Of a stretch of 37,537 nucleotides of DNA, positions 1 to 37,537 are shown piece by piece; position 1 is the first letter of the stretch, and each line of letters begins with the position of its first letter. This DNA comes from a virus (taxonomy: Duplodnaviria > Caudoviricetes). The stretch is from IMG/VR virus record IMGVR_UViG_3300038365_000215, positions 1 to 37,537 of that record; one strand, 5' to 3'. Position numbers and translations under genes: made by a program. The notes under the pieces were generated by a model that made no database searches, was not told where the DNA came from, and saw only the letters and a program-made list of their open reading frames with translations.

Positions 1-891
1 TCACTTAACCTTCGCTATGAACTGTCTCACGCCATTAATGTAGATGCCGGCTTCCTGCCCCGATTTACCGATAGGCACAATATAGTAGTAATGTTTGTCG
101 CCGTCGTCGTACCTGTTGAGCACCGTTATAATATCGGGCGTGCCCGCAATTACCTTCGGCGTTCCTTTGCAGGTTATCAGTGCCTGATAAGCACTTCCAC
201 GGGCTATTGTCACTGTGCCGCCCGTGTCGCAGGTATAATTCTTGCCTGAATCCGTCCAGCCGTTGAGATGGTTTTTCCTAATCACTGCCGCATAGTCATT
301 GTAAGAAATGTCGAGGTCGCAGCTGCCGCTGACGCCCGGCCACGTGCCCACTCTGTACTGCCATATGCCGCACGGCCTGTCGGGCGAACTGACGCCCGGG
401 CGCGCATACCAGAACAGCCAGCGGCTAAGCTGATTCGGGTAAAGGTGGTTGAGGCACCAGTCCTTATTTGCGTACCAGCCTGCATAGTAGCCTGCGGATT
501 CCAGCGCGGTAAGCTCGGACTTTAAAATATCCGTGTTCACCTGCGCAGACGGTATCCCCCCGTACCGCGCCTTGTACCCGTCTCCGTCCTCCATGTCAAC
601 TATGACAGGGTAAGACGGCTTACGGCCTTTCAGCTGACGCTTAATGTGCCGCGCCTCGCTTGCAGCGTCGGATACCGCCATCGCGTAAGAATACAGGTAA
701 GTACCCCACGGAATGCCGAGGCGCTCACATTCGGAAACGTTGCGGGCAAACTGGCCGTCGTCCTGCGAAGACATGTCTTCACCGTAGCCTAAACGCAGTA
801 TTGCAAACTGCAAGCCTGCTGCTTTTGCCTTGCCCCAGTCAATTCCATCGTTACTGTTTGAAACATCGATTCCTTTGATACTCATAAACAT
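1..891 (-). CDS. Endolysin, GH25 muramidase with a C-terminal putative cell-wall-binding domain
   Basis: N-terminal KGIDVS, YLYSYA, VIVDMED (DxE) and WQY...DLD motifs typical of GH25. GGAGGG RBS at 894-899 favours ATG 891 or 885. Located at the end of the late operon. Confidence 0.9.
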   Translation of the reverse strand: MFMSIKGIDVSNSNDGIDWGKAKAAGLQFAILRLGYGEDMSSQDDGQFARNVSECERLGIPWGTYLYSYAMAVSDAASEARHIKRQLKGRKPSYPVIVDMEDGDGYKARYGGIPSAQVNTDILKSELTALESAGYYAGWYANKDWCLNHLYPNQLSRWLFWYARPGVSSPDRPCGIWQYRVGTWPGVSGSCDLDISYNDYAAVIRKNHLNGWTDSGKNYTCDTGGTVTIARGSAYQALITCKGTPKVIAGTPDIITVLNRYDDGDKHYYYIVPIGKSGQEAGIYINGVRQFIAKVK

Positions 892-959
892 CACCCTCCA
901 TAAATCAGGCCAACGGAGGCTTAAAACAGCCTCTGCCGGCTAATTTTTTGCATAAATTT

Positions 960-982
960 AGCCGCCCCGTTGAGGAGCGGCT
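960..982 (-). terminator. Terminator-like hairpin after the rSAM cassette; a second long hairpin lies at 909-940
   Basis: Minus strand AGCCGCTCC-TCAAC-GGGGCGGCT followed by AAATTTATGC (weak U-tract). Second stem GCCGGC-A-GAGGCT / AGCCTC-C-GTTGGC. Confidence 0.45.
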
Positions 983-983
983 T

Positions 984-1313
984 TTAAGTTTGAAGCAGAT
1001 TTTCTTTTGTGAAGTTCATATCCAGCAGCACCTTGCCATCCGGCTGCAGCCGATTCGTAAGGTACCGGATGTATTGATATCCTGTGTAAGTTTGGGCCGG
1101 TGTTTTATCATCGGCACTGAGGAATACCTGGATGCTACTAAGCGCATCCTTTGTCAATTTGGCCTTTAAGGCATCCAGGGCTTCCTCATCCCCCGCGCTG
1201 CTGTTCTGGATGGTTAAGGTAATGTGCGTCTGGCCGTCGTGCTCCGGGCGATAGCTCTCTTCCACCGATGTGGCTGGGATAACCGTACCGTCTTTCAATT
1301 TTACTGTGAACAT
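984..1313 (-). CDS. Hypothetical protein (109 aa), last gene of the rSAM cassette
   Basis: Starts 4 nt after the rSAM stop, with GAAGGGAAG RBS in the rSAM 3' end. No recognised motif. Confidence 0.75.
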   Translation of the reverse strand: MFTVKLKDGTVIPATSVEESYRPEHDGQTHITLTIQNSSAGDEEALDALKAKLTKDALSSIQVFLSADDKTPAQTYTGYQYIRYLTNRLQPDGKVLLDMNFTKENLLQT

Positions 1314-1317
1314 AGAA

Positions 1318-2637
1318 TTACTTCCCTTCTAATTTTTTTAGCATGGAGAGCTCATCCTTGCTGATTATTTTCAGCGCCCATTCGTCGGGCACATGGTTAA
1401 CAAACCGCTTTTTGTTTCCGGTCAACCGGTAAATGCGGTTCCAGTAATAAATATTCGCGAGAACCCGTGCTTGGTGCATGATGCAGATGTAGGTTGCGCG
1501 CTTGTCCGGCGTGCCGAAGCACTGGTAATTGTAGGCGCTGCACCAGCTGCAGCCCTGCGCAATCGGGCAGTAGAAGCACTGGTCCGTAGACTGTGTGCGG
1601 CGGTCGATCTTTTTCAGACACTTAACACACTGCTTTTCTTTTGGCAGCGTCATGATGCCGCGATCCACATTGCCAATAATCAGCGGCGGGGCGGATTTCC
1701 CGAGTGAACTTTCCATGTAACGCAGGCACGGGAAAATGTCGCCCTTCCAGTCTACAGCCAGCATGTAGCCGGTCCCGCCGCACCAATTATCAAGGTCATG
1801 TTCTGATTTTGGCCGACCAATATCACTCTCAAAGAGGGAGATATACACGTCTTTGTACTTTCCAGATTCAATCAGATAATCGGCAAGCTGTTTCAGTTGG
1901 AAATACAGCGCCGTCGCGTGCTTTGGTTCCCAGCCTTTTTCGTAGACACAATTTGAGAAAATCTGGGTATAGCCTAAGTCGATGAGGTTTTTCCATGCTT
2001 CAAAGGCATAGTTGATATTCCCGGGCGCCAGCGTCATTTTGCTGCCCATGTCGCCGTGCCAGTAATCGCGGAAATGCTGCACCCCGCGGATGGCAATGTC
2101 GTAACTGCCGGAACCGTCCGGGAAGACTCGGCAGGCGTCGTGCAGTTTTTTATTTCCATCAATGCTAATGGAAAACGAGAGGTGCGACTGGTGCTTTTTA
2201 ATAAATGCCTGAAATTTGGGATCAAAATACAGGACTCCATTTGAGCAAATTGAAATCATATAGGCTTCGGCCCACGGATGATGCTTTTTAATTGCCTGGT
2301 CGAGAAAATAGTCAATAATTCGGTCAATAAGGTCAATTTCCAGCAGCGGTTCCCCGCCGATAAATTCCAGGATAATTGCCGGGCTGATGGTCGGATTGAT
2401 GTAGGTATTGGATTCATCAGCAGAAAGCAGATAGTCTACAAATTTCTTTGCAACAGAAATGGGCATCACATGGTGCCCTTTATTGATTTGATAGCAGTAT
2501 GTACAGCGCAAATTACAGGCATCTGTCACTTGGAAAGTTACAGAACGCGACAGGCGTTTTTCATGGATATTTCCGTTATATGGCTGAGGAAAAAGCCGAT
2601 TATAGTAATCTTGGAATGGTTCAATTCGTTTTTGCAT
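1318..2637 (-). CDS. Radical SAM/SPASM peptide maturase, CXXX-repeat target family
   Basis: CNLRCTYC (CxxxCxxC), GGEP, SISIDG. SPASM cysteines WCGG...GDIFPC...CFYCPIAQGCSWC...YIC. Adjacent to a CxxxC-repeat protein. Confidence 0.92.
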   Translation of the reverse strand: MQKRIEPFQDYYNRLFPQPYNGNIHEKRLSRSVTFQVTDACNLRCTYCYQINKGHHVMPISVAKKFVDYLLSADESNTYINPTISPAIILEFIGGEPLLEIDLIDRIIDYFLDQAIKKHHPWAEAYMISICSNGVLYFDPKFQAFIKKHQSHLSFSISIDGNKKLHDACRVFPDGSGSYDIAIRGVQHFRDYWHGDMGSKMTLAPGNINYAFEAWKNLIDLGYTQIFSNCVYEKGWEPKHATALYFQLKQLADYLIESGKYKDVYISLFESDIGRPKSEHDLDNWCGGTGYMLAVDWKGDIFPCLRYMESSLGKSAPPLIIGNVDRGIMTLPKEKQCVKCLKKIDRRTQSTDQCFYCPIAQGCSWCSAYNYQCFGTPDKRATYICIMHQARVLANIYYWNRIYRLTGNKKRFVNHVPDEWALKIISKDELSMLKKLEGK

Positions 2638-2929
2638 CAGCGACTACCTCTGCTGAAAGAATTGCAGTATTAAAATCAAGGCTCCACTGTACTTTCTTAT
2701 CTTCAAATTCTGGACGGGAAGAAACATATTCCTTCTCAAGTTCAGCTTTGGCTTCTTGATATTTTACATAATCCCCTTGATTGTCTTTGTCCCATTGCTG
2801 AAAAGCCTTTGTATGAATATCATAATCATGGGATAGCATAAACGCCATAATTTCCTTTGTACGCTCCATATTATACTGGAGAGCTTCTATATAATTTGAC
2901 TGTTCTTTGTTGATTTTAATCTGTTCCAT
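2621..2929 (-). CDS. Small partner protein of the CXXX-repeat modification system (102 aa)
   Basis: AAGGAG RBS; overlaps the rSAM start. Helical body and a C-terminal WSLDFNT motif resemble the small proteins that accompany CXXX-repeat rSAMs (TIGR04116-like, from recall). Confidence 0.65.
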   Translation of the reverse strand: MEQIKINKEQSNYIEALQYNMERTKEIMAFMLSHDYDIHTKAFQQWDKDNQGDYVKYQEAKAELEKEYVSSRPEFEDKKVQWSLDFNTAILSAEVVADAKTN

Positions 2930-2968
2930 AAGAATATTTTCTCCTTTTTAAATTAATCATCACATATA

Positions 2969-3775
2969 TTAATGCCTGCAACCACTGCAGCCTGTACAAG
3001 CACCACAACTGCTTGTACAACTTCCAGAGCAATTACCTCCACAATTTTTAGCACTACTGGATCCCCTGCATCCGGAACAACCGTCACATTGTCCTACACA
3101 GTTATTGGTGCACCCACTACAGCCATCAGTACAACCAGCACATCCATCACATGTGCCAGTACAGGAGGTACAGGCATTTGTACAGGCCTTTGAACAAGTG
3201 CCAGAACAACCGCCCGTGCATGTATCGGTACAGGTACCGGTACAGCCGCCCGTACACGCCCTACAGGCAGCACCACAGGAAGCCTCACAACCATTTGTAC
3301 AGCCAGAGCAGGCATTCGCACAGCCGCCTGAACAACCATATGAGCAGCTGCTGCCACAGCCAGAGCAGGCATCCGTACAGCCGCTGCAGCTACTGCAACT
3401 TGTGCAGCTTGTACATCCAGAATAACATCCCATTGTACAAAGTCCGCTGCACGATGCCTGACAACTACTATGTGGTGTTGTCGTTGCTTCGGCAGCATAA
3501 GTATCCACAATTTTATTAAGATTCGCCGTATTGAAATCTGACGGGATTTTTGCGCCGGCGGCGGCATCGGCAAGGTTTCCCTGCGGTTTGACTGCGATAA
3601 TTGGGGCAATTACTTTATGCCCTTGTTCGGTACGGATAATCCCGCCCGACGCAGGCTGTGCCGTAAAGTCCCAAGCGGTACCCGCATAAGCTGCCATGCT
3701 TCCGGCACCGTAGCGGCGCTGCATTTCGGCTTTGACTTTCTTTTTAATTGCGACGATTTCATCCGCCGTTATCAA
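2969..3775 (-). CDS. Cys-rich CxxxC/CxxC repeat protein, putative rSAM substrate and possible tail-fibre tip
   Basis: TTG start 6 nt after the tail-fibre stop. 104-aa Cys-free N-terminus, then 164 aa with 44 Cys (26 CxxxC and 16 CxxC spacings, one 8-aa gap), rich in G/S/T/A. Confidence 0.88.
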   Translation of the reverse strand: MITADEIVAIKKKVKAEMQRRYGAGSMAAYAGTAWDFTAQPASGGIIRTEQGHKVIAPIIAVKPQGNLADAAAGAKIPSDFNTANLNKIVDTYAAEATTTPHSSCQASCSGLCTMGCYSGCTSCTSCSSCSGCTDACSGCGSSCSYGCSGGCANACSGCTNGCEASCGAACRACTGGCTGTCTDTCTGGCSGTCSKACTNACTSCTGTCDGCAGCTDGCSGCTNNCVGQCDGCSGCRGSSSAKNCGGNCSGSCTSSCGACTGCSGCRH

Positions 3776-3781
3776 TTCCTA

Positions 3782-4669
3782 TCACCCCCATGTAGCCGGT
3801 ACCGGTCCCCAAGCCGTACCGTTATAATACTTCACAATATCGCCGTTTCCACTGTCCATCCACAACAGGCTTGTGTCATCCGGCGCGGCGGCCTGCCGTA
3901 CATAGCCACCCGTTGCAGGCAACTGCGACTTCGGCACTTTGCCGGTATTATCCAAAGATGCAATTCCTCCCATGGTACCCAATTCCGACCGCTGAACGGC
4001 CCCGGCAATTCTTTTCTTTTCCTCTGCTGTTACATGGATGCTGTTATCAAGTGCATGAGCAGCTGGGGCAGCGCCGACATCCTCCGGAGTGTTTGGTATG
4101 TTTACACTGACCGGAGCGCTGCCGTCATACGTTGCTGTAGATCCTCCCGAAAATGCGAGACTGTGCGCAACTTTGCCCGCGGCTGTATCACCGTTTTTAA
4201 GCGCATCAACATCTTTTTTCTTAGCGCAGATAAGACTGCTGTCAATCGTCGCTGTAATGTTGGCCGCGTTTCCAACCTGCGCTGTCATTACAAAGAGAAA
4301 TTCTGTCGGGCTGACACTGTATGCCGGAATTTTATCGGCTGTAGCAGATGTGTATCCATACGCATACAGGGTTTCTTCCGCATCTGGCATATTCGCGTAC
4401 AAACCAATTTCATGCCAGTAAAATGGTGTTGAAATACCCTGATTGGAAAACCAGCCTTCTACACGCGCTGCATTTTTGTTTGCGCTGATAGCAGTGATCA
4501 GTACATCTTTCACTGGGTCAACCAGTGCGGTAAGGCTCGCAACATCTGTACCATCTGACAGAGTGCCCTGTCCGATCTGCATTTTTGTGAAATTCAGTTT
4601 CTGCCCGGTCTGTGCCTTTGCCAGTAGGTTCTCACCTGCGGCGGTTAAGTAAAATTTTTCGATTGCCAT
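3782..4669 (-). CDS. Tail fibre / tail-collar fibre protein (DUF3751-like N-terminus)
   Basis: LTAAGENLLAKAQTG...FTKMQIGQG and EIGLYA...LYAY baseplate-anchor motifs. HVTAEEK and GIASLDNTGKVP shaft motifs. Follows the XkdT/XkdU-like genes. Confidence 0.85.
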   Translation of the reverse strand: MAIEKFYLTAAGENLLAKAQTGQKLNFTKMQIGQGTLSDGTDVASLTALVDPVKDVLITAISANKNAARVEGWFSNQGISTPFYWHEIGLYANMPDAEETLYAYGYTSATADKIPAYSVSPTEFLFVMTAQVGNAANITATIDSSLICAKKKDVDALKNGDTAAGKVAHSLAFSGGSTATYDGSAPVSVNIPNTPEDVGAAPAAHALDNSIHVTAEEKKRIAGAVQRSELGTMGGIASLDNTGKVPKSQLPATGGYVRQAAAPDDTSLLWMDSGNGDIVKYYNGTAWGPVPATWG

Positions 4670-5199
4670 TAAATCACCTGCTTTATTTCAAATACCTTTG
4701 CGGTCTGGAGGCATGCTCCAAAGTATTCCACACATCCGGCGCCCTGCTCATATTTAAGCGCAAACCCCATGTTTGCGGGCTTCACCTGCTCCACCATATC
4801 CATAATTGCCTTCACACCGATTTTTTCGGATGGCAGCGCAGCAATGTAAATCTGAAACGTATATTTTTCAGGCTGAACCTCCACGCGGGTGCCCGCGTGT
4901 GCCTGCTTAGAAACAAAGTCAAGCAAATAAGCCCCGTTTAGAATGCTGTCTGAATAAATCCGGGCAAGGATTGTTTCCCGTCGCTTCTGCTCAGTGCCCG
5001 CTGGCGCAATGCCGAGGATTTTTTCCCATCGCGCAATACCGTATGGTGTCAGTGTAGAGACAAACAAATCGGCAAAAGCGTTCTCAGTACACTGGTTCAG
5101 CCGATTCAGTTCGGCACTTTCTGCGGCCATTGTATGGTTCAGTTCCTTTACCGGCCGCAGCACTGGCGGAAGATAGCTTGTAAGGTCAACTTGCCGCAT
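4669..5199 (-). CDS. Baseplate wedge protein, XkdU/DUF2313-like
   Basis: YLPPVL, GIARWEKILGI, RRETILAR and VKPANM motifs. Position after baseplate J. Confidence 0.85.
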   Translation of the reverse strand: MRQVDLTSYLPPVLRPVKELNHTMAAESAELNRLNQCTENAFADLFVSTLTPYGIARWEKILGIAPAGTEQKRRETILARIYSDSILNGAYLLDFVSKQAHAGTRVEVQPEKYTFQIYIAALPSEKIGVKAIMDMVEQVKPANMGFALKYEQGAGCVEYFGACLQTAKVFEIKQVI

Positions 5200-6253
5200 T
5201 GTTTGTTACCGCCCCCAGCACTGGTATTTTATCCTCCGGCACAGGCAGATTTGCCGCCGTGCCGTTAAGAGTCAGCCCTTCGACATCCAACACACCGGCC
5301 ACGTCGAGAATTTTTGACTCTATCTGGCTGACGCGCACCATAATATTTCCATCAGCCCACTTTGCAGCAAGTTCCGCAAGGTAGTCCTTGGCTGCGGCTG
5401 TCACTCCCGACTGAATGTCCGTCCATACATGCCCTACTGCACAGGTAATGGATGCAGCCACATTTACAGTAAAATCTGCCGCACCCTGTACCGTTACAGA
5501 GTGCCCGATTGGAGCAAGGCCAACACCTTTTGCATGGCTGTCCACCGGGTCAAGCATCTGTTGCACTTCCTGCACCAGTTCAGCCGAAGGCACAGCATTT
5601 TGTGACGTTGTGAAAATCACTTTCACAGTGCCGGGGCCGTCCCAAGTAGGCAGCACTTTTACTCCGCCCACGCCGGACACCGCACCGACCTTTTCAATGT
5701 AATCCGTGATATTCCCGCCGAAAGCCTTCACGTTCAAGCTGTCAAAGTATCGCTTGCGGAAAATCTCCGTGTCCTCTTCATCCTCGCCGGGCACGAGAAT
5801 TTCCGTCAGTTTTGCGGATTCCAGCCCTTTTACATAATCAATCGGTATCAGCGTACCGAGATACTGATTTCCACAAATGCCCGGCGTTTCGCACCGAAGT
5901 TTGCTGTGCGTATCGTCAATGGCTTCCGTCACAATATAATTCAGGTCTTCCAGCGAAAAGCGTGTTCCTGCCGGCACAGCGGCACCGGAGAATTCACCCT
6001 TTAGCACAGCAGCACTCGCCGGGTATGGAGAAATTCCCCTTTCGGCGGCGCGTTTAATCAGATACTCCCGTGTTGCCGTGTCTGCAAAGGATTCGTTCAG
6101 AATGTTGTCAAGCTGAAGATAGGCAATCTGCAATTCCACTGCGGCGGGTGCCAATGCATCATAGATAATGCTTCCTTCACGCTTGTCGAGCGTGTCCGGT
6201 ACGCGGTCAAGCATTCGCTGCAGGATAACATCAAACGTAACGTTTTCATACAT
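5186..6253 (-). CDS. Baseplate J family protein (XkdT-like)
   Basis: DKREGSIIYDALAP, FADTA, GEDEEDTE, GGNITDY, GPGTVKV and APIG motifs. Confidence 0.93.
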   Translation of the reverse strand: MYENVTFDVILQRMLDRVPDTLDKREGSIIYDALAPAAVELQIAYLQLDNILNESFADTATREYLIKRAAERGISPYPASAAVLKGEFSGAAVPAGTRFSLEDLNYIVTEAIDDTHSKLRCETPGICGNQYLGTLIPIDYVKGLESAKLTEILVPGEDEEDTEIFRKRYFDSLNVKAFGGNITDYIEKVGAVSGVGGVKVLPTWDGPGTVKVIFTTSQNAVPSAELVQEVQQMLDPVDSHAKGVGLAPIGHSVTVQGAADFTVNVAASITCAVGHVWTDIQSGVTAAAKDYLAELAAKWADGNIMVRVSQIESKILDVAGVLDVEGLTLNGTAANLPVPEDKIPVLGAVTNNAAS

Positions 6254-6659
6254 TCAGGTCCACCTCGGTTTCATACTCAAAGCTGCCAAGTTTACTGTGT
6301 ACCGTAAATTGTACAGCCAGCACACCGCCGCGTCCCTGTGCAAAAGAAAAGCCATCCACGCTGTCAATTCGGTCATCCTGCGTGAGGGCTTCCGAGATCC
6401 GGCGCTTTAGCTCACTCTCCACATAGGGCAGCGGCATTCCAAAAAGGTCTTTCAGCTCAATGCCATAGTTCCAACTGAAAATGATGTTCTCGTATCGCTC
6501 AATATTGAGAATCAAATAAATTGCCTGTTTGAGCGCGTCTATGTTGCCCGTTTTTCCTGCGATGGTTTCCGCCTGCGGCATCAGCCGGTAAGTCTGGTTT
6601 GGCTGTGCCGGAATGTCTTTGGTGCTTAACGGCAGACTTGCATAAGATTTTGGCAGCAT
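6246..6659 (-). CDS. XkdS/DUF2634-like sheath initiator (gp25-like)
   Basis: ALKQAIYLILNIERY, YGIEL and EALTQDDRIDSV motifs. Confidence 0.88.
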   Translation of the reverse strand: MLPKSYASLPLSTKDIPAQPNQTYRLMPQAETIAGKTGNIDALKQAIYLILNIERYENIIFSWNYGIELKDLFGMPLPYVESELKRRISEALTQDDRIDSVDGFSFAQGRGGVLAVQFTVHSKLGSFEYETEVDLNV

Positions 6660-6661
6660 TG

Positions 6662-6985
6662 TCAGCCCTCCCCGATACGGTCAAGCACAACGAATTTCTG
6701 CCCTCCCGGTACTTGAAACAGCAGAACGTGCTCCCCAATTTTCAGCGCATTATGGATTGTATACGGCCGGCGGCTTCCACCAGAAGGAGTAATGTCTGTC
6801 CGATACTCCGTTACCGCTCTCGCCAAAATTAAAAAGTCCGCATCAAGCTCCAATTTCTGGCTGATGCGGATTTTAAGCGGTGACGCGGATGTCACGGTTC
6901 CGGCGAGCATCGCCGCAGGCTTTGCAGCATCGGTTGTCTGCTGCGAAAGTTTCCGCAGCACGTCTGTAAGTTCACTGACCGGCAT
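6662..6985 (-). CDS. XkdR/DUF2577-like baseplate spike protein
   Basis: GTVTSASPLKI and LKIGEHVLL..GGQKFVVLDRI motifs. Confidence 0.85.
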   Translation of the reverse strand: MPVSELTDVLRKLSQQTTDAAKPAAMLAGTVTSASPLKIRISQKLELDADFLILARAVTEYRTDITPSGGSRRPYTIHNALKIGEHVLLFQVPGGQKFVVLDRIGEG

Positions 6986-7934
6986 CGAACACGCCCCCTT
7001 CCAATGTTAAGTCCATCGTATGGGCACCGCCTTTCCATTTATGTGTGCATTGGTTCACGACAAGCCACCCGTTTTGTTGCACTTCTCCCATATTCACTCG
7101 AACAAATACAGTACATCCTGCGCGAATCCGATTATCCCCAAATACATCTTTCAGAGTAACCGTGCGCTCCACGCGATTGTACAGGCTTAGATAAATATTA
7201 GCTTTTTGCTGTGCGTTCGCCGTGCTGTTGATGGATTCGTACTTTTGCAGTGTCCCCCATTCAGCCATGTGGTTGCTGTCCTGCGCTGAGAAGATCTGGC
7301 GTTTTCCGGAATTTGAATCGTTGTAAACGAGTTTAATTTTGTTATATGATTTATTGTCGATACTGCTCTGAAAGTCATATCCGCCGCAAGTGTCAGCGTC
7401 AATGAGAAACGGCACGGTCATGTCAGACACATTTTTTAAGGTAAGCTTACCGTAATCATCGTAAAGCACATAGAGATTGCCGTTTGCCATCACGGTGGAA
7501 TCGAGGGCGTCCTGCACAATGTCAAAATAGGTTTTTCCGTCGCCGACGTAGGTCGGAATGTTGTACCCGGTGTTTGCTAAAGAGCCGTATTTCAGCCCCA
7601 TATCATCCGCAACCATCCGGATGACCTGGTCCGCACGTTTGTTTTTATAAATGAACACATCCGTGTTTTTCAGCTGCCGGAGTTGGTCATATGCCGTCAC
7701 CTTAATTTTGCTGTCGCCGCCATGGCTTACCGTGTAGATTGACCCAAAGAACAGTTTGTCTTTGTCATCCATGAGCCACACAGCATCGCCGTGCGCCAGC
7801 GTAAGGTAGTAATCACCAAGAACCGTAAAGGTAAGCTCACCCGGCGAACCTTTCCGTGAGGTTTCCCATGTAATCTCATCCAATAATACTGGCTGCATGA
7901 TTTTCTGCTTATATTGCGTAAAAAGCTGAATCAC
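6972..7934 (-). CDS. Baseplate hub protein (XkdQ-like)
   Basis: RKGSPGELTF, TAYDQLRQLKN, YDDYGKL and WGTLQ motifs. GTG at 7934 overlaps the upstream stop (GTGA); start chosen by inference. Confidence 0.85.
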   Translation of the reverse strand: MIQLFTQYKQKIMQPVLLDEITWETSRKGSPGELTFTVLGDYYLTLAHGDAVWLMDDKDKLFFGSIYTVSHGGDSKIKVTAYDQLRQLKNTDVFIYKNKRADQVIRMVADDMGLKYGSLANTGYNIPTYVGDGKTYFDIVQDALDSTVMANGNLYVLYDDYGKLTLKNVSDMTVPFLIDADTCGGYDFQSSIDNKSYNKIKLVYNDSNSGKRQIFSAQDSNHMAEWGTLQKYESINSTANAQQKANIYLSLYNRVERTVTLKDVFGDNRIRAGCTVFVRVNMGEVQQNGWLVVNQCTHKWKGGAHTMDLTLEGGVFDAGQ

Positions 7935-8632
7935 GGAATAATCAGCACCTCTCCCGGCCAAATCCAATGTCCGCTGCTGGAACTTGCCCGACCGTGTCTT
8001 TTGGCAGTGCTCTCAATCACAGCTCTGTTGGCACTGTAAATCGTCGAGTACTTTGAGCCGCTGCCATACTGCCGCTTTGCAATCGTCCACAGGCAATCGC
8101 CGCTGCGCACCGTATATGTTTTTCTTGTCGGCGGTTTTGACGCGGGACGGGATTTTTTTACTGCTGCCCGCGCAAATGATTTTCTTGTTGATGACGGTAT
8201 TTGGATAACCTTTGTGCCATAGTCACGGTACTGTTTGAGCTCAAACTGTACCGTAACGTCGCCGCCGTCTTCGGCATCCTCCGTGTGCGTGAAGTCTTCG
8301 AGAGAGCATTTGATGTTTGTATCCCACAGTTCCCCGCTGCCGGGAAGTTTGCGGAGAATGATAAACTGGAAGGTCTTTTTACCGGTCTTCAACGCATAGA
8401 ATTTTTTCAGCAGCGTTGCGGCGCTTTCCCTTTTGCCATAGCTGGAAAACGGATAGTCTGAAATTGGGAGCAGCGCTTCAAAGCTGATTTCCGTCAGTTC
8501 CGGCGATTTCAGCCGGTTAATTTCTTCGCCGCTAAGCAAGTCGCAGACTTCGTTTTTGTTCCCAATTTTAATTTCCAGCTTTGCCGGGGCCACCGGCAGC
8601 AGAATCTTGTCGATGTAAAACTGATAGGCCAT
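7931..8632 (-). CDS. LysM-domain tail protein (XkdP-like)
   Basis: LPVAPAKL N-terminus, LKQYRDY, and LysM motif YTVRSGDCLWTIAK...IYSAN...IWPGEVLIIP. Confidence 0.9.
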   Translation of the reverse strand: MAYQFYIDKILLPVAPAKLEIKIGNKNEVCDLLSGEEINRLKSPELTEISFEALLPISDYPFSSYGKRESAATLLKKFYALKTGKKTFQFIILRKLPGSGELWDTNIKCSLEDFTHTEDAEDGGDVTVQFELKQYRDYGTKVIQIPSSTRKSFARAAVKKSRPASKPPTRKTYTVRSGDCLWTIAKRQYGSGSKYSTIYSANRAVIESTAKRHGRASSSSGHWIWPGEVLIIP

Positions 8633-10773
8633 TACCGGTGAACCCCCTCTCCACTGGACGCGAGTTCTTTCCGCAACGCCGATACAAGGTAAGTAACAAG
8701 CCCGTCTGCGTCGTCCCGGCTGCTCACGCTCTGTGTGATACCGCCCAAGTTGATATTAATGTTCTGGTTTGCCTGCCGCTGAATTGCTGTACGCTCCGCG
8801 AAGTCCCGCAGATACTTAATATCATCATCTTTGGCCGTGTTTTTTTCAATGTTAGCAAGGTGCTTGTTTGCCTTTTCCGCGGCATCAGCGTTAGCAAGGT
8901 GCTTGTTTGCCTTTTCCGCGGCATCAGCGTTAGCAAGGTACTTTTTTGCCTTTTTCGCGGCATCAGCGCCGGGTAATACGCCCGTTGAAGCACCAGGGCC
9001 AAGGCCTGTGCTAATGCCTTTCAAAAAGTTTGACGCTTTCATTTCCGGCATTTTCCACTTGCTGTTTTGAGACTTGGCTGCAGCCGTGTGCATACTGGAA
9101 ACAGCCGATCCAATTTTACTTCCAGCCACGCTGATGGCAGTTACTTGTTTGCTAATATTACTGTTTCGTATTTTCTGTTCTGCTGCACGCATTTTGCTCA
9201 AGGAATCTGCCTGTGAAACCTGAGAATTCATATAAGAAGAATCCGACTGTAAAATTCCGTTTGCCCAGTCTTGTACACCGCCTGCAAAGTCTGCCTTAAG
9301 ATGATAGTTTTTACCCGTAATCTTGTCTATTGCATCCAACACAGCGTTGATTGGGGTGAGAATAGCATTCACGGCATCCTGTACTGCCTTAACCGCAGCC
9401 GACATGGCAGACACCATTGCGTCCTTTATCCCAATACCCATAGCCTGAAAACCAAGTTTTACATTATCGGTAAATGTTTCAATCTGTTCCCATGCCGTGC
9501 AGGCAAAATTATATATTACCATTCCTACAAGCTGGAAACTCATACCTACAAGATTTACAGTCATTTTCAGAACTGTCAAAGCATTGTCAAGACCGCCCAC
9601 ATAGTTGATTGCATATGCAAGCACACCAGCGATAGCAGCAACGATGAGGATGAATGGTAGCACTGAGGCATTAAGGCCAAGCTGTGCAGCCGTGGCTATT
9701 TTTGTCACAATCGTCCATGCCGCCAAAGCGCCTATTGCTGCGCCAAGGATAGGCCCTACAATGCTCCAGTTTTTCTGGGCAAAGGATGTTACTCTCGAGA
9801 TACAATTAATAATCGGAATGATTCCCTGAATAATTCCAGGAAGTGTATTTGCCACACCGATAATAGTCTGTTTGATTTGCGGCATATTCTGCTTAATGCA
9901 GTCCAAAAGTTTCATTACAGATGGATAAAGAGAAAAGCCAACTTCTTTTTTTACATCGTCTAATGCCATCTTAACCTGCTGGATTTTACCCGCTGGAGTG
10001 CTTGCCATAGCCTTGTTCATCTGACCGACATTGTTCGTGATAATCTGTGCCAGGGTGGCTGCACGCTGCTGTTCATTGCCATATTTAAGGGCTTTTTCTT
10101 CCGCCGCGCTGAATGTAATGCCGACGCGGGCAAGGGAGCCAACTTCGCCCTGCATTGCTTTACCCATCATGTTGGCAATTCCGGTCATGGCTTCACTTGT
10201 CACGTTGACACCGTTTTGCTGCACGGCAAGATTGTTCATGGCCGGGATTAGTGTGTTCAGCGAATCGACGGATCCGAGAAATGTTCCGAGCTGCTGAGCA
10301 CCGGCAATCTGCACATCATCATCTACAACGCCAAGGTTTTTCTGAGCTTCGGTCAGCTTGCGAACGGATTCAATCTGCTGATCCGTTGCCCGCATTCTCT
10401 GCCGCATAACTACCGTCAGCTTTGTTTCGGCGCCAATTTGCTCATTTGCTGCATCCAAGGAGTCCTTAACTTTTCCTGCTACCCACTTGACCGCCGCAAT
10501 ACTCGCGACCGTGCGCATGATGCCCTGCAGCTTCTGACCGAGAGCACTAATGGAAGGCCCCGTTTGTTGGATAGAATTCTTGAACTTATTCTGGCTGGAA
10601 GTGCATTTTTTGATGCTGCTGTTAGCTTTCTCAAATGCCGTGCTGCTGCCAAATGAATTAGCTGCAGTTTTTACTTTACCCATGGCAGAAGCGGCGGATT
10701 GGGAAGCCTGCATAATATTCCGCAGTGCAGGGCTCATGCCGTCATAAAGGCTGATTGAAGTGGAAATATTCAT
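8632..10773 (-). CDS. Tape measure protein (about 713 aa)
   Basis: Long Ala/Gly-rich helical protein between the tail chaperone and XkdP. ATG 10773 has a GGGAGG RBS, so the ORF-track start at 10905 is probably too long. Confidence 0.9.
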   Translation of the reverse strand: MNISTSISLYDGMSPALRNIMQASQSAASAMGKVKTAANSFGSSTAFEKANSSIKKCTSSQNKFKNSIQQTGPSISALGQKLQGIMRTVASIAAVKWVAGKVKDSLDAANEQIGAETKLTVVMRQRMRATDQQIESVRKLTEAQKNLGVVDDDVQIAGAQQLGTFLGSVDSLNTLIPAMNNLAVQQNGVNVTSEAMTGIANMMGKAMQGEVGSLARVGITFSAAEEKALKYGNEQQRAATLAQIITNNVGQMNKAMASTPAGKIQQVKMALDDVKKEVGFSLYPSVMKLLDCIKQNMPQIKQTIIGVANTLPGIIQGIIPIINCISRVTSFAQKNWSIVGPILGAAIGALAAWTIVTKIATAAQLGLNASVLPFILIVAAIAGVLAYAINYVGGLDNALTVLKMTVNLVGMSFQLVGMVIYNFACTAWEQIETFTDNVKLGFQAMGIGIKDAMVSAMSAAVKAVQDAVNAILTPINAVLDAIDKITGKNYHLKADFAGGVQDWANGILQSDSSYMNSQVSQADSLSKMRAAEQKIRNSNISKQVTAISVAGSKIGSAVSSMHTAAAKSQNSKWKMPEMKASNFLKGISTGLGPGASTGVLPGADAAKKAKKYLANADAAEKANKHLANADAAEKANKHLANIEKNTAKDDDIKYLRDFAERTAIQRQANQNININLGGITQSVSSRDDADGLVTYLVSALRKELASSGEGVHR
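8851..8967. repeat. 3 x 39-bp tandem repeat in the tape measure 3' region
   Basis: GTTAGCAAGGTGCTTGTTTGCCTTTTCCGCGGCATCAGC at 8851-8889 and 8890-8928 (identical) and 8929-8967 (3 mismatches). Encodes ADAAEKANKHLAN. Confidence 0.95.
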
Positions 10774-10943
10774 GCTTTTGCCTCCCTTTCCGCGTCGCGC
10801 TGCTTTTTGGCGATTCGTTCCATGACAGCCCGGATAAATATTTTTGTCCCATTGTCCAGTGCAAGGTAGTCCCGCGGCAAAATATGAAGCTCTGTCAGCG
10901 CCCATTCTGCAATGACGGCGTCCGGGTCGCCGTCCTCAATTAG
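10770..10943 (-). CDS. -1 frameshift extension of the tail assembly chaperone (gpGT-like)
   Basis: Open -1 frame LIEDGDPDAVIAEWALTELHILPRDYL...EREAKA after the slippery A AAA AAC. Its stop overlaps the tape measure ATG (ATGA). Confidence 0.85.
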   Translation of the reverse strand, partial: LIEDGDPDAVIAEWALTELHILPRDYLALDNGTKIFIRAVMERIAKKQRDAEREAKA

Positions 10944-11404
10944 TTTTTTACCTGCTGCACCTCATCGGCCTGCTTTTCAGCGTCCTCATCATAGCCATTG
11001 ACGCTCTGCACAGCGGCAAGCAAATTGTCATACTCGCCCGGCAGAAGCATCTTGCCAAGCAAGGCTTCCTCGCCCATCACACCGTAACTGTTCTGAAGTT
11101 CCGCATCTGAAAGGTTCGGAAAAGCGACAGTCGCGGCAATCATTTCCGAAAAATACTTTGCGGTGTCAAGCTGCATAGTGTAAACGCCGTGTTTCCCCTC
11201 AACCGGCACCGGCTTCAGATTCTTGTTGCGAAGCTTGCCATTTTTGTCGGCCGGAATTGCTTTCAGCTCCCACTCGGCGGGCTTACCGGTAGTGGGGTCA
11301 ATAAAGCGTTTTGACACAGCAACCTTGACCGTTTCAATCGGCTGTGCGTTCTGAGCAAAAAAGGCACTCAGGTTTCCAGCATAAGTAACGTTTTCGTCTG
11401 CCAT
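10940..11404 (-). CDS. Tail assembly chaperone (XkdN-like)
   Basis: VSKRF, FPNLSDAELQNSYGVMG and LLPGEY motifs. Ends in KN-stop at the slippery site. Confidence 0.9.
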   Translation of the reverse strand: MADENVTYAGNLSAFFAQNAQPIETVKVAVSKRFIDPTTGKPAEWELKAIPADKNGKLRNKNLKPVPVEGKHGVYTMQLDTAKYFSEMIAATVAFPNLSDAELQNSYGVMGEEALLGKMLLPGEYDNLLAAVQSVNGYDEDAEKQADEVQQVKN

Positions 11405-11417
11405 AATAATCCTCCTT

Positions 11418-11894
11418 TTATTCTGTCATGCCAGCGAGCGTACCGAATTCTTCCGGCATATCCGCATCTTCAAACGTGAAGGCAATTTCTTCGTCCAGCA
11501 CATTTTCGCCCGCGGCGAACTTCGCCAGAATGATGGAGTCGAAATTGCAGCCTTTGAGAACGACCGTCTGGCGCCCCACGGAACTCGTCGGGTCTTCATT
11601 GGTACACTGAATTTCGAAATAGGTGTCTTTTCCAGTGTGGAGGTAATCGATTGCAATCCTCCGCATAATGGACGACACATAGTGCATCGTCATCTTTCCG
11701 GTCAATTTGGCACCGGTAGTTTTGTTGCCGTTTGCCACTCTGCCGAGAATGGGCACTTCCTTTTTCTTCTTTTCCATCTTAGCTTCGAGGCTTACCGCGT
11801 TTATCACGTTGTACCGGCTGCCGCCGATGGTGGCGTAGCATTCGGCTTCTGAAGCGGAAATGACGTCGCCTGGCAACATTGTGATTTTAGGCAT
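11418..11894 (-). CDS. Tail tube protein (XkdM-like)
   Basis: NEDPTSSVGRQTV and LDEEIAFTFED motifs. Follows the sheath gene. Confidence 0.92.
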   Translation of the reverse strand: MPKITMLPGDVISASEAECYATIGGSRYNVINAVSLEAKMEKKKKEVPILGRVANGNKTTGAKLTGKMTMHYVSSIMRRIAIDYLHTGKDTYFEIQCTNEDPTSSVGRQTVVLKGCNFDSIILAKFAAGENVLDEEIAFTFEDADMPEEFGTLAGMTE

Positions 11895-11908
11895 TACTTT
11901 TCATCTCC

Positions 11909-13216
11909 TTATTCCACAACGACACTCATATAAAGCTTTTCCATCGCGCACACAGGCTTGACCGATTCCGACACAGACACAGCATTTTTTGCTTCCCCTG
12001 CATTGACTTCAATGTCTTTGCTGTCAAAATCTTCGATGGCGTGCAGCTGCTGAAGTTCCTCGTGCAGTTTTACGAGGTCAGACCAAAAACTGACACGGCC
12101 GGATTTGTCGTTCTGTACCTTGTCAAGATAGCGCTTGTTAAACATTGTCGCTGTATCGTTGGCAATCTGGTCAAGCACGCGGATCACCTGGTTGAAGCTG
12201 AAATCTTCATTTTTATCCGGCATGAAGCTGATAAACGTGTTGACATCCGAAAGAATATGCGCCTCACCATCCACACTGTGGAACATCAGTTTTCCGGATT
12301 TCAGTCCCTGTTCCAGTTGGAGCTGCGTATAATCCGCTTTGACGGTGTATTCGCCGTCATACTTTCTATTGCCGCAGGATTTGTTCACTGCACACCCTGC
12401 TTCTGCGCCGGTCAGCCAATATACAAGGCCGTATTCCGGCTCTCCGTCACCTATGCACGCATTGTCGACAGAGATAATGCCTTCATAGTCAGCTTCTTTT
12501 GCCCGGTACAGCACTGTCTGGAATTTTGCGCCCACTTCGTCACGCATCCGTTTTGTAAATGCGGTAAACAGTGACTCAACCTTTTCGTCTTTGGTGGGGC
12601 AGCCAAGAGCATGGAAAGCATAAGGCTCCAGCGCGTTGAGTGCAGCCTGATAATCGTCGCCGGTTACCTCAGCATCTGCTCCGCCGGTCATCGGTGTGCC
12701 TGCTGTTGCTTTCAGCGTGGCGGTGCTCTTGAAATCGACAAAATCATTCGGCTTCAGAGCCGCTGCTCTGTCAACCGTCTGTAGATCAACCGATCTGCCG
12801 TCGAGCAAAGTTGCAACATCAAATTTTGAAGCGTCATCCACATTGGTTGCAATTACTGTCTGGATGTCGTTGCCACGGGTGCCGCCATACTTTGCTGTAC
12901 CGTAATCGTTGGCCGCTTTTGTGGCCGTGCCGAGGCGATAAGCATAAAGCATCCGCGCATTTTTGAAAATCTCCCGCAGCGGCTTGATGTGGTCATCTGT
13001 GTATCCATAGCCAAAAATTTTCTTACTGCTTTCCAGAAAGTCCTGTGAGGTAACCGTTATGACGCTGCCTTCCGTACCCCAGCTCAGCTGCAAAGGCATT
13101 GCGACGATACCGCGGTCGGATAAGGCCGCTGACGCACGCTGTGCAGAAATAAAGTTGATGTACGCACCGGGAAGAACTTTATTCTGGGACGTAAAAGTCC
13201 CACCTCCAAAAGCCAT
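11909..13216 (-). CDS. Tail sheath protein (XkdK-like)
   Basis: MAFGGGTFTSQNKVLPGAYINF, NQVIRVLDQIAND and AMEKLYMSV motifs. Confidence 0.95.
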   Translation of the reverse strand: MAFGGGTFTSQNKVLPGAYINFISAQRASAALSDRGIVAMPLQLSWGTEGSVITVTSQDFLESSKKIFGYGYTDDHIKPLREIFKNARMLYAYRLGTATKAANDYGTAKYGGTRGNDIQTVIATNVDDASKFDVATLLDGRSVDLQTVDRAAALKPNDFVDFKSTATLKATAGTPMTGGADAEVTGDDYQAALNALEPYAFHALGCPTKDEKVESLFTAFTKRMRDEVGAKFQTVLYRAKEADYEGIISVDNACIGDGEPEYGLVYWLTGAEAGCAVNKSCGNRKYDGEYTVKADYTQLQLEQGLKSGKLMFHSVDGEAHILSDVNTFISFMPDKNEDFSFNQVIRVLDQIANDTATMFNKRYLDKVQNDKSGRVSFWSDLVKLHEELQQLHAIEDFDSKDIEVNAGEAKNAVSVSESVKPVCAMEKLYMSVVVE

Positions 13217-13402
13217 TTAATTCACCTTGCCTTTCAGGAACCCCTGCAAAATGGCATCCGCCTGCTTGCAGGTATAACTTTCATCATTTGAGAGCAGTGC
13301 TTCCAGTAAATCCCGCTGCCCTGCAAATCGTTTGGAACGAATCATCTGCTCTTTTGTGTAGGAAGGTTCCTGCACTGTATTTTCCTCATCCATACATTTC
13401 AC
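13217..13402 (-). CDS. Small conserved phage protein upstream of the sheath (about 58-61 aa)
   Basis: Translationally coupled on both sides. YTKEQ..SKRF..RDLL.ALL pattern is typical at this position. Confidence 0.7.
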   Translation of the reverse strand: MKCMDEENTVQEPSYTKEQMIRSKRFAGQRDLLEALLSNDESYTCKQADAILQGFLKGKVN

Positions 13403-13818
13403 TCTTTCTTCGTTGTCTGTCTGGACCGCATATTCATCATGTTATCAAGTACCTTCCGCTCGTCCACGAAGACATCATAGTTGGCAAAGCAATGGAGCAC
13501 CCCGTCAATGACCTGAGTGCTCCACTTTGCTGCCCTGATCTTTGCGTCGCCCACGGATATTGTCCGCAGCGCCTGTTCCGCGCGCTCTGCAATATCATAT
13601 AGCCCCGTGCGGTCCTCTCCCTTCGCGGGAAAGTATAGAATGTCAAACGGCTGCGTTTCCTTGCGTTGCCCGCAAGGGAATGGCTGCCCGGAAACTTGAA
13701 TCGGGTGGATTAGAAAACCTGGCTCCAGAAAATCCTGCTCGGAATCATCCGCAAGCACCGGCAGCTTGAATTCTGCCTTTAATGCTGCGGCAATCCCATC
13801 AATCGTTTCGTTTATCAT
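13399..13818 (-). CDS. Tail terminator-like protein
   Basis: ATG 13818 overlaps the upstream stop (ATGA). EQDFLEPGF, FDILYFP and DGVLH motifs; synteny. Confidence 0.75.
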   Translation of the reverse strand: MINETIDGIAAALKAEFKLPVLADDSEQDFLEPGFLIHPIQVSGQPFPCGQRKETQPFDILYFPAKGEDRTGLYDIAERAEQALRTISVGDAKIRAAKWSTQVIDGVLHCFANYDVFVDERKVLDNMMNMRSRQTTKKE

Positions 13819-14249
13819 CCGAGCACTCCCTTTAGATACTTTTCCAGCGCGCGCTGAATTCTTGCCTCCGCGCCCTGCTCCACTTCCTGCGCGGAAATTG
13901 TCATCATGAACTGGCCAGGCACCCACGCTTTGACAAGCCGTTTCCCGATTGCCGGAACGTATCGGCCTGGGTCCTGCCGGTGGCCATACTCCACATAAGA
14001 AGCGTAGAGTACATTGTTGGAAACCGTGATTTCATAATTTTCTCCGGCTTCCTGTACGGCGGATGCGCACCAGCTTTGCTTCAGTTTTCCGGAAATGACC
14101 GGCGTACGCTTAATACATTTTCGCAATAACTCTGCAGCAAGCTGCTTCGCCATGTACTCGCAAAACTCCGGCATATTCTTTTCGAGCTGTTCTATTTGCT
14201 TTACGAATTCAGTGAACTGTGAAAAGTCGAAGTCACCGTGTGTGTCCAT
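13815..14249 (-). CDS. HK97 gp10 family neck/tail completion protein
   Basis: RTPVISGKLKQSW, YASYVEYGHR and WVPGQFMM motifs. GAAGGAG RBS before ATG 14249. Confidence 0.88.
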   Translation of the reverse strand: MDTHGDFDFSQFTEFVKQIEQLEKNMPEFCEYMAKQLAAELLRKCIKRTPVISGKLKQSWCASAVQEAGENYEITVSNNVLYASYVEYGHRQDPGRYVPAIGKRLVKAWVPGQFMMTISAQEVEQGAEARIQRALEKYLKGVLG

Positions 14250-14614
14250 TACGGATGCTCCTTCCAAAGATTCAGCATGATTTCCGTATGGCTTTCATAG
14301 ACCGCAGGCTGCCCACTCTGACAATAAGCTTCCGTTTTTCCTGCCTGCGTAACCGTGATTTTGCTTCCCGGCTTTACCGCAACACCCGGAGGCAGGAACA
14401 GCTTGATTTCCTGCGTCAAAGCCGGGATACCATCTGTACTGGTCACTGCAGGAGCGGAACTGCACGACAAGCGGCACGGCTGGTTTTCCAGCACCGTAAC
14501 GTCGCGATACTTTGTAAGACCATTCTGCGCTTCATAAGGCTGCTTCTCCGTCACTGTACATTTACCTGTGTAGAGCATCGAAAGTGCGGCCTGTATCTCA
14601 TTACAAGGGCTCAT
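14249..14614 (-). CDS. Head closure / head-tail adaptor protein
   Basis: PCRLS, KLFLPP..VKPGSKITVT and Y.SH.EI motifs. TGATG coupling at 14614. Confidence 0.75.
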   Translation of the reverse strand: MSPCNEIQAALSMLYTGKCTVTEKQPYEAQNGLTKYRDVTVLENQPCRLSCSSAPAVTSTDGIPALTQEIKLFLPPGVAVKPGSKITVTQAGKTEAYCQSGQPAVYESHTEIMLNLWKEHP

Positions 14615-14997
14615 CACCACACCAGCTTCCGGTAATGCGAAAAGCGATCCTGCCCGGCGGCGCACAGCACCCCAATAGCCGCGCTTATGCGCTGCTGGGG
14701 CGTCGCGTCCGCCGCAAACTGAACCGTGGTATCACCGGCGTTTACCTGCTGCACCACCTTCTGCGTCTGTTCCTCCGAAAGGCCGCCTACAGCATACTTT
14801 GCACTGAGAAAAGCACCGGCAGCGCGATCTGCCTGTGCGTCACGCAGTTCATCTGGGACATCATCAAGGCCGCAGGCGTCACAGATTTCATGCGCAGCTT
14901 TGTCAATACAGAAATCAAGTGCCCAAACGTCCACTGCTGCCACCTCACAGCCAAGCATTTTCAGCCGGGCAGCGACATCGTCTTTTAAGGTGCTCAT
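14614..14997 (-). CDS. Head-tail connector protein
   Basis: Position after the capsid. C...VPDEL, GDTTVQF and terminal YRKLVW motifs. Confidence 0.75.
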   Translation of the reverse strand: MSTLKDDVAARLKMLGCEVAAVDVWALDFCIDKAAHEICDACGLDDVPDELRDAQADRAAGAFLSAKYAVGGLSEEQTQKVVQQVNAGDTTVQFAADATPQQRISAAIGVLCAAGQDRFSHYRKLVW

Positions 14998-15179
14998 TCC
15001 GCTGCCTTTTTCGATGGCATAATCTTACCCATCTTTGCTGAAGGTTCCGGCTCCGGGGCTGTTGCCTCCGGAACCTTCGAACCCGCAGCTTCCGGAACCG
15101 GTTCGTAACCACGGTCCTTGTACACCTGAAGGTTATTGGCGTCAATGTTGCGGGTAATCCCGCCTTTGCAGATTAGCAT
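14994..15179 (-). CDS. Small hypothetical protein after the capsid (61 aa)
   Basis: GAGG RBS; ATGA overlap with the next gene. Confidence 0.65.
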   Translation of the reverse strand: MLICKGGITRNIDANNLQVYKDRGYEPVPEAAGSKVPEATAPEPEPSAKMGKIMPSKKAAE

Positions 15180-15196
15180 TTCAACTACCTCATTTC

Positions 15197-16078
15197 TCAG
15201 GCGGTCGGTTTCGCGTGCAGGTAAACGCCCTTTGCCTTATTTTCGTAAACAAAAGCGTCATGGTACTCGCGGAACTGGAACAGCCAAGAATCCGTCTTCT
15301 GGTTTTCATCCGGAGTAAAAATTTTAGGCAGACTGAACTTTACAACCTGGAGGATTGCCTGCGGGTAAATCATCAGGAAGTTGATGTTCGACGCGCCAGT
15401 ACCTTTTGCAAAACCCCAGTTTGTGGAGCCGTCGTTCAAGGTGATGCCGGTGTAGAAGCGGGATGATGGGACATAAACAATCGGCATTCCGTTGTAACCG
15501 GAAAGCTGATTCGTGATGCCATTGTCAGAGCCCCATTGGCGGGAGACAGCCTGATTCAGTACCGGTTTCAGGTCACTGTTGATATACAGCCTGCGGCCTT
15601 CCATTGGCACTTCGTCCGCATCCATCTGGCGGGACGCTTCGTCAATGGCGGAAAGGACACTATCCTTTGTTAGCACGGCGGCCGTTGCTTTGCTGATGTT
15701 CGCGTTAGACGCATACTTTGCAAAGCGGTAGGCATCCAGTTCCGGGATGACATGTTCCTTCATGAAATTCCCCGTCACCGTACCGAAGGCAAGGCCGAGC
15801 GTCTGCTCATTGTCCATACGGTCAATGCTGATTTCCTTGCCGCGCTCTTCAGTCAATTTGAGTGTTTCCCAGCCAACGGAAACGTCGCCCTTCGGGTAGC
15901 CAGCCGTGCGGGAATAGTCGCCGAGACCGGTCGTAGAAACCTTCATCACCCGAACTTCATCCACACCTGAAAAATCCGGCTGCACAGCCGCGTCCATGCC
16001 CTGTGTCAAGCTGGCACTTTTGTAGATGCCATCCACAATCGGCATAAACCTCTTTGCATACTCAATCGAATTCGCCAT
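15197..16078 (-). CDS. Major capsid protein
   Basis: Follows the scaffold. GLGDYSR..GY, IDRMDNE, PELDAYRF and YHDAFVYENK motifs. Confidence 0.9.
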   Translation of the reverse strand: MANSIEYAKRFMPIVDGIYKSASLTQGMDAAVQPDFSGVDEVRVMKVSTTGLGDYSRTAGYPKGDVSVGWETLKLTEERGKEISIDRMDNEQTLGLAFGTVTGNFMKEHVIPELDAYRFAKYASNANISKATAAVLTKDSVLSAIDEASRQMDADEVPMEGRRLYINSDLKPVLNQAVSRQWGSDNGITNQLSGYNGMPIVYVPSSRFYTGITLNDGSTNWGFAKGTGASNINFLMIYPQAILQVVKFSLPKIFTPDENQKTDSWLFQFREYHDAFVYENKAKGVYLHAKPTA

Positions 16079-16680
16079 TATTTTTTACCTCCATCGTCGT
16101 TATTGATTCCAGCGCCCTTCATGGCTGCTGAAAAGAAATCGTCCATGCCGCCATCCGGCAGCTCGTCACGGCCTTCCGCAGGCTTAAACCCTTTGAAAGC
16201 CGGTTTTTCGTCTGCCGCCTTGAACAGCATCTTGCTGTCATCGGCGGTCTGAAGCTTCTTAATCTGGTCAGACAGGCCCTTTACAGCACCAGCATCATCA
16301 AATTCAACCTTTTCCGGGTCGATGTCTAACAAGGCGCGCACAGCCTTTGTGTTCAGTGCATTGGCACCCGTAAGCGCAAGCTGCACCGCGGATTCCACTT
16401 TCTGGCTCTTCAGCTGCTTCTCATAGGCGGCCTTATCGCTGGCATTCTGGGTCTGAAGCTGCGTAATCTGCTCCTGCAGCTTTTCCGGGTCTACTTTTTT
16501 CAGGCCGTCAATCTGCTTGTCACGCGCCTTAACGTCCTTTTCAAGCTGTGTTTTTGCCGCCGTGAGCGTGTCATACTCGCCCTTGGCAACATAAGTTTCC
16601 AGCTCTTTTGCGGACGCTGCGGCGGCTTTTCCGGCCAGTTCATCGCTGATGCCGAGCGCTGTAAAATCTTCTTTCTTCAT
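16078..16680 (-). CDS. Capsid scaffolding protein (Gp20-like)
   Basis: Coiled coil. A.N.KAV.ALLD and GL.DQIKKL motifs. GGAGG RBS before ATG 16680. Confidence 0.88.
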   Translation of the reverse strand: MKKEDFTALGISDELAGKAAAASAKELETYVAKGEYDTLTAAKTQLEKDVKARDKQIDGLKKVDPEKLQEQITQLQTQNASDKAAYEKQLKSQKVESAVQLALTGANALNTKAVRALLDIDPEKVEFDDAGAVKGLSDQIKKLQTADDSKMLFKAADEKPAFKGFKPAEGRDELPDGGMDDFFSAAMKGAGINNDDGGKK

Positions 16681-16705
16681 AAAATACCTCCTGTTTTTGG
16701 GTATG

Positions 16706-16780
16706 AAAAAAACAGCCCGTGAAGGCTGCCTGTTTCTGAAATTGAGCATAAAAATACCGCCTACCAAAAGGTAAGGCGGT
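16706..16780 (-). terminator. Two tandem intrinsic terminator-like hairpins between the MuF partner gene and the scaffold gene
   Basis: ACCGCCTTACC-TTTT-GGTAGGCGGT-ATTTTTATGC and CAGCC-TTCACG-GGCTG-TTTTTTT. Confidence 0.7.
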
Positions 16781-16983
16781 TAATAATCGCGGAACGGGCA
16801 CTTCTCACAGATGTCCTTCCAATTTGGCTTTTGCTTGAATCGTGCTGGAATGCTTTCTTCTCGAATTCCTTGATTCTCTAAGCAGTCAATATCTTCTATC
16901 CAATCGTTAATAAGTGGGCACTTAACCTTTTCGGCCGTTCCGCTCTTATCGGGAATATATTCTACAGTTCCATTATAAGGCAT
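16780..16983 (-). CDS. Small Cys-containing protein, candidate immunity protein for the MuF toxin domain
   Basis: Overlaps the MuF stop, GAGGTG RBS, AT-rich, CPL...C...CxxC. Confidence 0.6.
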   Translation of the reverse strand: MPYNGTVEYIPDKSGTAEKVKCPLINDWIEDIDCLENQGIREESIPARFKQKPNWKDICEKCPFRDY

Positions 16984-18382
16984 ATTTTTTAATCACCTCT
17001 AAAATAGCGCGCGTGTTATCATCGTATTCGTCTTTTGCATATGCTGTCCTAATCAGATTGTTCAACGTGTTTACATACACCGTTCCCTGTGTTCCATAAT
17101 AACGCTCAAATCGACCGCCCCATACAGAAACGGATATTTTGGCATCATGTATCCACTGGATGGCTTGCTCCCTTGTAACCTCATGCCCACGTTCTGAATT
17201 GATATGCTTATCATCAAACGAAAGCAAATCCATATCAACCGGTGCGGGGGAAAAATGAATTTTTGCGGTCTTAGGAAGCTTTCCAGCAGTTCGAATTTTT
17301 TCTTTTATTATATCACTTTTGCCCGAACTTACAACATCACTTTTCTCTGAAGCATTATCTACATCCTGTGCTTTCCACTCATCATAGGTCATATTCTCCG
17401 GTACATAGTATGTTTTGCCGTCTTCTCCACGGGCGGCGCGTTCTCCTGGTGCCTCATCTTCCACCACCGGCGCTTTGCAGCAGCGACAGCGGGCATGAAA
17501 CGGCGGAGCATTAATGCCCGCTGCTTCTTCCTTCAATGGGAACTGTTTACCGTCCATGGCAGCACACGTTTCACAAGTAGTGCTGTCCAGAGCGGCAACA
17601 ATCTCGTATTTCTCGACACCGAGTTCCGCAAAATTGTCGGCCTGCGCCTGATTGGCAAAAAACGTGCTCTCGGTCTGCACCAACGTCTGTGCGCGGCTTT
17701 CCGAAACAGCAAAGCGCTTGGAAAGGTGCTGCACCATTTTATCCGGCGGGTCCCCTCGAATGATGCCCTGCGTCAGACCGGCGTTCAGTTCCTGTAACAG
17801 CTGAGTACGGTTCTTCCAGATGCGTTCACTAAAATCGGCTCCGTCCGCCGCCCACGGTTTCGAGAGAACTTTGTCTACCTGCGCCGTGTCAATCTTTGCG
17901 AACGGAGCACCGTGCCCGGCAGCTTTCTGTACTTCGTAGGCAGTGTGGTAATAAGTGTCTTCATAGATGCTGGAAAGCGTATCATGCAAGCCGCTTTTAA
18001 GGCCATCGGTCGCCTCGTGGGCGTGCTCATAGCACTGCATTTGTAACGCTTCCAAACGGTTGATATGGACGCGGGTGGATGCATTCACAAGCTGCTTTGT
18101 CCAGTCGGCGGATATGCCGTTTTCTTCGCCGTGCTTAATGTACTCTTCCACCGTCCAATGGAATTCTTCCAGCTCGTCTTTTTTTAGTACCTTTCGCGCT
18201 TCCGCCATGCTGATGCCGTTATTTTCGGCAAACTTGGCGCACCACTTTTCAATGTCGGCCTGCATGGAACGCGCCGCCTGCCGGTAGGCCGCCGAAACGT
18301 CCTTCCCGTAGTCATCGGCCTTGTGCATTTCCGCATCCATGAGGGTACTCATTCGCTTTGCCCAGTAATCAGGATTTTTCAT
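16973..18382 (-). CDS. Minor capsid protein MuF (SPP1 gp7-like) with a C-terminal toxin-like extension
   Basis: YWAKR, FSERIW, LVQTE, LDSTTCETC..MDG and PPFHARCRC MuF motifs, followed by about 130 extra aa. Confidence 0.9.
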   Translation of the reverse strand: MKNPDYWAKRMSTLMDAEMHKADDYGKDVSAAYRQAARSMQADIEKWCAKFAENNGISMAEARKVLKKDELEEFHWTVEEYIKHGEENGISADWTKQLVNASTRVHINRLEALQMQCYEHAHEATDGLKSGLHDTLSSIYEDTYYHTAYEVQKAAGHGAPFAKIDTAQVDKVLSKPWAADGADFSERIWKNRTQLLQELNAGLTQGIIRGDPPDKMVQHLSKRFAVSESRAQTLVQTESTFFANQAQADNFAELGVEKYEIVAALDSTTCETCAAMDGKQFPLKEEAAGINAPPFHARCRCCKAPVVEDEAPGERAARGEDGKTYYVPENMTYDEWKAQDVDNASEKSDVVSSGKSDIIKEKIRTAGKLPKTAKIHFSPAPVDMDLLSFDDKHINSERGHEVTREQAIQWIHDAKISVSVWGGRFERYYGTQGTVYVNTLNNLIRTAYAKDEYDDNTRAILEVIKKYAL

Positions 18383-19817
18383 TGCTGTTCACCGGTTCCT
18401 GAGGCTGTCCGTTATCATGCTGTGGGAATACACCTGGCGGATAAGCCGGAACTTCTTCCTGCTTCTGCTCTTTCATCTGCTCCAATTCTTTGTCTACATC
18501 ATCAACAAACGGGTGGTGTGCCAAAATTGTGCGGTCGGAAACAAGGCCCACACTGTCTTTACACTGCTGGATCAGCTCGCTGTTATTAATCAGTACATTT
18601 CGGTTAAAGGTAATCTTCACCGGCACGCCGTCAAAATTACCCACCCCGCTATTCGCAAGGTGGGCATTGACAAACCAGAGCAGTTCTTCAAAACTTGCCT
18701 GGAACTCGATTTCCATGGCGTTGGCGTCCAGGTCAATATCTGAATACATAGACTGGATATTCATCTGGTTCGGATTTCCGTTCAGCCGGTCATCTTTAGC
18801 ATCATAACCGCGGGCATTTTCAATCAGCGCCTGTTTGAAGAGGGAAAGAATTGTTTTATAATTTTCAGCATTTAATTCGATATTCAGCGTGCTGACGCCT
18901 CCGCCCGGGCTGCCGGTGTCATTCCGGACTTTCACAGCACCATAGGTTGCAAGGTTACGCCGCAGCTCACCAAGGTCGGTTCCGTCGTAATTAACAACGA
19001 CAAGAATGGTATTACGCGGATCTTCCAGCATTCCATTTTCAAACGCACTCTCCATCAGATTGATAGCGTCCTGCAAAGGCTTCACACGGCAAATCAACGG
19101 GATTTCTGCGGCGTTGGCCTTCCACGCCACAAGCGGAATCTTCGACCAATTCAGCGACTTGCCACCAACTGTAGCGTAAGGCGTATGGAATGGGGTTTCC
19201 GGAGTCAGCAGCCCATTCTCTAACGCGAAATAGTCGACGCCGCCCAGCGTGAAGACTTCAACGTGCTCCACAATCTTTTCAGTTTCACCCTCGTACGCTT
19301 CAACTTCGTATAAATAAATTGCAGCGTCCAGCCGTGTGTGTTCCGCGTCTGCCCAAAACGGCAGAACCTGATACGGTTCAAACCGGCGAAACTGAAATGC
19401 ACCGTAATCGTTATAATACGGCATCAGCCATCCGATACCGCCGTTCAGTGCGTCCTCGCCAAGGAGGCGAAGCTGCCGCAGAAAGTGCGCACCGAAAATC
19501 TTTTGAAGCGCGGCGGTATAGGCCTTGTCCTCACTATCAAAAGTCGGGGGCTTCCCCAGCAAATAATCCGTCTTCTGGTTCACCATTCTTGCATATTGGT
19601 TATCTACGATTTGCGCGTTCGGCAGGTTATGTACCACTTCCAGCTTACCATCTTTCCCTATTGCCGTGCGCTGGTGGTACAGAATGTCCTGCTCGCCGCG
19701 CTGGTACTTGGCACCGGTAATCTGTGTCCGGCGCTGCGGAGACTGCTTCCACTGCTGAATCTGCCGGGTAAGAAACTGCCGGTCGCTCATCTGAGAGGCC
19801 GCCCCTGCCTGAATCAT
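18369..19817 (-). CDS. Portal protein, SPP1 family (start may be upstream at ACG 19865)
   Basis: NQKTDYLLGKP, KIPLV, YSDIDLDAN, ITFNR and HPFVDD..EL motifs. Confidence 0.93.
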   Translation of the reverse strand: MIQAGAASQMSDRQFLTRQIQQWKQSPQRRTQITGAKYQRGEQDILYHQRTAIGKDGKLEVVHNLPNAQIVDNQYARMVNQKTDYLLGKPPTFDSEDKAYTAALQKIFGAHFLRQLRLLGEDALNGGIGWLMPYYNDYGAFQFRRFEPYQVLPFWADAEHTRLDAAIYLYEVEAYEGETEKIVEHVEVFTLGGVDYFALENGLLTPETPFHTPYATVGGKSLNWSKIPLVAWKANAAEIPLICRVKPLQDAINLMESAFENGMLEDPRNTILVVVNYDGTDLGELRRNLATYGAVKVRNDTGSPGGGVSTLNIELNAENYKTILSLFKQALIENARGYDAKDDRLNGNPNQMNIQSMYSDIDLDANAMEIEFQASFEELLWFVNAHLANSGVGNFDGVPVKITFNRNVLINNSELIQQCKDSVGLVSDRTILAHHPFVDDVDKELEQMKEQKQEEVPAYPPGVFPQHDNGQPQEPVNSNEKS

Positions 19818-19880
19818 CCCGTTAATTAGGGTCGTTTCTGTTTCGCCGTCAAAAAAATATGGCGTACTGTATCACCTCTT

Positions 19881-21107
19881 CTACTCAAAGCTGAATGTCG
19901 GGCCTTGCAGGATGGTATTCACAAAATATCGGATGTCATCCATCGCGTGGTCGTTTTCTTTTATCGGCTTATCCTCTGCTTTTTTGTCATCCCAGCGGTA
20001 GGATTTGAATTCTGTAATTGCACCGGAGCAGTTTTCGCAAACCACAATTTTACCATCATGGAAAGCCGCAGCAGTACGTCGAATACCATTCAGAACATCG
20101 TTGTTTGCCGGGCGCACATAGAATTTTCCATGCCTGCGTATGCAGGCGATGAAAGAGGCCGCCGACGGGTCAATTACAACCGCCTGAATCTTCCGGCCAC
20201 CCGCAAGCTTTTCCAGTGCAGCGTAGTATTCTTCGTCTGTGCGCTGCGACTGTGTATCGCGGCCACTGTAGTAATACTCGTCACAGCGGTACCACACGCC
20301 CTTGCATAGTCCCCACAGCCCCATACTGCAAGGGTTCAGTGTGCCATAATCGCAGGAAATGTAATATTGCACATAGTCACGCGGCTGGTTCGGTACAATG
20401 CCCTGCCCGTTCGCTTGTTCCGGGTAAATTAATCCTTCCGCCACTACCCATTTACCGAGTATATAACGGTCATAGAATACGCCGGAATACATATTTTCAT
20501 AGCGCTGCCGGACTTCCGGTGAAAGCGTCAAGTTGTCATCCATCGAAAAATGCAGATGCAGGGTATTCTTTTTCTTCGCCTGCTGTACCCATTCCAAATA
20601 GAACCAATGTGCCGGTGATTCTGGGTTGCAGTTGAACCAAAAGCGGCTGCCCGGAACGCTGCATCGGGCAAGAGCCTGCTCCACAAAACTGCGCGGCATC
20701 AAGGCTACTTCATCAAAAAGCACACCGGCAAGCGTCATACCTTGAATCAGCATATAAGAACTCTCGTCGCGTCCACCAAACATGAAATAGCTGTTCCTAT
20801 GCTCACCGGCAGAAATAATCAGCTTGTTTTCACTGCGCCGCTCTTCTACTTTGAATATTCCCTCCAGCCAGTGAGACATTTGCAAAATAACGTTGCGCCG
20901 CAGGGATTCAATCGTCTTGCCACAGATGGCAAAAATCTGACCGTTAAACTGCGTCATACTCCACATAACAAATCCAGCCGTCATGGACAGAGTCTTACCC
21001 GACCGAATCGAACCATCACACAGTATGGCATCATATCCGGCGTACCGCGGCAGCTGCCACCATTCCATTGTAATCAGCTGCTTTTGGCTGAATCGTCCGT
21101 ACTGCAC
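19881..21107 (-). CDS. terL: Terminase large subunit, PBSX family
   Basis: Walker A DGSIRSGKT, Walker B FDEVAL, NCNP, DYGT.NP, DPSA and DHAMDDIRY motifs. Confidence 0.96.
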   Translation of the reverse strand: MQYGRFSQKQLITMEWWQLPRYAGYDAILCDGSIRSGKTLSMTAGFVMWSMTQFNGQIFAICGKTIESLRRNVILQMSHWLEGIFKVEERRSENKLIISAGEHRNSYFMFGGRDESSYMLIQGMTLAGVLFDEVALMPRSFVEQALARCSVPGSRFWFNCNPESPAHWFYLEWVQQAKKKNTLHLHFSMDDNLTLSPEVRQRYENMYSGVFYDRYILGKWVVAEGLIYPEQANGQGIVPNQPRDYVQYYISCDYGTLNPCSMGLWGLCKGVWYRCDEYYYSGRDTQSQRTDEEYYAALEKLAGGRKIQAVVIDPSAASFIACIRRHGKFYVRPANNDVLNGIRRTAAAFHDGKIVVCENCSGAITEFKSYRWDDKKAEDKPIKENDHAMDDIRYFVNTILQGPTFSFE

Positions 21108-21559
21108 GCAGCGTCAGCTCCCTTCGCGCTTTCCCTGATTTCTTCAAGCAGATTGTTTTCTGCCTGGTCGGTCTGTGTGTTCACTGGGTGGTCGCGCCAC
21201 TTGTCCGGTCGACGGTTCTTCAGCCACATGGCGGCCGCTCCGGTGTCGGGGGCAACCATTTTTGTAACGCGCTTGGTCTCAATGCCGCCTTCCAACGTCA
21301 CTTCATCGTACTGAAAACCTTTTGCCCGCTTCAAAAGTGCATTCTCGACCTCAATATCAACGACTTCTTTGCCTCTTTTTAAGGTGTCCGATATGTCCGG
21401 ATACTTCTTCTTCCAAGCAGCAAGAGTAGACCGGCGAATTCCCATGTTGTGGGCAAGCTGCTCATCAGTAAGGCCGTCCCGCGCCCAAGCTTCCAGAAGT
21501 AGTCGGCCGTCTTTTGTCAGCCACTTTTGATATTTGCCTTTCGCCACATGGCTCACCAC
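21074..21559 (-). CDS. terS: Terminase small subunit (HTH); the true start is probably GTG 21547
   Basis: WARDGLTDEQLA.NMGI, VENALLKRA.G and WLKNRRPDKWRD motifs. Overlaps terL. Confidence 0.88.
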   Translation of the reverse strand: MVSHVAKGKYQKWLTKDGRLLLEAWARDGLTDEQLAHNMGIRRSTLAAWKKKYPDISDTLKRGKEVVDIEVENALLKRAKGFQYDEVTLEGGIETKRVTKMVAPDTGAAAMWLKNRRPDKWRDHPVNTQTDQAENNLLEEIRESAKGADAACSTDDSAKSS

Positions 21560-21675
21560 CTCGTTTCAAACGTTTTTGCCAATAAATATCCGCCCTGTGT
21601 TCTGCCGGCCCGTAGACACGGACATTGAACGCAGGACGGTAATGGGATTTCATAGGATCACCACCAAAATGGCAT

Positions 21676-21702
21676 AAAAAAGGACGCCGCGATGGGCGCC
21701 CC
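21676..21702 (-). terminator. Intrinsic terminator upstream of terS
   Basis: GGGGCGCC-CATCGC-GGCGTCCT-TTTTTATGCC. Confidence 0.7.
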
Positions 21703-21720
21703 AGAAAATGTTAAATAATG

Positions 21721-21749
21721 TTGAATATTAGAAAATTAAATGATATAGT
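21721..21749 (+). promoter_or_regulatory. Sigma-A-type promoter of the beta-family moron
   Basis: TTGAAT-17 nt-TATAGT with an extended TG. GGAGG RBS at 21770. Confidence 0.7.
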
Positions 21750-21782
21750 AATGACAAATAAAAAATATTGGAGGTATTTAGA

Positions 21783-22808
21783 ATGTCAAGAAAAAGTTAT
21801 TACTATCCAGCTCTAAAATGGAAATTAGGCGAAAGGGAGGCATTAAAGCAAATTTCAACGCCATCTGATTCTTTTATACCAATTTTTGAACTTGTCGAAG
21901 ACTCATACACAGGCATTGAAGATTTTTTTAAAAAAACTGCATCTTGCTATAATGGGAAATTTTATTTTGACACAATTTGCATTGATGATAGCGAAAGAAA
22001 CATTTTAAAGAATCTTATTCGCTATGCCTCTCAGCATTCAATAGAAGCATATCCAATTATGTATCCAGAAGATATTAAATCCGGATTAGTACAACAGGTT
22101 TCCTGTCAAGTAAGCAACTTTGGATTTAACATCCCAATACCTGAAGGTTCTCTACCCAATAGCCAAATTGTTTCGGATTTGCTTCCGTATGCAGAAAAAA
22201 CGAACCTCTTTCTTAATGCAGGAATTATTGTTACAGAGCAAAATGATAATTTAATTACTTTTGCATGTACTGATTTCATTAAAAAAGAGGAAAGTAAATT
22301 AACAAATTTCTACAAAGTCACATTTGCTGCTTGTTCAATTCCAGAAGAACTAAGCAATGTTGAATCAGGCGGAACCGAATATTTTACACGCTACAGCATA
22401 GACGTATTTGAGCGTCTAATCCAAACATATAAATCTCATTTGCTTATTAGTAAGCTTTCATACTCTGATTGTGGTTCTGCCGGATTATCATATGTTAAGT
22501 TTGACCCAAGAACAATGAGAGTATTGCCAAAAATAAGGTACACAACCAATAAATATTATATTGTGTTAAAAGGTAAAAAAGATTGGACTACCAGCGCAAT
22601 GACTAAGGGGTATAAAGAATTAGCACGTGAAGTCGTAAACTCTAAATACTACTACGGAAAAGATTTTAGTTATGGTGATGAAAGGATATATGAAAAAGCA
22701 AATGACCAAAGCTCTGGAGTTGGGAATAATTGTCAATGGGTAACATACACTACTAATCATCACATAGCTGTGTTAGTGGCACAGCTCTCCAGTTTACTCG
22801 GTGTTTGA
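21783..22808 (+). CDS. Beta family protein (T4 beta-like / sce7725-related)
   Basis: N-terminal YYPALKWKLGEREAL, PKIRYTT, FSYGDERI and C-terminal W...TNHHI motifs. AT-rich. Confidence 0.8.
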   Translation: MSRKSYYYPALKWKLGEREALKQISTPSDSFIPIFELVEDSYTGIEDFFKKTASCYNGKFYFDTICIDDSERNILKNLIRYASQHSIEAYPIMYPEDIKSGLVQQVSCQVSNFGFNIPIPEGSLPNSQIVSDLLPYAEKTNLFLNAGIIVTEQNDNLITFACTDFIKKEESKLTNFYKVTFAACSIPEELSNVESGGTEYFTRYSIDVFERLIQTYKSHLLISKLSYSDCGSAGLSYVKFDPRTMRVLPKIRYTTNKYYIVLKGKKDWTTSAMTKGYKELAREVVNSKYYYGKDFSYGDERIYEKANDQSSGVGNNCQWVTYTTNHHIAVLVAQLSSLLGV

Positions 22809-23355
22809 GAGTACTTCTAACAAAGCCATTAATAGTTGTACGGTCAATATTTTGTGCAGCTATTTCAGCAAGTTTATATCTGCTTTTTGATTTTAATCCT
22901 CTAACTATTTCTGTGCTTTCACAGATAAGTTCTATAAGCTCGTCTTTCCATAACAAATTAGCTAATTGCACACAATTTACATGATGGTTTACTTTCGGCC
23001 TACGCCTTTCCTTTAGCGTAGACCCATTTTTTGTTTTGTCAATGCAGTAGATTCCCCACCACTTAGGTATAATCTTTCGAGCTTGTTTCAAATGTTCTTT
23101 GCAAGTAATAAGTGTCATAGTGTCGAAGACTTCATTGTATGATGGGACCTGTCGAGGCAACCTTTCCAGAGTATCCTGCGGGCTTTTAATTTCATATCCG
23201 TGTAATTGGCCATTTACAATTGCAATATCGGCTCTGGTGAACCCGCCACAAATATCAAGTTCACTAATTAGATAAGTATCATCATTGTTAAAAGCTGGTA
23301 CTCGTGAAAGAGCTGAAATCAACATTTTCCTCATGTCTTTATCATAAATTGCCAT
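22753..23355 (-). CDS. sce7726 family protein (PD-(D/E)XK nuclease-like)
   Basis: RADIAIVNGQLHGYEIKS..DTLERL..Q...Y..VFD, P.WWGI and LLWKDEL motifs. GGAG RBS; TGcTATAAT at 23386-23394. Confidence 0.82.
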   Translation of the reverse strand: MAIYDKDMRKMLISALSRVPAFNNDDTYLISELDICGGFTRADIAIVNGQLHGYEIKSPQDTLERLPRQVPSYNEVFDTMTLITCKEHLKQARKIIPKWWGIYCIDKTKNGSTLKERRRPKVNHHVNCVQLANLLWKDELIELICESTEIVRGLKSKSRYKLAEIAAQNIDRTTINGFVRSTLKHRVNWRAVPLTQLCDD

Positions 23356-23565
23356 TACTATCACTCCATCATATATGCTTTGCTTATTATAGCAGTTTGA
23401 TAAAAACTTTTCCATACTCAGATTAGCAAAATCTAAATAAAATTGTTTCAAGCTCACGCGGCCTGCCGGTGCTACCCCGGCATTAATGCACTGTCAGCCG
23501 CATATATTGCGCCGCCCACTGTTGCAGGCGGCGCATAAAAGGAAGGAGGTTTGTCAGCCCGATAT

Positions 23566-24318
23566 TCATACCGCCTCGGCGCCGGGCGATGCATTTTTTG
23601 TCCGTTCAATCGCTGTTTTATAATATTCTGGATCCGTTTCGAACCCGGTGTACTTTCTCCCGCTCCGGATACAAGCAACCGCCGTCGTACCGCTGCCCAT
23701 GCAGCTGTCAAGGACAAGCTCGCCGGGATTCGTGTAAGTTCGGATGAGATATTCAAACAGTGCCACCGGCTTCTGCGTCGGGTGCAGGCCCCGCTCGCAT
23801 TTTATTTCAAGCAACTGGCGCGGGTAATGAACGATGCAGGTTTCTGTATCTTTCCCCAGGCTGCCATCCATCCGGTAAACCGAATCGCCGTGCTTTGGAA
23901 TCGGCTTTCCCCGGCGCTTTATTGGCTTATCAAGTACGATTATGCCCTGAGGGTTGTATGTAGGTGCGTGCTTATAAAATACGCAGACTTCCTCGATGCA
24001 CCGCAGCGGCTGATGCTTTGCAAATGCAAAGCCAGTCGCCATATTTTTGTACCAGTACCAGCAGTACCGAAAAATCTTTGGCTGGCTGGAGATTAGCCGT
24101 GTCGTAAACGGCTGGCAGGCTGTCAAAACAATGGCCCCGTTGTCCTTGATAATCCGTAAATACTGTTTCCACAGCTTATTAAACGGAAGAAGGCTGTCCC
24201 ACCGGCAATCCGTTATGCCATACGGCAAGTCGGAAAGTATCATGTCTATACTTTTGTCTGGGTACATACTCATACCCGCGATGCAATCCATGTTAAATAT
24301 TTTGTTAATGTAGTTCAT
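23566..24318 (-). CDS. DNA methyltransferase, N6-A/N4-C (beta class), orphan
   Basis: DLPY catalytic motif, HPTQKP and VLDSCMGSGTT SAM-binding motif. GGAAGGAG RBS before ATG 24318. Confidence 0.93.
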   Translation of the reverse strand: MNYINKIFNMDCIAGMSMYPDKSIDMILSDLPYGITDCRWDSLLPFNKLWKQYLRIIKDNGAIVLTACQPFTTRLISSQPKIFRYCWYWYKNMATGFAFAKHQPLRCIEEVCVFYKHAPTYNPQGIIVLDKPIKRRGKPIPKHGDSVYRMDGSLGKDTETCIVHYPRQLLEIKCERGLHPTQKPVALFEYLIRTYTNPGELVLDSCMGSGTTAVACIRSGRKYTGFETDPEYYKTAIERTKNASPGAEAV

Positions 24319-24356
24319 GCGGCTCCTTCCCGTCGGAGCCCGCACACTAAGGCATG

Positions 24357-24386
24357 AAAAAAGCGCCCGGCCATCGCCGAACGCCT
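24357..24386 (-). terminator. Intrinsic terminator just downstream of the putative late promoter
   Basis: GGCGTTCGGC-GATG-GCCGGGCGCT-TTTTTCATGC. Confidence 0.7.
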
Positions 24387-24401
24387 TTCTGAAATTCCTT
24401 G

Positions 24402-24460
24402 ATTATATTGTAGCACAAATAAAGTACCGGGAAAGTCCGGTTTTGTCCGAAAGCGTCCGG
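24402..24460 (-). promoter_or_regulatory. Putative late promoter with helically phased activator-binding repeats
   Basis: GTCCG at 24435, 24445 and 24455, plus GTACCGG at 24424 (10-bp period). TGcTACAAT at 24407-24415 with no canonical -35. Confidence 0.6.
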
Positions 24461-24464
24461 CTTT

Positions 24465-24959
24465 TTAGCGAATCATTCCCGGAAAAACGACCTGGTCGGC
24501 CAACACCATTAGCTGCAGCAGCGCAACCCGTACCCGCTCAAGGACTTGGCTTTTGCTGTAATTTACTTTGTCGGCAATCTCTTTCCATGTCGGCCGGCGG
24601 CTGTATTTTCGGTTCTTCGGATCCCCCATGTACCGCAGCTCCAGTATGTACCGGTCAACCGGATCCAGCTTCCCCAGTGCAACGCCCAGCCAATTCTGTT
24701 TTTCCTGCAGGTCCGCAATCCGTTTCTGGCAAGCCATCTCCTCCTTTTCGTAGAATCGTGCCTGGTCCCTTAATGCCATGGAGGCTGTCCTGTCTCCGGT
24801 CATGCCTTTGCCGCCCGGCAGCCCCGTGAGGTTGACGGACGGCAGTGTTATCTCGCTTTTCTCAGCTTCGCAGTGGCGGATGGTAGCCCATTCCTCGGCA
24901 ATCATCTGCGGGATATCGTAATAGATTTTCAACAGATTCTTCACTTCATCGACCGTCAA
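24465..24959 (-). CDS. Late transcriptional activator (ArpU/RinA-like, sigma70 region-4 HTH)
   Basis: ALGKLDPVDRYILELRY...WKEIADKVNYS motif. Last early gene before the packaging module. Confidence 0.8.
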   Translation of the reverse strand: MTVDEVKNLLKIYYDIPQMIAEEWATIRHCEAEKSEITLPSVNLTGLPGGKGMTGDRTASMALRDQARFYEKEEMACQKRIADLQEKQNWLGVALGKLDPVDRYILELRYMGDPKNRKYSRRPTWKEIADKVNYSKSQVLERVRVALLQLMVLADQVVFPGMIR

Positions 24960-24982
24960 TGGTTACCACCCTTTTCTGCATT

Positions 24983-25282
24983 TTACCTGTCAACTGCTTT
25001 GTAGTTCTCGCGCTGAAGCTCAAGCTTTAGCTCTTCAATCACAATTTTATCGATATGTTCCCAGAAGATTTCATCCTTTTCGGCTTCTTCAGCGAGCCTT
25101 GAAATCGTTCCAAGGAAGTCCGCCGCTCGGTCATGGCCGAAACCGAACTGCTCGTGCAGAGCGACGATTGACAGCTTCACATACCGCATGAAATTCTCAT
25201 TCTGGATACTGTCGTCGTATTCTTTCACAATAGCCTTCTCGCGTTTCGTCAAACGCATTGAAGCAGGAATGTGGGCTTTCAT
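24983..25282 (-). CDS. Hypothetical phage protein
   Basis: GGAGG RBS before ATG 25282. ALHEQFGFG..R motif is common in Clostridia prophage early genes. Confidence 0.75.
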   Translation of the reverse strand: MKAHIPASMRLTKREKAIVKEYDDSIQNENFMRYVKLSIVALHEQFGFGHDRAADFLGTISRLAEEAEKDEIFWEHIDKIVIEELKLELQRENYKAVDR

Positions 25283-25333
25283 GTATTTCTCGCCTCCAAT
25301 GATTTGCCATTCTTCCGCGCGTATATTTTTCAC

Positions 25334-25444
25334 GCTCGTTCACACTTTGTTAACACAGATTTTTTTTCAAAATGAAATGCTCGTTCACACTTTGTTAACA
25401 CGGATTTTTTTCAAAATAAAATGCTCCTTTACACTTTGTTAACA
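25334..25444. repeat. About 2.5 x 44-45-bp intergenic tandem repeat with a TGTTAACA palindrome
   Basis: GCTCGTTCACACTTTGTTAACAC.GATTTTTTT(T)CAAAAT.AAAT at 25334-25378 and 25379-25422, partial copy 25423-25444. Confidence 0.92.
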
Positions 25445-25680
25445 GCATCAGTCAAAATCATCATCGTACTTATGCAGCTTCAAAGCAGTTAAATTCTTTC
25501 TAAATTTCGGCTCGATACCATTTTCATTTACACTCTCGTACGGAGATAGTGATTTGATGTACCCTTATTTTCGCCTGTAATCCTCTGTAATTGATTTTTG
25601 TGTTGCACACAGTATCTTTTCCTAATATAGCTTATAAATGTCGCACATGGAATCGTAGAGCGTCACAGAGGCATAATAGC

Positions 25681-26106
25681 TTATCCCACCTTCCATAACT
25701 TTACATCCGTCCTCGGCTCATCGGCGTACTCCTTGGCCAGCTGCACCTTTACAATCTGCGCGTCGTCGCGGTAAGCAATCCCGTTCAGGGCGTCGCAAAT
25801 AATTTTCAGAACGTTGTCACAATCTGGTTTCTTTGTCGGTGCCATTTGCCCGGCCAGCATGGCCGCTTTTACGCGCTTGCTTTTGCTTTTCGGGATCGGA
25901 TACCATGCAGTAATTTCTACCGCTACGGCGGCGTTGTCGGCAAACCTCAGGCCGTTTGCTGCCGCTTGATACCGCAGGCGGACAAGCTCTTCATACCTGA
26001 CTGTTTTGTCCGGTGTGTATGTAACACTGGCGCCCGTCTTTATCCGGACTACCTTTGGCCGGGCCTTGCCCTGCGGCGGGCCTGGAATTGTAAAATTTAT
26101 CGTCAT
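25681..26106 (-). CDS. rusA: RusA family Holliday junction resolvase
   Basis: PQGKARP and KKPDCDNVLKIICDALNGIAYRDDAQIV motifs. Confidence 0.93.
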   Translation of the reverse strand: MTINFTIPGPPQGKARPKVVRIKTGASVTYTPDKTVRYEELVRLRYQAAANGLRFADNAAVAVEITAWYPIPKSKSKRVKAAMLAGQMAPTKKPDCDNVLKIICDALNGIAYRDDAQIVKVQLAKEYADEPRTDVKLWKVG

Positions 26107-26112
26107 GACAGG

Positions 26113-26274
26113 CTAATCCTCCCTTGCTTCAAATTTTTGCAGCTTCTCGATAGCCGCCTGCAGCACAGCCTTGTCGCGGATAAATACATTATCGTGGTCT
26201 GCTTCGCCCTCGATAAAGCTCTCTCGGTCGCTTATCAGGTCCTTCAGGCCGGCAATGATTTCAGCGGTTTTCAT
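26113..26274 (-). CDS. Small hypothetical protein (53 aa)
   Basis: MKTAEII... begins at a TGATG overlap with the DnaC-like gene; GGAGG RBS. Confidence 0.7.
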   Translation of the reverse strand: MKTAEIIAGLKDLISDRESFIEGEADHDNVFIRDKAVLQAAIEKLQKFEARED

Positions 26275-27053
26275 CAGCTTTTCCTCCTGTAATCTGCGGC
26301 GGTAAGCGCCACAGCCTGGTAGTGGTCGGAGCAGAGCCGGCTGTACGCGCGGTCGCCGCAGGTCTGCCGCAGCTCGCCGTCCGTCAGCATCAGGTTGCTG
26401 GTGATAATCGTCGGCTTGTTTTCCCGGTACCGCTCGTCCAGGATAACCATCAGTTCTTTGCGGGTCCAGTCGCTTGCCTTTTCGGCGCCAAGGTCGTCCA
26501 GGAGCAGCACCTGCGCCATCAGCGCCTTGTCGAGAATCCGCATCTGGTCTATGTCGTCTGCATGGCCGTACATCATCAGTTCCAGCTGCTGGGGGACGTC
26601 CCAGTATGCAGCGTGGTATCCGTCTTCCAGCGCGCAGTTGAGTATTGCACAGCCGAGGTGCGTCTTCCCGCATCCCACGGCGCCCATCAGGATAAGTCCT
26701 TTTCCTGCGCGCCAGTTAGCTTCCCGGTTCAGCAGGTAATCCTTCACGGCCTCGTATGCTTCTTCAGTGCCCGACCGGCGCTGGTATCCGCGGAGCGTGG
26801 CACTTGAGAACATGTCCGGAATCTCGGCCCATTTGCGGCGGCGTTCTCGAGCCACTTCATGGTTTCGTGCTTTCTTGGCCGCGTCCTCGGCTTTAATCTC
26901 GGCGTCCCTGCAGGGGCAGGGCCTCTTGAATTCAACAAGTCTGCCGCCCATCCGGATTTTGGCCGCGTAGATGTGCTCGCCGCATTTCGGACAAATCTCG
27001 CCGGTGTCGTAAACGTCCGGCCGGGATAATATCTTTTCGTTCATGTCGTTCAC
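26274..27053 (-). CDS. DnaC/IstB-like helicase loader ATPase
   Basis: CPKC...CPC zinc site, Walker A GAVGCGKT, LLLDDLGAE, TIITSNL and SRL motifs. Confidence 0.92.
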   Translation of the reverse strand: MNDMNEKILSRPDVYDTGEICPKCGEHIYAAKIRMGGRLVEFKRPCPCRDAEIKAEDAAKKARNHEVARERRRKWAEIPDMFSSATLRGYQRRSGTEEAYEAVKDYLLNREANWRAGKGLILMGAVGCGKTHLGCAILNCALEDGYHAAYWDVPQQLELMMYGHADDIDQMRILDKALMAQVLLLDDLGAEKASDWTRKELMVILDERYRENKPTIITSNLMLTDGELRQTCGDRAYSRLCSDHYQAVALTAADYRRKS

Positions 27054-27898
27054 TTCCCAAAATTTCTGTATCGGTTCGGGTCGGTCAAGTCAGGCCCCGT
27101 GTTCGGCGGTGCCTTGGCTTTTCGGTCCTCGTTCTGCAGCACGCTGCGCACATAGGCCGCCGAACGGCCCTGGCATCGCGCTGTCTCGTCGATTGCGTCT
27201 AAGACGCGCTGCACCGGATAATCCCGGTAAAGTTCCGACAAGATCATGCCGTCCTTCGACGACGGCATCGGGTTGACCGTATCCTCAAAGGCCTGGCAGA
27301 CACGCCCGAAATCTTTCCTCGCCCCGGCATCGGGTGTAACGCCTTCTGCCGTAGAGGCAGATGGGGTATTATTATTACTAAGCTTACTTAGGGTATGGTT
27401 AGGTTTGGTTTGGTTAGGTTTGGTAAACGCGTTACATTTCAATTCTGTAACGTTACATTTTTCGTTACACGGCGTTACAGTAACGTTACTCGTATCACTG
27501 TTTTTGTGATTTTTTCTGTCTCTGTAACGCTGTACACGTTTTCGTGTTTGCTCCTTTTGATACTTGATGGAATCCAGCAAAATGCCTTCATGACAGTCCC
27601 AGTTTCGTATTAGTACGGAATCTCCTGACTGCTCCAGAAAGTTCACACGCAAAAGCGTTTCATAGAACGCCTTGGCGCCTTTGGCACCGCCCTTTTCCCA
27701 ACCTGCGGCCTGAGCTATGGCACGCGGCGGAAAGTTCGTAACATCTCCGTCTGGCGCTGCCGTAGCTGCCCACGTCCAAAGGCACACCATCAGGCCAACT
27801 GCATGGGCATTCGTTATTTTAAGAGAATCGGCCAGATTATAGATTTTATCATGCTCCCGGATGCTGTCTTCAACCTGAATCCATGCCATACAGTGCAC
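27050..27898 (-). CDS. Phage replication initiator (replisome organiser, DnaD-like C-terminus)
   Basis: AWI...HDK, GLMVCLW.WA, IRNW, RKRVQRYR, internal iteron-coded VT repeats, C-terminal AYVRSVL. Confidence 0.85.
   Translation of the reverse strand: MHCMAWIQVEDSIREHDKIYNLADSLKITNAHAVGLMVCLWTWAATAAPDGDVTNFPPRAIAQAAGWEKGGAKGAKAFYETLLRVNFLEQSGDSVLIRNWDCHEGILLDSIKYQKEQTRKRVQRYRDRKNHKNSDTSNVTVTPCNEKCNVTELKCNAFTKPNQTKPNHTLSKLSNNNTPSASTAEGVTPDAGARKDFGRVCQAFEDTVNPMPSSKDGMILSELYRDYPVQRVLDAIDETARCQGRSAAYVRSVLQNEDRKAKAPPNTGPDLTDPNRYRNFGK
27397..27530. other. Putative phage replication origin (iterons inside the initiator gene)
   Basis: GTAACGTTAC palindromes at 27447 and 27480. CGTTACA at 27430, 27451, 27463 and 27473. 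GGTTA/GGTTT pentamer run at 27397-27424. Confidence 0.7.
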
Positions 27899-27903
27899 CG
27901 CCT

Positions 27904-28617
27904 TTACAAAACTTTTGTAGGAATTCCGGTTGCTCTCTGGATTTCCCGCTGAAATAAGCCTTTGTCTCCGTTCCTGCTTGACATATGCAGCAGATAAATC
28001 CTGTCTGCCGCCGAAAGGTCCGTAACTCTTAAGAATTCGAGCAGATGCTCGAGACTGAAATGGCTTTTCAGCAGCCGTTCCTTCTGTGATTCGGGCACAA
28101 GGCCCGATTTGATGTTTTCACGGAGAACCGGCAGGCTGTAGTTACATTCAAGCATAAACACATTCACGCCTGAAAACCTGTATTTGATGTAATATGTATC
28201 AGTCGCAAACAGCAGCTTCTCCTTTGTCACTGTGGACCCCAGCAGGAATCCTACAGGTTCCTCTGCGTCGTGTTCCGTGTCAAACGGTAAAGCTATCCAC
28301 GAACCAATAAGCAACTGGCTAAGCGCCCTGACGGTATGGATGCGGAACGGATACCGGAACTTCAACGCGCCGAGCGCGTGCTGCGTACCTGCCGTCATAT
28401 AAAGGTCAATCCCGCGCTCCGCTAATCCATCTGCACCCTTTGCATGGTCGCCATGCTCATGGGAGATAAGGCAACCTGCGACGCGCGGCAACAGGTTTAA
28501 ATAACCTTCCATTATGCGCCGGGAGGGAAGCCCGGCTTCAAGAAGAAGTACAGACTCCCCATCGTCGACTGCATAGCTGTTTCCGGAACTTCCGGAACCC
28601 AATGCATAAACCTTCAT
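27904..28617 (-). CDS. MBL-fold metallo-hydrolase (YycJ-like exonuclease)
   Basis: SGSSGN, SHEHGDH, HDA, ATDT, ECNY and LLHMS motifs. Confidence 0.92.
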   Translation of the reverse strand: MKVYALGSGSSGNSYAVDDGESVLLLEAGLPSRRIMEGYLNLLPRVAGCLISHEHGDHAKGADGLAERGIDLYMTAGTQHALGALKFRYPFRIHTVRALSQLLIGSWIALPFDTEHDAEEPVGFLLGSTVTKEKLLFATDTYYIKYRFSGVNVFMLECNYSLPVLRENIKSGLVPESQKERLLKSHFSLEHLLEFLRVTDLSAADRIYLLHMSSRNGDKGLFQREIQRATGIPTKVL

Positions 28618-28620
28618 TGT

Positions 28621-29748
28621 TTAGAACCCCACATCAAAAGCCTGCTGGCCGTTTCCCTTTTCCTGCTTTGCAGGCTGTGCAGCGGCCCTTTGTTTCTGTG
28701 CCTGCGCAGGCGCTGTACTTCCTTCTGCCGGCTCTTTTACTTCCCCGGTCTCCGTATCCACCTTAACGCTCCTGCGCTGTGCCGGCTTCGGCAGGGAAGC
28801 CTTTTCAGGGCTTACGTCAACATCGATATATGTGCGGTTTGCGTTTTCATGGATCTCATTTTCCACACGGGCTTCGGCCATTCTGGACTCGCGCATTTTC
28901 ATATACTGGTAGTTGTCATCAATTTTCTTCGGGTCGCGCGGAATATGCTTTGCACCGTAAACTTCACGCTTGATGGTCTTGAGGCACATCTCTTCGAGCC
29001 AGCCTTCCTTTTTGACCTTTTGCCTTTTGCCGTCGACCCACTCCGTGGCTTCTCCGCCCCAGAAATTGGCGGACGCGTATTTTGGCTTACGCTTTTCAAT
29101 GTCATGCATCGACATCATAACGAGCTCGTTTTTCTCCGGGTCGCCATACTCGATATACCCGAAGCCGCCGATTATTTTTCCGCGGTCAAACGGGTTGTTG
29201 ATGCTGAATTCATAGCTTTCTATGTGGTGCTTGCTGTCCTTTTTGATTGGGCGGAACGTGTCGCTGTCATAGACAAGCTCAACAATGACATTCTTCGGCG
29301 GAGCGACGGCGTACTTCTCGGCAATGTAGCGGATGCCATTGTAGCCTGGCATCAGGTTTACATCATATTTCCTTGTCTTGTTATTCTTGTACGGTATCGG
29401 GAAAAGGTGGTTCTCCTGCATCATGTCAAGCCCCATGCGGGCATAATGGACAATATCCAGCGCAAGGTCGTTGAGGTTCACGTTGTCCCATGTCACCTGC
29501 AGGTCATTGTCGTATTTGTGGTCGCTGTTTGATTTGTTTTTTCTCTGACGCTCGTCTTCTGCCATTTTCAGCGCGCGGTCAATCGCGATAAAATAGCCCT
29601 GAATCAGCTGGCGCTGGTAATCAGTAACCTGCGGCGCGCCGACCGTGCCGCCGAATTCCTTCATGACCCGCGTGGTAAAGCGCTCGCTTGCGCACATTGT
29701 TTTGACGGCTGGATTTTTTTGTTCCACCGGTCTAACATTTTCACTCAT
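28621..29748 (-). CDS. recT: RecT-family single-strand annealing recombinase
   Basis: GLD..Q..LFPIPY, GY.G, ELVY..D.F and EM.LKT motifs. Sits between the SMC-like ATPase and the MBL gene. Confidence 0.8.
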   Translation of the reverse strand: MSENVRPVEQKNPAVKTMCASERFTTRVMKEFGGTVGAPQVTDYQRQLIQGYFIAIDRALKMAEDERQRKNKSNSDHKYDNDLQVTWDNVNLNDLALDIVHYARMGLDMMQENHLFPIPYKNNKTRKYDVNLMPGYNGIRYIAEKYAVAPPKNVIVELVYDSDTFRPIKKDSKHHIESYEFSINNPFDRGKIIGGFGYIEYGDPEKNELVMMSMHDIEKRKPKYASANFWGGEATEWVDGKRQKVKKEGWLEEMCLKTIKREVYGAKHIPRDPKKIDDNYQYMKMRESRMAEARVENEIHENANRTYIDVDVSPEKASLPKPAQRRSVKVDTETGEVKEPAEGSTAPAQAQKQRAAAQPAKQEKGNGQQAFDVGF

Positions 29749-31673
29749 GATAAATCCTCCTTGTCGTTGTTTTCCGTCCTCAGTGCCTTGTCCACATCGG
29801 ACACATAAAGACTGATGGTCTGTGCTTCAATCTCCATGGGATGGGATACGCTCTCGGCATCATCGTGCCAGACCGGCATCATAAGGCCCATCTTCCGGCC
29901 AAGAGTATCAACAATATCGAGCCCTGCGTTTACTTTTTCAGATTTGCTGAGGCTGCCATAATCTTTGCCGTCTACCTGCGCTTCGCAGCAGGATTTCACA
30001 CCGCCATTGACCTGCATCTCAAAGAGTTTCCAGCGGACTGTACGGAAAGAACCGTTGACTTCCGCTTCCACATCTGCCGCTTTCAGCTGCACGAAAAGCT
30101 CCGCAAGGTGGATCATGCTGTCAAGCTGTGCAAGGCTGATTCCGAGTTTCTTCTGCTGCCCCTTGAGTTCCGCAATTCTGGCATCCTGCTTTTTAATGAG
30201 TTCGGCATCTGCCTGTTCCTGCTGGATTTCATTTATTTCAGATTCAACCGGTGCGAGCTTTGCCTGAAGGCCCTGTATCTGCGCATCGGCTTCATGCCCG
30301 GCAGCGTACAGTTCTTTCTGCGTTGCTTCAATCTTTGTGAGCCAATCGGCATACTCTTTTGTCTCCTCCCATGCCGGCGGCGTGACAAGCATCTTCTGCA
30401 GGCCTTTGATTTTCTGCTGCCCGTGGTCAATCTCGAGTTTCACTTCTTTAATGTTCTGCTCAGCCTCATCACGGCTTTTTGTAAGCCTGCCGAGCTCCTG
30501 CACCATTTCCTTGCCCTGCTGCTGCATGCCGGCGATTCCCTTTGCCTTCTGCTCATTGAAATTGCCTTCAAGCTCATCTATCTTTTCCTGTGGGTAAGGC
30601 CGGCCGCATGTAGGGCATATACCGGAAGATTTATCGAACTGCCTGCCGTGCTCCGCTATGACGGCTTTGCGCAGGGAAGGGATTTCCTTGTTCAGCGCAT
30701 CGATGCGGCTGCACCCTGCGATGCTGCTGTACTCCTCCAGCTTGTCCTGCATAGCAGCCATGTCCCTGCGCAGCACTGAAATCTGGTTCTCCAGCGCATC
30801 GTTGCCGCCGGAAGATTTTCGCAGGTATTCACCGCGCGCCTGCTCCATATCTGCCTTAAGCTTGTTTATTCTGCCGCGTGCCTCCGATATGGATTCACCC
30901 GACCGGAACGCATCTATCTCTTTGCGGATCTGCGCACGCTGTGCCGCCAGGTGCGGCAGCCGGGCGGAATCAGCGGACATATCTGCGGCAGCAGGCTTTG
31001 CGCGCTCCGCTTCGTCAATGCGGCCAGGGATTGCCGATATTTCATCATTTACCTTGCGGCGGTTCGCTTTCCAGCGCGTCACACAGTCAGCAACCGTGTA
31101 TGTGCCAAGCTGCCCGCCGAGCGGCGCCAGCTCTTTGTGGCGGGCAATGACGCTCTTGTCATCGACTCCCCCGGCAAAGAGGTCCAGCAGCTTCTGGCGG
31201 CGCACGTCAGGCTTCATTACCTGCGCGAAATAGTCCGGCCTGCTTACTGTAAAAATATCTTCTTCACTGCCGAAATGCGTCCTGACATACTCAGCGTACT
31301 CGCCGGCCTTCTTCGGTACATCGTCTATGTAGTAGTCCGTAGTGTTGCCGGTGCGGTGTTTCTCCGGTTCGCCGCGCTTGCGGGTGAATACAGGTTTGTA
31401 CACCCTGCGCAGCGTAGCGCTGCTGCCGTCTTCAAATGCAAACCCGGCGGAAACAGACGCTTCCACGCCCTCGGCCTCACCTTTGGGAAGAATTTTGTAG
31501 TCCGCGCGGTCCTGCTGGTCTTTGCCGGTAAGCAGCCAGAAATACGCATCGGCCAGCGTGCTTTTCCCGACGTAGTTAGCGCCGTACACAGTGGCATTCT
31601 GCCCACCGAAATCATGCTCGTAATGCCTGCAGCCGCGGAAGCTGTCAAGCCTGAGCTGGTTTAGCCTGATCAT
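29745..31673 (-). CDS. SMC/Rad50-like AAA ATPase
   Basis: Walker A GANYVGKST, coiled coils, CPTC hook, LSKSEK signature and DDAES. GAAGGAG RBS before ATG 31673. Confidence 0.9.
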   Translation of the reverse strand: MIRLNQLRLDSFRGCRHYEHDFGGQNATVYGANYVGKSTLADAYFWLLTGKDQQDRADYKILPKGEAEGVEASVSAGFAFEDGSSATLRRVYKPVFTRKRGEPEKHRTGNTTDYYIDDVPKKAGEYAEYVRTHFGSEEDIFTVSRPDYFAQVMKPDVRRQKLLDLFAGGVDDKSVIARHKELAPLGGQLGTYTVADCVTRWKANRRKVNDEISAIPGRIDEAERAKPAAADMSADSARLPHLAAQRAQIRKEIDAFRSGESISEARGRINKLKADMEQARGEYLRKSSGGNDALENQISVLRRDMAAMQDKLEEYSSIAGCSRIDALNKEIPSLRKAVIAEHGRQFDKSSGICPTCGRPYPQEKIDELEGNFNEQKAKGIAGMQQQGKEMVQELGRLTKSRDEAEQNIKEVKLEIDHGQQKIKGLQKMLVTPPAWEETKEYADWLTKIEATQKELYAAGHEADAQIQGLQAKLAPVESEINEIQQEQADAELIKKQDARIAELKGQQKKLGISLAQLDSMIHLAELFVQLKAADVEAEVNGSFRTVRWKLFEMQVNGGVKSCCEAQVDGKDYGSLSKSEKVNAGLDIVDTLGRKMGLMMPVWHDDAESVSHPMEIEAQTISLYVSDVDKALRTENNDKEDLS

Positions 31674-32089
31674 CTGCAGTCTCCTTCCTGTGGCCGCAGC
31701 AGGTTCAAAAGAGTACATACGATGGAAGCATCGCTTACTCTTGAAGCTTGCATGGAAGAAATTAACCTGTAAAATTCCGTACGGCCAGACTTGACGCCAC
31801 CGGGCATCATTGCTATACTGAAAATAGAATTGTTATGTTTGCCGCTTTCGGTGTTACCAGCGCCGGTAGCGGCCTTTTTCATGGCTTCATCGTGTGCGGC
31901 GCGCAATTCCTTGTAAGCTTCTTTCGCCTGATCTGCACTGTAGATTCCGAGCAGGCGAAGGGCATCAATAAAGCCCTCTGTTATATCTGAAAGCCGGTCA
32001 ACAGATTCGTGGCTGCCCATCAGCCCTATGCAGGCTTTCTGGTCTGCCAGCCAATCGCGGGCGGTTTTCTTCATTTCACTGAATTTCAT
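31670..32089 (-). CDS. Hypothetical protein (139 aa)
   Basis: ATGA overlaps at both ends; AAAGGA RBS. Confidence 0.65.
   Translation of the reverse strand: MKFSEMKKTARDWLADQKACIGLMGSHESVDRLSDITEGFIDALRLLGIYSADQAKEAYKELRAAHDEAMKKAATGAGNTESGKHNNSIFSIAMMPGGVKSGRTEFYRLISSMQASRVSDASIVCTLLNLLRPQEGDCR
31791..31880 (+). ncRNA. Candidate antisense small RNA unit (promoter plus about 55-nt hairpin RNA)
   Basis: TTGACG-17-TATACT with extended TG (31791-31819), then GCCGCT-TT-CGGTGTT-ACC-AGCGCCG-GT-AGCGGC-CTTTTT. Confidence 0.6.
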
Positions 32090-32430
32090 GCTGTCTCATT
32101 CCTTTCCTGTTTTTCAGACTGTTCCAGCTCCTGGCCGTTCTGGGTAATCTCCATGGTCGCGTCCGCTATGCGGCGCTGGCCAATTGTTTCAGCAATAAGG
32201 TCCGCTATGTAGGCCAGGTGTCCGGCGCTCATGCCGGTTATGTTCAACGCCCCGCCGTCCGTTGGCAGCTTGTATTTATGTGCTGCATAGGCAATACCGG
32301 AAGCGTACTCTTCGTCAGTGGTCTGCCCGATGTGGCTGTGATTTTCCACCATGCGGCGAAGCATGAGTGCAGCAAAAGCTTGATGGTTGCTTATGACTTC
32401 CGGGGTCGTGCGAAATATAACGCCGTTCAT
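32086..32430 (-). CDS. Hypothetical protein (114 aa)
   Basis: GGGAG RBS; ATGA coupling on both sides. Confidence 0.7.
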   Translation of the reverse strand: MNGVIFRTTPEVISNHQAFAALMLRRMVENHSHIGQTTDEEYASGIAYAAHKYKLPTDGGALNITGMSAGHLAYIADLIAETIGQRRIADATMEITQNGQELEQSEKQERNETA

Positions 32431-32585
32431 GTACTTTCACTCCCTTCCGGCTTGTGGGTACCGAGCTTCGGACAAAGCCCTAAGCCGTCTGGGCGCGGCA
32501 GCCGCTGATATTTCTCATACACATAGCAGCTGCGTCCGCGTTCGCATTGCGTACATTCACAGGTACTATTTTCTTCGTTTTCCAT
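32427..32585 (-). CDS. Small Cys-rich protein (52 aa), absent from the ORF track
   Basis: AAAGGAG RBS; MENEENSTCECTQCERGRSCYVYEKYQRLPRPDGLGLCPKLGTHKPEGSEST. Stop overlaps the next ATG. Confidence 0.75.
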   Translation of the reverse strand: MENEENSTCECTQCERGRSCYVYEKYQRLPRPDGLGLCPKLGTHKPEGSEST

Positions 32586-32606
32586 GCTTTTCTCCTTTCT
32601 GCCTGG

Positions 32607-32807
32607 TCAGGCAGATTTTTGCTGCTCGATATAAGTGAGCAGGTCGTCCTTGCGTACCCGCCAAAGCTTTCCAATTTTAAAAGCTGGAAATTGTCCACGC
32701 TGAGCAAGTTTATGAAGCCAATCAAGGCTAACGTGCAGGAGCGCTGCAGCGTAAGATAAATCAAAGATTACAGGTACGCGGTTCCAATCGGTTTCATTTT
32801 TTTGCAT
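32607..32807 (-). CDS. Excisionase-like HTH_17 DNA-binding protein
   Basis: AAALLHVS...LAQRGQFPAFKIGKLWRV motif. GGCAGGTG RBS before ATG 32807. Confidence 0.85.
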   Translation of the reverse strand: MQKNETDWNRVPVIFDLSYAAALLHVSLDWLHKLAQRGQFPAFKIGKLWRVRKDDLLTYIEQQKSA

Positions 32808-32887
32808 GAAGTCACCTGCCTTTTCTCCGCCTACTGCAGCGGCTTGTTTTTCCTTTCCACCAGATGTAAAATTGTGGTGGAAAGGAG

Positions 32888-33169
32888 ATGATAAAATTGA
32901 GTGCACAAGCTAAAATACATTGCTTTAACTGCGGATGTGACTACTATGTTTATAAATCCGAAATGCAGAAAGACCATATTGTTAATTGCCCCCACTGCGA
33001 TGCTAAAATGGACGAGCATATGTGGGAAATGATTATCAATGCGGTTTATACTGTAGATGAAGTAAACTACCACTTCCGCAAATACCATGGTGAGAGAAAC
33101 GAAGACCAGTTCTCGATTGATGTTGAAAATTATGAAGTTCCATTAGAAAAATTCAGATTCGAGAAATAG
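32888..33169 (+). CDS. Zn-ribbon protein, counter-oriented moron (start may be TTG 32897)
   Basis: CFNC...CPHC. AAAGGAG RBS; own promoter TTGTTT-17-TAAAAT (32844-32872). Confidence 0.75.
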   Translation: MIKLSAQAKIHCFNCGCDYYVYKSEMQKDHIVNCPHCDAKMDEHMWEMIINAVYTVDEVNYHFRKYHGERNEDQFSIDVENYEVPLEKFRFEK

Positions 33170-33338
33170 CAACCTCGTCAGCGATGTAGCCAAAAAGGTC
33201 TTTCAAAACTCCCGGCGTAGCGTCCAGATTATTTGTGGTAATCGTGGACGCTATTTCTTTGCAGACAGAATGAAATTTGTCTTCTCCCATGAATGCACTC
33301 AAGTTTTTACCTGCTTCAATGTGTTGCTGAGCGTCCAT
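33153..33338 (-). CDS. Hypothetical protein (61 aa)
   Basis: GGCAGGTG RBS; follows cro. Confidence 0.55.
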   Translation of the reverse strand: MDAQQHIEAGKNLSAFMGEDKFHSVCKEIASTITTNNLDATPGVLKDLFGYIADEVAISRI

Positions 33339-33373
33339 TTGTTTTCACCTGCCTTTTCTCGCTTAAAGCGAAT

Positions 33374-33583
33374 TTAAGTGCCAAAAAAAATAAAATCCGA
33401 CGGGAAGCGATAAAGGCTCTCCATTTTTTTAACAAGCGTATAACTCGGCGCGCTTTTCCCATGCTCGTAATTTCTCAGCGTTGAAGCATCCACATTAAGC
33501 AGTCGCGCTGCCTCTTTTTGGGAAAGTTTCGCATTTACTCTAGCAGCTTCAAGAGTAATTTTAGGAAAGTCTGTTGCTTTCAT
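33374..33583 (-). CDS. Cro-like XRE HTH regulator
   Basis: LEAARVNAKLSQKEAA.LL.V...TL.NYE.G motif. Divergent from cI. Confidence 0.9.
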   Translation of the reverse strand: MKATDFPKITLEAARVNAKLSQKEAARLLNVDASTLRNYEHGKSAPSYTLVKKMESLYRFPSDFIFFGT

Positions 33584-33607
33584 CTATGTCACCTCTTTTC
33601 TGCGCTT

Positions 33608-33711
33608 ATTATATCTCGCTTTAAGAGAGAAGTCAAGCTTAAAGATAATTTTTTTATTAAAATGCTTGATATATTCTCGCTTTTAGGATATAATACAAGC
33701 GAAAAGCGAGA
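33608..33711. promoter_or_regulatory. Lysis/lysogeny switch: divergent promoters and 17-bp operators
   Basis: Minus strand TTGACT-17-TATAAT (33636-33608). Plus strand TTGATA-17-TATAAT (33666-33694). TCTCGCTT-N-AAGCGAGA-like sites at 33614, 33633, 33675 and 33695. Confidence 0.82.
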
Positions 33712-33724
33712 AAGAGGAATGACT

Positions 33725-34399
33725 ATGAAATATCAAGATACGCTGGATGCTGAAAAGCTTAGAAAAATATTCAGCAGGAACCTAAACCGCCTTCTGCAAA
33801 GTAATGGCCACAATAAGACTGAGTTAGCAAATTATATGGGCGTTTCAACATCTACCGTATCCGATTGGTGCAATGGTAATAAATATCCACGTATGGATAA
33901 AGTCGAAAAGATAGCTGCTTGGTTTGGAGTGTTAAAATCACAGCTCACCGAGGATGATACGCACAAAATTATTGAGGTTCCTGCTGGTTTCGAGCCTCTC
34001 CCTAAAATGGTTAAAATACCTCTCATTGGTGAAATTGCTTGTGGTACACCAATCCTCGCGGAGCAAAACGTTGAGGATTATATAGACTGCCCAGCGCTGT
34101 GCAAAGCCACTTTTGCTTTACAGTGCCACGGTGACAGTATGATCGGCGCTGAAATTCACGACGGCGACATTGTATTTATCCGAAAGCAATCAGAAGTTGA
34201 GAATGGGCAAATTGCAGCCGTGCAAATTGACGGCGGGGATTGCTACAACGCCACACTGAAACGATTTTATCGTACCGGTGATACTGTCACTCTTATGGCA
34301 GAAAACCCAAACTTTCCGCCGCTTACATTTCATAATGAAGAAATTAATCGAATTCACATTGCTGGACGTGCAGTTTACTGCCTGAGTAAAGTGAAATAA
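33725..34399 (+). CDS. CI-like repressor (XRE HTH plus S24 peptidase)
   Basis: N-terminal HTH, IACG cleavage site, GDSM catalytic Ser and TLKR catalytic Lys. GAGG RBS. Confidence 0.93.
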   Translation: MKYQDTLDAEKLRKIFSRNLNRLLQSNGHNKTELANYMGVSTSTVSDWCNGNKYPRMDKVEKIAAWFGVLKSQLTEDDTHKIIEVPAGFEPLPKMVKIPLIGEIACGTPILAEQNVEDYIDCPALCKATFALQCHGDSMIGAEIHDGDIVFIRKQSEVENGQIAAVQIDGGDCYNATLKRFYRTGDTVTLMAENPNFPPLTFHNEEINRIHIAGRAVYCLSKVK

Positions 34400-34504
34400 A
34401 AACAGCCACTCTCTCCTACTTGCGATAGGAAAGAGCGGCAAAGTGAAAAATCCCGGTCAGGAATCCTCCAATTAATATTATATATTTATGGCTAATTTTG
34501 TCAA
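34398..34504 (-). ncRNA. Candidate antisense sRNA unit ending in hairpin copy 1
   Basis: TTGACA-16-TATAAT (34504-34477). 15-bp G-U-containing stem at 34405-34439 followed by TGTTTTT. Confidence 0.55.
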
Positions 34505-34524
34505 ATTAGAAGGAGGAGAATCAT

Positions 34525-35052
34525 ATGTTTTGTCCTTATTGTGGAAAAGACGCTGGAGACGCTAAATTCTGTCCGAACTGTGGGAAACCGCTTACTACTC
34601 AGCCTGCTCAACCGCAGCAGCCCGTGCAGCAACCAATGCAAGCGGCACAAGTCAAAGCAAAAAGAGTTATGACTATTAGGCACAATGCAGCGTACTTTGT
34701 GCCCATGGTAATAGTCCTTTTAGTCATGCTTCCATGCTTAATGATCCCAGATAATTCGTATAGGATTTGTCTATCCATCTTTTGCGTGATAATACTCGTA
34801 GGGTTTATTTTTAATTATCTAACTGCATCCCTTCGTTTTGATGGAAAAACTTTATCGGGGAAAAAGGGAGTTATAGTTAAAACAGTAATGTACTCTCCCG
34901 CTAGTAAAATACAGTATTGTAAACTTTCAAAATTTCTTTGGACTAATAAAGTAACAATTAAAGTTAGTGCTGAATCCGGTACTTATTCATTTAGCGATAT
35001 GGCTAATGCAGAAAATTTTGTTCGCTATGTTAATGATGAAATTTCAAAATAA
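34525..35052 (+). CDS. Zn-ribbon, two-TM membrane protein with a bacterial PH-like C-terminus
   Basis: MFCPYCG...FCPNCG, Q/P linker, two hydrophobic segments, and G.I......P.SKIQ motif. Confidence 0.8.
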   Translation: MFCPYCGKDAGDAKFCPNCGKPLTTQPAQPQQPVQQPMQAAQVKAKRVMTIRHNAAYFVPMVIVLLVMLPCLMIPDNSYRICLSIFCVIILVGFIFNYLTASLRFDGKTLSGKKGVIVKTVMYSPASKIQYCKLSKFLWTNKVTIKVSAESGTYSFSDMANAENFVRYVNDEISK

Positions 35053-35057
35053 ATAAA

Positions 35058-35102
35058 AAATCCGCCCTCTCCTACTCGCAATAGGAAAGAGCGGCTCACC
35101 AT
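35058..35102 (-). terminator. 45-bp hairpin repeat copy 2, terminator of the Abi gene
   Basis: Identical to 36166-36210. Minus strand CCGCTCTTTCCTAT-TGCGA-GTAGGAGAGGGCGG-ATTTTTT. Confidence 0.8.
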
Positions 35103-35962
35103 TAACTATATAATAAATCATACCAATTTTCAGGAAATCCGATACACCTTAGATCTATATATTCTTGATATTCATCAATTAAAACTTTCAAATTGTTCAC
35201 AAAACTACTACTCCAATGGAATCTGCCTCGACAGAGAAGCTTAAGCACATAGATGTAGTCAAACAATTTTCGCCATAATTTATATGGACTATTTTTGGGT
35301 GTTACTGGGATTGCAGGAAAATCGAAAAAATACAATCTTGAATAATGCGCACAAAAATTTCTTAAATATGTAAGGCACATTAACCAACTGCTTACGTTTG
35401 TGTCAGTCGATTGAAAAAGACTTTTCGCGAGTGCCTTTTTATCTTCCCGTAATAAATCGTCATAGAAATATGACAATTCACCCATTGTAGAATATTCTAT
35501 TATTACCCATACAGGAAATTTCCCATCATATTTTTTTATATGATGCTGCACAGCTGGTTGATTGCGGTTATTTGTTATATCCTTTTGAATATGCTCCAGA
35601 AATACATCATGCTTATGATAACCATTGTAATTCTTAGGATCAAGATACCCCAATGAACCATATTTATGGGCATGATAATAAGCAAGCTGCGTTCTTAGCA
35701 TAAGTTCTAGCTCTTCAATTACTGGTGCCAAGATACCACGCATTTTTCTATCAAACTCATAGATCTCATATACTTTTTTAAAGCTTGTCCCAGCAACATA
35801 TTCATCTTCACTAATTTTAAAAGGCAGAAAATAAGCTGTAAAGCGATAATAATTTATATGGTGTAATACTTTTATCGCTATATCATCGTTATTAATAATA
35901 CAACCGCGTTTTTTTAGTTTCTGCAACTGCTCCGCATAAGTACTTGGCTGTTTTACGTCCAT
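35102..35962 (-). CDS. Abi_2 / AbiF-family HEPN RNase (abortive infection)
   Basis: EQLQKLKKRG, INYYRFTAY, YEFDRKMR, PVWVIIE...GELS and HEPN RNFCAH motifs. AT-rich. Confidence 0.92.
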   Translation of the reverse strand: MDVKQPSTYAEQLQKLKKRGCIINNDDIAIKVLHHINYYRFTAYFLPFKISEDEYVAGTSFKKVYEIYEFDRKMRGILAPVIEELELMLRTQLAYYHAHKYGSLGYLDPKNYNGYHKHDVFLEHIQKDITNNRNQPAVQHHIKKYDGKFPVWVIIEYSTMGELSYFYDDLLREDKKALAKSLFQSTDTNVSSWLMCLTYLRNFCAHYSRLYFFDFPAIPVTPKNSPYKLWRKLFDYIYVLKLLCRGRFHWSSSFVNNLKVLIDEYQEYIDLRCIGFPENWYDLLYS

Positions 35963-35979
35963 AATAAACCACCCAAATA

Positions 35980-36045
35980 TAAAAATGTCCCCCACTGGGA
36001 CACATCGCGCACATTGCTATGCGTGAGAGGTGCGGGGGGTCTCAT
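35980..36045 (-). ncRNA. abiF-like structured leader RNA, candidate RNA antitoxin
   Basis: GC-rich island between TATAAT (36054-36059) and the Abi start: CCCCCCGC...CGCAT-AGCA-ATGTG...TGTCCC-AGTGG-GGGACA-TTTTT. Confidence 0.65.
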
Positions 36046-36165
36046 TACTTACTATTATACACAGATGTAGTAAAAAGTATACTGCCAAATAGTTTAATTT
36101 CTTTGACTATACGGTAATTTTTCGCTGTTTAGCGTTATTTATCACCGTTTATCATATATTTTTAG

Positions 36166-36275
36166 AAATCCGCCCTCTCCTACTCGCAATAGGAAAGAGC
36201 GGCTCACCATCAGCAGGGCTGACAGTACGGTAATTACGCCATGATTATTGTACTCGTTCAGCCCTCAAAAATCAA
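36166..36275 (-). ncRNA. Candidate antisense sRNA unit ending in hairpin copy 3, upstream of the integrase
   Basis: TTGATT-17-TACAAT (36275-36247) abuts the int RBS. 45-bp hairpin repeat at 36166-36210. Confidence 0.55.
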
Positions 36276-36289
36276 GGAGGGCTATAATT

Positions 36290-37537
36290 ATGCCTAAAAA
36301 GCAAAGCAAACCAGTTAGAAAACGTGTCTACCTCGGTAAGGGAAGCAACGGCAAGCCTATTTACAAAGCAGTCACTGGAAAAACAGAAGAGGAAGCCACT
36401 GAAAAGGCACTGCAAATAAAAATAGCACGGCGTAAAGGAATTGATGTTACAGCCGACCGGGACAGTTTTAAAAAATGGGCCGACCGCTGGTTGGCACTTA
36501 AACAAGGTGATGTTTCTGCCGGCCGCTATGATGTCTATTCTTATGCTGTCAACAAAATGGAACAGCTCTGGTATATTCCAATTATAAAAGTTTCGACCGG
36601 CGACATTCAGGACGTTATCAACGCGCTGGCGGAAAGCAACCCTCACACTGGCAAGCCCACAGCCAAAAAGACACTGATTGACGTCAAAAGCGCGGCAAAA
36701 CAGATTTTTCAGTTGGCTATTGAGCAACGTGTGATTGAATACGATCCTGCCGAAGCCGTAAGGATTCCGCGGAAAGCCCCTCAGAGCGAGCGCAGGGCAC
36801 TTACCAAAGAAGAGCAGCAATGGATTATAGACACACCACACAGGGCACAGCGCGGCGCTATGATTATGATGTATGCAGGGCTGCGGCGCGGAGAGCTGAT
36901 TCCACTTTTGTGGTCTGATATTGATCTGAAAGCCAAAACGATCGACGTCAATAAATCTGTGGAAATTATTAACGGCAAATCCGTCCAGAAAGACGGCGAA
37001 GCCAAAACAGAGGCAAGTATTCGAACAATTGACATTCCGCAGCAACTTGTCGATTTTTTGACTTTTGAAAGAAAGAAAGACGGCATTACACCGGAAACCG
37101 AAGACACGCTCGTGATTCGGTCTGCGAAAGGCACGATGCTGACGGAAAGCGGATGGAAAAGACTGTGGGACGCATACTGGAATGTTTTGAATCTGAAATA
37201 CGGTGATTTCACAGAATATAAAAAAGCCCATCCAGAAATTGATTTTAACAAACCGGAATCCGTCCATAACCCGCACGGAGTTCCGCCGATGATTCCGCCG
37301 ATCACGGCCCACTGGTTGCGGCACACATTTGCAACACTTCTATATTTGGCAGGCGTTGACGTGCTCACTGCACGTGACCAACTTGGCCATGCAGATATTA
37401 AGACCACATTGGAAATCTACACGCATTTAGATAAAATTTATAAACGCCACAGTATGGACAGGCTGAGCCAATATATTTCCGGAGATAAGTCAGAAAAAGA
37501 ATCAGGCGTAGAAGCCATGAGTTCAAGAGCCACATGA
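36290..37537 (+). CDS. int: Tyrosine integrase
   Basis: GLRRGEL, KT, HWLRHTFAT, LGHAD and YTH catalytic motifs. AAGGAGG RBS before ATG 36290. Confidence 0.97.
   Translation: MPKKQSKPVRKRVYLGKGSNGKPIYKAVTGKTEEEATEKALQIKIARRKGIDVTADRDSFKKWADRWLALKQGDVSAGRYDVYSYAVNKMEQLWYIPIIKVSTGDIQDVINALAESNPHTGKPTAKKTLIDVKSAAKQIFQLAIEQRVIEYDPAEAVRIPRKAPQSERRALTKEEQQWIIDTPHRAQRGAMIMMYAGLRRGELIPLLWSDIDLKAKTIDVNKSVEIINGKSVQKDGEAKTEASIRTIDIPQQLVDFLTFERKKDGITPETEDTLVIRSAKGTMLTESGWKRLWDAYWNVLNLKYGDFTEYKKAHPEIDFNKPESVHNPHGVPPMIPPITAHWLRHTFATLLYLAGVDVLTARDQLGHADIKTTLEIYTHLDKIYKRHSMDRLSQYISGDKSEKESGVEAMSSRAT

What the first reader, a model, noticed from the sequence alone, without database searches (positions are those of the whole stretch)
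984..4669. RiPP-like radical SAM system built into the tail-fibre locus: possible enzymatically cross-linked virion adhesin
Seen: after the baseplate genes the order is tail fibre (295 aa), 268-aa protein with 44 Cys in CxxxC/CxxC repeats, 102-aa partner, rSAM/SPASM enzyme, 109-aa protein, endolysin. All are co-oriented and tightly coupled (gaps of 6, 39, -17 and 4 nt), with no obvious promoter or terminator separating them from the tail genes. Known: rSAM/SPASM enzymes install Cys-to-carbon thioethers in sactipeptides and ranthipeptides. A CXXX-repeat target/maturase/partner set is defined in TIGRFAMs (TIGR04114-04116, from recall), and I know of no assigned function for it. Inference: this slot normally holds the receptor-binding protein and its chaperone, and no other candidate is visible in the window. 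The Cys-repeat protein may therefore be a structural fibre tip rigidified by many thioether bonds or metal clusters, giving protein-scale RiPP chemistry on a phage particle.
Basis: partly seen in the sequence, partly recalled or inferred. Interest (0 to 1): 0.95.

Follow-up and report, generated by a model that had tools for sequence, protein, structure and literature searches.

The report
Phage fibre-tip cysteine ladder with maturase
A phage of fermentation anaerobes encodes, straight behind its short tail fibre, a protein with a cysteine every third or fourth residue plus a radical-SAM enzyme; related phages swap this gene set together with the fibre's tip, so the protein is likely an appendage on the fibre end that the enzyme would cross-link, something not yet shown for any virus particle in the papers searched.

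Summary
Observation confirmed. The enzyme passes TIGR04115 (472 bits, cut-off 350); the partner is a distant TIGR04116 relative; the 268-aa protein is a ~100-aa helical domain plus 44 Cys spaced 3-4 apart. In bacterial genomes, close enzyme relatives lie beside tail genes (25 of 35; tail or lysis 30 of 35) with no exporter; the chromosomal clade never does (0 of 12). Added here: the fibre ends in a 45-aa 'knob'. In four close relatives with other baseplates, DNA similarity starts just before the knob and runs through the cassette; knob and helical domain stay 82-96% identical while the ladder varies (51-92%, 23-44 Cys). In cassette-free phages the knob is followed by FN3-type proteins carrying a similar helical domain. 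RNA-library contigs cover cassette and tail genes alike in a relative. Best reading (0.58): a gp38-like fibre-tip appendage, docked knob-to-helical domain and thioether-stapled. This scan reported the cassette before on other DNA (14 windows, 10 genomes); no paper on it was found.

The parts
3782..4669 (-). Short tail fibre, 295 aa: baseplate-anchoring N-terminal domain, linker, C-terminal knob; no recognisable receptor-binding domain
   Evidence: PF12571 residues 7-151; phrog_7037 tail fibre
3785..3919 (-). C-terminal 45-aa knob (LW.D....G..KYY.G..W, ending in W-G); likely docking site for the ladder protein
   Evidence: alignment A4
3464..3775 (-). N-terminal ~100-aa helical domain of the Cys protein; predicted adaptor, possibly also the enzyme-recognition leader
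   Evidence: A2/A3; AlphaFold pLDDT 80-97 per block over residues 1-100; 585 relatives; profile match to FN3-protein C-termini
2969..3463 (-). Cys ladder: 44 Cys at 3-4 spacing in a Gly/Ser/Thr background; the variable part among close relatives
2621..2929 (-). 102-aa partner, distant relative of TIGR04116 proteins; predicted helical hairpin plus small beta sheet
   Evidence: hhalign 96%, E 3e-9; control; model pLDDT 95
1318..2637 (-). Radical SAM/SPASM maturase, TIGR04115; CxxxCxxC at 41-48, conserved SPASM cysteines
   Evidence: 471.7 bits vs cut-off 350; invariant columns; closest structure 5WGG/5WHY, E 1e-20
984..1313 (-). 109-aa protein; recurrent member of the phage cassette, role unknown
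   Evidence: related gene in 32 of 67 close loci, 0 of 22 distant loci (iterated profile, not converged)
895..983 (-). Two hairpins between cassette and endolysin; near the downstream end of the swapped module

Best explanation
The 268-aa protein is likely a tail-fibre-tip appendage: its N-terminal helical domain is predicted to dock on the knob that ends the short fibre, and the radical SAM/SPASM enzyme, likely helped by the 102-aa partner, would staple many of its 44 cysteines to nearby small residues as thioethers, giving a rigid, variable tip that likely contacts the host surface. Shown: gene order, enzyme family, tail synteny, joint exchange of knob and cassette, ladder variability. Inferred: binding to the knob, presence on the virion, thioether chemistry, receptor contact. 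The logic is that of T2/S16 gp38 (attachment domain plus Gly-rich variable domain on the fibre end), with thioethers standing in for disulfides that would not form in the reducing cytoplasm of an anaerobe. Asp and Glu are only about 2% of ladder residues, so acceptors would mostly be Gly/Ser/Thr/Ala, not the Asp/Glu of PapB or QhpD.
For: (1) Genome loci: tail/baseplate Pfam genes near 25 of 35 close enzymes vs 0 of 12 distant; ABC/S8/FtsX exporters 0 of 35 vs 6 of 12. Both contractile and non-contractile tails carry it. (2) Knob in 32, helical domain in 45, both in 29 of 55 close loci; knob in 0 of 14 distant loci. (3) Starting from the knob motif: enzyme within 4 kb behind 23 of 32 C-terminal knobs vs 0 of 8 internal ones. 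(4) Module swap: in L001, L002, L087, L099 DNA similarity begins at window 3934-3971; fibre N-domain 28-35%, knob 82-96%, helical domain 83-90%, ladder 51-92%. (5) Five cassette-free loci put FN3-type proteins behind the knob whose C-terminal domain aligns with the helical domain (prob. 70.7%, E 3.8e-5, 0 of 30 shuffles); L200 puts a Gly-rich-domain protein three genes behind it. (6) The helical domain also occurs C-terminal to ladders (88%, E 3e-6), unlike a cleaved leader; P0189 holds a weak CBM_4_9 match. (7) RNA-library contigs of X17 cover 29 of 30 bins of L001's tail-plus-cassette stretch, and contigs of X16 and X17 bridge fibre and ladder genes. (8) Closest models and structure are thioether maturases; CrpC installs thioethers on a 28.8-kDa Cys-repeat protein (PMC13692751).
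Against: No virion, biochemical or genetic data exist for any ladder protein. TIGR04115 itself is uncharacterised, and PapB/SCIFF scores are far below cut-off (175 vs 340; 102 vs 425). 16 of 55 close loci have the helical domain without the knob and 7 have neither. The five FN3 loci look like one lineage, and L171/L176 have a terminal knob with no adaptor-like gene behind it. Repeat slippage alone could make the ladder variable. Loci are related, so counts overstate independence, and the 43% boundary was chosen after seeing the data. Two cellular loci (L118, L122) use the kit outside a phage. RNA libraries may contain DNA, and contigs show no strand or level.
Confidence: 0.58

Rival explanations
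1. Same tail-tip location, other chemistry: the cysteines bind metals or Fe-S clusters, or the enzyme makes a non-thioether change, giving a metal-loaded appendage.
For: Dense CxxC/CxxxC arrays can bind metals (general knowledge). Chromosomal relatives with twin-arginine-like signals and TatC imply export of a folded or loaded product. The CrpA authors suggest metal binding (discussion).
Against: A SPASM maturase is the constant neighbour, and its nearest characterised kin make thioethers. Cys number varies from 23 to 44 among close relatives, which fits a repeat better than a fixed cluster site.
Confidence: 0.17
2. Stapled appendage on the tail that is not the receptor-binding part: a spacer, stabiliser, shield or mucus/matrix-binding accessory.
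For: The ladder is about 80% C/G/S/T with few side chains suited to specific binding. Several relatives carry other fibre-type genes beside the cassette.
Against: In this window no other receptor-binding candidate was found among 44 scanned ORFs (13). The ladder is the variable part of a swapped tip module.
Confidence: 0.13
3. A moron or late-expressed RiPP-like product (defence, superinfection exclusion, toxin released at lysis) that sits in the tail region only because that region recombines often.
For: On the window, RNA contigs of X16/X17 cover mainly the cassette. A weak promoter-like site precedes the ladder gene. The module ends at hairpins.
Against: The RNA pattern is explained by relatives with another baseplate, whose tail genes are covered too. 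No exporter or peptidase in 35 of 35 loci. The swapped unit includes the fibre's own tip. Orientation is the same as the tail genes in nearly all loci.
Confidence: 0.1

Closest known systems
CXXX-repeat peptide modification system (NCBIfam TIGR04115 maturase, TIGR04116 partner, TIGR04119 second maturase, TIGR04114/04117/04118 targets; Pfam PF27846)
   Same: Enzyme above cut-off; partner homologous; Cys every 3-4 residues in the target.
   Different: Target is a 200-500-aa protein (median 246 aa, 44 Cys vs 80 aa, 11 Cys) with a helical domain, not a short leader peptide; no TIGR04119, ABC transporter, S8 peptidase or Tat; tail-operon location. Family defined by bioinformatics only.
CrpC/CrpA of Methanococcus voltae (TIGR04463; PMC13692751)
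   Same: SPASM radical SAM enzyme acting on a ~29-kDa Cys-repeat protein with a small partner; -2 Da thioethers shown.
   Different: Different enzyme family (50 bits vs cut-off 525); archaeal chromosome; CxxQ/D motifs in a 17-residue repeat; CrpC has its own RRE; no virion link.
Ranthi-/sactipeptide maturases CteB (5WGG/5WHY), PapB, QhpD
   Same: Closest structure and next-best models; CxxxCxxC plus SPASM cysteines.
   Different: All below cut-off; the window enzyme has only ~30 residues before the core, so no fused RRE; ladder lacks Asp/Glu acceptors.
gp38 adhesin of T2/T6/S16 phages (PMC12032242)
   Same: Separate ~260-aa protein encoded behind the fibre gene, with an N-terminal attachment domain and a Gly-rich variable C-terminal part: a functional analogy.
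   Different: No sequence or fold match found; gp38 needs no modifying enzyme and uses a polyglycine II sandwich.
SPN3US-type jumbo phage cassette (gp163/gp164 plus unannotated Cys ORFs)
   Same: Cys ladders and radical SAM genes directly behind fibre/baseplate genes gp170-167.
   Different: Enzyme 26% identical, below TIGR04115 cut-off (126 bits); two enzymes; short ladders with another leader; no knob.

Membership tests
CXXX-repeat system (TIGR04114-04119) | Maturase above TIGR04115 cut-off | tested here: met
   471.7 vs 350 bits
CXXX-repeat system (TIGR04114-04119) | Target with Cys-x-x-x periodicity | tested here: met
   42 of 43 spacings are 3 or 4
CXXX-repeat system (TIGR04114-04119) | Target matches TIGR04114/04117/04118 or PF27846 | tested here: inconclusive
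   No hit for whole protein or three parts; no control hit TIGR04114 either, though controls hit 04117/04118; Atlas neighbours carry PF27846 on 13-24% of members with a low recognition score
CXXX-repeat system (TIGR04114-04119) | TIGR04116 partner | tested here: inconclusive
   No HMM hit while control L155 passes; profile-profile homology 96%, E 3e-9: a distant relative, not a member by cut-off
CXXX-repeat system (TIGR04114-04119) | TIGR04119 second maturase | tested here: not met
   Not among hits for the cassette genes; present in control L152
Ranthipeptide/sactipeptide RiPP | Cys-to-carbon thioether installed by the enzyme | not testable with these tools
   Needs mass spectrometry
Ranthipeptide/sactipeptide RiPP | Short precursor with removable leader, peptidase and exporter | tested here: not met
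   268-aa target; exporter/peptidase labels in 0 of 35 close genome loci
Ranthipeptide/sactipeptide RiPP | RRE/PqqD-like recognition domain | tested here: inconclusive
   Partner model is a long helical hairpin with three strands; no distinct match (best Z 6.6, rmsd 3.6, 69 aligned)
gp38-type fibre-tip adhesin | Encoded behind, and exchanged with, the fibre C-terminus | tested here: met
gp38-type fibre-tip adhesin | Homology to gp38 attachment or polyglycine domains | tested here: inconclusive
   No PDB sequence hit below E 0.77; best fold Z 5.5, rmsd 5.0, 86 aligned, to unrelated helical domains
gp38-type fibre-tip adhesin | Binds the fibre trimer, is on the virion and binds a receptor | not testable with these tools

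The most novel reading that the evidence does not exclude
Hundreds of phage lineages, contractile and non-contractile, build their receptor-binding tip by RiPP chemistry: a phage-encoded radical SAM enzyme staples dozens of thioethers into a variable ladder that plugs, through a general knob-and-helical-adaptor joint, onto the fibre end. The same joint carries FN3 chains in other phages and has been taken over by gut bacteria for Tat export, and the 'chromosomal' CXXX peptide systems may themselves descend from the phage kit.
Probability: 0.35. Interest if true: 0.92.

Novelty: new variant of a known kind. Interest (0 to 1): 0.74.

Why it matters
No enzyme-installed thioether on a virus particle turned up in the papers searched. 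If real, it is a new way to build a phage host-recognition structure, gives a first function to the uncharacterised TIGR04115 family (at least 4,268 clusters), and offers a maturase that processes dozens of sites on a protein-sized substrate. The knob-adaptor pair makes a specific, cheap binding test possible, and existing SPN3US virion spectra can be re-searched for ladder ORFs that the annotation missed.

Tried and rejected
Threefold internal repeat in the helical domain (as a monomer capping a trimer): seen by eye, not supported by profile comparison (9-19 of 40 shuffles reached the scores). Fold searches gave no informative match for the helical domain (BFVD's three hits at E<0.001 are uncharacterised phage proteins of 26-32% identity, probably family members) or the partner. 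Search for longer proteins with the helical domain: none of 72 candidates scored (weak evidence). Helical domain vs the N-terminus of the L182 repeat protein: no match. Knob vs PDB sequences: nothing. Knob-adaptor complex prediction: tool not available, so no verdict. Cassette-only RNA cover on the window was considered as lysogen expression and set aside; uncovered parts prove nothing. A twin-arginine reading of the invariant RR in the window's target was rejected: it lies in a predicted helix and lacks the FLK and hydrophobic stretch (motif recalled). Root of the enzyme tree is unsure (quick tree, long branches), so direction of transfer is not claimed. Literature: nine searches found no paper on this system; only listings were seen for papers not named elsewhere.
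Full report
Observation. The six genes, their lengths, strand and gaps are as described. The window is a temperate myovirus of Bacillota type, from integrase through head and PBSX-like tail genes to a GH25 endolysin; the held genome is this contig alone. Near-identical DNA occurs in fermentation and bioreactor metagenomes (14 of 22 listed runs hold half its words or more, 5 flagged as possible source). The Cys protein has 104 Cys-free residues, then 44 Cys spaced 4 (26 times), 3 (16) or 9 (1) apart. No terminator lies between fibre and ladder; promoter-like sites are fewer than chance.

Families. The enzyme passes TIGR04115 (471.7 vs 350); next come PapB, CcpM, SCIFF and QhpD models, all below cut-off, and the closest structure is 5WGG/5WHY, named CteB in PMC13692751. 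Target and partner hit no model of the system, while chromosomal controls hit TIGR04116, 04117, 04118 and 04119. The partner family aligns with the TIGR04116-type cluster at 96%, E 3e-9 (best of 20 shuffles scored 15 vs 54). At least 4,268 protein clusters match the enzyme at E <= 1e-60.

Synteny. I fetched 80 of 579 viral loci and 79 from 113 genome stretches, plus six others, and reduced them to 89 at 85% enzyme identity. Neighbour clusters were labelled by hand from Pfam hits on 448 of 481 representatives cut to 330 aa and on the window's genes. Of the 69 genome loci left, 47 have 5 kb or more upstream. Among 35 with enzyme identity >= 43%, 25 have tail/baseplate genes, 30 tail or lysis genes, none an ABC/S8/FtsX exporter; among 12 distant ones, none has tail genes, 6 have exporters and 11 housekeeping genes (Fisher p 1e-5, overstated because loci are related and the boundary was set after viewing). 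The five close loci without labels are L118, L121, L122, L132, L140. A quick tree places 18 chromosomal-type enzymes on one long branch (SH-aLRT 100). Both myo- and siphovirus tails carry the cassette. Phage-clade targets are longer (median 246 aa, 44 Cys vs 80 aa, 11 Cys); chromosomal ones have short leaders or twin-arginine-like signals (motif recalled).

The knob and the helical domain. The gene before the ladder often ends in a 45-aa motif closing on W-G; others end in a different beta domain or a Peptidase_G2-like domain. Among 55 close loci with 3 kb upstream, 32 have the knob, 45 the helical domain, 29 both, 7 neither. A scan from the knob motif gave 110 stretches, 80 with flanks; after dropping duplicates, out-of-frame matches and those with under 1.5 kb downstream, 40 remained. 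The enzyme follows 23 of 32 C-terminal knobs and 0 of 8 internal ones. The motif came from my own loci and some contigs recur, so this is not fully independent. Of nine cassette-free terminal knobs, five (probably one lineage) precede 400-450-aa proteins, two with weak fn3 hits, whose C-terminal domain aligns with the ladder's helical domain (70.7%, E 3.8e-5, 81 columns, 0 of 30 shuffles); one precedes small ORFs and a Gly-rich-domain protein; one a different repeat protein with two radical-SAM-like enzymes; two nothing comparable. The helical domain folds confidently, has 585 relatives, and in 99 of the 110 top hits long enough to judge goes with a ladder; it can also sit behind the ladder.

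Module exchange. In the four closest relatives, DNA similarity to the window begins at 3934-3971, just before the knob, and ends at 944-1016 or the contig end; in three of them it breaks over the ladder. Their baseplates are of two other types. Fibre N-domains are 28-35% identical, knobs 82-96%, helical domains 83-90%, ladders 51-92% with 23-41 Cys. This is the pattern of a fibre tip exchanged together with its cognate downstream gene, as for gp37-gp38 (general knowledge; gp38 anatomy from passages of PMC12032242).

Expression. On the window, RNA-library contigs of X16 and X17 covered mainly the cassette, stopping near the knob; X15 and X18 were low and scattered. On L001, which shares the cassette but not the baseplate, X17 covers 29 of 30 bins (59 of 88 contigs >= 99% alike), X16, X18 and X19 cover 12-15, and one contig each of X16 and X17 bridges fibre and ladder genes without mismatch (two studies). 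So the asymmetry reflects module sharing. Contigs cannot show strand, level or freedom from DNA.

A cultured test case. SPN3US has two unannotated ladder ORFs behind gp167, followed by gp165 and radical SAM genes gp164/163; the first ORF's leader matches 70 phage records. gp168-170 are baseplate/fibre candidates (PMC5694885 passages; PMC5105663 passages). The virion table lists gp167-173 but not gp161-166 (supplementary Table 1); the ladder ORFs were presumably not in the search set (inferred), so this neither supports nor refutes. The Goslar structure preprint has no mention of cysteine or radical SAM (passages; its supplements were not seen).

Mechanism. Inferred steps: the enzyme, with SAM and auxiliary clusters, abstracts H from a residue near each Cys and forms C-S bonds; the partner may present the substrate; the product docks by its helical domain on the fibre trimer's knob. 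Precedent for protein-scale thioethers is CrpC/CrpA (abstract and sections 8, 12, 14 read). Ladders are 27% Cys, 24% Gly, 21% Ser, 10% Thr, about 2% Asp+Glu, and Gly precedes the second Cys in 75% of CxxC units, so the acceptor differs from PapB/QhpD. Mean spacing of 3.6-3.7 would line the Cys along one face of a helix (inference).

Against.

Verdict. Real, widespread, and tied to the fibre tip; a new variant of a catalogued but uncharacterised system. The scan's own notes report the cassette in 14 windows of 10 genomes and in SPN3US-like phages; they are leads, not support. A word search for the knob/adaptor reading returned nothing. Nine paper searches found no description (open-access library only).

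Noticed in passing
L122:5684-11260 and L118:5648-11422 (Lachnospiraceae contigs): Non-phage versions: TatC-like gene, long coiled-coil protein, an 82-86-aa knob fused to a twin-arginine-like signal, Cys ladder, enzyme. In L122 the ladder has the helical domain but no signal, which suggests piggy-back Tat export on the knob. The two fall at separate places among phage enzymes in the tree.
   Followed up: partly
L182:3434-2 (minus strand): Knob gene followed by a ~394-aa protein of five-residue G-(T/S)-x-S-N repeats and two CxxxCxxC enzymes with no NCBIfam hit at 1e-6: possibly a second, unrelated radical SAM system in the same slot.
   Followed up: partly
L003:9094-9486 and 9497-9901 (SPN3US): Two Cys-ladder ORFs missed by annotation; gp166 is called in another frame over the second.
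   Followed up: partly
L051:2834-9244 and L070:5172-9216: Large phages with five or six ladder genes in tandem, up to 968 aa and 104 Cys.
   Followed up: no
P0055, P0098, P0113; L198:6481: Several enzyme relatives carry inteins or homing-endonuclease domains.
   Followed up: no
L108:9153-9671, L133:11634-12152, L137:1375-1806: Ladders fused to a short 'G.NG..K' repeat peptide of fibre type in place of the helical domain (resemblance recalled).
   Followed up: no
window 21768-23457 and 35102-35995: Accessory genes: Beta-protein (PF14350) facing an sce7726-family gene, and an Abi_2 family gene next to the integrase.
   Followed up: no
window 919-982: The hairpin spacer is matched by several short RNA-library contigs of high depth with unlike flanks, so it may recur elsewhere.
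   Followed up: no
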